A stretch of 64,000 bases of DNA from Candidatus Wolframiiraptor gerlachensis (GTDB taxonomy: Archaea > Thermoproteota > Nitrososphaeria_A > Caldarchaeales > Wolframiiraptoraceae). Positions within the stretch are counted from its first letter, which is position 1. Each line of letters opens with the position of its first letter. This document shows, piece by piece, positions 1-64,000 of the stretch. The DNA lies in contig JAJPCT020000026.1 in the NCBI GenBank assembly GCA_021323375.2, positions 1-64,000 on the forward strand. Direction: 5' to 3'. The notes beneath the pieces were generated by a model. It was not told where the DNA came from. It did not search any database and saw only the letters and a program-made list of their open reading frames with translations. The translations under genes were made by a program, and so were the position numbers.

Positions 1-117
1 CATTTCCTCCAAGAACCGAAGAAGGTTCTTAATCTTTTCTTCAACATCTCTGGCATCAGCATCATCCAAAATATGTTCGTTCCGGTATTTCTCAAGGAAG
101 ATTGGAACCTTCTCCAA

Positions 118-453
118 ATTAAGCTTCAAAAGGTAGGCGGGATATATTACGGGGTTAAGGCTGCTCGAATGGCTTATGAAGCTGGGATTAAATTGATGGT
201 TGGATGCAATGAGGAGACGCATATAGCGATTTCAGCGGGAATACATTATGCATCTGCGATGCTTGGCGTCGTTAATGTTGACTTAGATAGTGATTTGCTA
301 CTTTTCGACATGAACATAACTAGGGAGGATCCTCTTGAGACATTTGTTCTCGGAATGAGGATTCCTAGAATGAAGCCGGGCTTAGGTATTGAGCTGGCGG
401 ATTGGTTTAAAGCATTTGTAAATGAGAAAATAGTTCTCCAGAAGATAATCTAA
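118..453 (+). CDS. C-terminal part of an enolase-superfamily (mandelate racemase/muconate lactonizing, dipeptide epimerase-like) enzyme; 5' part missing
   Basis: IKLQKVGG, KLMVGCNEET, DLDSDL and PGLG motifs of the MR/MLE C-terminal barrel; sequence before ~118 does not continue the family pattern. Confidence 0.7.
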   Translation: MKLQKVGGIYYGVKAARMAYEAGIKLMVGCNEETHIAISAGIHYASAMLGVVNVDLDSDLLLFDMNITREDPLETFVLGMRIPRMKPGLGIELADWFKAFVNEKIVLQKII

Positions 454-495
454 TCGTTGGGTTTTGTCATCTTTACGTAACATAGCTAATAGAGA

Positions 496-1860
496 CTAAT
501 AGAGATATTTGTCTTTCCACATCTCCACCTCTTGGACTGAGCGCTTTACGTCGCTGAAGAGCTTGACTGCCTTCTCCACATCCTCGGGTGTAATCTCCTC
601 CCTCCCATTTTCTCGAGCTATTATCTGGCTTGGCGTCAGGAGCTGGACAGCATATCGGAGTGTTGATTGCTCTCCTATGTCGGTGAGCTTTTCTAGGGCT
701 TCTGGGCTTAGCTTGACCCTTTCCTCGGCTGCTCGGATCTCTAGGATCTTCTTGATCTCATCCCTTGTATACGGCCTCGTCGTGATTATCAGCATTTTAT
801 CGAGGAGGTCGAGTGGGATGCCGTGCGGGGAGACCATATCCGTCCCCCTTATCCTTGTCATGCCCCTATTTGTGGCGAGGATTATTATCGGCGCGAGCTC
901 GCTCTCCATCGCGGCATTCAGGAACGAGAACGCCTCGATATCCAAGAGATGAACCTCGTCTATGAACAATACGCCCGGTATTATCTCGGCGGTTCCCTCC
1001 TCAACCCTCTTCTTCACCATCTCATCCACCTCTCTCCTAATCTCGTTGTCTATCTCCTTGGTTGGCGGCGCGCCGAGAAGGAGGCTGAATAGCCCACCAC
1101 TCCTAGACTGCGCACTGATCTGATCTAGGTCATGGAGCGTGAGGACATAGATGAACTCCTTCTCCTTCTCAACCGGCCCTCCCGGCCTAGGCACAGGCCT
1201 CTCATCCACAGTGGCTAGGTCATATTTCTCGGCAGCCTCCTCCGATCCTCCAATCCTCGTAACCCTGCCCGTCTCCGCGTCAATCGTTATTACATCCCCG
1301 ACGGTAATTCCCTGCGACAATATGTAGGAGGCTATGGTTGCTCCAGCCCTGAAAATTCTCCGATCATCCCTAGTCGCGAGGCCTATGACGACGTGATCCG
1401 GGATCTCCTGATACGGGTTATAGGGATGCCTCCGTGTCTTCACCTCGAGCTGAATAACCTCACCCTCGTAAACCCTCCTCTTCTCCCTCAACCTGACACC
1501 TATCGCCTTCCTCATCGCCTGAGTCAGGATCTCCGTCTTCTTCAGCTCCGAGGAATAGATCTCGGAGCCGCTAAGGGTTACAAATGGTACATCCCTGCCG
1601 AGCTCCCGGGCTATAGCGCATGCTATCGCCGTCTTTCCCGTTCCAGGCGGGCCGGCGAAGAGGACGGCCCTTCCAGCCATCTTACCCTCCCTGATCATCC
1701 GGACTATGATGCCTGCGGCCTCCCTGGCCTCAACCTGCCCCACGAGTCCTCCCCCAACAGGCTTTGCCTTAAGCCCCTCAAGCCCGAGCCCCTTAATGTG
1801 GCTATGCGCTCCCACCCTTAGAAATCTCTCTCCAGAGTAGCCTGTTATATCCTCGAGCAT
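496..1860 (-). CDS. tip49: TIP49/RuvB-like AAA+ ATPase (TBP-interacting protein)
   Basis: AHSHIKGLGL N-terminus, Walker A GPPGTGKT, Walker B LFIDEVH, SPHGIPLDLLD. Confidence 0.95.
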   Translation of the reverse strand: MLEDITGYSGERFLRVGAHSHIKGLGLEGLKAKPVGGGLVGQVEAREAAGIIVRMIREGKMAGRAVLFAGPPGTGKTAIACAIARELGRDVPFVTLSGSEIYSSELKKTEILTQAMRKAIGVRLREKRRVYEGEVIQLEVKTRRHPYNPYQEIPDHVVIGLATRDDRRIFRAGATIASYILSQGITVGDVITIDAETGRVTRIGGSEEAAEKYDLATVDERPVPRPGGPVEKEKEFIYVLTLHDLDQISAQSRSGGLFSLLLGAPPTKEIDNEIRREVDEMVKKRVEEGTAEIIPGVLFIDEVHLLDIEAFSFLNAAMESELAPIIILATNRGMTRIRGTDMVSPHGIPLDLLDKMLIITTRPYTRDEIKKILEIRAAEERVKLSPEALEKLTDIGEQSTLRYAVQLLTPSQIIARENGREEITPEDVEKAVKLFSDVKRSVQEVEMWKDKYLY

Positions 1861-1952
1861 ATCCAGAAGAGTTGGAGAAGAGCGAGAATAAAGGGCTTTA
1901 CACCATCCCTTAAGAATCGTTTATTAGCTGGATTTTTCTCCGTCTTAGCGGA

Positions 1953-2336
1953 ATGGTCCAGTGGCACTGGGATCTGCATAAGCGGAAGCCGACCGGCGGA
2001 AAGCGGAGACCCTATAGGAAGAAGCGGAGGTATGAGCGTGGAGAAGATCCGGTTTACACGATTCTGGGCGAGCGCAAGCTTAAGGAGAAGAGGGCTAGGG
2101 GCGGAAACGTGAAATACGCATTAATGGCGGATCTCTATGCGAACGTAACCGATCCTGAAAAGAAGATCTCGAGGAAGGTTAAGATATTGAGAGTTGTCGC
2201 TAATCCGGCCAACAAGGATCTAGAGAGGAGGGGAGTCATAACAAGGGGCGCGGTGATAGAGACCGAGCTCGGCAGAGCGGTTGTAACATCTAGGCCTGGA
2301 CAAGATGGAGTCATAAATGCGATCCTAGTTAAGTAG
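1953..2336 (+). CDS. rps8e: 30S ribosomal protein S8e
   Basis: RKPTGGKR N-terminus and VTSRPGQDGVINAIL C-terminus. Confidence 0.97.
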   Translation: MVQWHWDLHKRKPTGGKRRPYRKKRRYERGEDPVYTILGERKLKEKRARGGNVKYALMADLYANVTDPEKKISRKVKILRVVANPANKDLERRGVITRGAVIETELGRAVVTSRPGQDGVINAILVK

Positions 2337-2350
2337 GGTGCGATAACAAC

Positions 2351-2641
2351 TTGTTAAAGAAGAGGGGGTATGTTATCTGGCCCATATATTTCGATGCCTC
2401 GGTCAGTAGGTCTCTTTGTAGGCGGGTTCCTCTCAGCCTTTCCATGAGAAATCCTAGGGCTGAGCAGATCGCGGAGGCGGCTAGAAGGCTTGGCTGGTCT
2501 GCTGTGATTGAGCCTGGAGGCCATCCAGCCTTCTGGTGGAGGAAGACCGGCAAGGTTATAGTGAATCCCGGGAAGCCCATGAAGAAGAGCGAGGTGATAA
2601 AGGTACTAGCAAAGGCCATGAAATCCGGTGAGGCTCGATGA
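2351..2641 (+). CDS. srp19: Signal recognition particle protein SRP19
   Basis: VIWPIYFDASVSRSLCRRVP motif, HPAFWW; usual position after rps8e. Confidence 0.92.
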   Translation: MLKKRGYVIWPIYFDASVSRSLCRRVPLSLSMRNPRAEQIAEAARRLGWSAVIEPGGHPAFWWRKTGKVIVNPGKPMKKSEVIKVLAKAMKSGEAR

Positions 2642-2913
2642 GCCGCGAGACCAAGAAGCTGAAGAGGCTTGGAAAGGTCTGGGGAAGGGTTGAGGGGAGC
2701 CTAGTGGTCGAGGCCGAGCTTCTACCAGAGCTTGGCGAGAAGATCTATGACTCGCGGCTGAGGGAGGTTGGAAGGGTTGTGAGCGTCCTCGGGCCCGTCA
2801 ACCACTTCTTTGTAGAAGTGATGGGCGGGAACCTGGATTACGAGGAGGGAACACCTCTTTATGTGCTCCGGGAGAATCGGGGGAAGCGGGATACCGGGCG
2901 CAGATCCAAGTAA
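2638..2913 (+). CDS. gar1: H/ACA RNP protein Gar1/Naf1 family
   Basis: P-LGEKIYD..LREVGRVVSVLGPV..FFVEV; conserved srp19-gar1-tfb context. Confidence 0.8.
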   Translation: MSRETKKLKRLGKVWGRVEGSLVVEAELLPELGEKIYDSRLREVGRVVSVLGPVNHFFVEVMGGNLDYEEGTPLYVLRENRGKRDTGRRSK

Positions 2914-2992
2914 TACGCGGAGAGCCGAAGCAAGCTGGCCATATCATCCTCTTTATTAGATCTCGGCCTAGGTCTTCGCCAGAAAGGACCGC

Positions 2993-3826
2993 ATGAATGA
3001 GGTATGCCCGGTCTGTGGAGGGCGGTTGATGGAGGATGAGTTCTCGGGCGAGCTTGTGTGCTCGAGATGCGGCGCCGTTGTGGGGGCCCTCCCTTACCGC
3101 GGCCCTGAGTGGAGGGCTTATGGCGATGGTGATAGGCTTAGGAGGGAGAGGGCTGGAGCACCGCTGACACCGCTGATCCATGATCTCGGCCTCTCCACAC
3201 ACTCACCAGTAGAAAGGGGTTTGAGGGGATGGGAGGAGCGCAGGCTTGTTATGATCCTCTCGGAGATCTATCGCCTGAGCACAAGTATGGGCTTACCGAG
3301 GGCCGTTGCTGAGACCGGGGCCCTTCTCCTGAGAAGGCTGAGGTCTAGGCTTGCAGAATACTCGAGGGAGATCAACATGCTCCCCCTAGCACTCTTACAT
3401 CTCGCGATCAGGGTTCATGACCTGCCAATTGGAGCAGGAGACTTGGCTGAGGCCTCTGGGCTGGACCCGGCATCTATCAGGAGTCTTTCCATGCGGCTCG
3501 CCAACGCGCTTGGAGTAAAGGCGCTAGAGAGTGTAGAGGCGTGTATTGCTAGGCTCATCGGGGCGCTGAGTCTCCCGGGGGAAGTGGAGGAGTATGCCTG
3601 CAGGATCTGCGAGCTGGCGATCAAGGCCGGGTTGTCCCAAGGGAGGAGTAGAAGGGCTCTTGCAGCAGCAGCCGTATACCTCGCTGCTAGAAGCCTCGGC
3701 TACAGAGTCTCTCAAAGGCGCGTCGCAGGCCTCGCCAAGATAAGCTTAGCCACTCTTAGGAGGAGATTGGGGGAGATGGGCCGATTATGCGCCGAACAGC
3801 AAAAATGGGAGAAGGGGAGAGGGTAG
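2993..3826 (+). CDS. tfb: Transcription initiation factor IIB family protein (divergent TFB)
   Basis: Zn ribbon CPVCGG..GELVCSRCG, B-reader GPEWRAY, HDLGLST, cyclin repeat GRSRRALAAAAVYLA. Confidence 0.88.
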   Translation: MNEVCPVCGGRLMEDEFSGELVCSRCGAVVGALPYRGPEWRAYGDGDRLRRERAGAPLTPLIHDLGLSTHSPVERGLRGWEERRLVMILSEIYRLSTSMGLPRAVAETGALLLRRLRSRLAEYSREINMLPLALLHLAIRVHDLPIGAGDLAEASGLDPASIRSLSMRLANALGVKALESVEACIARLIGALSLPGEVEEYACRICELAIKAGLSQGRSRRALAAAAVYLAARSLGYRVSQRRVAGLAKISLATLRRRLGEMGRLCAEQQKWEKGRG

Positions 3827-3829
3827 GTC

Positions 3830-3985
3830 AGCCAGACACGACGCCCCTAACATGACATCTTTGCGGGTTGCCCGCCTTAGAAGTTGGGGCTTCCGGCGTT
3901 TGGCTGGAGCTTCACGCCCTCAGCCTCATCTGCCGGTTCGGGGGACCCGCAGCTCCCCCATCCCGCAGAGCATATTGCCCTGCGG
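3830..3985 (-). ncRNA. Putative TnpB omegaRNA scaffold / eroded IS605 right end overlapping the tnpB 3' end
   Basis: GC-rich low-information tnpB tail ending GAAGCCCCAACTTC, hairpin GCGGG-CAA-CCCGC, and GCCCC-AAC pairing with GTT-A-GGGGC; TnpB omegaRNAs are known to arise from this position. Confidence 0.55.
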
Positions 3986-5148
3986 GCTATATTTATGGCC
4001 GCGTTCAAGTCTCTATCATATTCCATGCCGCATCTCTCGCATCTGAATACTCCTCCTCCCTTAATGTTGCGGGCAACATGCCCGCAACGGTGGCATGTCC
4101 TAGAAGTATTCTTGACCAATCTCCTTGGCAGATAGACCACGTTTATCCCGTCGAGGAGAGCCTTACACTCTATATACGTCTGCAGCCTCCTGAATGGCAG
4201 GCTATGGAAGCGCCTGTTAAGCCTCCTGCCCCTATCGAAGTTGTCTCTTATCCCCGTAAGATCCTCCATCACTATCACCGGTCTTGGGAATTGTCTGGCA
4301 TAGGCTATTATCTGATTGGCTATCTTATGTAGCTCCTGCTCCACTTTACGCCTCTCCCTGCCCCTAAGCCTCTTAACCTTTCCCAGCAATCTCTTCTTCT
4401 GCAGGCTCCTCCTAACATGGCCATAGAGTCCTCGAATCCTCTTTACCTCGGCGCCCCTCCAGAACTGCCCCCTCATGGGCTTGCCTGGATTATTTACTGA
4501 TATCGCCACGGCCACGGCTAGGTTCCGCTCACCCACATCCACCGCTACTATCGTCTCGGGCTTATCCACAACCTCAACAGCCTTCTCAAGAACAAAATGC
4601 GCATACCACTCACCATCCCGCTTAACCATCTCAACCGCTGTAAACCTCCATTCCCCTCTTAGGGCCTCTTCAATCCTCTGCCTCTGCTTTTCACCAAAAA
4701 CTATTGGCAGGTTAATCCTTTCTTCCTTGTTTAGGCTCAGCGTCAGCCAGTAGGGCGTCAGAACATTCCCAGTCTTAGAGAACCTATAGCACCTTCTATC
4801 GAAACGCATGGACACACTCTTAATCCTCGGCCTATCGGCCTCAACCTTACCCCTTCTCTTCAGTCTCTTGAAGCTCCTCAGGATTTCAACGGCCTTATCC
4901 CTCGCGGTCTGGATCAGGGCGGCATTCAGGTTAAAGAGCTCTCTAGCCCTCTCATAGCAATTCTTATGCAGAAACACCTTTGACGTGGAGTCGAAGCCAA
5001 GATACCATCTCACAAGCCTAAGATACTCGTCAAGAGCCTTATTCAAAGCCAGTATCTTGCCCCTATTCGCCTCGAAAACCTTCCCAACAACAGTTACCCT
5101 GACCTCTCTCCGTGAGGCAAGCTTAATAACGGCTGGCGGCATCCTCAC
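3877..5148 (-). mobile_element. tnpB: IS200/IS605-family RNA-guided endonuclease TnpB (no tnpA nearby)
   Basis: RuvC-I AVDVG, RuvC-II VMEDL, Zn finger CHRC..CERC, RuvC-III DRDLNAAINIA. Confidence 0.93.
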
Positions 5149-5160
5149 TCCACCTCCAGA

Positions 5161-5700
5161 TCAGCTCCCAATGATGTCGAGGACATCCTGCTCTCCCCAC
5201 CAGCTAATTGCCTCATCTAACAGCTCGTATATCTCCGCCCTCAGCCTCTCCATCAACATATTACCAAACCACCTGGCGTAGAACCGGCAGAACTCGAAGA
5301 CATAGTTCCTAATCTTTCCATAGTCCATCAGCTTAACCCTGAAATCCCTCCTCAGATCAGCCAAGAGATCCAGAAATCCGTCAACACAGTCTATGAGACT
5401 CTTAAGGTCTTGGAGCGCGCCGGGGCCGAGCCCCGCGAACGCGCCGCCATACAGATCCTCAACGCCCCTCAACAACCTCCTAAACCCCTCCTCCCCCATA
5501 GAATATTGCTGGAATAAATCCCTCCTCGGCCACCCACATTCAAGCATCGCCAGCAATAGTGGCGCCATCAACGACATGGCGATCCACCATAGTAGTGGGT
5601 CTATGATCCCCGCTGGAAGCCCCAAGAAAAGTAGGTAGGAGTATAGCGCTAGGCAGGCGACAAATAACAAGTAATAGAGCCTCTTGCAGTAGCAAGTCAA
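5161..5700 (-). CDS. Hypothetical protein directly upstream of tnpB (helical C-terminal domain; alternative start ATG 5499)
   Basis: Open ORF ending 12 nt before the tnpB ORF start, with GGAGGTG SD-like motif in the gap; hydrophobic N-terminal ~55 aa may not be part of the real protein. Confidence 0.55.
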   Translation of the reverse strand: MTCYCKRLYYLLFVACLALYSYLLFLGLPAGIIDPLLWWIAMSLMAPLLLAMLECGWPRRDLFQQYSMGEEGFRRLLRGVEDLYGGAFAGLGPGALQDLKSLIDCVDGFLDLLADLRRDFRVKLMDYGKIRNYVFEFCRFYARWFGNMLMERLRAEIYELLDEAISWWGEQDVLDIIGS

Positions 5701-5708
5701 GAAAGGTC

Positions 5709-5897
5709 ATGATAAGCTGGTTTAGGAGTAATGAGGATGGATATGTTGAGGTCTATGAGATCGGGGATGAGGAGTTTGAGAGAAGTCTTGAGGAGATCTC
5801 GCCAGATAATGACCCGGATGCATGGCGCGATCTAGCGTATCTCGTGAGAGAAAAGGGCAGGATAGAACCACACTACACAATAACGGTCTATGAGTGA
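5709..5897 (+). CDS. Small acidic hypothetical protein
   Basis: 62-aa ORF overlapping the next start codon (ATGAGTGA), typical of coupled genes. Confidence 0.45.
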   Translation: MISWFRSNEDGYVEVYEIGDEEFERSLEEISPDNDPDAWRDLAYLVREKGRIEPHYTITVYE

Positions 5898-6260
5898 GGT
5901 GATGAGGATGAGGGGGAGGCATGTATGCGTGTGTGGAGAGCCTGCTGAGAGGAGTATCCCGAGGGGTATAGACGGCCTATTCGTTAAGGGCGGGTCAGAG
6001 GAGTATGAGATGGTATGCGGGGAGTGTTATAGGCGGATAAGGAGGCTTGGGAGGAGGTTTAGGCCCAGCTTCTGGGGGATACGTATTAGTTACAGTAGTC
6101 TATGATCCCGGGTCTAGGATCTTCACTATCTGGGCTTTTAATGAGTATGGGGATTCGGCATATCTCCGGGAGGATATGAGGGAGTAGGAGCTTTGTCAAG
6201 AGTATCTGGGCTGGGGAGATCGTAATCCTAGAAGGGGATAAAGTGGTGGGAGTGATCTAG
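5890..6260 (+). pseudogene. Frameshifted Zn-finger-containing hypothetical gene
   Basis: CVCG...CGEC N-half; shifting frame at the G-run ~6075 and again ~6185 gives a continuous protein-like read YVLVTVVYDPGSRIFTIWAFNEYGDSAYLREDMRE/RSFVKSIWAGEIVILEGDKVVGVI*. Confidence 0.55.
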
Positions 6261-6273
6261 CGGGAAGGGGGCT

Positions 6274-6537
6274 GTGTTAGGGTTTATGGATCTGAGGGGG
6301 ATGCGTGAGCTGGAGGAGGAGATTGGGAGGCTCTGGGTCGAGCTTCCCCGGGAGCGCCGGGAGAGCAGGCATGATATTAGGCATGTTAATAAGAAATATG
6401 TTCTTGATCCGGGTGGGGAGATTCAGGTATGGTATTGCCGGGATAGGGATAATGAGATGTTTATAGTCCTCCTCTTCAGGTGGACGCCATACTACTATGA
6501 GTGGGGTGAGGGGGAGGAGGCTTGGAGGATAGCGTAA
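6274..6537 (+). CDS. Hypothetical protein (aromatic-rich C-terminus)
   Basis: 87-aa ORF with purine-rich coding-like composition. Confidence 0.5.
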   Translation: MLGFMDLRGMRELEEEIGRLWVELPRERRESRHDIRHVNKKYVLDPGGEIQVWYCRDRDNEMFIVLLFRWTPYYYEWGEGEEAWRIA

Positions 6538-6659
6538 CGGCTCGCCGCGCGCGAAAGGCTGTTAAACCGCCTCACCCACCATACTAAGCGGATAAGCCGC
6601 CTCGACCTGCCAACCCCCTCTTTTAATTTCTACACCCCAGGGCTCATAGCTCTTACAAG

Positions 6660-7023
6660 GAGGAAACTGGAAGAAAGGGCTAGAGGATATGCGGTCATAG
6701 TAAATGGAAGAATTGTTAAGGTGATATGCGAGGAGTGTAGAAAACAGTTCTGGGGTGGGCTTGATGAGCGTAGAGGTTATGAGGATTCTAGGAGGGTATG
6801 GGAAATAGAGGGCCGAGATTCTCAATACCTATTGTCTTGATAGCGGGAAGGCGACCAAGCTAAGTAGGAAAATCGTGGATAAGCTGAAGAGGATGGGTCG
6901 TATTGGAGATCCGGGATGATATCATATCGAGGAAAACATCTATCTCATAGACCCGTAGGCCGTGTTATCGCTGTTGAGAAGTCGAGCGATGGTTATGAAG
7001 GTCAATGGAAACGGTGGGATTAA
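6660..7023 (+). pseudogene. Decayed ORF remnants
   Basis: Start-less fragment ...KVICEECRKQFWG, then an overlapping frame MSVEVMRILGGYGK*RAEILNTYCLDSG...DPG*YHIEENIYLIDP* with in-frame stops. Confidence 0.4.
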
Positions 7024-7082
7024 AGAGACTCAACATCTTTATAAGATGGGTGTGGGTATATGTTGTCTTTGGGTGTCTCTTC

Positions 7083-7508
7083 TTGCCCCAGAAGCTTAGC
7101 AAGCTTGAGGAGAAGGCTATAGCGCTTTTGCTAAAGTATCAGGATAAGGGTCTTCTCCAGTCAGAGCTCTGGCATAAGCTCGGCGTGACCAGTAGGGAGG
7201 GCTCTAGAATAGCGATCAGGCTTGAGAAGAAGGGGATGGTGAAGAGGGTTAAGGAATTCGCGAGGGATAGGTGGACGAGGAGGCTTGTCCCGCTTATCAG
7301 GAGGGTGACGATAGAGCCGATTAAAGGCGCACCCTGCCTAGCATGTGAGCAGGAACACGTCTGCGGGGAGGGCGGCGTCATATCGCCGAAGAACTGCCCG
7401 AAGCTGGAGAAGTGGGTGATTGAGTCATTCGCCGTCAAGAGCGAGGCTCAAGCACAGACGGCTCAAGCCGAGAATATTCGGGAGCGGAGCGTTGAGGCTA
7501 AGTCCTAG
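7083..7508 (+). CDS. Archaeal RPC34/C39 homologue (TFE beta subunit): winged helix plus C-terminal Cys/Fe-S domain
   Basis: wHTH GLLQSELWHKLGVTSREGSRIAIRLEKKG plus PCLAC...C..GGVISP.NC..L..W; likely TTG start at 7083. Confidence 0.8.
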   Translation: MPQKLSKLEEKAIALLLKYQDKGLLQSELWHKLGVTSREGSRIAIRLEKKGMVKRVKEFARDRWTRRLVPLIRRVTIEPIKGAPCLACEQEHVCGEGGVISPKNCPKLEKWVIESFAVKSEAQAQTAQAENIRERSVEAKS

Positions 7509-8119
7509 AAGCGCTTACCCATAGCTATGAAGTAGAACTCTGAGCTCGTCTTTCTCTTAGCTCGAGGCACAAACCTCTTCACGACTGCGTAGTCTCTTTT
7601 AAGCTTCTCCGCCAGCTCCACGGCCTCCTCGCTATCAAATGCCTTCAGCATCAGGGAGCCATCACGCCTAACCAGACTCCCAGCTATCTCATAAGATCTC
7701 AGGGCGAGCTCATACTGCCTGACAATATCTATCTCCCTTATCCCCGTGAAAGATGGCGAAGCATCGGAAATCAGAAGATCTGCACGCCTCCCATCCAAGA
7801 CTCTTAAAACCTCCCCGACAACATCATCCTCCAAGATATTGAGCTGGAGTGTTATGATATTCTCCTCCTCGAAGGGCTTGAACCTCTTCACGTCCACGGC
7901 AACTACTAGGCCCTCCGGGCCCACGATTCTAGAGGCGGCCTGCGCCATGCCACCGGGCCAGGCCCCAAGCTCCACGACTATATCCCCCCTCTTTAGGAGC
8001 CCAAATCTTCTCTGAGCCTCCTCGAGCTTGTAGGCCGCCCTAGACCTATAACCCTCCTCCCTCGCCCTCCGCCTGTATGGATCCCTCTTAGCCTCCTCAA
8101 CCCATCTCCGGGTAGGCAT
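7505..8119 (-). CDS. rlmE: 23S rRNA 2'-O-methyltransferase RlmE/FtsJ family
   Basis: YRSRAAYKL, ELGAWPGG, LISDASP, SSEFY. Confidence 0.92.
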   Translation of the reverse strand: MPTRRWVEEAKRDPYRRRAREEGYRSRAAYKLEEAQRRFGLLKRGDIVVELGAWPGGMAQAASRIVGPEGLVVAVDVKRFKPFEEENIITLQLNILEDDVVGEVLRVLDGRRADLLISDASPSFTGIREIDIVRQYELALRSYEIAGSLVRRDGSLMLKAFDSEEAVELAEKLKRDYAVVKRFVPRAKRKTSSEFYFIAMGKRF

Positions 8120-8158
8120 TCCCTCCGGCCAACATAATCATCTGGATTTGGATCCTTT

Positions 8159-9346
8159 TTAGCTCTTAGACCTAAGCTCCTCAAAGACCCTTCTTAGAAC
8201 TTCTAACGGGGCGTCAGTCTTGACACCGCTTGGATCTATGTGGGTTGTCGAGGCCCTATAGCCAAGCTCCCTCAACTTCTCTATGAGTATGGAGGGCTTG
8301 ACTGGAGAGCCTCCAAAAATCCTAGCCAGATGGTTTACTGGATGGTATCCCAATAAGCCATGATCCTCCCTCCTTAATCCATCCAATAGCTTAAGGGACT
8401 CCCGATAAAGCTCCGGATTCTCCAAGGCCTTCTGATAGACTCTACCCGCCAGCTCCTGGCTCGTGAGTTCTCTAATCCATGCTGGGCCAGCATAATCCAT
8501 TCTCCCACCGCAGGACTCGCATGCCATGATCGGGCCATCAAACCTGCCCGCGACGCGTATTGCCAAGCATGAGGGGCAGTAGGAGATCCAGCCGATGCTC
8601 CTGAGCACCTCGTTCGCCAGCCTTCTACCCCTCTCAACCACGGCGAAGACCCTGATGTAATGATCCTTCGAGAATGATAGTATAGGCTTGGCGGCGATCC
8701 CAAGCCTGGCCGCCGACCTGGTGATGAATCCCGCGAGAATCCTCAGGGCGATCTCCTTGGAAAATGGCACTCTCAGGGGCTTTGCATCATATTTTCTCAG
8801 ACATGATTCTGGCTTGGCTCCAACGAGTGCCGGCATATCCGTGGCCGTCGCGCCTATAACGCCGCCCCTCCTACAACCCCTAACCCCATTCTCGATAAAT
8901 GGCGCCGGCGACCCCGCCGGATCAATATCCACGTAATGGTATCTCGGTCTCTCCCTCCCACACTCGGCAAGCAGCTCATTCGCATCCATGTAGGTCACCT
9001 CGACGAATTCCCCGAGTTTATTTATCTCCATGTTCAGCTTGATGAGCTCATATGCCCTAGGTGAGACATCATTCACGGTCACCTCGCCGACAACATCGGT
9101 CTCGAGGAGCATCCGGATACTCCTAACACCAACACCAGCAAGAGCATCGCAAGCCCTGATCTTGAGCCCCCCAAACCATGCGGCGAGGAATAACACCGTC
9201 ACATCACGATTCGGCTTCGAGAATGGGTTAAAGAAGACGGGCAGGCTCGTTGGAGCGAAACTCCTTTCTTCAGGGATCTTCGGCGAGTAGAATATCGCCC
9301 TCCCCTCTCTCCTCAGCTCAAGCTCATATCCGGGCTCCGGCATCAT
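8159..9346 (-). CDS. trm1: tRNA (guanine26-N2)-dimethyltransferase Trm1
   Basis: VFFNP..NRD, DALAGVGVRSIR, DIDP.GSP.PF, TATD, THIDPSGVKTDAP. Confidence 0.93.
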   Translation of the reverse strand: MMPEPGYELELRREGRAIFYSPKIPEERSFAPTSLPVFFNPFSKPNRDVTVLFLAAWFGGLKIRACDALAGVGVRSIRMLLETDVVGEVTVNDVSPRAYELIKLNMEINKLGEFVEVTYMDANELLAECGRERPRYHYVDIDPAGSPAPFIENGVRGCRRGGVIGATATDMPALVGAKPESCLRKYDAKPLRVPFSKEIALRILAGFITRSAARLGIAAKPILSFSKDHYIRVFAVVERGRRLANEVLRSIGWISYCPSCLAIRVAGRFDGPIMACESCGGRMDYAGPAWIRELTSQELAGRVYQKALENPELYRESLKLLDGLRREDHGLLGYHPVNHLARIFGGSPVKPSILIEKLRELGYRASTTHIDPSGVKTDAPLEVLRRVFEELRSKS

Positions 9347-9900
9347 CTCCTCCCAAGCGCCCCCAAGACCTCGCTCACAACAATCTCCGGAACCCTATCA
9401 CGATTCTCCAGCGTCAGAGTGATCAGCCTCCTTCCAGCAAGCTCCTTAACCCTGAGGACAAGTGGATCCCTCGACCTATAATGGACCGTGAGGATCGCAT
9501 GCTTGCTGGAGACTAGGAGCTTTTCAACCGCCTGCCTGAACTTCTCGCTATAGAGCTCCATTGGGCCAACCTCATCAACAACAACTACATCCGCCTTCTC
9601 CACGGCCTCGAGTACGGCCGCAACCCCCACGCCCTCAAGATCATTCAAGTTGACAACGTATTTCCCGAGCCTCGGCCCTCCTCTTAGATCTATGTGCGCA
9701 AGTATCCCCTCGCCGCCGCCAATCCTCTTGACCGCGAACCCCATCCTCCTCCCCCGCTCCCGGATCTCCTGAGTATACATCCCGCCAACCCTAACCCCGA
9801 GCCCCATGAGCCGGTCAACAATCCTTAGGATGGCCGTGGTCTTCCCGGACCCCGGCAGTCCAGTCAGGGCATAGAAGATCCTCCCAGATCCCGCGCTCAT
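9343..9900 (-). CDS. Nucleoside triphosphatase THEP1 family
   Basis: TGLPGSGKTT, GGMYTQEIRE.G.R.GF, VVDEVGPMEL. Confidence 0.9.
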   Translation of the reverse strand: MSAGSGRIFYALTGLPGSGKTTAILRIVDRLMGLGVRVGGMYTQEIRERGRRMGFAVKRIGGGEGILAHIDLRGGPRLGKYVVNLNDLEGVGVAAVLEAVEKADVVVVDEVGPMELYSEKFRQAVEKLLVSSKHAILTVHYRSRDPLVLRVKELAGRRLITLTLENRDRVPEIVVSEVLGALGRR

Positions 9901-9953
9901 ATCCCGGAGACATTTTACAGCCTTGTCCGATAAAGAATGTTCGCTTACCGGGA

Positions 9954-10673
9954 TTAGTCGAGGATCACGAGTTCGAGCGGCGAGGTTGGCCTGAGTGGGA
10001 TAATGCTGCCGAGCCCCCTCGAGACGTAGAGCAGCGTGTCGCCGAGATCATATAGTCCACGCGTGTAGGCGGAGTTCGTGAATATCGTGAAAGGCCCGAA
10101 CATCACCCCACCATGAGTATGACCCGCGAGGATCATTCCTGCATCATGGGCATAAAGGGCGACATTAGGATCATGCGCCAATATTATGTCAGCGCGGCGC
10201 CCCCCAAAAGCATATCTCCTATCATCCCTCCAATCGACGCCCAGTATTCGCCCGATCCCGCTCTCCACGACCTCATCTCGGAGAACCTTGAAGCCGCATT
10301 CTTCAAGGATTTGCATAAGCTTCCTCGTCCCGGCACACCAGTAATCATGGTTACCAAGGACGGCATACTTCTCATCGGCCTCCATAGATGAGAGGTAGAG
10401 CTTGACTTGGTCAAGTGAGCCCGTGAACTCGTCAATAACATCGCCGCCATGTAAAATTATCCTCGGCCTCTCCTCCCCGAGGATTTCTAGAACCTGTTTC
10501 TCAACAGGTCCCATGCCATGGATATGCGTATCCACTAGGAAGGCCGTCTTAGCGCCTAGCCCAAGCCTAAGCCTCGTCACGATCATCCTATGCGCCTCGA
10601 TCAAGGAGTAGATTGCCGCCGCGGCTCCCGCGACGACACCTGCTACAAACATCCTCCTCGAGATCCTCGACAA
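9954..10673 (-). CDS. Calcineurin-like metallophosphoesterase with twin-arginine-like signal
   Basis: SRRMFV + hydrophobic stretch; DTH, GGD, GNHD, HDP, GHTHGG, SRGLG. Confidence 0.88.
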   Translation of the reverse strand: MSRISRRMFVAGVVAGAAAAIYSLIEAHRMIVTRLRLGLGAKTAFLVDTHIHGMGPVEKQVLEILGEERPRIILHGGDVIDEFTGSLDQVKLYLSSMEADEKYAVLGNHDYWCAGTRKLMQILEECGFKVLRDEVVESGIGRILGVDWRDDRRYAFGGRRADIILAHDPNVALYAHDAGMILAGHTHGGVMFGPFTIFTNSAYTRGLYDLGDTLLYVSRGLGSIIPLRPTSPLELVILD

Positions 10674-10701
10674 GTCCTCGGCTCACCCCCTCACTCGGGG
10701 G

Positions 10702-11349
10702 CTAGAAATCGTCTAGCTTTCTCTGTGCAAGCTTTGAAATAGTCTTCCATGTAAGTCTTATGTGCTCTTTCCGGATATCCCCCCTCATAAGGGCTTGGAG
10801 TAGGAAGTTCCGGGTCTTTGGATCTGAGGGGTATCCTGAGCCGAAGTCCCCGAGCTCGGCCTTCAGCCTCTCGACAAGCATATCCCTCTCATGCTTCGCG
10901 ATAATAGAGGCTGCTGAGACGACTGGATACTTTCGATCAGCTTTATGCTCGAGTATGAGGGAGCACTGGTGGCCCGCATAACGCTCTATCAACGCCCTGA
11001 AATCATAATACTTTGTCGAGGGCAGGTCTATGTAGGCGGCGTCGGGCCTAAGCCTATCAATAATCTCTGCGATCATACGGGCCTCAAGCTCATTGATCCC
11101 CTTGGCGCCGCTTCTCCTCGTGGACTCATCTACTAGCCGGGCCTCGACAACTACTAGCTCAACCCTCTCCGCGATCTTCTTTATCAGCTTGGAGAGCTCG
11201 GCCCTAACGCCCGGCGTGAGCTCCTTAGAGTCTCTGACACCGGCCTCGATGAGCTCGCCCACCCTCGACTGATCCACGAGGATGCCCGCGATCACCATCG
11301 GGCCTATGACAGCTCCTCTACCCGCCTCATCTATCCCACAGATCCTCAA
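10702..11349 (-). CDS. rnhB: Ribonuclease HII
   Basis: GIDEAGRG, DSK, SAASIIAK, GSGYPSDP; C-terminal PIP-like QRKLDDF. Confidence 0.96.
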   Translation of the reverse strand: MRICGIDEAGRGAVIGPMVIAGILVDQSRVGELIEAGVRDSKELTPGVRAELSKLIKKIAERVELVVVEARLVDESTRRSGAKGINELEARMIAEIIDRLRPDAAYIDLPSTKYYDFRALIERYAGHQCSLILEHKADRKYPVVSAASIIAKHERDMLVERLKAELGDFGSGYPSDPKTRNFLLQALMRGDIRKEHIRLTWKTISKLAQRKLDDF

Positions 11350-11432
11350 CGGATCTCACTCAAGCAATTACAAGTGATAAGGCTTTACCCGGGGGAGAGT
11401 GAGGGCTTTAAATACCCCAGCCTAGGAATCTC

Positions 11433-12518
11433 GTGGTTGGCATCGGGATGAGCTATCTGAGCCGCGTGAGAAGGTTTGTGGAGTCCCTGAGAGGTGATGG
11501 GTTAAGCGGGGCGCTGTTGAGAAGTCCCGCGAACATCTTCTACTTCACCGGCTATCGAGGTACCGGCTACTTCTTGGTCCCGGTTGATGGATTTCCCACG
11601 CTCTATGTCTCGCCCCTGAACTTTGAGCTGGCTGAGGAATCGGTCCCGGGGGATATTCAGGTCATTAAGCTTGAGCAAGGCTCCGACATTCGTAGAGTCT
11701 TCGAGCTCATACCAGAAAGCCTCAAAACGCGCATCGGGTTCGATGCTATGGAGGTGGAGGATTATCTAAAGGTCTCAGGCCAGCTTGTCGGCTCGATGAT
11801 GCCGGTCTCCAAGCACATCTGGAAGCTCAGGATGGTTAAGGATGAGTCTGAGATCGAGAAGATAAGGAGGGCGTGTGAGATCTCGTCCAGATGCATGGAG
11901 CTCGCATCCGAGCTACTTGGAGAGGGCCTAACAGAATATGAGGTTAAGTCTGAGATATTGAGGGAGATGCTAAGCCTAGGCGGAGATGGGCCGGCATTCG
12001 ACCCAATAGTCGCATCGGGCCCGAACTCATCAAAACCCCATGGAGTATACAGGAATAGGATGATCGAGAGAGGTGATGTCGTCGTGATCGATCTCGGCGT
12101 CATCTATGAGGGCTACTGCTCCGACATCACAAGAACATTCTATCTAGGACCAGGCTCGAATGAGGTATCTAGGGTGCATCAAGCCGTCTCAGAGGCTAAG
12201 CGCCGGGCCGAGGAGCTCATCAGGATAGGTGTAAGGGCCTCAGAAATTTACCATGCAGCGCATGGGGTCTTAGCGTCGGCGGGCTACGCAGACTACTTCT
12301 TACACGCGCTCGGCCATGGCGTCGGGATAGAGATTCATGAGCCACCGAGGCTATTCAGGGACTCCGAGGAGATATTCACCGAGGGAATGGTGATAACCGT
12401 GGAGCCCGGAGTATACTTCCCGAAAAGATTCGGCGTCAGAATCGAGGACACGATCCTCATCAAGAGGGATGGAGTCGAGAGACTGACCTCAGCGCCCTAT
12501 GAGCTGGCCCTAGGCTAG
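11433..12518 (+). CDS. pepQ: Xaa-Pro aminopeptidase/prolidase (M24B)
   Basis: YCSDITRT, HALGHGVGIEIHE, TVEPG, GVRIED. Confidence 0.92.
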   Translation: MVGIGMSYLSRVRRFVESLRGDGLSGALLRSPANIFYFTGYRGTGYFLVPVDGFPTLYVSPLNFELAEESVPGDIQVIKLEQGSDIRRVFELIPESLKTRIGFDAMEVEDYLKVSGQLVGSMMPVSKHIWKLRMVKDESEIEKIRRACEISSRCMELASELLGEGLTEYEVKSEILREMLSLGGDGPAFDPIVASGPNSSKPHGVYRNRMIERGDVVVIDLGVIYEGYCSDITRTFYLGPGSNEVSRVHQAVSEAKRRAEELIRIGVRASEIYHAAHGVLASAGYADYFLHALGHGVGIEIHEPPRLFRDSEEIFTEGMVITVEPGVYFPKRFGVRIEDTILIKRDGVERLTSAPYELALG

Positions 12519-13312
12519 GCCCCGAATCTCCTCTGCCTCCTCTGATAAGTCCTTATCGCCCTCATCAGGTCTATCTTACGGAACTCGGGCCAATAAACAT
12601 CTAGAAAGATGAGCTCGCTGTAAGCCGATTGCCATAGGAGGAAGTTGCTTATCCTCTCCTCACCAGATGTTCTTATAATGACATCCGGATCCGGTATTGG
12701 GAGATCCGCCGTATAGAGATATCGGCCTATCACATCCTCGCTGATATCCTCTATACGTAGCTTCCCCGCCAAGACATCCATCGCAAGCTTCCTCGCGGCA
12801 TCAGTTATCTCCGCCCTCCCACCATAGGCGATCGCCAAGTTCACGTAAAGGTTGTCATACTCCCTCGTCTCCTTCTCAAGCCTCTCAAGAAGGCTTCTCA
12901 AATCATCGGGGAGGAGCTCCTTCCTGCCAAGAACCTTCACCCTTATCCTATGCCTATGCACCAAGTCGCCGTTAAGAACATCCTCAACCTTCTCACGCAA
13001 TATCCTGAGTAGCTCCTCGATCTCCTTCTCGCTCCTCCTAAAGTTCTCGGTGGAGAGGGCGAAGAATGTCACGACCTTGATCCCTAGCTCGAGGCACCAC
13101 TTAATAACTTCCTCAACCTTCTCCGCCCCAACCCTATGACCGTACCATGGCTCAAGCCCTTTCTCCCGAGCCCATCTTCTATTCCCATCCATTATAACCG
13201 CTATATGTGATGGTATCACGCCTCGCGATATCGTCCGGCTAAGCCACTTCTCATAAAGCTTGTAGGCGCCTAAAAACCTCAGCAGGCCCTGGAATATGCC
13301 CATCCCGGTCAA
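12515..13312 (-). CDS. uppS: cis-prenyltransferase (polyprenyl diphosphate synthase)
   Basis: IMDGNRRWA, STENF.R, YGGR.EI, IRTSGE.RISNFLLWQ. Confidence 0.96.
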   Translation of the reverse strand: MTGMGIFQGLLRFLGAYKLYEKWLSRTISRGVIPSHIAVIMDGNRRWAREKGLEPWYGHRVGAEKVEEVIKWCLELGIKVVTFFALSTENFRRSEKEIEELLRILREKVEDVLNGDLVHRHRIRVKVLGRKELLPDDLRSLLERLEKETREYDNLYVNLAIAYGGRAEITDAARKLAMDVLAGKLRIEDISEDVIGRYLYTADLPIPDPDVIIRTSGEERISNFLLWQSAYSELIFLDVYWPEFRKIDLMRAIRTYQRRQRRFGA

Positions 13313-13347
13313 GGGCTCTTGGGTTAGGCCGATTGATAACCTTAACC

Positions 13348-14526
13348 TTAACGCTCAATCTTTCTTCTAAAGTACTTGGAATATGTTTTTCGCAGGATTC
13401 TAGTAACCCATATCGTCACTATTATTGTTGCCATTCCGAGGACTGCTGTGATGACTAGTAGGAGGATGTGCGGGTTCTCGAAGCCTCCGGACGCGCCGAC
13501 CACGAGCACTATGCCGGTCCTCTTGAGCAGCGCCCAGAGCCATGCGAGCAGAACCGACCCGCGGACCATGAGCCAGAAGCTTGGATCTCGCATGAACAGG
13601 TAGTATACCATGTTCGCGAGCAGCATTATGAAGATGGCGATCGAGATTATGTCTATCGAGTTGCTTATATATGTCCCGGCTATGAAGGGTAGCTTTCCAA
13701 GCCACCAGAGAACATGTGTCGAGAATTCTGGTGCATCCGGGTAAGCCTCCTGTATCGCTTTTAAAGTCGAGATATAGCCTATGTAGAATCCGAGCACGAG
13801 CAGGAGCGCGGAGGTGATGGCCGCGTATGCTCTTAGCTGCGTGTATGGAGGCAATCTGAATAGCTTTGTTATATTCTTGAAACTTGATGCAATCCTTTGA
13901 TCGAGGCCGAAGCCCCTTATGATGAAGTATATCCCGATCGCCGAGAGTATGAAGGGGAGCGAGGCCACGTTGATTATGTAAAGTATGCCTATTATCGCCA
14001 TTAGGAGGCCCGGTATCCCGAGGAATATCCTAGCGTATCTGGGCTCCGTGAAGACGAGCTTCAGGTATCTTCCGAGAACGAGCCATGTCTGCTCGACGGC
14101 CTCACTATGTCTCACGACAACCCTTCTAACGGATATTACAGGGAGCTTGGAAGTGATTATCGGAGTTACGAATTGGTCCGTGACGCCATCGCTCACGAGC
14201 ACGCATGCCTCCGCCTTAAACCTCTGGAGGACTTCCTCGAGCTCGCCCATTATCTTCATGTCGGCCTCGATGCCCTCGCCTTCCTTCCCAGCGACCGTGG
14301 CAACCTCAATATTGCCTCCGAACTTCTCAGAAAGCTCCCTGTATACCTTTAATGCCCCGAATATGGCGTTGGCGTCGGCCTCCTCCGGGTCGGCCAGTAA
14401 TAGGGCTTGAGCGGCCTTGAGATTCTCCTCAAAGCCTATGATTGGTGTAGAGATGCCAGTCTTCCTCCCGATATCATCGTCACGATCCACTACGAGGATC
14501 AGCAGCTTCTTCGGCGCCTCGGCCAT
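13348..14526 (-). CDS. DUF373 family membrane protein
   Basis: VDRDDDIGRKTG, ADPEEADAN, VSDG..D; conserved neighbour of uppS in archaea. Confidence 0.88.
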   Translation of the reverse strand: MAEAPKKLLILVVDRDDDIGRKTGISTPIIGFEENLKAAQALLLADPEEADANAIFGALKVYRELSEKFGGNIEVATVAGKEGEGIEADMKIMGELEEVLQRFKAEACVLVSDGVTDQFVTPIITSKLPVISVRRVVVRHSEAVEQTWLVLGRYLKLVFTEPRYARIFLGIPGLLMAIIGILYIINVASLPFILSAIGIYFIIRGFGLDQRIASSFKNITKLFRLPPYTQLRAYAAITSALLLVLGFYIGYISTLKAIQEAYPDAPEFSTHVLWWLGKLPFIAGTYISNSIDIISIAIFIMLLANMVYYLFMRDPSFWLMVRGSVLLAWLWALLKRTGIVLVVGASGGFENPHILLLVITAVLGMATIIVTIWVTRILRKTYSKYFRRKIER

Positions 14527-14574
14527 CTATTATCTACACGTATCAAGTTTCTGGAGGGATGAAATAAGGGTTGC

Positions 14575-15480
14575 TCAGCTCTTTCCAACGAGCTCCTCCA
14601 GCCCCTCCCCATCCTCCATTAACGCCTTGAACTCCTCGAAGCTAAGCTTCCTCCCAGCGGCTAGCTTGAGCCTCGCCTCGGCCTTAAGCCTCTCCTTGAC
14701 CATCTCAGCCCTCCTCTTCTCCTCTTCCTGCTTAAGCTTCTCTAGCCTCTCCTGAAGCTCGATAAGCCTCGATGAGACCAGTATCTTCTCGGCCTCAAGC
14801 TCCATAAGCCTCTTCTTGGCGTCAAGATACTTCGCGTGCCACTCGTCGCTCTTCTGCTTAAGCTCTTGGATTTTCTCCCTCAAAGCCTTCCTCTGCTCGA
14901 AGCTCGCGCCCAGCTCCCTCTTCAAGGCGCCAATCTTCTCCCTCAAGGACTCTATCTCGCTTTCAGCCTTGGCGACCTCTTCCTCTAGGGCTTGAAGCCT
15001 AGACTGGAACTCCTCCCTCTTAACCACCTGCTCGAGCTTCGCGTGAAGCTCCTCGAGGAGCTCGCTCAGCCTCTTCTCCTCCTCCTTCGGGAGGGGTCCC
15101 GTCTGTATCCTCCAGTCTATCTCCTGCATCCTCGCCTCTATCTCCTCCCTGGACTCCTTGACCACCCGCAGCTTTCTAAACTCGGCTCTAACAGCTCTAA
15201 GCTCCTGCCTTTTGGCCTTAAGCTCCGCCTTCATCGAGCCGAGCTCCTCCCTGAGTTTGGCCAGGGCGTCGCGCTTCTCCCTATCAGCCCCCCTCAGGCC
15301 CCTCAGCTTCTCGGTGTAGGGCTTCATCTCCTCATGGATCTTATCCCTCTTCTCCGCGTATCTCCTAACCTCCTCCTCGACCTCGCTTATCCTTATGTTG
15401 AGCTGCCTCAGCTTCTCCCTCAGCTCCAAGACCTCGTTCTCGATCTTCTCATACTCGCTCAGAGAAGACATGATACTCAC
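14575..15480 (-). CDS. Archaeal long coiled-coil protein (COG1340-like)
   Basis: Heptad E/K/R/L pattern, IDWRIQT..L..EEEK, C-terminal GRKLSFEEF. Confidence 0.8.
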   Translation of the reverse strand: MSIMSSLSEYEKIENEVLELREKLRQLNIRISEVEEEVRRYAEKRDKIHEEMKPYTEKLRGLRGADREKRDALAKLREELGSMKAELKAKRQELRAVRAEFRKLRVVKESREEIEARMQEIDWRIQTGPLPKEEEKRLSELLEELHAKLEQVVKREEFQSRLQALEEEVAKAESEIESLREKIGALKRELGASFEQRKALREKIQELKQKSDEWHAKYLDAKKRLMELEAEKILVSSRLIELQERLEKLKQEEEKRRAEMVKERLKAEARLKLAAGRKLSFEEFKALMEDGEGLEELVGKS

Positions 15481-16283
15481 CTCAGCTCTAGATCTTCTTC
15501 TAAGAAGAATCTGGTGAGCGCGGCGTGAAGCTCGGAGAGCCCCTCCATAGTCGTAGACGAGACAGGGACTATTGGAATGCTTGCTATGATGTCCCGGAGA
15601 GTCTCAGCGACCTCGCGCGAGAAGCTCATAAGCCTCCCACGCGTCATACTCTCGAGGTCTAGGAGAAGCGTATCGAAGGACTCGCTCCAGGCCTCCAGCT
15701 TCTCGACGTCCTCCAGCGAGATGGCATCTATCTTATTTAGGGCGTGGACCATGGGAATCCCGAGCGAGAAATAGACGGATGCTGAGAGAAACATGCTCGA
15801 GATGAAGTTCTTAACAACGCTGCAGAACATGGGGTCCAAGACGAATACCATGACCTTCCTATCCTTGAAGCCTATGTTCTCGGCTATGATGTACCCCTCC
15901 TGCCTGAAGGCAAAGAGCTCGAGCTGCCCCGGGGTATCAACTATGACATAGTCGGCGTTATAGGAGTTTATCTCCTCCCTAAGATCCTCGACATGCCTAG
16001 CAGCCTCCCTGATAGAGGCTATGAGAGCCGCGTTCGGCCCAAGGCGCCTCGTAGACATGATCCTCTCATAGTCCACGAAATCCCTGATATCAACATCCGG
16101 CTCATAGGGGAGGACTTGGGCGGCTGGATCGAGATTCACAAGCACCACGAACTTGTCTTGAGATCTAAGCCAATCTCCATAGGCGGATGTTAGCGTGGAT
16201 TTCCCCGAGCCAGCCGTGCCAACAATGAATATCGTATTCACACCGCCCACCCCCACCGAACAACAAGTAAGCATTATGAGCAT
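15477..16283 (-). CDS. GPN-loop GTPase (likely start GTG 16241)
   Basis: GTAGSGKS, NLDPA, LGPN, DTPGQ.E.F, NKID. Confidence 0.93.
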   Translation of the reverse strand: MLIMLTCCSVGVGGVNTIFIVGTAGSGKSTLTSAYGDWLRSQDKFVVLVNLDPAAQVLPYEPDVDIRDFVDYERIMSTRRLGPNAALIASIREAARHVEDLREEINSYNADYVIVDTPGQLELFAFRQEGYIIAENIGFKDRKVMVFVLDPMFCSVVKNFISSMFLSASVYFSLGIPMVHALNKIDAISLEDVEKLEAWSESFDTLLLDLESMTRGRLMSFSREVAETLRDIIASIPIVPVSSTTMEGLSELHAALTRFFLEEDLELR

Positions 16284-16290
16284 TAATCAG

Positions 16291-16587
16291 CTAGAAGATC
16301 CCGGAGAAGCCCGAGAGCATCTTCTCGTCCTCGCTTTTCAAGATCCTCAGCACTTCCTCCCTCTCCTCGCCCTTAACCTCGACCGCGAGATCCTTGGCCA
16401 GCTCAAGGGCGCGCCCGCATTGCTCCTCGCTCCCGATTATCCTTATGTAGACGCCGCTCTTGCCCAGTATCCCCGCATCCCGCGAGATCACATTGGCCCT
16501 CGACACGATATCATCCTTCAATAGTATGTTCATGAGCTTCTCGCCAGCCTCCTTCTCAGCGTAGAGAACGAGCTCCATGCCCACCAC
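16291..16587 (-). CDS. Conserved-type archaeal hypothetical protein
   Basis: 98-aa ORF in operon-like arrangement, DDIVSRA and GF.GIF end. Confidence 0.7.
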   Translation of the reverse strand: MVGMELVLYAEKEAGEKLMNILLKDDIVSRANVISRDAGILGKSGVYIRIIGSEEQCGRALELAKDLAVEVKGEEREEVLRILKSEDEKMLSGFSGIF

Positions 16588-16791
16588 CTACTTCTTAGAT
16601 GAGGCCCACCACTCCAAATACTCTGCATACTTCCTCTTCTTTTTCTCCTCTGTCACACCCACCTCAATATCCCTTCTCGCATCAACTACTAGATCCTGAG
16701 GGGTGTAAATGAGCCCGCAGCCCAGGCAGACATAGGAGCGCGTGTTCCGGTCATAGAGGATCTTCGCCCCGCACTCACGACAGTAGGGCAA
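16588..16791 (-). CDS. Small Zn-ribbon protein
   Basis: CRECG...CLGCG, EYLEWW tail; likely TTG start 16791. Confidence 0.7.
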   Translation of the reverse strand: MPYCRECGAKILYDRNTRSYVCLGCGLIYTPQDLVVDARRDIEVGVTEEKKKRKYAEYLEWWASSKK

Positions 16792-17289
16792 CCCTGGATC
16801 GTCCCTCGCTTCAATCGCGCAGCTATTAAACATTATTCTGGTGGGTTGCTAGGCTAACCTCTTAATCATCAGTTTGATTATTTCGTAAATCTATGCGCAT
16901 AGGAAGTATGCAGAAGATAACGCGATCAGAGAACTTGAAGCAAGATTAGGTTCAATACCTGCCTAGGAACAGGACGAGTCATTTGTCTCCTAATTATGTA
17001 TGAATAAATAAAAGAATCTAAACAAAATCCTCTCAAGAATATGCGACTTGATAGTGAAAAGTCTAGTCTAGTGTAGAATAAAAATGGGAGATGTGGGGGG
17101 TGGGGCTGGCCGGCGAGTCCTCGTAGCCGGTCCGGCGGGCATATCGTTTCGAGCAGAATTCAGCCGCATCAAGAAGAGAAAACATGATTTTTCGGAAAAT
17201 TCACTCAGCTCTAGTGAATATTTAGTGTTGATCTTTTCGAGGCCTGCAAGCCTTTTATAGCGAGGTCCCGAATAAATGCTTAGCTAGAG

Positions 17290-17682
17290 GTGATGGGCAT
17301 GGATGAGGATCTAGAGCTTAGAGCGCTCAAGCTCAGGAAGCTTATGGAGCTCGCTTCCCTCAAGGCGAAAGCCACGGATGTTAAGAAGGAGGCGGAGAGG
17401 CAGTTGAGCTTCGAGGAGGCTCTTAGGATAGTTAGGGAAAATCTCGTGGATCGCGGGGATGAGGTGCTCGACGCGGCGCTTAAGCAGTATCCCGAGCAGA
17501 CCAAGAAGATCGTGATGATCTTGGCGGAGAAGATAGTCAAGGGGGAGATCAGCCAGAAGATAGGAGGAAGCATGCTGATGAATCTCTTCGATTATCTCGG
17601 TATGCCTGTAAAACTGCGATCGCGGATACTCTATTATAAGAAGGGCGAGTATAAGTCAATCGAGGAATTATTGCGGTCCTGA
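17290..17682 (+). CDS. PDCD5/TFAR19-like double-stranded DNA-binding family protein
   Basis: D.ELRALKLRKL N-terminus, DRG.EVL..A..QYP, helical bundle. Confidence 0.6.
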   Translation: MMGMDEDLELRALKLRKLMELASLKAKATDVKKEAERQLSFEEALRIVRENLVDRGDEVLDAALKQYPEQTKKIVMILAEKIVKGEISQKIGGSMLMNLFDYLGMPVKLRSRILYYKKGEYKSIEELLRS

Positions 17683-17735
17683 AAGCATAGGGCAAACTTT
17701 ATAGTCAGGCGCGGATTTCGCCATTCGAGGTAAAA

Positions 17736-18143
17736 TTGTCGGGAGAATACCAGATTCCTGAAGGCTACTACTACACGAGGGATCACATCTGGATCAAGCC
17801 CGAGGACGGCGTAGTTACCCTAGGCGTGACTGATTATGGTCAGAAGAAGCTTAGGGATGTTGTTCACATCGAGTTGCCGAGCATAGGCCAGTCCATCGAG
17901 GAGGGTGAGACGCTCGCGGTGATAGAGTCCATCAAGGCATCAGTCGAGATACATTCACCGGTCTCCGGTAGGGTTGTTAAGGTAAATTCCAAGCTTATAG
18001 ATAACCCGGAGCTGATAAACGAGGATCCATATGGCAGCGGCTGGATAGTGAAGATAGAGCTGGCCGAGGAGCTGAGAACCGAGGATCTAATGGAGGCCGA
18101 TGAATACTCTAAATACATCGAGGACTTAGAGGAATCTGTTTAG
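17736..18143 (+). CDS. gcvH: Glycine cleavage system H (lipoyl carrier) protein
   Basis: YT.DH.W, GVTDYGQ, lipoyl-Lys IESIKA, SPVSG, NEDPYG.GW. Confidence 0.93.
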   Translation: MSGEYQIPEGYYYTRDHIWIKPEDGVVTLGVTDYGQKKLRDVVHIELPSIGQSIEEGETLAVIESIKASVEIHSPVSGRVVKVNSKLIDNPELINEDPYGSGWIVKIELAEELRTEDLMEADEYSKYIEDLEESV

Positions 18144-18150
18144 AAGGTCT

Positions 18151-18492
18151 GTGAAAATGGTGCTCGTCAGAGTTCATAGGGTTTCGAGCGTGAGGGATCC
18201 TGAGACCGGCAGATATGGCAAGATGATAGAGCTTATAGAGGAGAAGCGTGTCCAAGCATCGCCTAGAATCCCCGGGGCGCCTGAGACGCTGATGATCCAG
18301 TCCATGTTACAGGATCTTGCAAGCTACTTCCAGTCTATGGGGCTTGCGCTCGCGCCGCCCGCGAAAACAAAGATGATACTATTCCTAACTGAGGAGGAAT
18401 ATGAGATGCTTGGGGTAAAACTGGATGTGAATGAGGTCTATGAGCTGGTCTTCGAGAAGGGCGCTATAAGGTTCAGGAGCGCTTATGACTAG
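18151..18492 (+). CDS. Arcadin-1-like protein
   Basis: DP..G..GK.IEL.EEK N-terminus and LFLTEEEYE.LG..DV....EL.F..GAI C-terminus resemble Pyrobaculum arcadin-1. Confidence 0.65.
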   Translation: MKMVLVRVHRVSSVRDPETGRYGKMIELIEEKRVQASPRIPGAPETLMIQSMLQDLASYFQSMGLALAPPAKTKMILFLTEEEYEMLGVKLDVNEVYELVFEKGAIRFRSAYD

Positions 18493-19099
18493 CCCGCGCC
18501 CTTAATGTTTGGATGGCGTAAATCATCCTCCAGGCCACGGTAATCATCGCGAGCACGGCTATCAGGATCATGGAGATCTCTAGAGCCTGCTTGATGAACG
18601 GCGTTATGATTGACGCGATGATTAGTAGTATTGTGCGCTCCGCCCGCTCCATGAACCCCACCCCCTTGAGATTTACTCCAAGGGGCTCAGCCCTATGTCT
18701 TACATAGCTAACCATGAGTGATGATGTTAGGGCGAATGCTCCCCAGAAGGCGCTGACGGCCCCCGAGGCTATGATCGCCACATATATCGCTGCCTCACCC
18801 AGCTTATCGAAGACCGAGTCTAGGAATGCGCCCAAGTCGCTTGTCATCTTGAGTCTCCTAGCAACAGCCCCGTCCACGGCGTCGAAGAACCCGGAGAGCG
18901 CTAGGAATATGACGGCGAGAAAGTAGCTCGCTGGGGCGACAGCTCCTAAATAATAGAATGCGGCTGAGGCCAGAGCGGTAATGAAGGCCAGAGCTGTTAC
19001 GGCCATGGGCTTTATTCCGAGCCTGGACAACCTCTCTATGAAGCCCGCGGAAAACTTCTCGAAAACTTCCTCCTCGAGCTTACGCCTCCTAGACGCCAT
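18473..19099 (-). CDS. CDP-alcohol phosphatidyltransferase (archaetidylinositol-phosphate synthase-like)
   Basis: DAVDGAVAR...GAFLDSVFD, MVSYVR.RAE, G.MERAER. Confidence 0.9.
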   Translation of the reverse strand: MASRRRKLEEEVFEKFSAGFIERLSRLGIKPMAVTALAFITALASAAFYYLGAVAPASYFLAVIFLALSGFFDAVDGAVARRLKMTSDLGAFLDSVFDKLGEAAIYVAIIASGAVSAFWGAFALTSSLMVSYVRHRAEPLGVNLKGVGFMERAERTILLIIASIITPFIKQALEISMILIAVLAMITVAWRMIYAIQTLRARASHKRS

Positions 19100-19182
19100 C
19101 TCTCAAGCATTAGCTTGGAACCCCCCAATTTTAAATCTCTGTGGAATTTGAGCAGCCCTTATATAGCGCCCCAAATCATAAC

Positions 19183-19560
19183 ATGGTAATGATTAATAAA
19201 GAGCGGGTCAGGAGCAAGGTTATAGCGGCTCTAAGGGAAGCTTATGACCCCGAGATACCCGTGAACGTCTATGATCTCGGGCTAGTCTATGGAGTTGATG
19301 TTGATGATGAGGGTAATGTTGAGATAAGCATGACCTTGACGGCTGTTGGGTGCCCGATGGCCGGCCTCATCATCTATAGGATTGAGGAGGAGGTTAGGAG
19401 CAAGGTGCCGGAGGCTAAGAGCGTCAAGGTCAAGCTGGTCTGGGAGCCCATGTGGAGCCCGGAGAGGATCACCCCCGAGGGCAGGGAGATGCTGAAGAAG
19501 CTCTATGGCTATGATGTCGTGGAGGAGTGGATCAAGAGGTATAAAGAGCTGAGAGTGTAG
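19183..19560 (+). CDS. DUF59/SufT (MIP18) metal-sulfur cluster assembly factor
   Basis: DPEIPVNVYDLGLVY, MTLT..GCP, VWEP.W. Confidence 0.92.
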   Translation: MVMINKERVRSKVIAALREAYDPEIPVNVYDLGLVYGVDVDDEGNVEISMTLTAVGCPMAGLIIYRIEEEVRSKVPEAKSVKVKLVWEPMWSPERITPEGREMLKKLYGYDVVEEWIKRYKELRV

Positions 19561-19622
19561 CGCGGTTCCTCATATTTAGAGATAGGATAAAGAACCGGCT
19601 TATCGGATGTTTAGAGCGTCTT

Positions 19623-20411
19623 ATGCCGCCGATATTCTGTGTTGTTAGCCTTGGTAGGGGTCGGGGTAAGACTAGGCTCATTGAGAGAATCGTGTCCGAG
19701 CTCTCCAAGCTTGGCGTGAGGGTTGCGACGATAAAGCACTCCAGAGAGAATGTTGATCTCGCGGACAAAGACTCTTACAGGCATCTCGAAGCAGGCGCGA
19801 TCGAGACATCAATAATCTCGCCATCCGAGCTCATCACGATTAGGCGCGCTCAAGCATCCTTAGATGATGCCATAAGATCCCTCCACGTTGAGGCGGACCT
19901 CATACTCCTCGAGGGTTTCAAGGAATCGAGTTATCCAAAGATTCTCTGCGCCGAGGATGAGCGCGAGGCTGAGGAGGCGCTGAAGAGGATCTCGGATGTA
20001 AGGGCGATTATTCTAAGGTCGCCCGGATCCATGGGGGAGATTTCCGGGGTTAGGGTTATGGGTGAGGATGAGGTCCTAGAGCTCCTAAGGAAGAGCGTAA
20101 TGGATTACTGGGTCGAGCTCATTCCAGGCCTGGATTGCGGTAAATGCAGGTATGGGTCTTGCCAAGGGATGGCTGAGGCGATTAGGCGCGGTGAGGCCAT
20201 GATAAGGGATTGTGTCATGAGGGGATTATCTAAGGCCAGGGTGATCGTGGATGGTGTTGAGGTTCCGCTCGGGCCATGGCCCCAGCAGCTTCTCCACAAC
20301 CTCGTGAGGGCACTCGTTTCATCACTAAAACTTGGCGAACAAGCTCTCGAGAATGCTAGGATGATAGTGGTGGAGGTGAGGCTTGGGGGCGGGTCTTCTG
20401 GTGATGGCTGA
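19623..20411 (+). CDS. mobB: MobB-like P-loop protein fused to a C-terminal Fe-S domain
   Basis: GKTRLIE, VATIKH, KDS.RH..AGA, LLEGFK; LDCGKC.Y.SC...C cluster motif. Confidence 0.8.
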   Translation: MPPIFCVVSLGRGRGKTRLIERIVSELSKLGVRVATIKHSRENVDLADKDSYRHLEAGAIETSIISPSELITIRRAQASLDDAIRSLHVEADLILLEGFKESSYPKILCAEDEREAEEALKRISDVRAIILRSPGSMGEISGVRVMGEDEVLELLRKSVMDYWVELIPGLDCGKCRYGSCQGMAEAIRRGEAMIRDCVMRGLSKARVIVDGVEVPLGPWPQQLLHNLVRALVSSLKLGEQALENARMIVVEVRLGGGSSGDG

Positions 20412-21184
20412 TGGCGGCGATACTTGAGGGCCTGCGCTTCCAGCCCGGCACGAGCTTCATCCACAGGCTTGACCCGAGGGTCAAGCTCCTAATATCCTCA
20501 ACGCTCCTCATAACAGCCCTACTCTACTCTGAGATAACAGTCACAAGCATCGTGATCGCCGTTGAGGCAGCACTCTCAGCGGCTAGCAGAACCCTCAAGA
20601 GATGGGCTAGAACAGTCTATGGCGCCATACCCCTCATAACACTCGTCTTCGCGATGAACTATATCTTCCTATCGCTTCAGGCCGGAGCGTTCACAGATCC
20701 CGAGATAATCTATAGGAGCTTCGCGGCGGCCTATAGGCTGATAGGCTTCCTTGCATCATTCTCCATCTTCTTCCTCACAACGACGCCGGAGGAGCTTGGG
20801 ATGACCTTCACGAAGCTCAGGATACCATATATGTACTCGTTCGCTCTCATATCCGCGATAAGGTTCACGCCGGTGCTCGCTGAGGAGCTTCAGGCGATAA
20901 TAGATGCGCAGCGGGCCCGCGGCCTAGAGCTCGATAAGGGAGGCCCGATAACCAGGATCAAGAGATACGTCCCAGTGCTGATCCCCCTGATAGTCAATGT
21001 TCTTAGGAGGAGCTATGAGCTCGCCGAGGCCATGGAGGTCAAATGCTTCGGCGCATCCGAGAAAAGAACATTTCTGAGAGAACTGAGGATGAGATCCATA
21101 GACTACGTGGTCCTCGTGATTACAGCCCTCTGCCTCGCGGTCTCGATATCCGCGCGGTTTTTCGTCGTTCTTCAAGTCCCTTAG
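20411..21184 (+). CDS. ecfT: ECF transporter T component
   Basis: LDPRVKL, RF.P, AQRARG, PLIV..LRRS..LAEAME. Confidence 0.9.
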   Translation: MAAILEGLRFQPGTSFIHRLDPRVKLLISSTLLITALLYSEITVTSIVIAVEAALSAASRTLKRWARTVYGAIPLITLVFAMNYIFLSLQAGAFTDPEIIYRSFAAAYRLIGFLASFSIFFLTTTPEELGMTFTKLRIPYMYSFALISAIRFTPVLAEELQAIIDAQRARGLELDKGGPITRIKRYVPVLIPLIVNVLRRSYELAEAMEVKCFGASEKRTFLRELRMRSIDYVVLVITALCLAVSISARFFVVLQVP

Positions 21185-21225
21185 AGCCTTGGAATGATGC
21201 CTAGGGGAAAAGCTTAATCCCGAGC

Positions 21226-21753
21226 TTGAGTGATAAAAATAACATGCTTGGGCTAGGTGGTGAGGTTGAGCTAGTATCAGGCTTGATGCTTATAATCTTG
21301 GGGCTTGTGGTCGCGTTCTTCGGGAGGAAGCTCGCGAAGGCCGTCTTCTTCTTGATAGGTGGGCTTGTTGGGGCGCTTCTCGCCCTGCTGATATCGCCCA
21401 TGTTCATCCCACCCCCATACACCTACATCGCCGCGCTAGTAGGCTTCGTTATAGTGGGCGTGATATTTCTCCTGCTCATGAAGTTCGGCGCGGGGATAAT
21501 CGCGGGTCTCGCAACATTCATGCTCCTGAGAGGCATCGTTGACATACTCCTAGCGATAATCATCGCCCTGATAGTGCTGGTAATAGTGATTGTGCTCTTC
21601 GACAAGATCCTCTCAATCATAACAGCCCTCGTCGGCTCCCTGATATTCACGGCAGGGCTTCAACAGGCTGGAGTACCATTGCCAGACTTCCTGCAGCTAG
21701 TCATAATAGCGATCATAACGATTCTGGGCTCGATAGTCCAGCTTAAGACCTAG
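21226..21753 (+). CDS. Multi-pass membrane protein (DUF4203/TMEM198-like)
   Basis: GL..AFFGRKL....F..G...G; TALVGS; G..VQ; almost fully hydrophobic. Confidence 0.6.
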   Translation: MSDKNNMLGLGGEVELVSGLMLIILGLVVAFFGRKLAKAVFFLIGGLVGALLALLISPMFIPPPYTYIAALVGFVIVGVIFLLLMKFGAGIIAGLATFMLLRGIVDILLAIIIALIVLVIVIVLFDKILSIITALVGSLIFTAGLQQAGVPLPDFLQLVIIAIITILGSIVQLKT

Positions 21754-22297
21754 CCTTACCGAGGCTATAAGCCAGCTCAGCGGCTTCCACAGGATCATCT
21801 GTAAACCACGCCTTAATAATTCTGCGATGATCTAGGTAGCCATCTTCGCAGAATTCTCGGAGCCTATCCGAGGGATAACCGGTCCTGGTCAATATTATCA
21901 GTGGCTTCGCATAGATATACGCGAGAAATGCCTCGATTATCGTCCCAGCGCCGCCGCCAAGTATCACCATCGAGCTACAGCTCCTCGCGAGCGTTATGCT
22001 CCTCATCTGATATGTCATCCCGCTGAGAATCGGTATCACGTTGTACGGGCTATACCTAGGATGATCCTCGCCTATGACCTCGTCCTCGACCGGTATAATG
22101 CCTATAGTCAGCCCGCCGCCCTCAACAAACTCCCTGCAAGCTATCCTCATCAGCCCACCATCACCACCACTCATCAAGATAACTTCATCCCTGTATCTTA
22201 GGAGGGCCCGGGCGAAGCTACGCGCCTTATCCGCCGCGGCCGATGGAGGATTAGGATCGCTCGAAGCCCCTATAGCTACTAGGATCCTTCTATTCAT
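21743..22297 (-). CDS. LOG/Rossmann-fold nucleotide-binding protein (TIGR00725-like)
   Basis: SGG.GGLM...C, GG.TIGIIP, GGGAGTIIE. Confidence 0.85.
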   Translation of the reverse strand: MNRRILVAIGASSDPNPPSAAADKARSFARALLRYRDEVILMSGGDGGLMRIACREFVEGGGLTIGIIPVEDEVIGEDHPRYSPYNVIPILSGMTYQMRSITLARSCSSMVILGGGAGTIIEAFLAYIYAKPLIILTRTGYPSDRLREFCEDGYLDHRRIIKAWFTDDPVEAAELAYSLGKARS

Positions 22298-22340
22298 ATC
22301 AGCTCAGCAGCCCTAAGTGGAAAATAAAGATGAGGAAGGT

Positions 22341-22742
22341 TTAGGTCTCTAGTTCCAACCGGATCTCCGGCTTTATCCCCGCCTTCTCAAAGATTAATCC
22401 AACAGGACAGATCTCCATCGTCAGCTTCAGTGCCGTCTCAACCTCCTCCCTGCTCGCAGACGTCTTTATCCTAAGAACCCCCCTGATATTCTCGATCGTC
22501 TTTTCTCCCTTCTCTCCCTCAAGCTCAACCCTCAAGCTTTGGTAGCTCAGCTTCCTCTTCCCGGCGACAATGGCGAAGATCGTCCCAATGCATCCGGCCA
22601 GGCTCATGAGTGCCAGCTCGAGGGCTGTTGGGCCTAGATCTTCGCCCCCCTGATCTCTTGGAAGATCCACGACAACGCTATGAGCTCTACCATTATCCAC
22701 AGCGCTCCTGAAACCGGATATCCAGACTGATACGGCCTTCAT
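22341..22742 (-). CDS. OsmC family protein
   Basis: GGEDLGPT.LEL....LAGC ... CPV two-Cys pattern. Confidence 0.9.
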   Translation of the reverse strand: MKAVSVWISGFRSAVDNGRAHSVVVDLPRDQGGEDLGPTALELALMSLAGCIGTIFAIVAGKRKLSYQSLRVELEGEKGEKTIENIRGVLRIKTSASREEVETALKLTMEICPVGLIFEKAGIKPEIRLELET

Positions 22743-22802
22743 ACAAAATGGAGGTACCCTTCATATGGTAAATATTTTTCGCGGAGGGAGGTTGTATTTG
22801 CT

Positions 22803-23097
22803 GATGAGTGTTCGCGACAGGGTTAGGGCTATGCTTAAGGCGAGGCTGAAGGAGGTTGATGAGCGGATAAAGGAGGCCGTGGAAAGGTATAGGCGAGGAG
22901 AACTGGATCGTGAGAGCTATATCAGGCTGAGATGCGAGCTCGAGCTGGAAAAAGGAAGAAGGGTTCTAGAGAATCTTAGGAGGATGCTTGCGGGCCGCCG
23001 CTCACTCGCCGAACAACGGGACTCTTCCCAAGTAGTTCATCAGGATCCTCATGAGGTCTGTTCCACGTATTCTGCAGAGAGATCCACGAGCGCATGA
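22803..23097 (+). CDS. Small helical hypothetical protein
   Basis: Charged helical ORF after an AT-rich promoter-like stretch; 3' end overlaps apgM by 96 nt. Confidence 0.5.
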
Positions 23098-24243
23098 GAT
23101 CTCGTCAAACCTCTTGACATCGTCTCTCCGGACATCGGGGCCCATGATCGCGATGGGAACTGGGTCTCCTCTATGCTCCCCGACCTCGCTCGGCGTCGTG
23201 TGATCGCCGGTGATCGCGAGATAGTATTCCTCGGAGGTCACCTTCTCGACTAATGGTGTCAGCTCCCTCGAGATCCACTCTATCACCTCAACCTTCTTGA
23301 CGGGATTCTTGTCATGGCTCACGTTATCCGTTGCTTTCACATGTAGGAAGACGAGATCATAGCTGTCTAAGGCCCTTATAGCGGCCTCAACCTTCCCCCT
23401 AAGATTCGTGTTCACGGTCCCATTTGCCCCGGGGACTTGGATTAGGTCGAAGCCAACGGCCCTAGCGACTCCCTTGTATAATCCCCCGCCCGCGATCGCC
23501 GCGGCTCTTATGCCCCAAATCCTCGTGATCGGCTCTATCTTGGGGAGTGTTCCCGCTCCGCGGGGTAGGAGGATGTTCGCCGGGAGGAGGCCCCTCTTGA
23601 CACGCTCTAGGTTCAACGGATGCTCCGCCAAGATCTTGCCAGCCTTCTCGAGAAATTCCCGAAGAGCCTTAGCCGTCCTCTCAGCCTCCGGGCTATCATC
23701 AAGGGGCTGTGGGACCGCGGGCTTTACACCAGCCTTATGAGTATCGACGTCGGAGACGCATCTAGAAAGCCCCTCACCCCTGAGAACCAAAACTCCCCTA
23801 TGCTCAGATGAGTGATGGAAGATCACTTGGACGCCGCTAACGCTCTCTATCCTTATATCCTTTAGAGCTTCTGCGAGCTGTCTAGCCTCCTCACTACTTA
23901 TCCTCCCAGCTCTCCTGTCGATTACAATGCCATCATCGTTCACCGTTCCGAAGTTGCATCTAAAGGCCACGTCGCCCGGCTGTAGCTCGACGCCTACTCC
24001 AAGCGCCTCGAAAGCCCCCCTGCCCGGGTAACACGCATACGGATCATAGCCGAAGAGCGCGAGATGCGCTGTATCGCTTCCAGGAGGCTGGCCCGGCGCT
24101 ATCACATCCATTATCCCGCACTCTCCCTCAGATGCTATCCTGTTAAGGGTGTCAGCCCTAGCTGCCTGAAGAGGTGTTAAGCCCCTGAGAGCCCTCGTGG
24201 GCCTATCACCCAACCCATCACAAACAATTAGAACAGCCTTCAT
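23002..24243 (-). CDS. apgM: 2,3-bisphosphoglycerate-independent phosphoglycerate mutase (archaeal type)
   Basis: DGLGD, PGSDTAH, GRG.FEA.G, HVK.TD..SHD, TGDHTTP. Confidence 0.95.
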   Translation of the reverse strand: MKAVLIVCDGLGDRPTRALRGLTPLQAARADTLNRIASEGECGIMDVIAPGQPPGSDTAHLALFGYDPYACYPGRGAFEALGVGVELQPGDVAFRCNFGTVNDDGIVIDRRAGRISSEEARQLAEALKDIRIESVSGVQVIFHHSSEHRGVLVLRGEGLSRCVSDVDTHKAGVKPAVPQPLDDSPEAERTAKALREFLEKAGKILAEHPLNLERVKRGLLPANILLPRGAGTLPKIEPITRIWGIRAAAIAGGGLYKGVARAVGFDLIQVPGANGTVNTNLRGKVEAAIRALDSYDLVFLHVKATDNVSHDKNPVKKVEVIEWISRELTPLVEKVTSEEYYLAITGDHTTPSEVGEHRGDPVPIAIMGPDVRRDDVKRFDEISCARGSLCRIRGTDLMRILMNYLGRVPLFGE

Positions 24244-24337
24244 ACGTGCTAAAACCCTGTCTATGGGATGCTTTAAACATCAACCCCCGCCATGAATGTT
24301 GCATTAAAGCTATCTAGGAGCCTTATCACAATAGCGC

Positions 24338-24517
24338 ATGGCCCATATGTGTCCCAAGTGCGGCGGCGAGATGAAGAGCTTGGTCAGGAGTCTCTCGGCA
24401 AGGGTCGGCCCATTCTCCGTTAAGAGCTTTCTCCCGGCAGAACTCCAAGAATATAACTCGATTGAAGTCAGGGTGTGTGCGGTCTGCGGATACATGGAGC
24501 TATATTGGCTCAGGTAG
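24338..24517 (+). CDS. Small Zn-ribbon protein (59 aa, absent from the ORF track)
   Basis: MAHMCPKCGGEM...VCAVCGYMELYWLR*; fills the gap between apgM and thiI. Confidence 0.75.
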   Translation: MAHMCPKCGGEMKSLVRSLSARVGPFSVKSFLPAELQEYNSIEVRVCAVCGYMELYWLR

Positions 24518-24522
24518 GGCGG

Positions 24523-25164
24523 CTAGGAAACCTCAACCCTCTCAATCTTTTCTAATGCCTGCGCGATAAGCTCCTCGACTGGCAGGGATTTCTCGATGCT
24601 CTCGATCTCCTCCAGCTTAGCCGCCGTCGCCTGCCTCCGCGGCACGAAGAGCGTGCAGCAGTCCTCCTGAGGCTTTATCGAGATATCATATGTCCCTATC
24701 TCCCTCGCCAAGCTCATTATCTCCTCCTTATCAAATCCTATAAGCGGCCTTAAAACAGGGATTCTGGCAGCGGCATCTATAACCCTGAGATTCTGGAGTG
24801 TTTGGGAGGATACCTGGGCCAAGCTCTCGCCCGTAACAAGGAATGCAGCCCCCTCCCTCTCAGCAACCCTCTCAGCGATCCTGAGCATGAACCTCCTATA
24901 CAGGATGACGAGATATCTCGGATCAACCCTCGTCCTAAGGTAGGATTGTATCTCGGCGAGGGGCGCGAGGTATAGTGTGCGCGTGGGCCCATGGCTTGAG
25001 AGGATCTTGACGAGTTGCATCGCCTTATAGACGCTGGATCTCGAGACGATTGGGAAGCTGTGGAAATGCAGGTAGACTAGCTCCACGCCCCTTCTAAGCA
25101 TGAGATATGATGAGACGGGTGAGTCTATTCCCCCCGAGATCAGCGAGACCGCCCTCATCACCAT
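24523..25164 (-). CDS. thiI: ThiI-like PP-loop sulfurtransferase, catalytic domain only
   Basis: SGGIDSPV, TGESL.QVSSQTL.N, RPL.G.DK.EI, EDCC; no THUMP or rhodanese domain. Confidence 0.85.
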   Translation of the reverse strand: MVMRAVSLISGGIDSPVSSYLMLRRGVELVYLHFHSFPIVSRSSVYKAMQLVKILSSHGPTRTLYLAPLAEIQSYLRTRVDPRYLVILYRRFMLRIAERVAEREGAAFLVTGESLAQVSSQTLQNLRVIDAAARIPVLRPLIGFDKEEIMSLAREIGTYDISIKPQEDCCTLFVPRRQATAAKLEEIESIEKSLPVEELIAQALEKIERVEVS

Positions 25165-25219
25165 CCATGGAAGATATGATGCGTGTCCGTCTTAAACATC
25201 GCCCCCTTTGGCAACGATA

Positions 25220-26374
25220 TCATGCTCTCCTATACTTCGCGGCTATCTCCCCCATACAATCGATCACGTAATCGATCTCATCCTCGGTGGTCCATCTCCC
25301 TATGCTGAGCCTTAGTCCGCTCTTGGCTTGCCTCTCGTTTAGTCCTATGGCTAGTAGGACGTGGCTTGGCTCGATCTTCCCGCTTGAGCAGGCGGAGCCT
25401 GTTGAGGCCGCCACACCCCTCTCATTCAGCTCCATTATCAGCCTCTCGCCATCGATGAATTCTAGCCAGAAGCTCGCGATCGTCTGGAGCCTCTTCTCCG
25501 GATGCCCGGTCAGGTGCACGCCACCTATCCCGAGCATCTCATGGATCAGTCTTCTACAAAGCCTCCCCAGCCTCTCGGCCTCATCATGCATGACTTCTCT
25601 GGCGATCTCACATGCCTTAGCGAACCCGATGGCCCCCGCGACATTCACGGTGCTGGATCTCAATCCATACTCGTGGCCGCCTCCATGAAGTAGAGGCTCC
25701 AGCCTGACGCCATCCCTGACATAGAGGCCACCAACCCCCTTAGGACCATAGATCTTGTGAGCGCTCAGGGTCAACAGGTCCACGCGCATCTCCTCAACGT
25801 CCACCGGGAGCTTTCCAAGGCTCTGAGCAGCATCGACATGGAAATATACTCCGCGCTCCCTGCAAATCTCGCCAATCTCCTTTATGGGCTCTATTGTGCC
25901 GATCTCATTGTTCGCATGCATTATCGAGACGAGTATCGTGTCCCTCCTAATCGCCTCTTCAACGTCGCCGGGGTCCACGATCCCGTGAACATCCACTGGG
26001 AGATATGTTACCTCGAAGCCGTTTTTCTCGAGCCACTTACATGGCTCTAGGACGCTTGGATGCTCTATCTTGGATGTTATGATGTGCCTGCCTTTTCCTC
26101 GATTGGCTAGGGCGACGCCCTTTATGGCGAGGTTATTGCTCTCCGTCGCGCTGCTCGTGAAGATGAGCTCCATAGGGTTTGCATTGATGAACGCGGCAAC
26201 AAACTCCCTAGCCCTCTCGAGGGCCTCCCTCGCCTCCATACCCCAGGCATGGGGGCTCATCGTGTTCCCGAACTTCTCGCGGAAATACGGCATCATAGCC
26301 TCAAGAACCCTAGGATCAATCGGCGTCGTCGAGGCATAATCCATGTAGACACGGCGAGATCTAACCATGCTCAA
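25220..26374 (-). CDS. iscS: Cysteine desulfurase IscS/NifS
   Basis: DYASTTP, HANNEIGT, SAHKIYGPKG, catalytic STGSACSS. Confidence 0.95.
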   Translation of the reverse strand: MSMVRSRRVYMDYASTTPIDPRVLEAMMPYFREKFGNTMSPHAWGMEAREALERAREFVAAFINANPMELIFTSSATESNNLAIKGVALANRGKGRHIITSKIEHPSVLEPCKWLEKNGFEVTYLPVDVHGIVDPGDVEEAIRRDTILVSIMHANNEIGTIEPIKEIGEICRERGVYFHVDAAQSLGKLPVDVEEMRVDLLTLSAHKIYGPKGVGGLYVRDGVRLEPLLHGGGHEYGLRSSTVNVAGAIGFAKACEIAREVMHDEAERLGRLCRRLIHEMLGIGGVHLTGHPEKRLQTIASFWLEFIDGERLIMELNERGVAASTGSACSSGKIEPSHVLLAIGLNERQAKSGLRLSIGRWTTEDEIDYVIDCMGEIAAKYRRA

Positions 26375-26431
26375 GCCATGATCAATTATTGTTTTCTCAC
26401 AATATATGCTCTCCCCGCGGCGATATCCCGG

Positions 26432-27283
26432 CTACCAAGCTTTGCAGATCATGTCATAATCCTCTTTTGCGAGCTTCCAGCCAGCCGCGCCTGCATTCTC
26501 CTCAAGATGTTGCCTCTGCAGGGCTTTCGGTATCGCTATCACTTGATCATGCCAGATAACCCAGTTAAGCGCTATCTGAACAGGCGTCTTGGAGTATTTC
26601 TCGGCGAGCTCCATGAGCAGCTGGATCCTCCTCTCCGTGGGCTTCTTGAGATCAGCTAGAAGGGCGCCCCTCGCGAGGGGAGAGTAGGCCACCGCAGTCA
26701 TGCCATTCCTGAAGCAGTATGGTATCAGATCCGCCTCAATCTTCCTATTATAGAGGCTATACTCCGCCTGGATCGCGACCACATCGGTTGTGGATAGATA
26801 GGATCTCGCCTCCTCTATCTGGGTGGGCGAGAAGTTGCTTAACCCGATGTATCTTATCTTACCATCCTTATAGAGGCGCTCCATAGCCCTCATGCTCTCC
26901 GAGAGGGGAATCACATCACTCGGCCAGTGTATGTAGTATAGGTCTATGTAGCTTGTCTGAAGTCTCTTCAAGCTCCTCTCACAAGCCTTCAACAAATCAT
27001 CATATCTCAGGTTTGTTGGCCACACCTTACTTGCTATGAAAACCTCGTCCCTCTTGAAGGCTTTTATCGCTTCTCCGACGAGCTCCTCCGCGTGGCCACC
27101 GCCATACATCTCAGCAGTATCTATATGCGTCATGCCGAGCTCTATAGCATATCTTATCGCCTCAACGGCCTCTCTATCCCTTGAATAATCTGGCGAGCCA
27201 CCACCGCCAATCAGCCACGTCCCAAGACCTATCGCAGCTATTCTCTCGCCAGTCTTACCCAAAAACCTATACTCCATGACCAT
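26432..27283 (-). CDS. Aldo/keto reductase
   Basis: IDTAEMY, SKV, DLYYIHWP, GLSNF, AYSPL, IPK. Confidence 0.94.
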   Translation of the reverse strand: MVMEYRFLGKTGERIAAIGLGTWLIGGGGSPDYSRDREAVEAIRYAIELGMTHIDTAEMYGGGHAEELVGEAIKAFKRDEVFIASKVWPTNLRYDDLLKACERSLKRLQTSYIDLYYIHWPSDVIPLSESMRAMERLYKDGKIRYIGLSNFSPTQIEEARSYLSTTDVVAIQAEYSLYNRKIEADLIPYCFRNGMTAVAYSPLARGALLADLKKPTERRIQLLMELAEKYSKTPVQIALNWVIWHDQVIAIPKALQRQHLEENAGAAGWKLAKEDYDMICKAW

Positions 27284-27380
27284 AACTATACCTCAACTCG
27301 ATGTTCCATCCCAAATATGATATATGTGTTCACTCGCTGGGAACGTATTTTAGCCGCCCCACTTAAAGGTAAGGCTCGGG

Positions 27381-28709
27381 TTGTCTTTAGCTCGTATGTC
27401 CCTGAGTTTAAGGCTTCTCCTGACCTTGGAGATGGCCTTCGCGGGGATATACCTAGCCCTGACCAGGAATCTCCTCGTAATTTATCTAGCCTCGATAGAA
27501 TTTGATGTGGGCGGCATCTCCCTTATAACATTAATCGCCACAGCCATCGCATCCCTCGTCTCGATAATTCTTTGGAGGTTCCCGAACCTCCTTACCCGAA
27601 GAGTTAAGCTGAAACTCCTGTTATTCCATGCACTTGAACGGGTCTTCTGGATACCAATAGTACTCGTAAGAGATCTGGTGAGCATAGCGATCTTTTACAC
27701 AGTGATAAGCTTCTCGTCAACAATCATAGTATCTTTAATGAATCTCCTAATTTACTTATCATTCGACGAGGCAGGAGTCAGAGATGTTACCGCGAAGAGA
27801 GCGATCGCCGGAAACCTGATGAGTATCATAGGATCTATGGCGGCGATAACGACGCTAGCAATGTTGCCAGAAGACCTGAAATTTGTCATAACGTTTGTCA
27901 TGGGTTCTCTGATAGGCCTTCTCGCCACACTCGTACTCTCTATCGCAGATATGAGGCATCTTGAGGGCGCTGAAGTGCCGAGGAAGGTTGAAAGGCCCGA
28001 ACAGATGTTCACAATATCATCGTTCCTGCTCGCGATGCTGACATCCAGCAACCTCCTCGGAATAGTGTGGACGCCCTATCTGATGGGGGTTCTAGGGGCG
28101 CCAGACTACCTTGCAGCCACCATGAATTTCATCTCGACGATCTTCGGCATTGTGGGATCATTTTTCTGGGCGAGGAGATCTCTCGGAAGCTTTAGACTTG
28201 CTATCGGCAGCTTAATACTGGTCCCAATCGCCGCCTTCATCACGCCAATACCCACAGCCCATCTTGGGGTAATGGCCTTCGGCTCGTTCATGTTCACTGG
28301 AGCAAGCTTTCTCGGAAATTTCCTATTTGCTAGGTACTTGAGGGAGTTCGGTGCGGTCAGGTCCAGCATAATGCTCTCCATGCTTGCGAACCTCTCCCAG
28401 CTCTTGGCAACACCATTCGGCATGATCTTCAGCCAGAGCTATATGCTCCTATTCACCTCAGTGATCTTAATTAGGCTGCTATCCGTGGCACTCGCATTCC
28501 TCACGGTACCGGAGGTCGCAACGGTGCCAGAGGAAGTCGCGAGAACATACTCTCAGCTCATCTACGCGAATAGCCTCATGGGATACTCGTACATCTTGGA
28601 GACGAGCAAGGAGGTGGTGGCTCTCACAGTCAGGCTCCTCGCCCTAGCCATGGTGCTGATCCTCCTCTACATACTCTACAAATTCATCTTCTTCCTAGCC
28701 GGGGTCTAG
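27381..28709 (+). CDS. MFS-like multi-pass membrane transporter
   Basis: About 12-13 hydrophobic segments with a central loop. Confidence 0.6.
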   Translation: MSLARMSLSLRLLLTLEMAFAGIYLALTRNLLVIYLASIEFDVGGISLITLIATAIASLVSIILWRFPNLLTRRVKLKLLLFHALERVFWIPIVLVRDLVSIAIFYTVISFSSTIIVSLMNLLIYLSFDEAGVRDVTAKRAIAGNLMSIIGSMAAITTLAMLPEDLKFVITFVMGSLIGLLATLVLSIADMRHLEGAEVPRKVERPEQMFTISSFLLAMLTSSNLLGIVWTPYLMGVLGAPDYLAATMNFISTIFGIVGSFFWARRSLGSFRLAIGSLILVPIAAFITPIPTAHLGVMAFGSFMFTGASFLGNFLFARYLREFGAVRSSIMLSMLANLSQLLATPFGMIFSQSYMLLFTSVILIRLLSVALAFLTVPEVATVPEEVARTYSQLIYANSLMGYSYILETSKEVVALTVRLLALAMVLILLYILYKFIFFLAGV

Positions 28710-28749
28710 GGGTAAGCTAAAAAGCAGCCGAGTCTCCCTAATCCATCGC

Positions 28750-29412
28750 ATGAATGGTTTAGGCGAGGAAGCCCTCAGGGAGTTCGCATCCAAGCTCTTA
28801 TTGGATTTCATCACGCTCATCCCGAAGCTCATCCTCGGGACAATCGTGGTGATAATCGCCTTTCTAGTGCTCAAGTTCATAGGCGGGGCTATCAAGAAGC
28901 TTCTTTCAATCGTGGATCTCGATGGATTCGTGGAGAGGAGCCTCGGCGTGAAGCTCCCAATATCCTTTAACTCCATCATCCTCTGGATCTTCTATGCTGG
29001 AGTTCTCTTGGCATCGCTCTACGGTCTAATTCACATATTCTTGGGGCCGGAGTACCTGAGCCTAGCCAACTCGGCGCTAATCTACGGCGCTAGGGTGATA
29101 AGCGTCATAGTCCTAGCGCTCATCCTCTTCACGGCATTCTCAGCACTGATAGAGAAGATAAGGATCGAGAGCAGATTGAAGGGATTCCTGCTCTTCATTG
29201 CGATGCTCCTCATAACAACGATGCTGATAGATGTAACCGCCTTAAGTGAGCCGGTCAAGGAGGCCCTATACATGGGCCTAGCCATTGGGATAGGATTATC
29301 CCTTGTGACTTTCTCGATCTGGTTCTTCTTCGGCGAATACTTGGAGAGATTGGTCGAGAGGCCGAGTAGGAGGAGACAGTCGGAGAGCCCCGAGCGGCAG
29401 AACACCAGCTAA
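28750..29412 (+). CDS. Conserved TM-helix (CmpX-like) membrane protein
   Basis: IPKLILG..V, K..G..IKKLL..VDLD; GLAIGIG near the C-terminus. Confidence 0.55.
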   Translation: MNGLGEEALREFASKLLLDFITLIPKLILGTIVVIIAFLVLKFIGGAIKKLLSIVDLDGFVERSLGVKLPISFNSIILWIFYAGVLLASLYGLIHIFLGPEYLSLANSALIYGARVISVIVLALILFTAFSALIEKIRIESRLKGFLLFIAMLLITTMLIDVTALSEPVKEALYMGLAIGIGLSLVTFSIWFFFGEYLERLVERPSRRRQSESPERQNTS

Positions 29413-29481
29413 TCCTCCCGAAAATTGGGCTCCATGCGGCTTAGGAAAGAGGCTGGATAAGACTCAAAAGCTAGTCGTTAT

Positions 29482-30522
29482 ATGTCGTTGCTGGGGGATA
29501 GCGTGCCTCGTCGAAGCGGCCGAGGGTCTGAGGGTGGCTCGGAGATGCAGGCTGAGAAAAAGATCTATCTCCGTATAGAGGATCTGCCCTCGGTCGGCGC
29601 GGCCACGGCCCAGAAGCTTAGGGAGATAGGCTTCTCGACGATAGAGTCGCTGGCGACGGCGACGATCGCCGAGCTGGCGGCTGCCGGGATTGGTGAGAAG
29701 AGGGCTGCTGAGATAATAGCGGCTGCTAGGGAGGCAATAGAGATAAGCTGGGTGACGGCAAAGCAGCTGGCCGAGCTTAAGAAGGGTGTTGGGCGGATAA
29801 CGACCGGCAGCAAGGCCCTCGACAACCTGATCGGCGGAGGAGTTGAAACACAGTCGATAACGGAGTTCTTTGGGGAGTTTGGGAGCGGTAAATCCCAGCT
29901 ATGTCACCAGCTAGCTGTTAACGTCCAGCTTCCGCCTGAGAGGGGTGGCTTGAACGGCGCGGCCCTCTACATAGACACCGAGAACACCTTCAGGATCGAG
30001 CGTATAGCCCAGATGGCGAGACACGTGGGGCTCGATCCGGATGAGGCCTGCGAGCGGATAATCTACGCGGAGGCCTACAATAGCGATCACCAGATTCTAC
30101 TGCTCGAGAAGGCTGATAGGGTGATCAAGGAGAATAATGTCAGGCTGATAATAATAGACTCGCTCACAGCGCATTTCAGGAGCGAGTATGTTGGGAGGCA
30201 GAGCCTGCCGGAGAGGCAGCAAAAGCTTAACAAGCATATGCATAAGCTTCTCAGGCTTGCTAGGGCCTTTAACGCCGCAGCGGTTGTTACGAACCAGGTG
30301 ATGGCCAGGCCTGATGAGTTCTTCAGCGCCATGGCCGTGCTCCCGGTGGGAGGTCACATTGTCGGCCACACGAGCCACACGAGAATATATCTGAGAAAAG
30401 CGGCTGGGAAGAATGTTAGGATAGCGAGGCTCGTGGCGAGCCCATATCTCCCGGAGGGCGAGGCGCTCTTCAGGATAACGGAGAACGGGATAGAGGACTT
30501 GGAGGGGGAGGCTGCTGAATGA
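29482..30522 (+). CDS. radA: DNA repair and recombination protein RadA (true start probably 29503-29545)
   Basis: HhH N-domain, [33 protein letters not shown]; no intein. Confidence 0.97.
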
Positions 30523-30932
30523 GCCAGCAGGCTGGTAGAGCCGTGAAAAACTTCTTCACACTACTCTTCTCGGGCAAGATAAGCAAGGCCGAGGAGTCCC
30601 TTAGCAGGCTGGAGAAAAAGCTCGGCAATAATGGCTACTACAAGGCTCTTTACGGGATATACTACGCCTATATCACCGATGACCGGGACTCCTTCATATT
30701 CCAGCTCTGGAAAAGATACCTCGGCGGCGAGGATAAGGCCAACCTCAAGAAGATATTCACAGATCTACTCAAGGAGGCTTATGATCCACCCAAAGACTTC
30801 ATACAGGCTTGGATCGACCTAATAGATATGATAGATTCGCTTCCAGTACCGCATAAGCTTTCTAAAGAGCAGGCAGCATTAGAAAGCGTGGAGGAGGGCG
30901 AGGTAGAGGCGGAGGCCGAGCAGGAATCCTAG
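30519..30932 (+). CDS. Hypothetical protein coupled to radA
   Basis: ATGA overlap with the radA stop; GYYKAL.GI motif. Confidence 0.65.
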
Positions 30933-30941
30933 AAGGAAGCC

Positions 30942-32951
30942 CTACTCCAGCCCGAATTGCTTAATGATTCTATCGGCGATGGCCTCAGGGGTGAAGCCGA
31001 AGTCCTTTATCAAGTCTTTATAGGGCGCTGACTTCCCAAACCTCTCTATGCTTATCACGAGGCCATCCTCCCCGACATACTTGTACCAGCAGAGCCCCAC
31101 TCCAGCCTCTATCGCGACTCTTCGCTTAATGTGTCTTGGAATGACGCTTCTCTTATAATCCTCATCTTGGAGTTCGAAGACCTCGAATGATGCCATGTTG
31201 ACAACCCTTACCCTGAGTCCCCGGCTCTCAAGTATCTTCTTTGCATCGAGGGCTACGTGCACCTCGGAGCCCGAGGCTATGATGAGGAGATCGGGCTCGC
31301 CATCCCTTGCATCCGCCAAGACATATGCTCCCCTCCTTATGCTCTCGGCCGGCGGGTATATGCTCCTATCAAGGGTTGGGACCTTCTGCCTAGTGAGAAT
31401 TATGGCGGTGGGGCCATCTTTCCGGCTTATCGCCATATCCCACGCGACCGCAACTTCATTCGCATCACATGGTCTAATGACCCACATGTTTGGTATGAGC
31501 CTGAGGGATGAAAGCTGCTCCACGGGCTGATGCGTGGGCCCATCCTCCCCAACCCAGACAGAGTCATGAGTAAATACGTAGATAACCTGTAGCCTAGCCA
31601 TCGCCGCGAGCCTGATCGGCGGTCTCATATAATCCGAGAAGACGAGGAATGTTCCACCGTATGGCAAGATCCCGCCATGATACGCCATGCCATTCATTAT
31701 GGCCCCCATCGCATGCTCCCTGACGCCATAGTGTATGAACCTGCCAAGAGGATTATCGGCCTGAAAGCTACCATAATCATGGAGATATGTGCCAGTTGAC
31801 TCCGCGAGATCCGCGGACCCCCCGATCATCAGGGGCAGATACTTCGCAATCGCGTTGATCACCTTATTATTCGCCTGCCGGGTGGCGAGCTCCTCATCCT
31901 TACTAAAGGTGGGTAGATGCTTCCTATACTCGGTGCCCCAATCCCTGTTAAACGCCCTTATTAGGAGGTCGGCGAGCTCCGGATAATTCTCGCGATACTT
32001 CTCGAAGAGCTTCCTCCACTCAGCCTCCCTCCGCTCACCCTCCTCGATCTTCCTCCTCCTATATTCCCAAACCTCCTCGGGTACATAGAATTCCTCCAGC
32101 GGCCATCCAGCCCTCTTCTTAACCTCCATCACGACCTCCTTTCCGAGTGGAGCACCATGCGCCCTGCAATCATCCTGCATAGGAGTCCCATAGGCTAGAT
32201 GCGTCCTCACGGCTATGAATGAGGGCCTAGACGTCTCCTCCCTCGCCCTTCTCAAGGCCTTCTCAAGCGCGTCAAGATCATACCCATCCTCAATACTCTG
32301 GACATGCCAGCCAAATGCCTCAAACCTCTCCACAACATTCTCGGACCATGCAAGCGACGTCGGCCCATCTATCGAGACCCTGTTATTATCCCATATGACG
32401 ATTAGCTTATTGAGCTTTAAGTGGCCGGCGAGAGCACCTACCTCGCTTGACACTCCCTCCATAAGATCGCCATCACTACATACCACGTAGGTGTAATGGT
32501 CAATTATATTGAAACCCTTTCTATTGAAGTAGCTTGAGAGATATTTCTCAGCGATCGCCATTCCAACTGAGTTCCCGAGACCCTGACCAAGAGGCCCCGT
32601 AGTGGTCTCGACGCCCGGCGTCAGCCAGCTCTCCGGATGACCCGGCGTTATGCTATCAAGCTGCCTAAACCTCTTAAGATCATCAAGCGTTATATCATAC
32701 CCGTTAACGAAGAGTGTCGCATATAGCATAGCGCTAGCATGTCCCGCGGAGAGGACAAACCTGTCCCTATCAATCCACTTCGGGTTCTTGGGATTGAACT
32801 TCAGAAACCTGCTGAAGATTAGATGCGCTATATGTGCTGCTCCTAGGGGCATTCCGGGATGACCAGATTTTGCGCGTTCAATCTGATCAAGGCTGAGAAA
32901 CCTGATGGTATTTATGATAACCTCGTCAAGGGATCTTTCACTCATCTTCAC
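30942..32951 (-). CDS. tkt: Transketolase, full-length (bacterial-type, unsplit)
   Basis: SGHPG.PLG, DRDRFVLSAGH, TGPLGQG, SDGDLMEG, THDS..VGEDGPTHQP. Confidence 0.96.
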   Translation of the reverse strand: MKMSERSLDEVIINTIRFLSLDQIERAKSGHPGMPLGAAHIAHLIFSRFLKFNPKNPKWIDRDRFVLSAGHASAMLYATLFVNGYDITLDDLKRFRQLDSITPGHPESWLTPGVETTTGPLGQGLGNSVGMAIAEKYLSSYFNRKGFNIIDHYTYVVCSDGDLMEGVSSEVGALAGHLKLNKLIVIWDNNRVSIDGPTSLAWSENVVERFEAFGWHVQSIEDGYDLDALEKALRRAREETSRPSFIAVRTHLAYGTPMQDDCRAHGAPLGKEVVMEVKKRAGWPLEEFYVPEEVWEYRRRKIEEGERREAEWRKLFEKYRENYPELADLLIRAFNRDWGTEYRKHLPTFSKDEELATRQANNKVINAIAKYLPLMIGGSADLAESTGTYLHDYGSFQADNPLGRFIHYGVREHAMGAIMNGMAYHGGILPYGGTFLVFSDYMRPPIRLAAMARLQVIYVFTHDSVWVGEDGPTHQPVEQLSSLRLIPNMWVIRPCDANEVAVAWDMAISRKDGPTAIILTRQKVPTLDRSIYPPAESIRRGAYVLADARDGEPDLLIIASGSEVHVALDAKKILESRGLRVRVVNMASFEVFELQDEDYKRSVIPRHIKRRVAIEAGVGLCWYKYVGEDGLVISIERFGKSAPYKDLIKDFGFTPEAIADRIIKQFGLE

Positions 32952-33001
32952 GTGACGATGAGAGTCTTCCTATTAAATTTAAGCCCAGTTATTGATGCTG
33001 A

Positions 33002-33301
33002 TCAAAGTATGTTGAAGACGATTATCAGGCTGATGATCCACATAGCCCCGTAGGCGGTTGCCCCGCTCAAGTATAGTCTCCTCCCGAGCATCATCCTCTG
33101 CTCTTGGGGCAATATTATCCTAAGTATTATCGCTGAAAGTATGTAGACGGCGATGGCGAGCGTTATCCCGAGGAATATGGTCGGCTCATACAACCTCAGG
33201 AGAGCTGTTAATGAGCCCATCATCACACCGCCAATGAACCTAGCCCAGTAAAGCTTGTCCTCGAGCTTCAAGACCGTGTCACCTTGAATCCGGAAAGCCA
33301 A
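33002..33301 (-). CDS. Small three-TM membrane protein (possibly EMC6-like)
   Basis: K.YW.R...G...G first helix, G..AY...W..S..IVFN last helix. Confidence 0.5.
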   Translation of the reverse strand: MAFRIQGDTVLKLEDKLYWARFIGGVMMGSLTALLRLYEPTIFLGITLAIAVYILSAIILRIILPQEQRMMLGRRLYLSGATAYGAMWIISLIIVFNIL

Positions 33302-33369
33302 GATCTCTTAATATTTGCGGGCAACACTTGTTAATAAAAGGATTCGTCTAGAATGATGGGGCTGGAGAG

Positions 33370-35322
33370 TTGGTGAGAGGATTGGAGCCTGCATCATATT
33401 TTGAGCTCAGGAGGGCTCTTAGGGAGATCTCGGGCCTAATAGTTGGAGCTAGGATTCTCAAGCTCTATCACATGGATGATGGATCGATTATTCTCAAGCT
33501 TAGGTCTGAGAGTTTTTCTGGGGAACTTAGGATAGTGCCGGGCCTATTCTTCTACTTTGTTCATGGTGGCTATGAGAAGCCCATTGAGCTTTCGCAGGTT
33601 GGTAAGATGATGAGGAGCCTGATTGAGGGCATGAGGATAAGTGGAGCTAGCTTGGTCGAGGGTGAGAGAATTCTGATAATGGAGCTGGAGGGCAGGCAGA
33701 GGCTCAATATGATCTGCGAGTTCCTCCCAAAGGGGACTATCGTGGTCTCGGATGAGGCTGGCAGGATACTTGCATGCCTTCAGAGGCTGGAGATGCGGGA
33801 TAGGCGGATAGCTCCCGGGGAGCGGTATATTCTCCCACCACTCAAGCCGGCGCCCTCGCTCGAGACCTTGAAAGAGGTTTTGGAGAGGCGGCATGCGCCA
33901 GAGAAGAAGATCGTATCCATCCTCGCCTCGGAGGCCGGGCTTGGTGGAAGATATGCCGAGGAGATATTACAGCTCGCTGGGATCAGTCGCTCGAGAAAGA
34001 TTAGCGAGCTTAGCGCGGAGGAGGTCTCTAGGATATTGGAGGTAGCACGAGAGGTCTTCGCGATGATTGATAATGGCCAGCCAGTTGTAGCCTTCTCCCC
34101 CGATGGCGTGGTCCAGCCGCTACCATACCCCATGAAGATCTATGAGTCTAGAGGCTGGAGATTTGAAAGGGTTGAAAGCCTGAATGACGCCTTCAGGATC
34201 GCATATGAGCATTACCTGGCCAGCATGCTCGAGCAGGAAAAGAGGAGGGTTTTGGAGGAGAAGCTTAGGGATCTCGAGAAGAGGATTGGGGAGAGGCGAG
34301 CTAAAGCTGATGAGCTCTCGGCTCGGGCAATAGGGTTAAGGAGGATTGCTGAGAAGCTCTTTCAAGCATCGGGCCAAATCGAATCCCTAAAGCATGTGCC
34401 GGGGAAACATGATATTGATGGGATGAGGATAAGCGTTGATGAAAGGAGCAGGAAGATGCTTGTCTCCGATGATGGCGTCGAGGTCGAACTGAGTCCAGAT
34501 GAGCCGATTATGAGGCAGGTCTCACGGATATTCGATGAGGCCAAGAAGGTGATGAGCGCGGCGGAGAAGCTGAGGGCGGAGGCCGATGAGCTTGAGAAGC
34601 GCGTTGAAAAGCTTAGGGAGTTAATGAGGAAGTCTGCTGAGGAGCTGCTGCTTAGGGTGTCTGCGAGGATTAAGCCTAGCAGGGCCAAGTGGTATGAGAG
34701 GTATAGGTGGTTCATCACGTCCGAGGGCTTCCTTGCAGTGGCTGGTAAGGATGCATCAAGCAACATAGCCCTCCTGAAGAAGCACTTGGAGCCCGATGAC
34801 CTGGTTTTTCACGCGGAGGTTAGGGGGGCCGCGGCGGTCATCCTGAAGAATGGAAGATCATCCAGCGAGCAGTCGAGGATAGAGGCAGCGCAGTTCGCCG
34901 CGGTCTATAGCAGGGCATGGAAAGAGGGTTTGAGAACGATGACGGTCTATTATGTCGAGCCGGACCAGATATCCTTTGAGCCGCCGTCGGGCCATTACCT
35001 CCCGAGAGGAGGCTTCATCATAAAGGGCGAGAGACATTATATTCAAACAAGGCTTGAGCTGGCAATAGGGATCACGGAGGATCTCGAGCTAGTATATGGC
35101 CCGCCAACAGCCGTGGCCGAGAGAGCCAAATCATATGTGAAGCTCGAGCCGGGGAGTAAACATGCAGACGAGCTCGCGGACATGATCCTCAAAAAACTCC
35201 TCCCAGGCGTCGAGCTGGACTTAAAAACAATAAGGGATCTAAAGGAGCAGATAAAGGAGATAATACCATATGGAAGAGGAAATCTAGTTGAGGCCGTCGA
35301 AGAGCTGGGAATTAAGAAATGA
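33370..35322 (+). CDS. rqcH: Ribosome quality-control protein Rqc2/NEMF (NFACT family)
   Basis: NFACT-N, HhH (GLGGRYAEE), coiled coil, KWYERYRWF, GKDA..N, FHAE..GA, YLPRGGF.I.G. Confidence 0.9.
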   Translation: MVRGLEPASYFELRRALREISGLIVGARILKLYHMDDGSIILKLRSESFSGELRIVPGLFFYFVHGGYEKPIELSQVGKMMRSLIEGMRISGASLVEGERILIMELEGRQRLNMICEFLPKGTIVVSDEAGRILACLQRLEMRDRRIAPGERYILPPLKPAPSLETLKEVLERRHAPEKKIVSILASEAGLGGRYAEEILQLAGISRSRKISELSAEEVSRILEVAREVFAMIDNGQPVVAFSPDGVVQPLPYPMKIYESRGWRFERVESLNDAFRIAYEHYLASMLEQEKRRVLEEKLRDLEKRIGERRAKADELSARAIGLRRIAEKLFQASGQIESLKHVPGKHDIDGMRISVDERSRKMLVSDDGVEVELSPDEPIMRQVSRIFDEAKKVMSAAEKLRAEADELEKRVEKLRELMRKSAEELLLRVSARIKPSRAKWYERYRWFITSEGFLAVAGKDASSNIALLKKHLEPDDLVFHAEVRGAAAVILKNGRSSSEQSRIEAAQFAAVYSRAWKEGLRTMTVYYVEPDQISFEPPSGHYLPRGGFIIKGERHYIQTRLELAIGITEDLELVYGPPTAVAERAKSYVKLEPGSKHADELADMILKKLLPGVELDLKTIRDLKEQIKEIIPYGRGNLVEAVEELGIKK

Positions 35323-35344
35323 TGTTCACAGAGCGCATGAAGTC

Positions 35345-35965
35345 TCAGGGATGGGCTAGAGCTTCCTCAAGCTCCCTCAATTTATCTTCTGTGACAAATA
35401 CCGGCAGTTCTCCTAGGTAGATTAGGTCATCTCGATACCATGGCCCCTCTACCCATATTGCCGCCTTGCATATCGGTCTTCCCCCAGCTCTCTTAACAAG
35501 CTTTTCCAGCGCGTTTATTGTTCCACCCGTTGAGACGACATCATCGAGTATACAGACCCTCTTGCCAGAGACCTCCTTGACATCTTCCTTGGTTAACACC
35601 ATTATCTGCCTCTCCCTCGTGGTTATAGACTTAACCTCCTCAATGAGATAATCCATCATGTATGCTTTGATGCTTTTCCTAGCCACGACAAGCCTCTTAT
35701 GGGCTAGCGATTTCGCGACCTCATATGCGAAGGCTATGGCCTTAGCCTCCGGGGTAACTATGATGTCGGGCCCCAACGGCTTTAGCCTCTCCGCAATAGC
35801 CCTCGCCGCCGCCGAGATGAACTCTATATCGCCGAAAATTATCCCACCGTTAGAGGCTATCCATAAGCCCTCATCAACCTGAACTAGGGGCAGATGCCTG
35901 ACGACGCCAGCCACACAAACCCTATGAGATTCCTGGCCCCTGTATAGCTCAACGCGCTCAAGCAT
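35345..35965 (-). CDS. Purine (adenine-type) phosphoribosyltransferase family protein
   Basis: PEAKAI, ARKS.K.YM, PRPP motif ILDDVVSTGGT. Confidence 0.88.
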   Translation of the reverse strand: MLERVELYRGQESHRVCVAGVVRHLPLVQVDEGLWIASNGGIIFGDIEFISAAARAIAERLKPLGPDIIVTPEAKAIAFAYEVAKSLAHKRLVVARKSIKAYMMDYLIEEVKSITTRERQIMVLTKEDVKEVSGKRVCILDDVVSTGGTINALEKLVKRAGGRPICKAAIWVEGPWYRDDLIYLGELPVFVTEDKLRELEEALAHP

Positions 35966-35966
35966 C

Positions 35967-36689
35967 TTAGATCACCGCAAACAAGTAATGGAGAATTGCT
36001 AGGGTCAAGGCCGATATGAAGCCCACAATTACGACGAGGTCCAAGATCTTGAGTTCTCGACCCAGCGACCTCTTTCTATTGAGCGAAAATGCTCTGAGCT
36101 CCATCGCTAGGGTAAGCCTCTCCGCATTCTCAATACTTCTGACGAATAGGGGGATCAAAACAGGAACATAGTTCTTAATTCTCCTAAATAGCGAGCCCTT
36201 GTCCAGCTCGAGCCCTCTTGATGACTGTGCCTCCTTGATGGCTTTATAGTCCTCAGCTATGGTGTGTAGGTGCCTCATCGTAAGGCCCAGCACGAAGACC
36301 GCCTTATATGGAAGCCTGAAGGAGTTCAGTGCATTAACAAGATCCCTCATACCAATTGTCGCGATAAATCCCAGTGAGGTCAATAATATCAGAAACAGCC
36401 TCAGGCTCATGAATACGCCGAGCTGTAGGTTGATGCCGCTCTCATGGCGCTGGAATAGAGACCATTCATGCATGAATGACCATAATAGAAACGCGATTAT
36501 GAGGAGGGGGGTCATGCCCTTTAAGCCCCTCATTATGAAACCTCGTCTATCGCTGAGGAGCAGCGCAGCCATAATAGCCGCTGCTAAGGCGGCGATCACG
36601 AGAAGATCCTTGCTTATAAAGGCCAGTGCAATAACCGAGGAAAAGGCGATAATCTTTGTTCTCGGATCGAGATCGAGGTCGACCATCAC
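35967..36689 (-). CDS. ecfT: ECF transporter T component
   Basis: LDPRTK, AQ.SRG, PLFVRSI..AE....AMELR. Confidence 0.9.
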   Translation of the reverse strand: MMVDLDLDPRTKIIAFSSVIALAFISKDLLVIAALAAAIMAALLLSDRRGFIMRGLKGMTPLLIIAFLLWSFMHEWSLFQRHESGINLQLGVFMSLRLFLILLTSLGFIATIGMRDLVNALNSFRLPYKAVFVLGLTMRHLHTIAEDYKAIKEAQSSRGLELDKGSLFRRIKNYVPVLIPLFVRSIENAERLTLAMELRAFSLNRKRSLGRELKILDLVVIVGFISALTLAILHYLFAVI

Positions 36690-38164
36690 GTCACCACCTC
36701 CGCGAGCTCTAAGAGCTCAGCCGGAGGTTCCAGCCCTAGCTCCTCGACAATAAGCCGATTTAAGAGGATCTCCCGAGGGGATCCATCAGCCGCTATGGTG
36801 CCATCTTTCATCACTATTACTCTGTCGCTTACACTTAACGCGAAGTCGCTATCATGTGTTACCACGATTATTGTTTTGCCCATAGACTTTAGGCGGTTTA
36901 TCATTGATGAGATTATCGCCAGCGTTCTTTCATCCTGTCCCGTTGTGGGCTCATCGAGTATCAGGATCTCAGGATCCATCGCGAGAGCTCCCGCTATTGA
37001 TAGCCTAATCTTCTCGCCCATGCTGAGGAGATATGGTGGATCATCCTTGCGATCAATAAGGCCGAGATCCCTAAGCGCGTCCTCCGCATATTTCTCGCTT
37101 AAGCCTAGGTTCCTCGCCCCGAATACAACCTCATCCCAAACAGTCTCGCATGTTATATGCTTGTCCGGATCCTGAAAAACCATGCCCACAGACCTCGATA
37201 GCTGCGCGGTGCTATACCTCCTAGTATCTTTGCCTAGAATGATAACCCTCCCCTTAACCGGCTTGAGCAGACCATTAATATGCTTGACCAGAGTTGTTTT
37301 ACCGGAGCCATTTGGCCCCATTAAAGCCACACACTGGCCCCTGAAAATCTCCAAATCAATTTCTCTCAGCGTGTAATTCTTCTCCTTAGAGTATCTGAAC
37401 CAAACATTCTCAAACGTTATTACGGGATCGCTTCCATAGGAGGGTGATGGGGATGGAACATTCTCGCGTAGTTCCACTTCAGGCTTTATCGGCATGCTTT
37501 CTCCACTTAGGGATATTATCCTGTCAATGGAGTTTTCCAGCCCCTTGAGCCTTCTAGTCATCACGATTAGGCCCTTGCCATCCATCTTCAACATGTTAAT
37601 CGTTTTAGCGAGCTCCATGATTCCTCCCCAGTCTAGATTAGCAGTCGGTTCATCCATTACCAAGTATTTCGGGGCCGTGATTATCGCGGATGCTATTGCA
37701 AGCCTCTGCTTGAGTCCGCCTGATAGCTCATGGACATAATATGTCCTATAATTCATTAGGCTGAACTTCTCCAGCGCCCACCTAACTTTCGCCTCTATCT
37801 CGCGATCATCTAGACCGAGGTTTTCTAGACTGAAGGCCAAGTCCTCCTCCACCGTGAGGCCGAAGATCTGCATCTCATAGTTTTGCATAACGATGTTTAT
37901 CAGCCTCACGTTCTCTTGAATCTTTGATGCGAGTACATTCTTATCATCAACTATGACTCTTCCCTCAACCTCAGCTTTTATCCTGTTTGGTATTATGCCG
38001 ACTAGGCAGTATGCCAGCGTCGTTTTGCCTGAACCGCTTGGGCCAACGATCGCGACGGCCTCTCTGGGCTTTACCTCAAAGCTTAAGTTCCTGAAGATCC
38101 AGTCCTTATCATATCTGCATCCGAGATTCTCAACTCTAAGCCCGTCTTTGCCTATAGCCTCCAT
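36686..38164 (-). CDS. ECF transporter duplicated ATPase
   Basis: Two ABC cassettes: GPSGSGKT/LSGG/DEPT and GPNGSGKT/LSMG/DEPT. Confidence 0.92.
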   Translation of the reverse strand: MEAIGKDGLRVENLGCRYDKDWIFRNLSFEVKPREAVAIVGPSGSGKTTLAYCLVGIIPNRIKAEVEGRVIVDDKNVLASKIQENVRLINIVMQNYEMQIFGLTVEEDLAFSLENLGLDDREIEAKVRWALEKFSLMNYRTYYVHELSGGLKQRLAIASAIITAPKYLVMDEPTANLDWGGIMELAKTINMLKMDGKGLIVMTRRLKGLENSIDRIISLSGESMPIKPEVELRENVPSPSPSYGSDPVITFENVWFRYSKEKNYTLREIDLEIFRGQCVALMGPNGSGKTTLVKHINGLLKPVKGRVIILGKDTRRYSTAQLSRSVGMVFQDPDKHITCETVWDEVVFGARNLGLSEKYAEDALRDLGLIDRKDDPPYLLSMGEKIRLSIAGALAMDPEILILDEPTTGQDERTLAIISSMINRLKSMGKTIIVVTHDSDFALSVSDRVIVMKDGTIAADGSPREILLNRLIVEELGLEPPAELLELAEVVT

Positions 38165-38715
38165 TTTAGAAGCCTCCTCCTAAGCAGCGGCGGGACTACA
38201 GCTTTTACGACTATTGGTGTTCCAATAAGGATCGGCGGTAGATCGCTTAATGCTAGGAACATTATAGCTGGCCCGAAGGGCGCTACCCCAACCCAGTCAA
38301 AGCCTATGGCGACTATCGGCACCATGATTATGCCCGAGATAAATGAGATGATCATGATCTTGAGGAGACCTTTCGAGCTTAGAGAATCTTCGGGCTTGCA
38401 GAAGAGCCCTGGGATTAGCCCAGTCAAACCGACGCCAATTAAGTCGAATATTGGTGTGGCTGGGTTAAAGTATCCGCCTAGGACGGCCCATAACGTGTTG
38501 CCCAGCGCGCCCGCGAGGAATCCTATCACAGGGCCGAAGAGAACTCCAAAGACGCATGGGAGGAATGCCAAGACCCTCCAGTGAATAGCGCCTGGGATTA
38601 GAGGTATTGGTGCTGTTAGGAGGAAGCCCACACCAGTCACCGCTGCAGCCATAACAGTATAGGCTATGGCTGTCAGGGCATCAGGCCGAGAATATCTTAT
38701 CGCTTCACTGCTCAT
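38152..38715 (-). CDS. ECF transporter substrate-binding S component
   Basis: ~6 TM, FGP..GF..GA.G motif; first gene of S-A-T-PRT operon; ATG at 38715. Confidence 0.85.
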   Translation of the reverse strand: MSSEAIRYSRPDALTAIAYTVMAAAVTGVGFLLTAPIPLIPGAIHWRVLAFLPCVFGVLFGPVIGFLAGALGNTLWAVLGGYFNPATPIFDLIGVGLTGLIPGLFCKPEDSLSSKGLLKIMIISFISGIIMVPIVAIGFDWVGVAPFGPAIMFLALSDLPPILIGTPIVVKAVVPPLLRRRLLKWRL

Positions 38716-38727
38716 GGCGAATGATCC

Positions 38728-38791
38728 TTTACACGAAAATATAAAAATTCTGAGCATTTAGACATACAATTTACACGATAATGTATAAATT
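38728..38791. promoter_or_regulatory. Tandem 22-bp imperfect direct repeat, candidate operator
   Basis: TTTACACGAAAATATAAAAATT (38728-38749) and TTTACACGATAATGTATAAATT (38770-38791), 19/22 identical, 42 bp apart. Confidence 0.6.
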
Positions 38792-39008
38792 CCCTTATAA
38801 GCTGATGAATCAATGGTCAGCACCTGTATACTCTTGCGAGGAAACGTAAACTAGCCTCGAACATCTTCCATACGCTCATTCTGAGAGCAATATTGTTGAG
38901 CTACTTGCGAAATATGGCGTTCTGAGTATGTGTGGGGGCTCTGTATCCTAGATGCTTTAAACATTTAAGAGTATCCGGCTATATGGTTATGTGGCAGTGG
39001 AGTAGGGC

Positions 39009-39596
39009 TTGAGGATTACTGATGAAGTGCTTGTCCGCGAGGTCATGTCAAGTCCAGTGATAGAGTGTAGCTTGGATGAGAGCGCTCAGGAGATTGCTGA
39101 GAAGATGATGAAGTATAAGGTTGGAGCCGTCATCGTTACTTCTGATGATGGCTCGCCGCTCGGGATCATAACCAAGACGGACTTAGTTGAGAAGGTTATC
39201 GCCAAGAATGCGAGGCCCAGCGATGTAAGGGCGAGGGATATAATGTCTACGCCACTCCACACGATAGATCCCGAGGCCAAGATCGAGGATGCTGTCAGGA
39301 AGATGAGCAAGCTCGGCGTCAGCAGGCTGGCCGTGGTCTATAAGAATAAGCTCGCGGGCATAGTAAGCCTCAAGGACATATTACAAGTAACGCCGGAGAT
39401 ACTTGAGATAGTGAAGGAGAACATGAAGATAATGGGTCTCCGCCTTCTCAGGAGAAGCGGTGAAGGATACCTCGAGGGATATTGCGATAGCTGCGGAGAA
39501 TGGTCGGACATGCTACTAAACGTCGAGGGCCAATATTTATGCGAGGACTGTAGGCTTGATCTCCTGAGAAGAAGAGAAGGGGAGAGTGAGGAGTAA
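39009..39596 (+). CDS. CBS-pair protein with C-terminal Zn ribbon
   Basis: Two CBS repeats plus CDSCG...CEDC. Confidence 0.9.
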   Translation: MRITDEVLVREVMSSPVIECSLDESAQEIAEKMMKYKVGAVIVTSDDGSPLGIITKTDLVEKVIAKNARPSDVRARDIMSTPLHTIDPEAKIEDAVRKMSKLGVSRLAVVYKNKLAGIVSLKDILQVTPEILEIVKENMKIMGLRLLRRSGEGYLEGYCDSCGEWSDMLLNVEGQYLCEDCRLDLLRRREGESEE

Positions 39597-39633
39597 TCAA
39601 GGTATTTGAGTCGCCCGAGATCTACGAACCTTA

Positions 39634-40347
39634 ATGATCAGGCTTATCTCGCTTGATGCGTGGAATACTCTACTTAGGCTTGATCTGATAACGAGGGCTA
39701 TTGCTGAGAGGCTGGGCGAGCGGATCGGCATGGATGGGGAATCCATGCTCAGGGTTATGATAAGCGTTTACAGGGGGCTCAAGCCCAAGTGGGCTTCCGG
39801 GATGATCAGCGACTCGGTGATTGTGGATGCCGCTCAGCAGGCGCTCGCCGAGAAGCTCCGCATTCCGCGGGACGTGGTCTCAAGGGCCGTGGAGGACGCC
39901 TTTAGCATAATGGATCCGTGCGAGCTGGTCTACCCTGATGCATGGAGCACCTTAGAGGATTTATCAAGGGAGTTTAGGCTCGCGATAGTCAGCAACGTCT
40001 TCTACTGGCCTGGAAGGCTGACGAAGAGGGTCATAGAGGGCGCAGGGCTCTCGCGATTCCTCGAAGCGCAGCTATACGCGGACGAGGTCGGCATAGGCAA
40101 GCCGGATAGAAGGATATTCATGAAACTATGCGATTCGATGGGGGTCTCGAGCGAGGAGGCGGCGCATGCCGGGGACGAGCTCATGGAGGATATTGGAGGG
40201 GCCATCTCATCCGGGATGAAGGCGATTCTCATAAGACGAAATGCTGAGAAGCCCTTGATAATCGGGGAGCTGGGCCTCGCGATTATACCCAGACTCTCAG
40301 ATCTAGGATATGTCCTGATGATGCTTCAGCAGCGCGCTGAAACATAA
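39634..40347 (+). CDS. HAD-superfamily hydrolase
   Basis: SLDAWNTL, VSN, GKPD..IF, H.GD...ED..GA. Confidence 0.88.
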   Translation: MIRLISLDAWNTLLRLDLITRAIAERLGERIGMDGESMLRVMISVYRGLKPKWASGMISDSVIVDAAQQALAEKLRIPRDVVSRAVEDAFSIMDPCELVYPDAWSTLEDLSREFRLAIVSNVFYWPGRLTKRVIEGAGLSRFLEAQLYADEVGIGKPDRRIFMKLCDSMGVSSEEAAHAGDELMEDIGGAISSGMKAILIRRNAEKPLIIGELGLAIIPRLSDLGYVLMMLQQRAET

Positions 40348-40380
40348 AAGATAGCATCACATCCTTACATTATTGTAGGC

Positions 40381-40848
40381 GTGGGCGTAGAGGGGTCGAG
40401 GAGCTGTAGATTCGTCGCGGATGCCATGCTCAAGAACATAGTCTCATGGCTAAGGATACTCGGATACGATACGATTTACTGGGGTGGGGGTGATAGGGAG
40501 GTTCTAGGCATAGCTGAGGCTGAGGGCCGGGTTATACTCACCATGGATAGGGGCCTAGCGGCGATTGCCGCGAGAAGGGGGCTAAGAGCATTCTTATTCC
40601 AGGAGAACGATATACCCGGGATCCTCGCGAGAATTGCGCGTGAGCTTGGCCTAAGCCTGAGCTTCGACCCGAGACACACAAGATGCCCAGTCTGTAATCA
40701 CCCGCTAAACTTGGAGCATAGGTCTGGCAGGGAGGAGTGGGTTTGCCCCGGATGCGGCAAGAAGTATTGGCGTGGGTCTCACTGGAGGAACATAAGCCGG
40801 ACGCTTGAGGAGGCCAGGAGAAGGCTTTCAAATTCTTCAACAACATGA
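40381..40848 (+). CDS. Mut7-C RNase (PIN-like) domain protein
   Basis: FVADAML...WLR.LG.D, LT.DR, RCP.CN, CP.CGK.YW.GSH. Confidence 0.92.
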   Translation: MGVEGSRSCRFVADAMLKNIVSWLRILGYDTIYWGGGDREVLGIAEAEGRVILTMDRGLAAIAARRGLRAFLFQENDIPGILARIARELGLSLSFDPRHTRCPVCNHPLNLEHRSGREEWVCPGCGKKYWRGSHWRNISRTLEEARRRLSNSSTT

Positions 40849-40894
40849 CGCTCGCGGAATTTTAAATATCTAGGATGAGGCTTATCTCGATGGT

Positions 40895-41509
40895 ATGGAG
40901 AGGCTCAGCCTAAGTGAGGGCACATATCTTGTGAAGCTTGCTAGAAAGACGATAGAGGTTTATCTCTCCGGGAAGATGCCGGCTCCACCCGATGATGCTC
41001 CCGAGAAGATTAGGAGGAAGCAGGGCGTCTTCGTAACCCTCTACACCTATCCGGAGAGGGAGTTGAGGGGCTGTATAGGGATCCCGCTGCCCGAATACCC
41101 GCTGATAGAGGCAACCATGAGGGCTGCGATAGCATCAGCGACCGAGGATCCCAGGTTCCCGTCGGTCTCCCTCGAGGAGATGTCGAGCATAATCGTGGAG
41201 GTTAGCGTGCTAACGCCGCCCGAGGAGATAAAGTTCACGGATCCAAAAGAGCTCCCGAACATGATAAGGATAGGAGAGGATGGCCTGATAATTGAAGCGG
41301 GCATCTATAGCGGCCTCCTACTCCCGCAGGTTCCAGTAGAATATGGCTGGTCGCCCGAGGAGTATCTCATGCATCTCTGCATTAAGGCCGGCCTCGCGCC
41401 CACATACTGGCTTACCGGCAAGATGAGGCTATACAGGTTCTCTGCGCAAGTATTCGAGGAGGAGTCTCCTAAGGGCAGGGTTATCGAGAGAAGTTTAGGA
41501 AGATGTTGA
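40895..41509 (+). CDS. AMMECR1 family protein (TIGR00296)
   Basis: GVFVTL, LRGCIG, EDPRF, EVSVLT, GLLLPQV, C.KAG. Confidence 0.94.
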   Translation: MERLSLSEGTYLVKLARKTIEVYLSGKMPAPPDDAPEKIRRKQGVFVTLYTYPERELRGCIGIPLPEYPLIEATMRAAIASATEDPRFPSVSLEEMSSIIVEVSVLTPPEEIKFTDPKELPNMIRIGEDGLIIEAGIYSGLLLPQVPVEYGWSPEEYLMHLCIKAGLAPTYWLTGKMRLYRFSAQVFEEESPKGRVIERSLGRC

Positions 41510-41528
41510 TGTGGAAAGGTAGCGTGAA

Positions 41529-42674
41529 ATGCCGCCCCGCAGAATACACCTTGGAATATGCGGTATAGGTTATGGACATGCCGCGAGATCGCTGATTATA
41601 CTACGTGAGCTGGAGAGACGCGGCTTCACGATAACCGTCTCCTCCTACGGCGATGGCCTGAGATATCTAATATCTGCTGGAGTTAATGCGCTGCCATCGC
41701 CGCCGGTATCCTATGGTGTGCTGCCCGAAGGCAAGGTCAGCATAAAGATGACCATTTTCCGAAACATCACGCTTCCGATCAGGTTTTTGGAGCAGCTATC
41801 CTGCGAGCTTGGCTATGCCGAGGATGCGGACCTAGTCTTATCAGACTCGAGAGTATCCACGACGCTGGCCGGAAAGATCCTCGGGAAGCCAACATTCACG
41901 ATACTCAACCAATTCAACATAAGGATAGAGTACCCCCGGTATCGGAGGCTGATAGAGATTCTCGAGGCGGCTTGCTATGCTCCTGGGGAGATTTGGGGAC
42001 TCAGCAACGAGATCCTAATAGCGGATTATCCCCCGCCATACACGATCTCGAAGTGGAATCTTGTCATCCCGGATAGGTTTCTCGAGAAGACCAGCTTCAT
42101 AGGCCCAGTTATCGAGAGGCTTGAGAAGAATCCGCGGAGAGATGAACTTTGCGAGATGTATGGCTTGGATCCGAGAGGCGGCCCGATAATATTCTATCAT
42201 GCCAGCGGCCCAGCTTATGAGCGGAGGATTTTGACGAGGCAGATACTGCCAATACTCGATGAGATCGCTAGGGAGTATCAGGTCATAGCGACACTCGGCG
42301 GCGATGAGCCCGGGTATGCTGCCGAGCGCGTGAGGGTTTACCGATGGGTGGATGATCCGATGAGGATATTCGCGATCTCGGATCTGGTTATCTGCAGGGC
42401 TGGGCAGACGACGCTGGCCAAGGCCCTCGCATCTGGGAAGCCCGTGATAATGATACCGATACCAGCGCATGGTGAGCAGCTTGGCAATGCATTATCGGTC
42501 GCCGAGTCCGGCGCGGGCATAATCCTCGAGCAGGATAAGCTCTCACGTGAGACGCTTGAATCAGCGATAAGAAGAATCCTGTTGGATGAATCTTTTCGGG
42601 AAAGCGCGGAGGAGTATCGAAAACTCCACATGAGACTTAATCCGATCGAACAGATCTGCTCGAGAATTTCTTGA
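41529..42674 (+). CDS. GT-B glycosyltransferase (MurG/MJ1255-like)
   Basis: G.G.GHA.R, CRAG.TT, GKP.I.IP...H.EQ..NA. Confidence 0.85.
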   Translation: MPPRRIHLGICGIGYGHAARSLIILRELERRGFTITVSSYGDGLRYLISAGVNALPSPPVSYGVLPEGKVSIKMTIFRNITLPIRFLEQLSCELGYAEDADLVLSDSRVSTTLAGKILGKPTFTILNQFNIRIEYPRYRRLIEILEAACYAPGEIWGLSNEILIADYPPPYTISKWNLVIPDRFLEKTSFIGPVIERLEKNPRRDELCEMYGLDPRGGPIIFYHASGPAYERRILTRQILPILDEIAREYQVIATLGGDEPGYAAERVRVYRWVDDPMRIFAISDLVICRAGQTTLAKALASGKPVIMIPIPAHGEQLGNALSVAESGAGIILEQDKLSRETLESAIRRILLDESFRESAEEYRKLHMRLNPIEQICSRIS

Positions 42675-42736
42675 AAATATTGCGGGAAAACCTTTATCTC
42701 ATGGGGCCTCTATTCTTTCTACAAGGAAGGTGGTAG

Positions 42737-43228
42737 ATGAGTAGTAGGCCTAAAATCTCCTCCTCCGTAACGCCTGAGATGATTACTGGGATCGTTAATG
42801 TTATCTTCGATCACGGGGGCAAGGTGGATATAGCCCGGATAGCAATCAATCTCCAGAGCGATGTTGATGAGCTCCTCCCAGTAATAGACGTGGCAGAAGC
42901 CCTAGGCCTCGTGAAGGTGGAGAATGGAGACATAGCGCTCACGGAGCTCGGCAGGAAATTTGTGAAGGCAAGGCCGGATCAAAAGAAGCTCATTCTAAGG
43001 GATGCTCTGAGGAATGTCGAGCCATTCGCCACGATATTCAAACTCGTTGAAGAGAGGGAGGAGTTCACGGCCGAGGAGCTCTTCGAGGAGATCTCGGAGA
43101 TAAGCGGGCTTAGCGAGGAATACAGGGACCCGGAGGAGATTCACCGCATGCTCTTAGAATGGCTACTATACACAGAGCTCGTCGAGTATAATGGAGAGGA
43201 GAAGACGTTCAAGGTAAAGAAGAGCTAG
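42737..43228 (+). CDS. Stand-alone AAA-associated (ABC ATPase C-terminal) winged-helix domain protein
   Basis: GG..DI..IA....DVDELLPV...AE.LGL.....GD..LT..G..F. Confidence 0.75.
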   Translation: MSSRPKISSSVTPEMITGIVNVIFDHGGKVDIARIAINLQSDVDELLPVIDVAEALGLVKVENGDIALTELGRKFVKARPDQKKLILRDALRNVEPFATIFKLVEEREEFTAEELFEEISEISGLSEEYRDPEEIHRMLLEWLLYTELVEYNGEEKTFKVKKS

Positions 43229-44001
43229 CTTAGAAGGGTGTAGATCTCGTCAACATACTTGTAGAACTCTGGGCTCCTCCTCTGCCTCGGTCTATCGAGA
43301 TCGACCTCGACTACCCCGGCGATCTTAGCCGGCCTCTTCGTCAGGACTATTATCCTGTCGCATAGCTCCACGAGCTCCTCTATATCGTGGCTCACCATGA
43401 CGACGGAGCTCGGCGGCATGCTCTGATTCAGCCAGAGGGACTCCACCTCCCTCCTCAGCGATATTGCTGTCAGCGGGTCTAGATTGCTGAATGGCTCATC
43501 CATTAGGAGGAGATCCGGCTGAGAGACTAGGGCGCGGGCTAGCGCGACTCTAGCCTTCATCCCGCCGCTCAGCTCCGCGGGATACGCGGACTCGAAGGCC
43601 GTTAAGCCAACCATATCCAGAAACACCCTCGCCCTTTCAATCTTATCATTCTCACTCAGATCCTTCTCATGGATTAATGCCAGCATGACGTTCTCGAGAA
43701 CGGTATACCATGGGAAGAGGGCTGGGCTCTGAAACATTATCCCAATCCTCGGCGTCGGCTTCTTGAGCGGCTTGCCCCTAAAGAGGACCTCACCCTTCTC
43801 GGGCTTAATGAGGCCCGCCATTATCCTGATTAGCGTGCTCTTGCCGCATCCACTCGGCCCAGCTATCCCAATAAACTCCGCGTATTTCACGTCTAGGGAG
43901 AGGTCATCAAAGATCCTGATATTCTCGCCCTTCCTCAGCCTATATCCGAAGACTATGTTCCTGAGTTCCAGTATCGGCTCCTTGATGCTGGGTCCATTCA
44001 T
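43225..44001 (-). CDS. NitT/TauT-family ABC transporter ATPase
   Basis: GPSGCGKST, FQ..ALFPW.TV.EN, YP.ELSGGM, DEPFS.LD. Confidence 0.92.
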   Translation of the reverse strand: MNGPSIKEPILELRNIVFGYRLRKGENIRIFDDLSLDVKYAEFIGIAGPSGCGKSTLIRIMAGLIKPEKGEVLFRGKPLKKPTPRIGIMFQSPALFPWYTVLENVMLALIHEKDLSENDKIERARVFLDMVGLTAFESAYPAELSGGMKARVALARALVSQPDLLLMDEPFSNLDPLTAISLRREVESLWLNQSMPPSSVVMVSHDIEELVELCDRIIVLTKRPAKIAGVVEVDLDRPRQRRSPEFYKYVDEIYTLLS

Positions 44002-45572
44002 TACGCAACACCAACCATCTTCACGGCCTTCTCGTATAGCCTCCTCCATAAGAGCCTATTCAGGAGGACTATGAAGCCCGCCATCCAGATTGTCGCGGCG
44101 ATTAGGAGGGCGAGGTCCCCCTCATCCACGGCTATGCTGAGCATCCTCCCTATGCCGGGGCTCCCAAGGTCCCACGTGAATTCTCCCAAGATCGCGCGCT
44201 CAGCTATTACCAAGGTGTTCCACCCGCCGCCGAAGCAGACTATGAGCCCCATGATAAGCGATGGAAGCATCCTGGGGAGATAGAGGTGTCTGAGCTTCTG
44301 CAGCCTAGTCATCGCGAGGGCCTTACAAACCTCCTCCTCCTCATACGGTATGCCTCTCAGACCATCCAGTAGGAAGAAGAGGAGATACCATTGTGTTCCG
44401 AGGAGTATCATGAGGAGCGCGCCTAGCTCGAGTGGGAGCCCTAGATCCACGACGGCCTTCGCGATTAGCGGGAGGATGAGTGTCGCCGGGAAGGATGCTA
44501 TTATCTGGAATAGCGGTATCAGGATCTTCTCAAGCATCCCCTTCTCATAGATTAGGATCGCGACTGGCAGTGTCCAGAGGAGGGCGAAGGCCACGGCGGC
44601 GGAGACGCGGGCTAGCGAAAACCCGATCATCACGAGGGGATCCACCACGCCCAGTCTTTGAAATGCCTCCACTATATCCTGGGCCCAGGCTAGCGTGACC
44701 CCGGCCGAGACCCTTCCCGAGATACTATGTCCTAGAAGCGTGACCACGACAGCTAGCGCGGTGATCAGCAGGATCCTCGGGGCCCCGGATGGAATCCTCA
44801 GCTCGAATAATGTGATTCGGGGGCTTAAGCTGAATGATATCCGCCTTGCCATGCGTGATAGCCACCCTGAGACCCTCTCGATCCAGACTCTAGGTATCTC
44901 AGCCGCCCTCTCCTCGAACTTGTATCTCTCGCTAAGCCTCATCACGGGAATGAAGACGAGAAGATTCGTGAGAATAACGGCGGCGACGACCACGACCAAG
45001 CTGGCTATGAACTCGATCACCCTCCCAGCCATGATATAGCTCGTCGAGAGCGTTCCTATCCCGAAGAGGCTCCACTCGGCCTCCCCTATCGTGATTATCT
45101 CGCAGGCGACGAGAAAATATAGCCCATTGGCCCATGATGGTGGAAGGTTGCTGGCTATGCCGGGGAAAGCCGCCGGGATATAGAGGCTGGACAGCCTCCT
45201 CCATAGGCCTAAATCTAGGGCGTTAGAGGCCTCCAAGAGCTCCGGGGGTATTAGCCTCACGCTCTTATAGACCCCGAATGCTATGTTCCATGCCTGGCTC
45301 GTGAATATTAGGAAGATTGCGGCGAGCTCCGGCCCTATGACTGGGTGAATAATTATGAACACGTATAATGCTATTGGGAAGAAGCTGAGGATTGGGATTG
45401 ACTGGAGTATATCAAGGGCTGGAATTACGATCTTCTCCACCACCCTGTTAACGGCGGCGGGGATCCCAACACATAGGGAGAAGATTATTGAGACGATAAG
45501 GGCCACCGTCATCCTAGCCCATGACATCCCTACAGCCGCTAGGATCGTGAGCAGCTCCTCTAGGATAGCCAA
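44001..45572 (-). CDS. NitT/TauT-family ABC permease with duplicated TM domains
   Basis: LDILQSIPIL.F.P, FTSQAWN, GGGWN..V.AE. Confidence 0.9.
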   Translation of the reverse strand: MAILEELLTILAAVGMSWARMTVALIVSIIFSLCVGIPAAVNRVVEKIVIPALDILQSIPILSFFPIALYVFIIIHPVIGPELAAIFLIFTSQAWNIAFGVYKSVRLIPPELLEASNALDLGLWRRLSSLYIPAAFPGIASNLPPSWANGLYFLVACEIITIGEAEWSLFGIGTLSTSYIMAGRVIEFIASLVVVVAAVILTNLLVFIPVMRLSERYKFEERAAEIPRVWIERVSGWLSRMARRISFSLSPRITLFELRIPSGAPRILLITALAVVVTLLGHSISGRVSAGVTLAWAQDIVEAFQRLGVVDPLVMIGFSLARVSAAVAFALLWTLPVAILIYEKGMLEKILIPLFQIIASFPATLILPLIAKAVVDLGLPLELGALLMILLGTQWYLLFFLLDGLRGIPYEEEEVCKALAMTRLQKLRHLYLPRMLPSLIMGLIVCFGGGWNTLVIAERAILGEFTWDLGSPGIGRMLSIAVDEGDLALLIAATIWMAGFIVLLNRLLWRRLYEKAVKMVGVA

Positions 45573-45626
45573 GCCCTCGTCAGAATCTTTACAAATGCAT
45601 GTCTTCTAGAAATGGGTTTCCAGGGG

Positions 45627-46067
45627 CTAGAGATGCCTCCTGATCATCTCCTCTATCGCGGGTCTTGGCCTAGCGCCGATCATCATCTCCACGGGCCTCC
45701 CTCTCTTGAACATGATGAGCGTTGGTATGCTCATGATCCCGAATCTCATAGCGAGTCCCCTATTTCTATCAACATCCACCTTCACCACAGCGAGCCTCCC
45801 CGCATAATCCCTCGCTATCTCATCCAGTATTGGGGCTATCATGCGGCAGGGCCCACACCATTCAGCCCAAAAATCCACTAAGACGAGATCATGAGACCTG
45901 ATGAACTCGTCAAACTCTTCCTCATCTAAGTGGATCGGCTTCGAATATTCTGTAAGCTTTTCGGCTTGGGTTTTATCGGCCCCGCTCATCAACCTCTTTA
46001 GCTTCTCATACTTTAACCTCTCAAGCTCCCAGTCTTCCGGCATACAATGTCTCCGCATGGTAACCAT
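45627..46067 (-). CDS. trxA: Thioredoxin
   Basis: DFWAEWCGPC, SIPTL. Confidence 0.95.
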   Translation of the reverse strand: MVTMRRHCMPEDWELERLKYEKLKRLMSGADKTQAEKLTEYSKPIHLDEEEFDEFIRSHDLVLVDFWAEWCGPCRMIAPILDEIARDYAGRLAVVKVDVDRNRGLAMRFGIMSIPTLIMFKRGRPVEMMIGARPRPAIEEMIRRHL

Positions 46068-46130
46068 CTAATAAATATGGGCTAGCCTCGAAAGGTTCAT
46101 TTAATGGGTCTCGGCGGCGTTTAGTGAAAA

Positions 46131-47798
46131 ATGCCAGCTCTCACTGTGAGGAAACAGCGTTTCTGGAGCCTTCTCGGAAGAGAGCTGAGTGATGAGGAGC
46201 TTTCAAACCTCCTCCACGACCTCGGCCTTGATGTTGAGGAGATTACAGACGAGTATTTCAGGGTCGAGTATAACCCGAATAGGCCGGATTTCTCGAGCCC
46301 TGTGGGTATTGCGAGGGCGGCGAGGGGCCTCCTCGGGATATCGGTAGGAGCTCCGAGATACAGGCCTAGGCCTGCTAGGACGTATATTGAGGTTGATCCT
46401 AGGCTTAGGGATGTAAGACCCTATGTAGCCGCCGCGATAGTCAGGGGGCTGAAGCTGGGAACCGAGGAGCTTGGGGAGCTGATAGCAATGCAGGAGGATC
46501 TTCACTGGATCCTCGGAAGGGATAGGGCAAAGGTCGCGATAGGGCTCCACGACCATTCCGCGGTCAAGCCCCCATTCAAGTATGTCGCGGCGAGGGGTGA
46601 CGAATACAAGTTTATACCTCTGGGCGGATACTCCCCCATGACGCTCGACGAGATACTAGAGAGGCATGAGAAGGGGATCCGATACGCCCACATCCTGAGG
46701 GGGAAGCCATTCTACCCCTTGATACTGGATTCCTTGAATCGGGTCCTCTCCTTCCCGCCGATAATAAACTCTAGGCTGACGGAGCTTAGCGAGAAGACCA
46801 CGGACATATTCATCGACGTGACAGGCACTGATTTCAAGGCAGTCATTCACACGATAAACATACTCACGACGACAATGGCTGATATGGGCGGCGTGGTTGA
46901 GCGCGTCAAGGTTAAGTATCCAGACAGGATCATATCAACGCCCATCTATAAGACGAGGAGATGGAGGGTGAGGAGGAGCAGCGTGAATGAGACCCTTGGC
47001 CTCGAGCTGAAAAGCATCGACATAGTCAGGGCACTGAGAAGAATGAGGCATGATGCCAGGGCTAGGGGGGAGGTGATAGAGGTTGTCCCGCCGCCATATA
47101 GGCCCGACATAATGCATGAGGTCGACCTGATAGAGGATGTGGCGATGGGCATAGGCTATGGTAACCTTGAGCCAACCCAGCCCCATATATTGATGTATGG
47201 AGGGCTTCACCCCGATACGGTGCTGGAGGATCTGGCTAGGGAGATAATGATAGGTCTCGGCTTTACGGAGGTCATGAACTTCACCTTAACAAACGTCGAG
47301 AATGAGTATGTCAAGATGTGTGTTCAGCCTCATACGCATATCAAGCTCAAGAACCCTGTCTCACAGGAATACTCGATCCTAAGAACATGGGTTCTACCAA
47401 GCCTCATGAAGACCCTCGCCCTGAATGTTAAGGCATTATATCCGCAGAGGATATTCGAGATAGGGGATGTCGTCCATCCCGATCCATCTAGGCCGGAGAA
47501 GGCTTCTAGGAGGCTTAGGCTGGCCGCGGCCTCCTCACATTCAGAGGCATCATACTCTGAGATTAAGTCGGTGGTTGAGGAGATCTTGAGGAATCTTGGC
47601 GTGGAGGGGTGGGATCTAAGCCCACTGGATTCTATGCCGTTCATAGAGGGTAGGGCGGCTCAGATAATATGGGGCGGCGACGCGCTGGGATTCCTCGGCG
47701 AGATCCACCCGGAGGTCCTAACAAACTGGAGGCTGAGCATGCCGACGGCGGCGATGGAACTTGATCTTAGCCTTTTGGCCAAGAAGCTTGGACGGTGA
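46131..47798 (+). CDS. pheT: Phenylalanine--tRNA ligase beta subunit
   Basis: NRPD, QE.LH...GR.R.KVAIG.HD, SFPPIINS, YR.DI.H.VD.IED, GEIHP. Confidence 0.96.
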   Translation: MPALTVRKQRFWSLLGRELSDEELSNLLHDLGLDVEEITDEYFRVEYNPNRPDFSSPVGIARAARGLLGISVGAPRYRPRPARTYIEVDPRLRDVRPYVAAAIVRGLKLGTEELGELIAMQEDLHWILGRDRAKVAIGLHDHSAVKPPFKYVAARGDEYKFIPLGGYSPMTLDEILERHEKGIRYAHILRGKPFYPLILDSLNRVLSFPPIINSRLTELSEKTTDIFIDVTGTDFKAVIHTINILTTTMADMGGVVERVKVKYPDRIISTPIYKTRRWRVRRSSVNETLGLELKSIDIVRALRRMRHDARARGEVIEVVPPPYRPDIMHEVDLIEDVAMGIGYGNLEPTQPHILMYGGLHPDTVLEDLAREIMIGLGFTEVMNFTLTNVENEYVKMCVQPHTHIKLKNPVSQEYSILRTWVLPSLMKTLALNVKALYPQRIFEIGDVVHPDPSRPEKASRRLRLAAASSHSEASYSEIKSVVEEILRNLGVEGWDLSPLDSMPFIEGRAAQIIWGGDALGFLGEIHPEVLTNWRLSMPTAAMELDLSLLAKKLGR

Positions 47799-47804
47799 GG
47801 ATTC

Positions 47805-48881
47805 ATGCGCTACATTGTGGTGGATGGCGGGGTTCTCGCGCTAGAGGAGAAACTGGACTTGCTGAGGGAAATTGAGGCGATAATCTTTGACTGCGATGGG
47901 ACTCTCGTAGATGTCTCAACATCATTCCCGCTCGCCGGAAAGATAATAACAGCGATCTACCTCGATCAGCTCCTTGGGATAGAATGCAGGATGGGTGTCG
48001 ATTATGATGAGGTCTTCCAGCTCATGAAGATGCTCGGGGGATTCAATAATATCAGGAACATCATCTCAGTAATCCTTCAGGCGATTTATGTGGAGCTTGG
48101 ATGCCCGGGCCTCGTGAGGAGAGATCTGGGGCCAATAGACTTGAGCCACTACATGAATCGAGTCTCATGGGATAGAAGTAGCCCAAAGCCCCTAGAAAAT
48201 GCTCTTAGATGGCTTATCTCCAGCACGATCCCCCTCCTCGGGGAATATGTGTCTCCGGGGGATGTTGAGGCATTATTGGATAGAAGGGCTGTCTCCCTGC
48301 GAAGGCTGAGGGAATTTAGGGAGCTTATCGGCCCCATATCGCCATACGGCTCCGGAATAATGACAACGCTATTCAGCGAACTATACATCGGATCTGAGGG
48401 GATAAGGAGAAAGTATGGCGTGAATCCAAGATTCTATGAGGGCCCCGGTTTCATAAGGAATGAGAGGCTGATAATCGAGCCGGAAGTGTTGGAGGAGCTC
48501 AGGAAGCTTGCGCCGAGGGGTCTCGCGATATTCTCTGGTAAGGGGCGCTGGGAGGCTGAAAAGATTCTAAGCCCAATCCTCCACTATTTTGATCTTGAGG
48601 CGAGCATTTTTACAGGAGATAATAGCAGGAGGGAGATGGATAAGCCCAATCCAGCAGGACTATTGGAGTGCTGTAAGAGACTCGGTGCCAAGCGAGTGCT
48701 CTATGTCGGCGATGGTGGGGAAGACTACTTCCTAGTCATGAAGGCGAGGGGGAATAACGTCGAGACATGCCTAGCAGCAGTCCTAACGAACAAATACTCA
48801 TACGCCTTCTTCACGAGATGTTCAGCTGACGTGATTCTCGAGAATGTGAATTTTCTGCCCAAATTATTTAAGCGGCCTTAG
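47805..48881 (+). CDS. HAD-superfamily hydrolase with large cap
   Basis: FDCDGTL.D, SG, KPNP, YVGD..ED. Confidence 0.8.
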   Translation: MRYIVVDGGVLALEEKLDLLREIEAIIFDCDGTLVDVSTSFPLAGKIITAIYLDQLLGIECRMGVDYDEVFQLMKMLGGFNNIRNIISVILQAIYVELGCPGLVRRDLGPIDLSHYMNRVSWDRSSPKPLENALRWLISSTIPLLGEYVSPGDVEALLDRRAVSLRRLREFRELIGPISPYGSGIMTTLFSELYIGSEGIRRKYGVNPRFYEGPGFIRNERLIIEPEVLEELRKLAPRGLAIFSGKGRWEAEKILSPILHYFDLEASIFTGDNSRREMDKPNPAGLLECCKRLGAKRVLYVGDGGEDYFLVMKARGNNVETCLAAVLTNKYSYAFFTRCSADVILENVNFLPKLFKRP

Positions 48882-48894
48882 AGCCCTTATAACT

Positions 48895-48976
48895 GCCCCA
48901 CCGCTGCGTTTGGCTCCCCGGAGAGGGGCGCTGAGCCCCAGCCATGATGGGGAGTTGTCGGCGGTGGGGCACATAC
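48895..48976 (+). ncRNA. Single-hairpin box H/ACA guide sRNA candidate
   Basis: Lower stem GCCCCACCGC/GCGGUGGGGC, internal pocket, upper stem GGCUCCCC/GGGGAGUU, K-turn-like GA / AUGA, ACA at 48971-48973 lying 14 nt from the upper stem; TTATTTAA 25-30 nt upstream. Confidence 0.75.
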
Positions 48977-48978
48977 GC

Positions 48979-49797
48979 CTATCTCACGAGCAAGATCATG
49001 GCGGTAATGATAAGTGCTAGGGAGAATATTATCCTCAATGTCGGCGACCTGATTCTCCAAGCAGTGGATGCTCCGAGCTGGGTTCCAGCGATTATCCCGG
49101 GTGCGAGTGCGAGTAGCTCGATAAGCTTCACATGTCCTAGGAGTAGGTGGCCGATGGTCCCGGAGATGGCGGTGAGCGCTATCATTAGCGTTGAGGTCGC
49201 AATGGCCACATGCATGGGAGCTCCGAGATGATATAGCATGGGGACCTTTATGGTGCCGCCGCCCACGCCGAAGAATCCCGAGACGATCCCGGCGAGAAAG
49301 CTTGCAGGGAGGAGCTTCAACAAGTCCACTGAATATGTGAAAAGCTCGCCGCGCGAGTCGCTGAGAACCCTCCTCCAAACAGCGATCCCGTCGCCCCTCC
49401 TAGCCGCTTTCCCGCTAGATTGCGAGTTCTTCCTCAGGATCATTGAGAGCGCTAGGGCGATGAGGAAGATGGAGAATAGTATCTTCAGCGGATCAGGTGC
49501 GATGAGCCCCGTGAGCACCGCTCCTAGAAATGATCCCGGCATCGTCGTGGTCTCAGCGACCAGTGCGAGCCTCCAGTCGAGCCTACCCTGCCTATGATAG
49601 GCGAATGCTGCCAAGAATCCCGTGAAGGGTATAGCGGCCATGCTGGTCCCAATGGCGTGATGGGCGTCGAATCCCGCTAGAAGCATGAGGGCGGGAACGA
49701 TGAGGAAGCCGCCGCCGAGGCCGAGCATTGCGCCGAGAAATCCTGCCAACAACCCCAGCAGGATTAATATGATCAAGTAGATGAGAGCCTCGATCAA
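48979..49797 (-). CDS. TauE/SafE (TSUP) sulfite exporter family permease
   Basis: Repeated G.GGG...VP and A.GTS/AIATS motifs. Confidence 0.92.
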   Translation of the reverse strand: MIEALIYLIILILLGLLAGFLGAMLGLGGGFLIVPALMLLAGFDAHHAIGTSMAAIPFTGFLAAFAYHRQGRLDWRLALVAETTTMPGSFLGAVLTGLIAPDPLKILFSIFLIALALSMILRKNSQSSGKAARRGDGIAVWRRVLSDSRGELFTYSVDLLKLLPASFLAGIVSGFFGVGGGTIKVPMLYHLGAPMHVAIATSTLMIALTAISGTIGHLLLGHVKLIELLALAPGIIAGTQLGASTAWRIRSPTLRIIFSLALIITAMILLVR

Positions 49798-49830
49798 CTT
49801 GATAAATCCCGCCTTAGCCCCTCTAAAGCC

Positions 49831-50922
49831 TTATCGCGTGATCTCTTGGGACTTGACGAACTCGTAGAGCTCTCTTGCACGCGGATCCTTTTCGAAATGC
49901 TCTCGGATGGGCTTTAGGAGCTGGTTTAATGCCTCTGCCACGCCCTCCTTGAGATCTGCTGGATGAAGCCTGCCCTCAACATAATCCTTCTCAAGCTCTT
50001 CATAGGAGTAATACTCGATGGGACCGCCATACTTGCTCGGCCTATCTATATGCAGCTTTCCAAGCTTCCTGAAAATAATGTACTTGGCGTATTCCAGTAT
50101 GGGGTTGTTCTCGGCGGTTCTCGGCGGGCAGTAAGCTCTTCTGATCTTGCTCCTTATCGTTTCCTCATCATCATGGGCGAAGATGCTGGTCTCCGGAATG
50201 CTCTTGCTCATCTTCGACGCTATCTGGAGATTCATCCGAGGATCATCCTCGAATCCCTTAAGCTCAGATGGCCCCTGAAGACCCATGAGCATATGATGAT
50301 GGACTGCCACGGGCTTCTTGAATCCGAGCTTGGGCGCGAGCTCCCTCGCGAGGATATTTGCCCTCCTCTGATCAAGTCCGAGCTGGCATATCTCAACACC
50401 CATATAGAATATGTCCGAGACCTGCATCGCCGGATATATTATCTGGGCCGCCTCCTCCAGCTCCCCAGCAACCCTCCCCATTATCGGGAGAGCCCTCAAT
50501 ATCCTCTTTATCGTCACATTCTTCGCCACCCTTATAACGAGTTTCCAATAGTCGGGATCGGCTGCCAAGTCACTGGCCCAAACGATCTCAACCTTGCTAA
50601 GATCTACTCCAGCAGCCTTCCAGACCTCGAGAAGATATTCCCCAACTCTTCTTATCTTCTCGAGATCACCTCCCATCTTATTGTTTATCATTGCATGCCA
50701 GTCCGCGAGAAGGAGTTTGAACCTGCATCCAGCCTCCAGCAGATCCTCAAGCTTTATGGGCCTTAGTAGGGCGAGGGGTAGATGAGCTAAGCCACTGGGC
50801 TCGAAGCCGTCATACGCTACTGGATGCTCATTTACCTCAAGCAACATCCTGAGCTCCTCCGGCGTGATGACCTCCTCGGTCGGCGGCCGCATTATGAGCT
50901 TCATCCTCGTCTCCAGATCCAT
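49831..50922 (-). CDS. tyrS: Tyrosine--tRNA ligase
   Basis: YDGFEPSG..H, YP.MQ..DI, G.DQR, KMSKS, LHP.DLK. Confidence 0.96.
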   Translation of the reverse strand: MDLETRMKLIMRPPTEEVITPEELRMLLEVNEHPVAYDGFEPSGLAHLPLALLRPIKLEDLLEAGCRFKLLLADWHAMINNKMGGDLEKIRRVGEYLLEVWKAAGVDLSKVEIVWASDLAADPDYWKLVIRVAKNVTIKRILRALPIMGRVAGELEEAAQIIYPAMQVSDIFYMGVEICQLGLDQRRANILARELAPKLGFKKPVAVHHHMLMGLQGPSELKGFEDDPRMNLQIASKMSKSIPETSIFAHDDEETIRSKIRRAYCPPRTAENNPILEYAKYIIFRKLGKLHIDRPSKYGGPIEYYSYEELEKDYVEGRLHPADLKEGVAEALNQLLKPIREHFEKDPRARELYEFVKSQEITR

Positions 50923-51252
50923 TTTAGCCCCCAGTAACCCGACTAAAAGCCTAGAGAAAAATATGCCTTCCTACGGCCCAGTGGAGGGGTTATTCTCTTT
51001 TAGGAGTATTGCCAGCTATGGCCAAAGACCGGGCATGACGGAGAAAAAGCCTGCTCAACCAGTCCTAGGCGAAAAACAAGCCTTCCCGGAGCCCTTTCCA
51101 TAAAGCCTCCTCCTAAGATCGTTTCACCACGCTGAAGATCTTCGATTCAAGTCCACTTATTTTCCTCACGCGATGATAGGCTCATTCCGGAGATCACCTC
51201 AACCCTTAAATCAATCGAGTGGCTTGAAGATGTAATTGGGGAGTATAGAAAG

Positions 51253-53940
51253 TTGAAGGATAACTCAAGAAAATTAGAGTTCCCGGTTAAGAAGGTCATT
51301 AAGCGAGATGGAAGAATAGTCGACTTTGACCCGACTAGGATACGTGAAGCTATAAGAAAGGCGATGGTCCACGTCAACCGCTATGACGAGGAGAGTCTGA
51401 ACAAAGTCGTCGAATACGTCTTGAAGATAATCGCGGAGAAATATGGGGCCGAGAAGATACCACATGTCGAGGAGATACAAGATATAGTCGAGCTAAGCCT
51501 CGTAAAATTCGACCTCTACGAGGTCGCGAAGGCGTACATCCTATACAGAAAGGAGAGGGAGAGGATTAGAGAAGAGAAGAAGAGAATACTTGAGAAGGAT
51601 CATGTTGATGAGGTTGACAAGGCCTTTAGCCTTAATGCCCTCCGTCTTATGGCAAGTAGATATCTCCTGAGGGATGAGAGCGGCAGGCTGAGGGAGACGC
51701 CGAAGCAGATGTTCCAGAGAGTTGCAGCCCTAATAGTCATCCCAGACATACTCCATGATCCCCGGATCTTTGATAGAGACTTCGGCCAGAAGGAGCATCC
51801 ACAAGAGGACTTCGACTCAGTGAAATATGAGGGGAGGCTAGGCCTCGGCAAGAAGCCGGATGGATCATTTGAGGTAACTTGGAATAGATGGCACCTAGAA
51901 CGAATGAAGTATCTCTATGATGAGTTGAACCGGGAGAGGGCAATGAAGGTCTCTTGGAGCGAATTCCTCAAGATGCTCGAGGCGGGCGAGTTCGAGGGCT
52001 ACTACGAGAACTTCCTCCAATACTATCAGCTTATGGTGAGCAAGAGGTTTATCCCGAATAGCCCAACACTCTTCAACGCTGGCACAAGGCTGGGCCAGCT
52101 CAGCGCGTGCTTCGTCCTACACATAGACGATAACCTAGAGTCGATAATGGATGCCGCGAAGCATGCAGCCCTAATATTCAAGTCGGGTGGAGGCGTAGGC
52201 ATAAACTACTCCAGGCTAAGGCCTGAGGGGGACATCGTCTTCTCAACATTCGGCGTTGCATCAGGCCCAGTCTCATTCATGAGAATAATAGACACCGTGA
52301 CAGATGTGGTTAAGCAGGGCGGGAAGAGGCGTGGAGCAAACATGGGGATACTCGAGATATGGCACCCCGACATCGAGACATTCATAAAGGCGAAGGAGCG
52401 GGAGGGCTTCCTCGAGAACTTCAACATATCCGTCCTGATCACGCCGGACTTCTGGGAACATTATGAGCAGGGCAAACCATACCCGCTAAGAAACCCAAGG
52501 GATGGAAAGATCTGGAGAACCATAGACCCGGCAAGGCTACTCAGAACAATCGCCGAGATGGCATGGAAGACAGGCGATCCAGGCGTCCTCTTTCAAGATA
52601 ACATGAACAAACACAACATATTCTTAGAGAAACTCGGGCCCATAAGATCGACGAATCCATGTGGCGAACAGCCGCTTTACCCGTTTGAGTCCTGCAATCT
52701 TGGGAGCGTGAATGTTTACGCATTTGTTAGGCATGGTGAGTCGGGGCCGTATTTTGATTGGGATGGGCTTGCGGAGACTGTGAGGCTTGCTGTCAGGTTC
52801 CTCGACAACGTGATAGATGTGAACAAGTATCCGTTGAAACAGATAGAATATAGGACGAAGAGGTCAAGGAGGATAGGTCTCGGCGTCATGGGGGTTGCGG
52901 ATGCATTATTCGCGCTCAGGATACCGTATAACAGTGAGGAGGGCTTCCGCTTCATGAGCAGGCTCGCGGAGTTTATTGCCTATCACGCCTATCTCGCAAG
53001 CGTTGAGCTCGCCAAGGAGCGCGGCCCATTCCCGCTCTACTGGGACTCGGCATACCCGAAGGGAGAGCTCCCGATCGAGGGATTCTATCATCCCGAGGAG
53101 TGGACATTGAACTGGAATAAGCTTGTCGAGGAGATAAAGAAGCATGGGATAAGGAATAGCCACGTAACCACGATCGCGCCGACAGGCAGCATCTCGATGC
53201 TCGTCGACGTCTCATCCGGGCTGGAGCCGCAGTTCGCCCTAGTATATGAGAAGCGCGTAACCGTTGGAACATTCTACTACGTAGACATAGAGTTTGAGAG
53301 GCAGTTGAAGGAGCGTGGCCTCCTGAATGACGTCATACTAAAGAAGGTGGCTGAGAATGGTGGATCCGTTCAGGGCATCGAGGAGATCCCGGAGGATATG
53401 AGGAGGGTCTTTCTTGTCGCCTATGATATACCTTGGTGGGATCATGTTAGGGCACAATACGAGTTCCAGAAGTGGGTTGATGCATCGGTCAGCAAGACAA
53501 TAAACATGCCAGCATGGGTTACGGTTGATGATGTCCTGAAGGCATATCTCTTTGCCTATAAGCTTGGGCTGAAGGGTATAACAATCTACAGGGATACATC
53601 TAAGTCCGCGCAGGTTTTGGTCACGCCGACGCAAAGGCTCTCAAAATACATCGCCCTAACCCCCAACAAGACTCTCGAGCTCATGAGGTCACTCGGGATC
53701 GAGCCACCCGCCGTTAGCGTCCAAGAGGTAGATGATGTCGAGCGTAAGAAGAGGGTACTCCAAGTAGCGTATGCGGGTGGAGAACATGCGGAGATAGAGG
53801 TTGAGAAAGCCGTCAGCAGTAAATCGGTCAAGAAGGAGCCATATGAGAGATGCCCCGAATGTGGAAGCCCGAACCTCATCTATCAAGAAGGCTGCGTTAA
53901 GTGTATGGACTGCGGGTGGACAAGCTGCCTAGTCACCTAG
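51253..53940 (+). CDS. nrdJ: Adenosylcobalamin-dependent (class II) ribonucleotide reductase with ATP cone and C-terminal Zn ribbon
   Basis: VIKRDG ATP cone, PNSPTL.NAG, SACF, TNPCGEQ, CNLGS, APTGS.S, CPEC..CMDC..SC; no intein. Confidence 0.95.
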   Translation: MKDNSRKLEFPVKKVIKRDGRIVDFDPTRIREAIRKAMVHVNRYDEESLNKVVEYVLKIIAEKYGAEKIPHVEEIQDIVELSLVKFDLYEVAKAYILYRKERERIREEKKRILEKDHVDEVDKAFSLNALRLMASRYLLRDESGRLRETPKQMFQRVAALIVIPDILHDPRIFDRDFGQKEHPQEDFDSVKYEGRLGLGKKPDGSFEVTWNRWHLERMKYLYDELNRERAMKVSWSEFLKMLEAGEFEGYYENFLQYYQLMVSKRFIPNSPTLFNAGTRLGQLSACFVLHIDDNLESIMDAAKHAALIFKSGGGVGINYSRLRPEGDIVFSTFGVASGPVSFMRIIDTVTDVVKQGGKRRGANMGILEIWHPDIETFIKAKEREGFLENFNISVLITPDFWEHYEQGKPYPLRNPRDGKIWRTIDPARLLRTIAEMAWKTGDPGVLFQDNMNKHNIFLEKLGPIRSTNPCGEQPLYPFESCNLGSVNVYAFVRHGESGPYFDWDGLAETVRLAVRFLDNVIDVNKYPLKQIEYRTKRSRRIGLGVMGVADALFALRIPYNSEEGFRFMSRLAEFIAYHAYLASVELAKERGPFPLYWDSAYPKGELPIEGFYHPEEWTLNWNKLVEEIKKHGIRNSHVTTIAPTGSISMLVDVSSGLEPQFALVYEKRVTVGTFYYVDIEFERQLKERGLLNDVILKKVAENGGSVQGIEEIPEDMRRVFLVAYDIPWWDHVRAQYEFQKWVDASVSKTINMPAWVTVDDVLKAYLFAYKLGLKGITIYRDTSKSAQVLVTPTQRLSKYIALTPNKTLELMRSLGIEPPAVSVQEVDDVERKKRVLQVAYAGGEHAEIEVEKAVSSKSVKKEPYERCPECGSPNLIYQEGCVKCMDCGWTSCLVT

Positions 53941-54003
53941 AATTTGAGAATAAACTCGTAATCGCTAATAAGTGGATGGCGCGGGATCAGGCTAGGAGCA
54001 TCC

Positions 54004-55095
54004 ATGAGTAAGCAGATCTATGCCTCTGACAAGATAAAGCAGGCTGTGCTCGAGCGCCTCAAGAAACTTGGAGAGCGTGTTGTATCCGACTTGGAAAGGG
54101 GGGCCTTCCCGAGGCTCGAGATCCCGGCGAGAACTACCTCAAACATAGTGTATGATGAGAGGTTGAGACAGTATGTGCTCGGGAGCAGGAGGATGGAGAG
54201 AACCGCGAGGAATGTCCGGCACCTGAGGCCATTTGCCCAGCTCCTCTGGATAGCCGCATTCGCCAAGCAGCTCATCCAGCGGGGTAAAACATCAACGCTC
54301 AGGGACACCTACTACGTCGCGATAGGCGAGGGAATAGACTTCGAGGATCAAGATGAGAGCGATGAGCTGATAATGCAGCTTGAATCAATCTTAGACTTCC
54401 CGAGAGAGGACTTCAATATATTCCCGGAGGAGAGGGCGTCAATATACGGGGATCTCGTGATAGAGTATACGGTGCCGGGCTTCCGTGGAAAGAGGATAGA
54501 TCTCTCAGCGCATCCTGATGGTTTCGCCATAGGCCCGGCGCTGACGACAGCCGAGTTCGTCAAGTGCGGAGCCGAGCAGGTCTTCGTGATAGAGAAGGGC
54601 GCGGTCTTCGCGAGATTCGTAGAAGAGGGAGCTGACAAGAAATACAAGGCGATACTGATACATACGGCGGGCCAGTCGCCAAGAAATTGTAGGAAGCTGA
54701 TAAGACGTCTTCACGATGAGCTGAACCTGCCGATATACGTCTTCACGGATGCGGATCCATGGGGAGTCCACATCGCGAGCGTCCTTATACATGGCTCAGC
54801 TCTCAGCGCCCACATAAAGGAGATAAACGTGCCTGATGCGGTCTGGGCGGGGGTGTGGCCCAGCGACATAAGAAGATACAAGCTCCCATCCATGAAACTC
54901 TCCGAACGCGATATCAAGCGGATCCAGGAGCTCGAGAATGATCCAAGATATCAGAATGACCCGTGGAGGAGGGAGATAAAGGAGTTCTGGAAGATTAAGA
55001 GGAAGGCGGAGCTGGAGGCATTCAGCAGATATGGCCTCGAGTTCATAGTGGAGGAGTTCCTGCCTGAGAGACTTGCAGAGCTCCAGAAACGCTAA
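54004..55095 (+). CDS. top6A: DNA topoisomerase VI subunit A
   Basis: STLRD.YY catalytic Tyr, Q.ESD, IEK, TDADPWG, KAELEAF. Confidence 0.95.
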   Translation: MSKQIYASDKIKQAVLERLKKLGERVVSDLERGAFPRLEIPARTTSNIVYDERLRQYVLGSRRMERTARNVRHLRPFAQLLWIAAFAKQLIQRGKTSTLRDTYYVAIGEGIDFEDQDESDELIMQLESILDFPREDFNIFPEERASIYGDLVIEYTVPGFRGKRIDLSAHPDGFAIGPALTTAEFVKCGAEQVFVIEKGAVFARFVEEGADKKYKAILIHTAGQSPRNCRKLIRRLHDELNLPIYVFTDADPWGVHIASVLIHGSALSAHIKEINVPDAVWAGVWPSDIRRYKLPSMKLSERDIKRIQELENDPRYQNDPWRREIKEFWKIKRKAELEAFSRYGLEFIVEEFLPERLAELQKR

Positions 55096-55129
55096 AGAGG
55101 GAAAATAGCTATACGCATTGATTTCAAGT

Positions 55130-55980
55130 TTACCTGACCGAAGCCCATGCGTAAGGCCTCTGATCAAGTATTTCTGGATCGCTATTGCCAACACTATCAC
55201 CGGTATTGAGATTATTACTCCGGCGGCGGCTAGTGGTCCCCAGAGGATCCCATACTGGTTGGAGAAGTAGGCGGCGAAGACCGTCAATGGCATGGCAGCC
55301 TCTCCAGGCGCTAGAAGCAGCGGTATCAGGAACTCCGCCCAGCTGAATAGGAAGGCGAATATTGCCGCGGTTGCCAGCCCACCCGAAGCCTGCGGCAAGA
55401 CGATCTTATAGAATACCTGCCACTCATTACATCCATCAAGCATCGCCGCCTCCTCAGTCTCCTTTGGGACACTCTTAAGAGCGCCTATCATGAACCATGT
55501 CGTTATCGGGAGCGTCACCAGCGGGTAGACTAGTACAAGGCCTCCGAGCGTGTTGTAGAGCCCAACGGTTCTTGTTAAGACGACGAGGGGGTATAGTATG
55601 GCGACCGCCGGTATCATTCTCAGGCTTAGAATCCAGTTGGCGAATGCTGATCCGCCGGCACGGTATCTAAGTATCGCGTAAGCTGTCATCGCGCCAAGGA
55701 TGCATGTTACAAGCGATACGCAGATTGATACAATCAGGCTATTCATCAGATACCGGCCTATTGGCGGGAAATGTCCTCTAACGCCATAGATCCCGCCCGT
55801 GACAAGCACCTCGAAGTAGTTCCTGAGCGTCGGCTCCCTAGGTATGAGCTCGGGAGTCGCCCACTCGCCTATAGGCTTGAAGGATGTGGCGATCATCCAT
55901 ATAAATGGTGTCAGGTATGCGATGCATAGTAGCCAGCAGGCAAGAGTGACGATGATAGTGAGTATATGGGTTCTCCTCAT
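55130..55980 (-). CDS. Carbohydrate ABC permease (MalG-like); 3' end probably frameshifted
   Basis: EEAA.LDG motif, W.EFL, QKYLIRGLT; as read, the ORF runs on to 54796 antisense to top6A. Confidence 0.85.
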
Positions 55981-55984
55981 TCTC

Positions 55985-56878
55985 TCACCCCCATATTATC
56001 TTCTCAACCTTGAATAGTCTCATGAGGGTCATCATGACTAGTGTTATGGCCATTGCGAGCAGGATTACGGAGAGGAGGGCGGCATAGCCGATATTTGCCT
56101 TAGCAGCTGTTAGTGTGAACCCGACCTTGTATATGTAGAATGGCAGCGTCGTCGTGATGTTTCCCGGGCCTCCGAAGGTCAGCATATAGATTATGTCGAA
56201 GATCCTCAGGGAGTCTATTAGTCGTAGTAGGGCTATCACCATTATAACCGTCTTCGCCATCGGAAGGACTATGTGCCTTAATAGGCTCAAACCCGTCGCG
56301 CCATCGAGGGAGGCGGCCTCCCGTATATCGGCGGGAACGCTTTCAATACCACTAGCGACAGCTAGCATAACGAAGGGAGTCCACTGCCATATATCCAGAA
56401 CAGCCAGAACGAAAATTACGTTGAATGGATCGCCGAATGGTGCGCTGAGCCATGGCTGCGGGAGCAATCCAACAGACTGGAGGAAAGCATTCAGCGGCCC
56501 GTATGTAAAGAAGATCATCTTCCAGTTCAAGCCTACTATTACGGCAGGTATGCTCATCGGGATCAGCATTAATGATCTTATGAGGATCTTCCCCTGAAGA
56601 TATCTTGATGTGAAGATTATCGCCAGCAGTACCCCCAGCCCAACCTGAGTCGGGACAGTAATCGCTGTCAGGAGAAACATGATCCCAATAGCATACCATG
56701 CTTCAGGATCATTTGCGAATGTCATGAAATTATCAAGGCCCGCGAATCTCGGAGCGAAGTCAACTAATGGGTTAAAGCTCTGAAACATCATGTAATAGAG
56801 GTAGATTGTTGGATAGATCGTCAACATCAGCAGAAGAATTAGCGCGGGCAGTATCAAGGGAAGCACGCCACGCCTCAT
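55985..56878 (-). CDS. Carbohydrate ABC permease (MalF-like)
   Basis: G..NF, D.WQWTPF, EAA.LDGA, FD.IY.LT.GGPG. Confidence 0.92.
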   Translation of the reverse strand: MRRGVLPLILPALILLLMLTIYPTIYLYYMMFQSFNPLVDFAPRFAGLDNFMTFANDPEAWYAIGIMFLLTAITVPTQVGLGVLLAIIFTSRYLQGKILIRSLMLIPMSIPAVIVGLNWKMIFFTYGPLNAFLQSVGLLPQPWLSAPFGDPFNVIFVLAVLDIWQWTPFVMLAVASGIESVPADIREAASLDGATGLSLLRHIVLPMAKTVIMVIALLRLIDSLRIFDIIYMLTFGGPGNITTTLPFYIYKVGFTLTAAKANIGYAALLSVILLAMAITLVMMTLMRLFKVEKIIWG

Positions 56879-56990
56879 TTTCTCAACACTATGCAGTTTT
56901 AGTGAATTATTCCTCATTTAAAGATTTGCGAGAACTATATTAGACGGAATGAAAAGCCTTATAAGCTTCCGAGAAATTATGATAATTGCT

Positions 56991-58496
56991 ATGTCCCGTG
57001 AAAAAGAACCTCATCCACTCTTTAATGAAAAGATATCGAGAAGGGAGGCGCTCTCTAGGGCGGCTAAGATCGCTATCGCGGCTGGAGTAGCTGCAGTGGC
57101 GGCTGGTGTCGGCGGCTATCTGGGCTGGCAGTATCTCGCAAAGCCTAAGGCGAAGATTCGTGTTGTCGCGATCGCGCACGCCGCCCCAGGCATGAAGGCT
57201 GTTGCCGAGGAGGACTTCATGAAAGCTTACCCGAATATTGAGGTTGAAACACTTCTATTCGACTGGGAGACTGGTAGGGACAGGCAGCTTCATGAATTCG
57301 CAACACGCGCGGGCGAATATGATGTCGTAATGTGGGACTGCATTTACACCGGCGCGTTCGCGCCCCACTGTTATCCGATTGATGAGCTAAGGGCAAAGTA
57401 CCCAGATGCCGAGATCTTCAAGGATTACGGCGACTTCCTTCCAACCATTGATAGGAGATACATGCAGTGGGAGGGCAGGAGAATAGGATATGTGATCTGC
57501 GCGAACGTCATGGCAATGTTCTATCGAAAGGATCTCTGGGAGGATCCAAGGATCAAGGATATGTATAGGAAGTGGATAGACAAGAACCTCGCAGACCTGC
57601 AGGCCAAGGCTCCTGAGATAGGTCTCGACCCAAAGAAGATACCAACAGAGCTGAAGGTCCCAACCGTGCTAGAGGATGTCTATGCCATTGGAAGGTTCTT
57701 CACTAGGAAGTTTAACCCCGACTCACCAGTTGAGGCTGGCAACACGATAATGGCGATGAGGACGCATACGATCCACTGGGAGTATGCTTGGCTCTTTGCT
57801 CAGTGGAGGAACTCGCCGGAGGGCAAGGCGAAGTGCGGCGAACTCAAGGAGCCATGGGGAGGCCTCTTCACGGAAGATGGCAGGATAGCATTCGACCCCG
57901 ATGTCACTGACATGGGCGTTAAGGTGCTAAAGATGTTTAAGGAGTTCTGCGAATACGTGCCAAACCCGATGCAGACCGAGTGGTCAGAATGCATGGAGCT
58001 GCTCGGCAGAGGCCATGCAGCAATGTGGGCCGGATCATGGGCCTCAACATTCATAGACTTTATCGAGAAGGCTCCTGAGGAGTACCCGGAGACTGCTGGT
58101 AAGATCTGGGTGGCCCCGGCACCGGGAGTCCCGATAGATGGAACATGGCAGGTTGGTGTTAACAGGTACTCGAAGTACCCGAAGGAGGCTTGGCTCTACT
58201 GCCAGTACCTCGTGCTCCGCGAGTCAGCGATAAAGCAGTGGAAGGTCTCATCCTCATTCCCAGGCCGCCGCTCCGTGATAGAGGAGCTCGCACCACAGTA
58301 TCCAGGCATATTCAAGGAGGTCTTCCTAGACTCACTACTCAGAGCCGACTTCAGGAACTATGTCCCAGAGAACCCGATGCTCGAGGACTCAATAGCCAAG
58401 TGGGTCACAGAATACGTGGCCGGCAGAATCGACGCCGAGACAGCCATACGCGAACTAACAAAGGAGTGGAAGAGCATTCTCAAGCTCTCCTACTAG
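56991..58496 (+). CDS. Carbohydrate ABC substrate-binding protein with twin-arginine signal
   Basis: ISRREAL + hydrophobic anchor; YDVV, MFYRKDL, W..GVN..S..P.EAW. Confidence 0.88.
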   Translation: MSREKEPHPLFNEKISRREALSRAAKIAIAAGVAAVAAGVGGYLGWQYLAKPKAKIRVVAIAHAAPGMKAVAEEDFMKAYPNIEVETLLFDWETGRDRQLHEFATRAGEYDVVMWDCIYTGAFAPHCYPIDELRAKYPDAEIFKDYGDFLPTIDRRYMQWEGRRIGYVICANVMAMFYRKDLWEDPRIKDMYRKWIDKNLADLQAKAPEIGLDPKKIPTELKVPTVLEDVYAIGRFFTRKFNPDSPVEAGNTIMAMRTHTIHWEYAWLFAQWRNSPEGKAKCGELKEPWGGLFTEDGRIAFDPDVTDMGVKVLKMFKEFCEYVPNPMQTEWSECMELLGRGHAAMWAGSWASTFIDFIEKAPEEYPETAGKIWVAPAPGVPIDGTWQVGVNRYSKYPKEAWLYCQYLVLRESAIKQWKVSSSFPGRRSVIEELAPQYPGIFKEVFLDSLLRADFRNYVPENPMLEDSIAKWVTEYVAGRIDAETAIRELTKEWKSILKLSY

Positions 58497-58585
58497 CTCC
58501 ACAAATTCTCTCCCCCATTTTTCTCTTTTTTGAAGGGGGGCTTAAGCTAAATACGCCTTGTGGTGATTCTTAGGCTGGCTGAGGA

Positions 58586-59380
58586 TTGAGGTTTATTCTG
58601 GGATGGCCTGCCCTGCTGATCGAGAAGCCTGTTAGATCATTAATAGTTGCTGATGTTCATTTCGGCTTTGAGGCGGAGCTTGCGGAGAAGGGTATCAGGG
58701 TTCCCAGCCAGACCTGGAGGCTTGAGAGAAGCATCATCGAGCTCTTCGAGGAAACAGGTGCCGAGAGGCTGATATTTCTAGGAGACTTGAAACACATGGT
58801 CCCATTATCCTCTTGGATCGAGTGGAGGGAGATGCCTGAGGCGATTAGGAGGATGCGTGAGCTCGGTGTTGAGATAATCCTCGTTCCCGGAAATCACGAT
58901 GGTGATGTGGATAGGATTCTAGGAGACTTGGTCTCGTATCAGCCTTCAAGGGGCATGCTTCTTGAGGGGAGGCGGAGGATATACCTCCTCCACGGACATG
59001 CTTGGCCTGATGAGCGGGTTCTAGAGGCCGATGTGATAGTGATGGGCCATCTCCACCCGGTCGTGAGCCTGAGGACTGATATAGGCTCGGTCATAAGCAG
59101 GAAGGCCTGGCTATATCTTCGCGGCGATAAGAGGAGGCTTGCCGAGAAGCTGGGGATAAGCACGAGGAGGAGGGGTGGGATAGACTTGATAGTGATGCCG
59201 GCTTTCAACCCGATAGTATCCGGCTTATCCGTGAACAGTCTTCAGCCTCAGGAGAAGCTCTGGCCCCTAGTGAGGAGCGGCGCATTCGACCTCGACCAAG
59301 CCGAGGCGATAACGCTTGAGGGCGAGCGCCTCGGATATATAGGATACTTGAGGAGACTTCTACTGGAGCAGGAGGCTTGA
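58586..59380 (+). CDS. Calcineurin-like metallophosphoesterase (ICC-like)
   Basis: AD.H.G.E, LGDLKH, GNHD, HGH, GHLHP, MPAFN. Confidence 0.9.
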   Translation: MRFILGWPALLIEKPVRSLIVADVHFGFEAELAEKGIRVPSQTWRLERSIIELFEETGAERLIFLGDLKHMVPLSSWIEWREMPEAIRRMRELGVEIILVPGNHDGDVDRILGDLVSYQPSRGMLLEGRRRIYLLHGHAWPDERVLEADVIVMGHLHPVVSLRTDIGSVISRKAWLYLRGDKRRLAEKLGISTRRRGGIDLIVMPAFNPIVSGLSVNSLQPQEKLWPLVRSGAFDLDQAEAITLEGERLGYIGYLRRLLLEQEA

Positions 59381-59703
59381 CGAGCATACTTGTTGAGGCT
59401 GAGAATGCCGTGAGGATGGGCCGGGTAAGACTCCATGTCTTCAAGCCAAGTGGGAGGAGGAGATGGGTGGTCGTTGGAAGACATGGAGAATATCTCGTCC
59501 TCCCTGAGGCTGGCTACTGCTCATGCCCAGACTTCTTCTTCCGGGTCATGAGCGGGGAGAAGCCGACATGCTACCACCTAGTAGCAGTCAAGCTAGCGAT
59601 CGAGAGAAAACAGTTCAACATCGTGGAGAAGGATGATGCAGAACATGACCAGCTAATGGAGCACTGGCTCAAGGGCGAGACTCCAAAAGAAAAAGAACAA
59701 TAG
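59377..59703 (+). CDS. SWIM zinc-finger protein
   Basis: CSC.DF...C.H. Confidence 0.88.
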   Translation: MTSILVEAENAVRMGRVRLHVFKPSGRRRWVVVGRHGEYLVLPEAGYCSCPDFFFRVMSGEKPTCYHLVAVKLAIERKQFNIVEKDDAEHDQLMEHWLKGETPKEKEQ

Positions 59704-59837
59704 AACAGCTAAGGAACATGCTCTAGACTATACCCTCAAGGCTAATCTCTGCATCAAGGATAGCGGGTTCTTACGCGGGGCCCCTCTCGCATCCCCCCTT
59801 GGAAGCGCCCCAGGCGGGGGAGTACGGAATTGGCGGT

Positions 59838-61333
<1,496 letters not shown>

Positions 61334-61529
61334 CGCCGCACTGGGGTGCCGCTTCCAGGCGGGGTTTTACGGGGCCCGCGTAAGACCTAGGCGTGATCAT
61401 GTGCTTAGGTCCCCATCTCTGTGGCTGGCGGAGGAGGCCGCCACACATGGGCGGGCCGGGTCAGCGGCCCGAGGGCGTTTCGTGGGCGGCACCGCCGTCG
61501 CCGCCAGCCAATAGTATGTGTGGTGCCTC

Positions 61530-61546
61530 TTGGATAAAACCTGTCG
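61530..61546 (-). promoter_or_regulatory. BRE/TATA-like promoter of the 16S transcript
   Basis: Minus strand CGACAGGTTTTATCC, 25-30 nt upstream of the GC-rich leader starting ~61509. Confidence 0.55.
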
Positions 61547-61613
61547 TAGTTACTTCTCGAGGCGGTAGCGCTCCCAAGACTTATATCTCATCCTTGGACT
61601 GATGGTTTGGAGC

Positions 61614-62944
61614 ATGTCTTTACCTCATTCTGGAGGATGTTTCAGTGATAATTCTGGCCGCTGGTATTGGGAGTAGGCTTAAGCCCTTTCCGGGGCCTCC
61701 CCAAGTGCTTGATGGAGCTCAGAGCCTGGGGTAAGATATTCTCGATTTTATCCTCGAGAGAGGGTTAGGCGAGCCGGCCTAGGAGGATCATCGTGGTCAC
61801 TAGGCGTGAATTCTCGCATTCTATTCGAGCGAGGCTCCTAACGATGTTGAGCTTGTAGAGTTGGATCCTGATCGCTTTGAGAATCTTTATAGCCTCTGGG
61901 CGGCTGTGGGCAGGGTTGATGGGAGCTTTCTGGTCTTAATGTCAGATCATATCTTCGAGTATGAGCTGTTGAAAAGGTCTTGAGTGAGGCGGTTAAGGCG
62001 CGGGAAGCGTTCATGCTATGTCTGGATAGGGAGCCCTCGGTTATCGAGGCTGAGGAGGAAGCATGAAGCTGATGCTGTTGAATGGGAGAGTGGTCGAGGC
62101 TGATAAGTCCTTAAGCCCCTCTACAGGATCGATACAGGATCATCTATTGTAATCCCATGCTAGGAAGTATATCGAGGGGGCTTATCAGGTTAAGGAGGCT
62201 CGAAGGCGGCGATAAAGGATGCGTTGAACCTCGCTGCCGCCGAGAATCAAGTGGGTTTGTTGATGTTACTGGGCTGCTTTGGAAGGATGTGGATACACTC
62301 AGGATCTTGAGAAGGCGAGGAAGCTACTGGCGGATATAGGAAGGGGCTTACGAGACCGAGTGATGGGCTTGTATCACGATATCTCAATAGGCAGATCTCA
62401 TCAAGGGACTCGATATCACTCTGTAGGCCGGAGGCTATATCAATCAAACATCATATCCATAATCTCATTCCTGATTTGTGTTTGCGGAGCCATTTTCTCG
62501 CCCTCCAAAGCTTTCTCATGGGCGGCCTGCTGATCCAAGCATCATCAATAGTTGATGGCGTGGATGGCAGAGCTTACCAAGGCTCTTTAGGAGGGGTATC
62601 GAGCTTCGGGGCATACTGGACTCTTTTCTGAATAGGCTGGCGATCTCTCCGTGATAATGGGGCTTATTATCGCGCCATGACCCTCGACCAGATCATCGGC
62701 ATCATCTCAATTCTCGCATCAGCAAACATAATCCTAGTGAGCTACCTAACCCATCCCCTCCAAAGGAAGCCCGGAATCGATATATCACAGATCGGTTTCA
62801 TTCCGGTTCACGCGTGATGTTAGGCTCTTTCATGGTATTCTTAGCCGCTATTCTCGGGATGCCTCTCATCGCGTTGCTTTACGTAGCTTTATCCCCTAGC
62901 ATACTATACGGCTGGCCTGATCTTAGCCGCCCGTATCAGATTAG
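61614..62944 (+). pseudogene. Multiply frameshifted bifunctional NTP-transferase / CDP-alcohol phosphotransferase (IPCT/DIPPS-like)
   Basis: Motifs in successive frames: VIILAAGIGSRLKP, PKCLMEL, MSDHIFE, WKDVDT, DGLVSRYLNRQIS, QASSIVDGVDG, then a SSFGAY..DS-like motif. Confidence 0.75.
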
Positions 62945-63613
62945 CCGGGTCGCGCCCCGTTGTTATTGGGGAAGAGCCCTGGCCTAGGATATTGCATCCA
63001 ATAGACCCTGTAAAGGGGCTGTGCCAGCTCATTGGAAGAATGAACTTGAAGCTGATCCTGACCGCTGTAATCCTCTCGGGTTGATTATTTGATCTCTGCT
63101 TGATTTCCGGTTCTTGGGAGTTAATGGAAAGCTCCTGCTCCATAGGCACATCATATTAATCTTGGAGGCCGCTCTGTTATCGGCTTCAGCTATATGATAA
63201 TCTCTTCGATGAAGAGGCTTTTAGACCTTATCACGGTAAGGCTTGTAAGTAGGATTGGACAGCCAAGGAGCCCTTAGAAGGATCTTTATCGACCTTCTAT
63301 GCGACTCTCGGCTTAATAGCTTAGCGTGCTATTCATGTGAGCTTCGCATCTATACCCCGATTGGGGGTCTCGTCTCAAAGATAGTGATGGCGGCAGGCCG
63401 CCATACTCTTCCCTCACAACAATATACAGGCTCAGGAGAAGAACATACAGGACATTCGCCGAGGTTTATGAGAAGATTTGTAGAGAATCTTGCTAGAAGG
63501 CTTGCTCAGTGAGTAGAAGCTTCCCACTTGGATAAATACCGTTTAAATCCCTGAGTATGACTGGGCGTGTGGGTTTGGAAAGCCTTATTCGCCCCCAATG
63601 AATACAATCTAGC

Positions 63614-63817
63614 GAGGCTGGCCGGAACAGGGACGCGCCCATAGAAGGAGGCTGCCGGGGTGCCCGGAAAGCCGTCCTCATGGAGCACCACATGCCGGCC
63701 CGTGAGCGCCGCGTAACTGAAGAGCTACGGTGCGGTGTGGCTGAAGGGGCGTCCCACCTCGGGGAAAAGCTCACGCGGTGGGATGCTCACAAGCCACGCG
63801 CCTCCGAGGCCAGCCTC
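63614..63817 (+). ncRNA. Unassigned highly structured ncRNA candidate (~204 nt)
   Basis: 10-bp terminal stem GAGGCTGGCC/GGCCAGCCTC, three internal multi-stem arms, loop-loop complement CGTGAGC/GCTCACG, promoter-like GAAAGCCTTATT 25-30 nt upstream, T-rich tract downstream. Confidence 0.65.
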
Positions 63818-64000
63818 CAGCATATTTTCTTATCTGTTGAAGGCTTGGGCAGAGGTCGCTCACATTCTCGGTACTTTCTCGGGCTAAGCCCTGCAACAAC
63901 CTCCTAGAGGTCGACGTTTATCACGTAGATCGCGTGTAGCCTCATCTTCGAGGCTTCTCGACTGCGATCTCGGGCGTCCTATAGTAGTATTGGTCGCAGA

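What the first reader, a model, noticed from the sequence alone, without database searches (positions are those of the whole stretch)
63578..63835. Unassigned ~204-nt multi-arm RNA with promoter, terminator and kissing-loop potential
Seen: a GC-rich island closed by a perfect 10-bp stem (63614-63623 with 63808-63817). Arm 1: CCAU..AGGA-GGCU-CCGGG[GUG]CCCGG-AGCC-UCCU..AUGG. Arm 2: GCACC/GGUGC enclosing CGGC[CCGUGAGC]GCCG. Arm 3: GUGGCU/AGCCAC plus a 12-bp stem (63747-63758 with 63777-63788) and an 18-nt loop. Loop CGUGAGC (63701-63707) is exactly complementary to loop GCUCACG (63769-63775). G-U pairs favour the plus strand; GAAAGCCTTATT lies 25-30 nt upstream and TATTTTCTT just downstream. I see no RNase P CR-I/CR-V, SRP helix-8, 5S or tRNA signature. 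Inference: an independently transcribed, possibly undescribed archaeal structured RNA.
Basis: partly seen in the sequence, partly recalled or inferred. Interest (0 to 1): 0.85.

Follow-up and report, generated by a model that had tools for sequence, protein, structure and literature searches.

The report
Gene for a circular structured RNA
This GC-rich island is a damaged copy of a gene for a previously undescribed, abundant, tightly folded RNA of hot-spring archaea that appears to be cut out of its transcript and closed into a circle, and that always sits beside the same uncharacterised nuclease-like protein gene.

Summary
The island at 63614-63817 is real. It belongs to a conserved structured-RNA family that matches no Rfam model.

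**Structure.** Across 25 homologues from four genera, 94% of cells pair and 51 of 65 pairs show compensatory changes, against at most 22 in slid controls.

**Processing.**
- The "closing stem plus internal loop" is a canonical archaeal bulge-helix-bulge (BHB) splicing motif.
- Metatranscriptome contigs of a close relative cover only the segment between the two predicted cut sites, at very high depth.
- Those contigs join it head to tail.
- The mature RNA is therefore probably a ~192-nt circle, and the ligation junction forms a GNRA-capped helix.
- The genome encodes two EndA subunits and RtcB.

**Neighbour.** The RNA gene lies next to one uncharacterised PD-(D/E)XK-fold protein gene in 31 of 31 close genomes that hold both. 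RNA and protein are also lost together.

**Window copy.** It sits in an indel-ridden duplicate of contig C11. Arm 2 is broken and the second bulge is one base short.

**Open.** Function is unknown. The RNA-protein partnership is inferred, not shown.

The parts
63578..63590 (+). BRE/TATA-like promoter box (GAAAGCCTTATTC), about 25-35 nt upstream of the first paired base
   Evidence: Conserved in position and sequence in 11 of 11 same-genus sequences that can be read there; one more is masked with N. Similar AAAGCTTA-type boxes stand before the related RNAs of other families. Promoter function is inferred.
63614..63622 (+). 5' strand of the outer helix (h) of the BHB motif; removed on maturation
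   Evidence: Pairs with 63809-63817. In 25 homologues, 7 of 9 pairs of this helix change on both sides. RNA contigs stop inside it. Coordinates.
63623..63626 (+). 5' strand (CGGA) of the 4-bp central BHB helix
   Evidence: Pairs with UCCG at 63803-63806. Versions among homologues are CGGA/UCCG, CGGA/UUCG, CAGG/CCUG, CGGG/UCCG, CGGG/CCCG and CGGC/GCCG.
63627..63629 (+). BHB bulge 1 (3 nt); predicted 5' cut between 63628 and 63629
   Evidence: On the intact copy, the RNA-library contigs begin at the base homologous to 63629. This is after the second bulge nucleotide, the position I recall as the canonical EndA site.
63629..63808 (+). Segment that becomes the circular RNA (180 nt in this damaged copy, 192 nt in the intact copy)
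   Evidence: Contig cover is restricted to the homologous L012 1534-1724. There is a head-to-tail joint in X19, and the loose ends in X20 read the other end of the RNA.
63630..63638 (+). P2, 5' strand; pairs with 63797-63805 in the mature fold
   Evidence: On the family alignment, 2 of 4 and 4 of 4 pairs of the two P2 helices change on both sides. G26-C209 becomes A-U in two genus members. After ligation the junction caps P2 with a GNRA loop in 24 of 24 homologues with a canonical BHB.
63639..63683 (+). Arm 1 (hairpin with conserved GGGG-NNNG-CC apex)
   Evidence: Folds the same way in 12 of 12 genus sequences. On the family alignment, 5 of 5, 2 of 2 and 2 of 6 pairs of its three helices change on both sides. 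The window copy lacks 3 nt at the apex.
63686..63737 (+). Arm 2 (long stem, pseudoknot strand, small tetraloop hairpin); damaged in the window copy
   Evidence: 10 of 10 basal pairs change on both sides. The window copy lacks about 7 nt of the CCGC-GYAA-GCGG hairpin and folds at -15.8 against about -33 kcal/mol.
63701..63707 (+). Pseudoknot strand 1 (CGUGAGC)
   Evidence: Pairs with 63769-63775. 98.8% of cells pair and 2 of 7 pairs are compensatory within the genus. Nine sequence versions with 7-13 complementary nt occur in 16 sequences of three genera.
63738..63796 (+). Arm 3 (5-bp base, conserved internal loop, 12-bp stem, 18-nt loop)
   Evidence: 4 of 5 and 9 of 12 pairs change on both sides. 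Folds alike in 12 of 12.
63769..63775 (+). Pseudoknot strand 2 (GCUCACG) in the arm-3 loop
   Evidence: As for 63701-63707.
63803..63808 (+). 3' strand of the central BHB helix (UCCG, 63803-63806) and bulge 2 (63807-63808; 2 nt here, 3 nt in the intact copy)
   Evidence: Alignment A2 shows a one-base gap in the window row. Coordinates. By homology the predicted 3' cut follows 63808.
63809..63817 (+). 3' strand of the outer BHB helix; removed on maturation
   Evidence: Pairs with 63614-63622.
63823..63831 (+). T-rich tract (TATTTTCTT), terminator-like
   Evidence: Conserved TAT(T/C)T(T/C) tract in 12 of 12 genus sequences. Termination there is inferred.
63859..64000 (-). Frameshifted remnants of the convergent partner gene (PD-(D/E)XK-fold protein), continuing to contig position 64366
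   Evidence: Three fragments with internal stops match the protein profile at 172, 23 and 20 bits. The intact 235-aa gene is on C11.
62098..64000 (.). Indel-ridden duplicate of contig C11 (runs on to contig position 65340)
   Evidence: blastn gives 92-94% identity with 91 gap openings and 79 mismatches over 3.3 kb. All flanking genes are broken here and intact on C11.

Best explanation
The locus is a damaged copy of a stand-alone gene for a highly structured non-coding RNA of Caldarchaeales (Aigarchaeota-type) archaea.

**Proposed pathway**
1. *Transcription (inferred).* A precursor of about 215-225 nt is made from its own BRE/TATA-like promoter and ends at a T-run.
2. *BHB folding (shown by structure and covariation).* The two ends of the precursor pair into a canonical hBHBh' motif. 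This consists of an 8-9-bp outer helix, a 4-bp central helix CGGA/UCCG, and one 3-nt bulge on each strand.
3. *Cutting (shown by RNA-library contigs of a close relative, at assembly level only).* The transcript is cut after the second nucleotide of each bulge, the position I recall as the canonical cut of the archaeal splicing endonuclease. The inner ~192 nt are then joined head to tail. The enzymes, EndA (two subunit genes) and RtcB, are encoded in the genome. Their action on this RNA is inferred.
4. *Refolding (inferred).* The UCC that sat in the central helix re-pairs with a second GGAG. Helix P2 is then capped by a GNRA tetraloop formed across the ligation junction.
5. *Final fold (shown by covariation).* The circle folds as a four-way junction of P2 and three arms. 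A 7-bp pseudoknot links arm 2 to the loop of arm 3.
6. *Partner (inferred from gene adjacency and shared presence or absence).* The circle works together with the product of the neighbouring gene. That product is an uncharacterised, phylum-wide protein of about 215-235 aa with a PD-(D/E)XK nuclease-like core. The likeliest role of the RNA is as a stable scaffold or regulator of that protein.

The biochemical function is unknown. The window copy itself is probably non-functional or an assembly-error-laden duplicate. The intact gene is on contig C11.

The confidence given applies to the core claim: a real new structured-RNA family matured to a circle through a BHB motif. I put the family itself at about 0.95, the circle at about 0.8, and the protein partnership at about 0.55.
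For: **Family and structure**
- 10 of 13 other same-genus genomes match by BLAST.
- Model R1 finds full-length matches in 25 of 35 family genomes, in 4 of 5 genera.
- Model R2 finds it in 32 of 76 genomes of the order.
- With filters off it appears beside the protein gene in 3 of 3 g6 loci and 1 g8 locus.
- It also appears in one g9 genome, one genome of another family at 61 bits, and weakly in a further family at 21 bits.
- 94% of cells pair and 51 of 65 pairs are compensatory, against at most 22 in slid controls.

**BHB motif**
- A canonical motif is present in 24 of 32 homologues, and the central helix covaries.
- The review PMC4090602 (passages read) defines the BHB as a 4-bp helix flanked by two 3-nt bulges that provide the splice sites.

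**Circle**
- Contigs of two metatranscriptome runs of one study cover only L012 1534-1724.
- Word depth there reaches about 19,700. A 1746-nt contig over the neighbouring gene has depth 43.
- One 222-nt contig "goes back 191" with one letter between.
- Loose ends at both borders read the opposite end of the RNA.
- The junction forms YCC-G-A-R|A-GGR in all 24 BHB-bearing homologues.

**Enzymes**
- Two PF01974 genes score 94 and 79 bits. RtcB scores 581 bits.

**Partner protein**
- In 31 of 31 genomes of family f1 and genus g14 where both were found, the two genes are convergent. They lie between 20 nt of overlap and about 110 nt apart (coordinates).
- Other neighbours differ between genera.
- Both are missing from g2 (3 of 3 genomes) and from G021, G009 and G064.
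- The AF2 model has pLDDT 90.8.
- Structural matches are PD-(D/E)XK folds only: Foldseek 4g6v at E 5.7e-4, and VIA XisH at Z 8.1, rmsd 3.0 over 114 aa.
Against: **Circle**
- The evidence comes from assembled contigs, not raw reads, and from two runs of a single study of a 90-99% similar relative.
- The tool warns that DNA can be present in RNA libraries, and that contigs cannot show strand or ends.

**BHB motif**
- The 7 sequences of genus g5 have an A.G mismatch in the first central pair. One g14 sequence has only a 3-bp outer helix.
- In the window copy bulge 2 has 2 nt, so this copy fails a strict BHB test.

**Partnership with the protein**
- It is only genomic inference.
- In g9 the RNA and the protein lie on different contigs.
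- g7 has the protein in 3 of 3 genomes, but no RNA was found in the 2 searched. The positive control G025 was also missed in that search, so the negative result is weak.
- The protein occurs in 178 of 401 sampled phylum genomes.
- In 26 of the 38 loci I inspected outside the order, no RNA-like element stood beside it.

**Alignments**
- A4 and A7 were fitted to the model, which inflates pair counts.
Confidence: 0.75

Rival explanations
1. It is a linear stable ncRNA of about 204-213 nt whose closing stem is part of the mature molecule. The head-to-tail joint in the RNA contigs would then be an assembly artefact or a minor by-product.
For: The stem is long and covaries. Contigs cannot prove ends. 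Only one contig carries the joint and only one study is involved.
Against: RNA contig cover stops exactly at both predicted BHB cut sites, while DNA contigs run on. Loose ends at both borders read the other end of the RNA. The motif geometry is canonical in 24 of 32 homologues, and the junction always yields a GNRA-capped helix.
Confidence: 0.12
2. It is a circularly permuted or highly divergent version of a known housekeeping RNA, as with the permuted SRP RNA of Thermoproteus. Circularisation would restore its function.
For: The BHB-plus-circle maturation is the same as that reported for Thermoproteus SRP RNA (PMC4731332, abstract seen). High abundance fits a housekeeping RNA.
Against: Full-length SRP RNA (91 bits) and RNase P RNA (141 bits) are found elsewhere in this genome. 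Local Rfam scans at E<=1 of the intact copy and four homologues give no partial hit to any of 4227 families. I could not scan a permuted sequence.
Confidence: 0.05
3. It is a cis-acting or antisense element serving the convergent protein gene, for example a shared terminator or 3'-end control, rather than a trans-acting RNA.
For: The 3' ends of the two genes touch or overlap by up to about 20 nt in genus g1.
Against: In other genera there is no overlap: gaps are 10-110 nt. In one genome the RNA is co-directional and downstream. In g9 it is unlinked. The conserved part is an elaborate fold with its own promoter, and it is far more abundant than the neighbouring mRNA contig.
Confidence: 0.04
4. 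It is a mobile, selfish or viroid-like element, or a MITE.
For: There are two copies in this assembly. The RNA is circular and highly structured.
Against: There is one forward-strand match per genome in all other genomes. Its place beside the same gene is conserved. The second copy here is part of a duplicated segment of at least 3.3 kb that includes the flanking genes.
Confidence: 0.02

Closest known systems
Circular SRP RNA of Thermoproteus (Plagens et al. 2015, eLife, PMC4731332; abstract seen, details recalled)
   Same: A stand-alone archaeal ncRNA gene whose transcript carries a BHB motif, is cut by the splicing endonuclease, and is ligated into a covalently closed, functional, highly structured circle.
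   Different: That RNA is a permuted member of a known family (SRP), and circularisation restores a known fold. Here no known family matches, SRP RNA is encoded elsewhere, and the gene is not evidently permuted.
Archaeal BHB-excised circles: tRNA introns and circular pre-16S/23S rRNA intermediates (PMC4090602 passages; PMC3326292 passages)
   Same: The motif has the same geometry: a 4-bp helix and two 3-nt bulges. The same enzymes are implied, and the product is a circle.
   Different: Those circles are by-products or intermediates of another RNA's maturation. Here the circle is itself the conserved, covarying and abundant product. The discarded exons are only the short ends of the transcript.
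Circular C/D box sRNAs and other circular ncRNAs of Sulfolobus and Pyrococcus (Danan et al. 2012, PMC3326292, passages read)
   Same: They are non-coding RNAs of hyperthermophiles that exist as circles. Stabilisation at high temperature has been proposed for them.
   Different: Those RNAs are 50-70 nt, have no BHB, and are circularised by another ligase (recalled). No C/D or H/ACA family matches here.
Orphan large structured bacterial ncRNAs with dedicated partner genes, such as OLE RNA with OapA (recalled, not tested)
   Same: Complex, covarying fold, high abundance, unknown chemistry, and a conserved neighbouring protein gene taken as a partner.
   Different: Those are bacterial, linear and much larger, and their partners are membrane proteins. 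No sequence or structural relation was tested.
PD-(D/E)XK proteins XisH (2okf, 2inb), AF1548 (1y88) and CdiA-CT tRNase (4g6v), compared with the partner protein
   Same: The core of the predicted protein (residues ~44-200) superposes on them: VIA Z 8.1, 7.4 and 6.1 and Foldseek E 5.7e-4 to 2e-3. Acidic residues D78, E91 and E93 are invariant in 12 sequences.
   Different: Identity is 12-19% and TM is 0.23-0.33. There is no Pfam or NCBIfam match. The protein adds an N-terminal helical hairpin and a C-terminal extension. Nuclease activity is untested.

Membership tests
Rfam RNaseP_arch (RF00373) / RNaseP-T (RF02357) | Covariance-model score at or above the gathering threshold at this locus | tested here: not met
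   No hit at the locus. The genome's RNase P RNA is on contig C16 at 141 bits. RF02357 gave nothing, but its control rang nowhere, so that part is uninformative.
Rfam Archaea_SRP (RF01857) | Covariance-model match, whole or partial, at this locus | tested here: not met
   No hit at E<=10 or at E<=1 on the intact copy. A full-length SRP RNA match of 91 bits lies on contig C25.
BHB-dependent circular RNA (archaeal splicing-endonuclease substrate) | hBHBh' geometry: a 4-bp central helix flanked by two 3-nt bulges on opposite strands, with outer and inner helices | tested here: met
   Met in the intact C11 copy and in 24 of 32 homologues, and the central helix covaries. The 7 g5 sequences and L047 are relaxed forms. 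In the window copy bulge 2 has only 2 nt, so this copy alone fails. The definition comes from PMC4090602.
BHB-dependent circular RNA (archaeal splicing-endonuclease substrate) | RNA ends at the bulge cut sites, joined 3' to 5' | tested here: met
   Contig cover is limited to L012 1534-1724. There is a head-to-tail joint in X19, and reciprocal loose ends in X20. This rests on contigs of one study, not raw reads.
BHB-dependent circular RNA (archaeal splicing-endonuclease substrate) | Splicing endonuclease and RtcB ligase encoded in the genome | tested here: met
   Two PF01974 genes (94 and 79 bits) and one PF01139 gene (581 bits).
BHB-dependent circular RNA (archaeal splicing-endonuclease substrate) | Covalent circularity (RNase R resistance, aberrant gel mobility) | not testable with these tools
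   Needs bench work.
Permuted known RNA restored by circularisation (Thermoproteus SRP type) | The two halves match a known family in swapped order | tested here: not met
   No partial local hits to any Rfam family at E<=1 in 15.7 kb covering five homologues. A scan of rotated sequence could not be run.
MITE / dispersed repeat | Many dispersed copies with target-site duplications | tested here: not met
   There is one forward-strand match per relative. The two copies here lie within a duplicated segment of at least 3.3 kb.
PD-(D/E)XK nuclease superfamily (partner protein) | Restriction-endonuclease-like alpha/beta core | tested here: inconclusive
   All informative Foldseek and VIA matches to the core are PD-(D/E)XK proteins. 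The scores are modest: TM 0.23-0.33 and Z 6-8.1. There is a weak YraN profile hit at E 0.008 and no Pfam hit.
PD-(D/E)XK nuclease superfamily (partner protein) | Catalytic D...(D/E)xK-type acidic and basic residues | tested here: inconclusive
   D78, E91, E93, K116 and others are invariant in 12 sequences. Their placement in an active site was not checked.

The most novel reading that the evidence does not exclude
The circular RNA and the neighbouring PD-(D/E)XK-fold protein may form a previously unrecognised ribonucleoprotein that is widespread in Thermoproteota. Its RNA subunit would always be made by BHB excision and circularisation, but would have diverged in shape. It is a four-way junction with a pseudoknot in Caldarchaeales and a covalently closed rod of about 105-200 nt in at least nine other families. 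The RNA would regulate, scaffold or target a nuclease.
Probability: 0.35. Interest if true: 0.95.

Novelty: new variant of a known kind. Interest (0 to 1): 0.82.

Why it matters
Archaeal circular RNAs made by the tRNA-splicing machinery are known mainly as introns, rRNA intermediates and one permuted SRP RNA. This locus adds something different.

- It is a dedicated gene whose only conserved product appears to be an abundant, elaborately folded circle of unknown function.
- The ligation junction itself seems to build a structural element, a GNRA cap.
- The gene is tied to an uncharacterised protein that occurs in 178 of 401 sampled genomes of the phylum.

If the pairing is functional, two things gain a lead. 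One is a phylum-wide "hypothetical protein". The other is a new class of circular RNA, which becomes directly testable in a cultivable lineage. I found no paper that describes it.

The window also carries a practical warning: its copy is an indel-ridden duplicate and should not be used as the reference sequence.

Tried and rejected
**Known RNA families**
- RNase P, type-T RNase P and SRP identity are rejected.
- I looked by eye for K-turn, C/D, H/ACA, loop-E and tetraloop-receptor motifs. No consistent, conserved match appeared. The small arm-2 hairpin swaps GNRA for UNCG loops between genera, which argues against a tetraloop-receptor role.

**Searches that gave little**
- The "class" search returned the same 76 genomes as "order" and added nothing.
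- Whole-genome CM searches are insensitive to divergent members. Positive control G025 was missed, so "no RNA" in g7, g2 and f4 is weak.
- Complex prediction was not used, because it cannot take RNA.

**BHB finder**
- At outer helix >=6 bp it is not specific: 177 hits against 124 in a block shuffle.
- At >=10 bp it gives 9 hits against 1-5 in five shuffles over 38 loci.
- The rod-type elements therefore rest on their shared RAGC/GCUU-ARA motif, their GC content and their TATA boxes, not on the finder alone.

**Protein neighbourhoods without an RNA-like element**
- None was seen beside the protein in 5 Nitrosopumilaceae-like (f5) loci, 4 f21 loci and 1 f16 locus.
- A weak R2 hit in L184 (14.5 bits, E 0.03) was not followed.

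**Pseudoknot script**
- The script picked the wrong hairpin in genus g3 and in the divergent groups. Only 16 of 32 rows are usable.

**Literature**
- PMC12918454 holds none of my terms.
- My first term set in PMC4090602 found nothing.

**Not built**
- I did not build the third CM.

I added it and sent the report again.
Full report
**1. The observation**

The island has 65% GC, against about 46-48% around it. The plus strand folds at -114.4 kcal/mol (z -4.49; 0 of 200 shuffles as good). The minus strand folds at -108.8 (z -3.35).

Rfam's gathering scan of the whole window finds only the archaeal 16S rRNA at 59838-61333 on the minus strand. A permissive scan of 63400-64000 gives two junk hits with E>5.

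**2. The window copy is a damaged duplicate**

BLAST finds a second copy in the same assembly, on contig C11, at 91% identity.

- On C11 the flanking genes are intact. They are a protein of at least 474 aa read off the locus end, with a nucleotidyltransferase-like stretch and a hydrophobic C-terminal half. I took it from recall, untested, to be an inositol-phosphate cytidylyltransferase/DIPP-synthase type. The others are a convergent 235-aa protein and a 260-aa methyltransferase-like protein.
- In the window the same genes are shattered into short frames.
- From window position 62098 to contig position 65340 the two segments align at 92-94% identity. There are 91 gap openings but only 79 mismatches in 3.3 kb. 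That pattern fits sequencing or assembly error, or heavy decay.
- The RNA copy in the window lacks 2 nt near the 5' end, 3 nt at the apex of arm 1, about 7 nt of a hairpin in arm 2, and 1 nt in the 3' bulge.
- Its arm 2 folds at -15.8 kcal/mol, against about -33 for all others.
- It scores 157 against 224 bits with model R1, and 111 against 186 bits with R2.

**3. A conserved, covarying RNA family**

- Ten of 13 other genomes of the genus match by BLAST. None of 27 genomes of other genera do.
- On the 12 genus sequences, with my structure including the loop-loop helix, 96.1% of cells pair and 25 of 72 pairs change on both sides. No shuffle of 500 reaches this, and slid controls give 3-10.
- Model R1 finds full-length matches in 25 of 35 genomes of the family. 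By genus: g1 12/13, g4 3/3, g5 5/8, g3 4/7, g2 0/3.
- A second model built from 25 sequences finds it in 32 of 76 genomes of the order. Counts there are g5 7/8, g3 7/7, and two weak full-length matches in genus g14 of another family.
- On the 25-sequence alignment, 94% of cells pair and 51 of 65 pairs change on both sides, against 15-22 in slid controls. That alignment was fitted to the model, so the count leans towards the structure.
- The plus strand always outscores the minus strand, for example 203 against 43 bits.
- A pattern scan of 185,579 species' genomes returned 74 stretches. R2 confirmed 21 of them, all archaeal MAGs titled Nitrososphaeria, Aigarchaeota or Thaumarchaeota, including Ca. 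Wolframiiraptor and Ca. Terraquivivens. None of the other 53, nearly all of them bacterial records, matched.

The pseudoknot (63701-63707 with 63769-63775) is kept through changes on both strands.

- Within the genus one member has both strands changed and three keep the pairing through G-U pairs.
- Across three genera, 16 sequences in which my script found the small hairpin show 7-13 complementary bases, in nine sequence versions.
- The other 16 rows of that script were unusable.

**4. Not RNase P, not SRP**

The genome has an ordinary archaeal RNase P RNA (141 bits, contig C16). It also has a full-length SRP RNA match (91 bits, just under the cut-off; contig C25). A scan of the intact copy and four homologues at E<=1 finds no Rfam family.

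**5. The closing stem is a splicing motif and the RNA is probably a circle**

I laid two metatranscriptome runs (one study) and two DNA runs on the intact copy.

- The DNA contigs run through the whole 401-nt stretch.
- The RNA-library contigs, 90-99% alike and so from a close relative, cover only L012 1534-1724.
- Word depth there reaches about 19,700. A 1746-nt contig over the neighbouring protein gene has depth 43.
- One 222-nt contig carries a joint "from 1724 to 1534, goes back 191" with one letter between.
- Loose ends at both borders read the opposite end of the RNA.

Re-reading the ends of the RNA explains the borders. After the outer helix (63614-63622 with 63809-63817) comes a 4-bp helix CGGA/UCCG. 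Each of its strands is followed by a 3-nt bulge, and an inner helix follows. [quoted passage not shown] RNAalifold had proposed this same pairing.

The RNA borders fall after the second nucleotide of each bulge. From recall of tRNA intron geometry, this is the canonical cut.

A script finds the canonical motif in 24 of 32 homologues.

- Central-helix versions are CGGA/UCCG, CGGA/UUCG, CAGG/CCUG, CGGG/UCCG and CGGG/CCCG, plus CGGC/GCCG in g9.
- The seven g5 sequences have an A.G mismatch in the first central pair.
- One g14 sequence has a 3-bp outer helix.
- Predicted circles are 184-194 nt in the family, 153-160 nt in g6 and g8, and 177 nt in g14.
- In all 24, the ligated junction reads so that the UCC strand can re-pair with a second GGAG. 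The result is a helix capped by a four-base G-A-R-A loop across the junction.

This accounts for the invariance of both "internal loop" strands. The refolding is my inference.

The genome encodes two splicing-endonuclease subunits and RtcB. The review passage says the two-subunit type is lenient towards relaxed motifs.

Caveats: these are contigs, not reads. They come from one study. The tool warns that DNA can be present in RNA libraries.

**6. A constant neighbour**

In every genus the RNA gene meets the 3' end of the same protein gene of about 210-235 aa, while the other neighbours differ.

- From the coordinates, the two genes are convergent in 31 of 31 genomes of family f1 and genus g14 where both were found. 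They lie between about 20 nt of overlap and about 110 nt apart.
- One further genome (G004) has the RNA at a contig end where the protein gene would be cut off.
- Both are missing in g2 (3 of 3 genomes), G021, G009 and G064.
- With filters off, R2 finds a ~185-nt form beside the protein in 3 of 3 g6 loci and in the single g8 genome that has the protein.
- In one genome of another family the RNA (61 bits) lies downstream of the protein gene in the same direction.
- In another family a 21-bit match is again convergent with it.
- In g9 the RNA (34 bits) lies on another contig, between unrelated genes.
- In g7 the protein is present but no RNA was found. The positive control failed in that search.

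The protein has no Pfam or NCBIfam family. There is only a weak YraN hit at E 0.008. Every named record calls it hypothetical.

- Twelve sequences share 42-63% identity and have many invariant polar residues.
- The AF2 model is confident (pLDDT 90.8).
- Foldseek and VIA-align place its core with PD-(D/E)XK proteins such as XisH, AF1548, CdiA-CT, NucS, SfsA and restriction enzymes. Scores are modest: E 5.7e-4, TM 0.23-0.33, and Z 8.1 over 114 aa.
- The profile finds 238 cluster representatives among 1.84 billion proteins.
- It finds the gene, almost always in one copy, in 178 of 401 sampled genomes of the phylum.

**7. Seen beyond the order (partly followed)**

I inspected 38 loci around the protein gene in other families.

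- Two carry the four-way type (L165, L195).
- Ten carry a GC-rich element of about 105-230 nt. It has a TATA-like box, often a T-run, and a long outer helix. It also has a BHB with central helix RAGC/GCUU and bulge ARA.
- These lie in families f15, f19, f22, f23, f45 (two genomes), f47, f53 and f55, with a less similar one in f46.
- Most fold as long rods whose predicted ligation would close the second end.
- None matches Rfam.
- By a generic finder with outer helix >=10 bp there are 9 such motifs, against 1-5 in five shuffles.
- No such element stood beside the protein in the remaining 26 loci, including 5 of f5, 4 of f21 and 1 of f16.
- Whether these rods are homologous to the Caldarchaeales RNA is open.

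**8. Comparison and novelty**

The maturation route is that of tRNA introns, circular pre-rRNAs and the permuted SRP RNA of Thermoproteus. For that RNA I saw the abstract of PMC4731332 in the listing. Circular ncRNAs of unknown function were reported in Sulfolobus (PMC3326292, passages read).

What differs here is a dedicated gene whose conserved, abundant product is the circle itself. It has a fold that matches no known family and a constant protein-gene partner.

My searches found no description of it: "Aigarchaeota" with "noncoding RNA"; "Wolframiiraptor"; BHB and circular-RNA terms. PMC12918454 holds none of my terms.

**9. Verdict**

This is a real, new family of structured RNA, and I hold that with high confidence. 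It is very probably matured to a circle through a canonical BHB motif. It is plausibly the RNA partner of an uncharacterised PD-(D/E)XK-fold protein. The window's own copy is a degraded duplicate. Function is unknown.

Noticed in passing
window 59838-61333 (-): Archaeal 16S rRNA gene (1196 bits) with no 23S rRNA match anywhere in the 64-kb window. The rRNA genes therefore seem unlinked here. A 70% GC stretch just upstream (61300-61500) may be its processing stem.
   Followed up: no
window 62098-64000, continuing to contig position 65340: The whole end of this contig is a 92-94% identical copy of contig C11. It has 91 gap openings in 3.3 kb, and all genes are frameshifted. It is either an assembly or long-read error artefact or a decayed duplication.
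   Followed up: partly
L169 ~752-895; L171 2245-2473; L172 752-909; L177 2123-2300; L182 2168-2330; L188 2204-2346; L190 1002-1130; L192 1105-1255; L196 1617-1765; L187 989-1139: In other families of the phylum, GC-rich RNA-like genes of about 105-230 nt lie beside homologues of the same protein gene. They are mostly rod-shaped, with TATA-like boxes and a BHB motif (central helix RAGC/GCUU, bulge ARA). No Rfam match.
   Followed up: partly
L012 863-1570 (+) (contig C11): In genus g1 the reading frame of the partner protein runs on, without a stop, about 46 nt into the 3' end of the RNA gene on the opposite strand. In other genera the two genes do not overlap.
   Followed up: partly
L007 / L022 (genome G003), upstream of the RNA gene: The stretch just upstream of this homologue reads as N (masked or withheld), so its promoter could not be compared.
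   Followed up: no
L155 (G051, contig of 3.1 kb): This is the only genome of family f4 (1 of 18) with the protein and RNA. It carries them on a very short contig, and its RNA is of the g6 type. A binning error is possible.
   Followed up: no
window 63747-63752 with 63789-63795 (arm 3 internal loop): A conserved purine-rich internal loop (CUGAAG opposite CUC-RYA-RG) with invariant bases resembles loop-E or sarcin-ricin motifs by eye. It was not tested.
   Followed up: no
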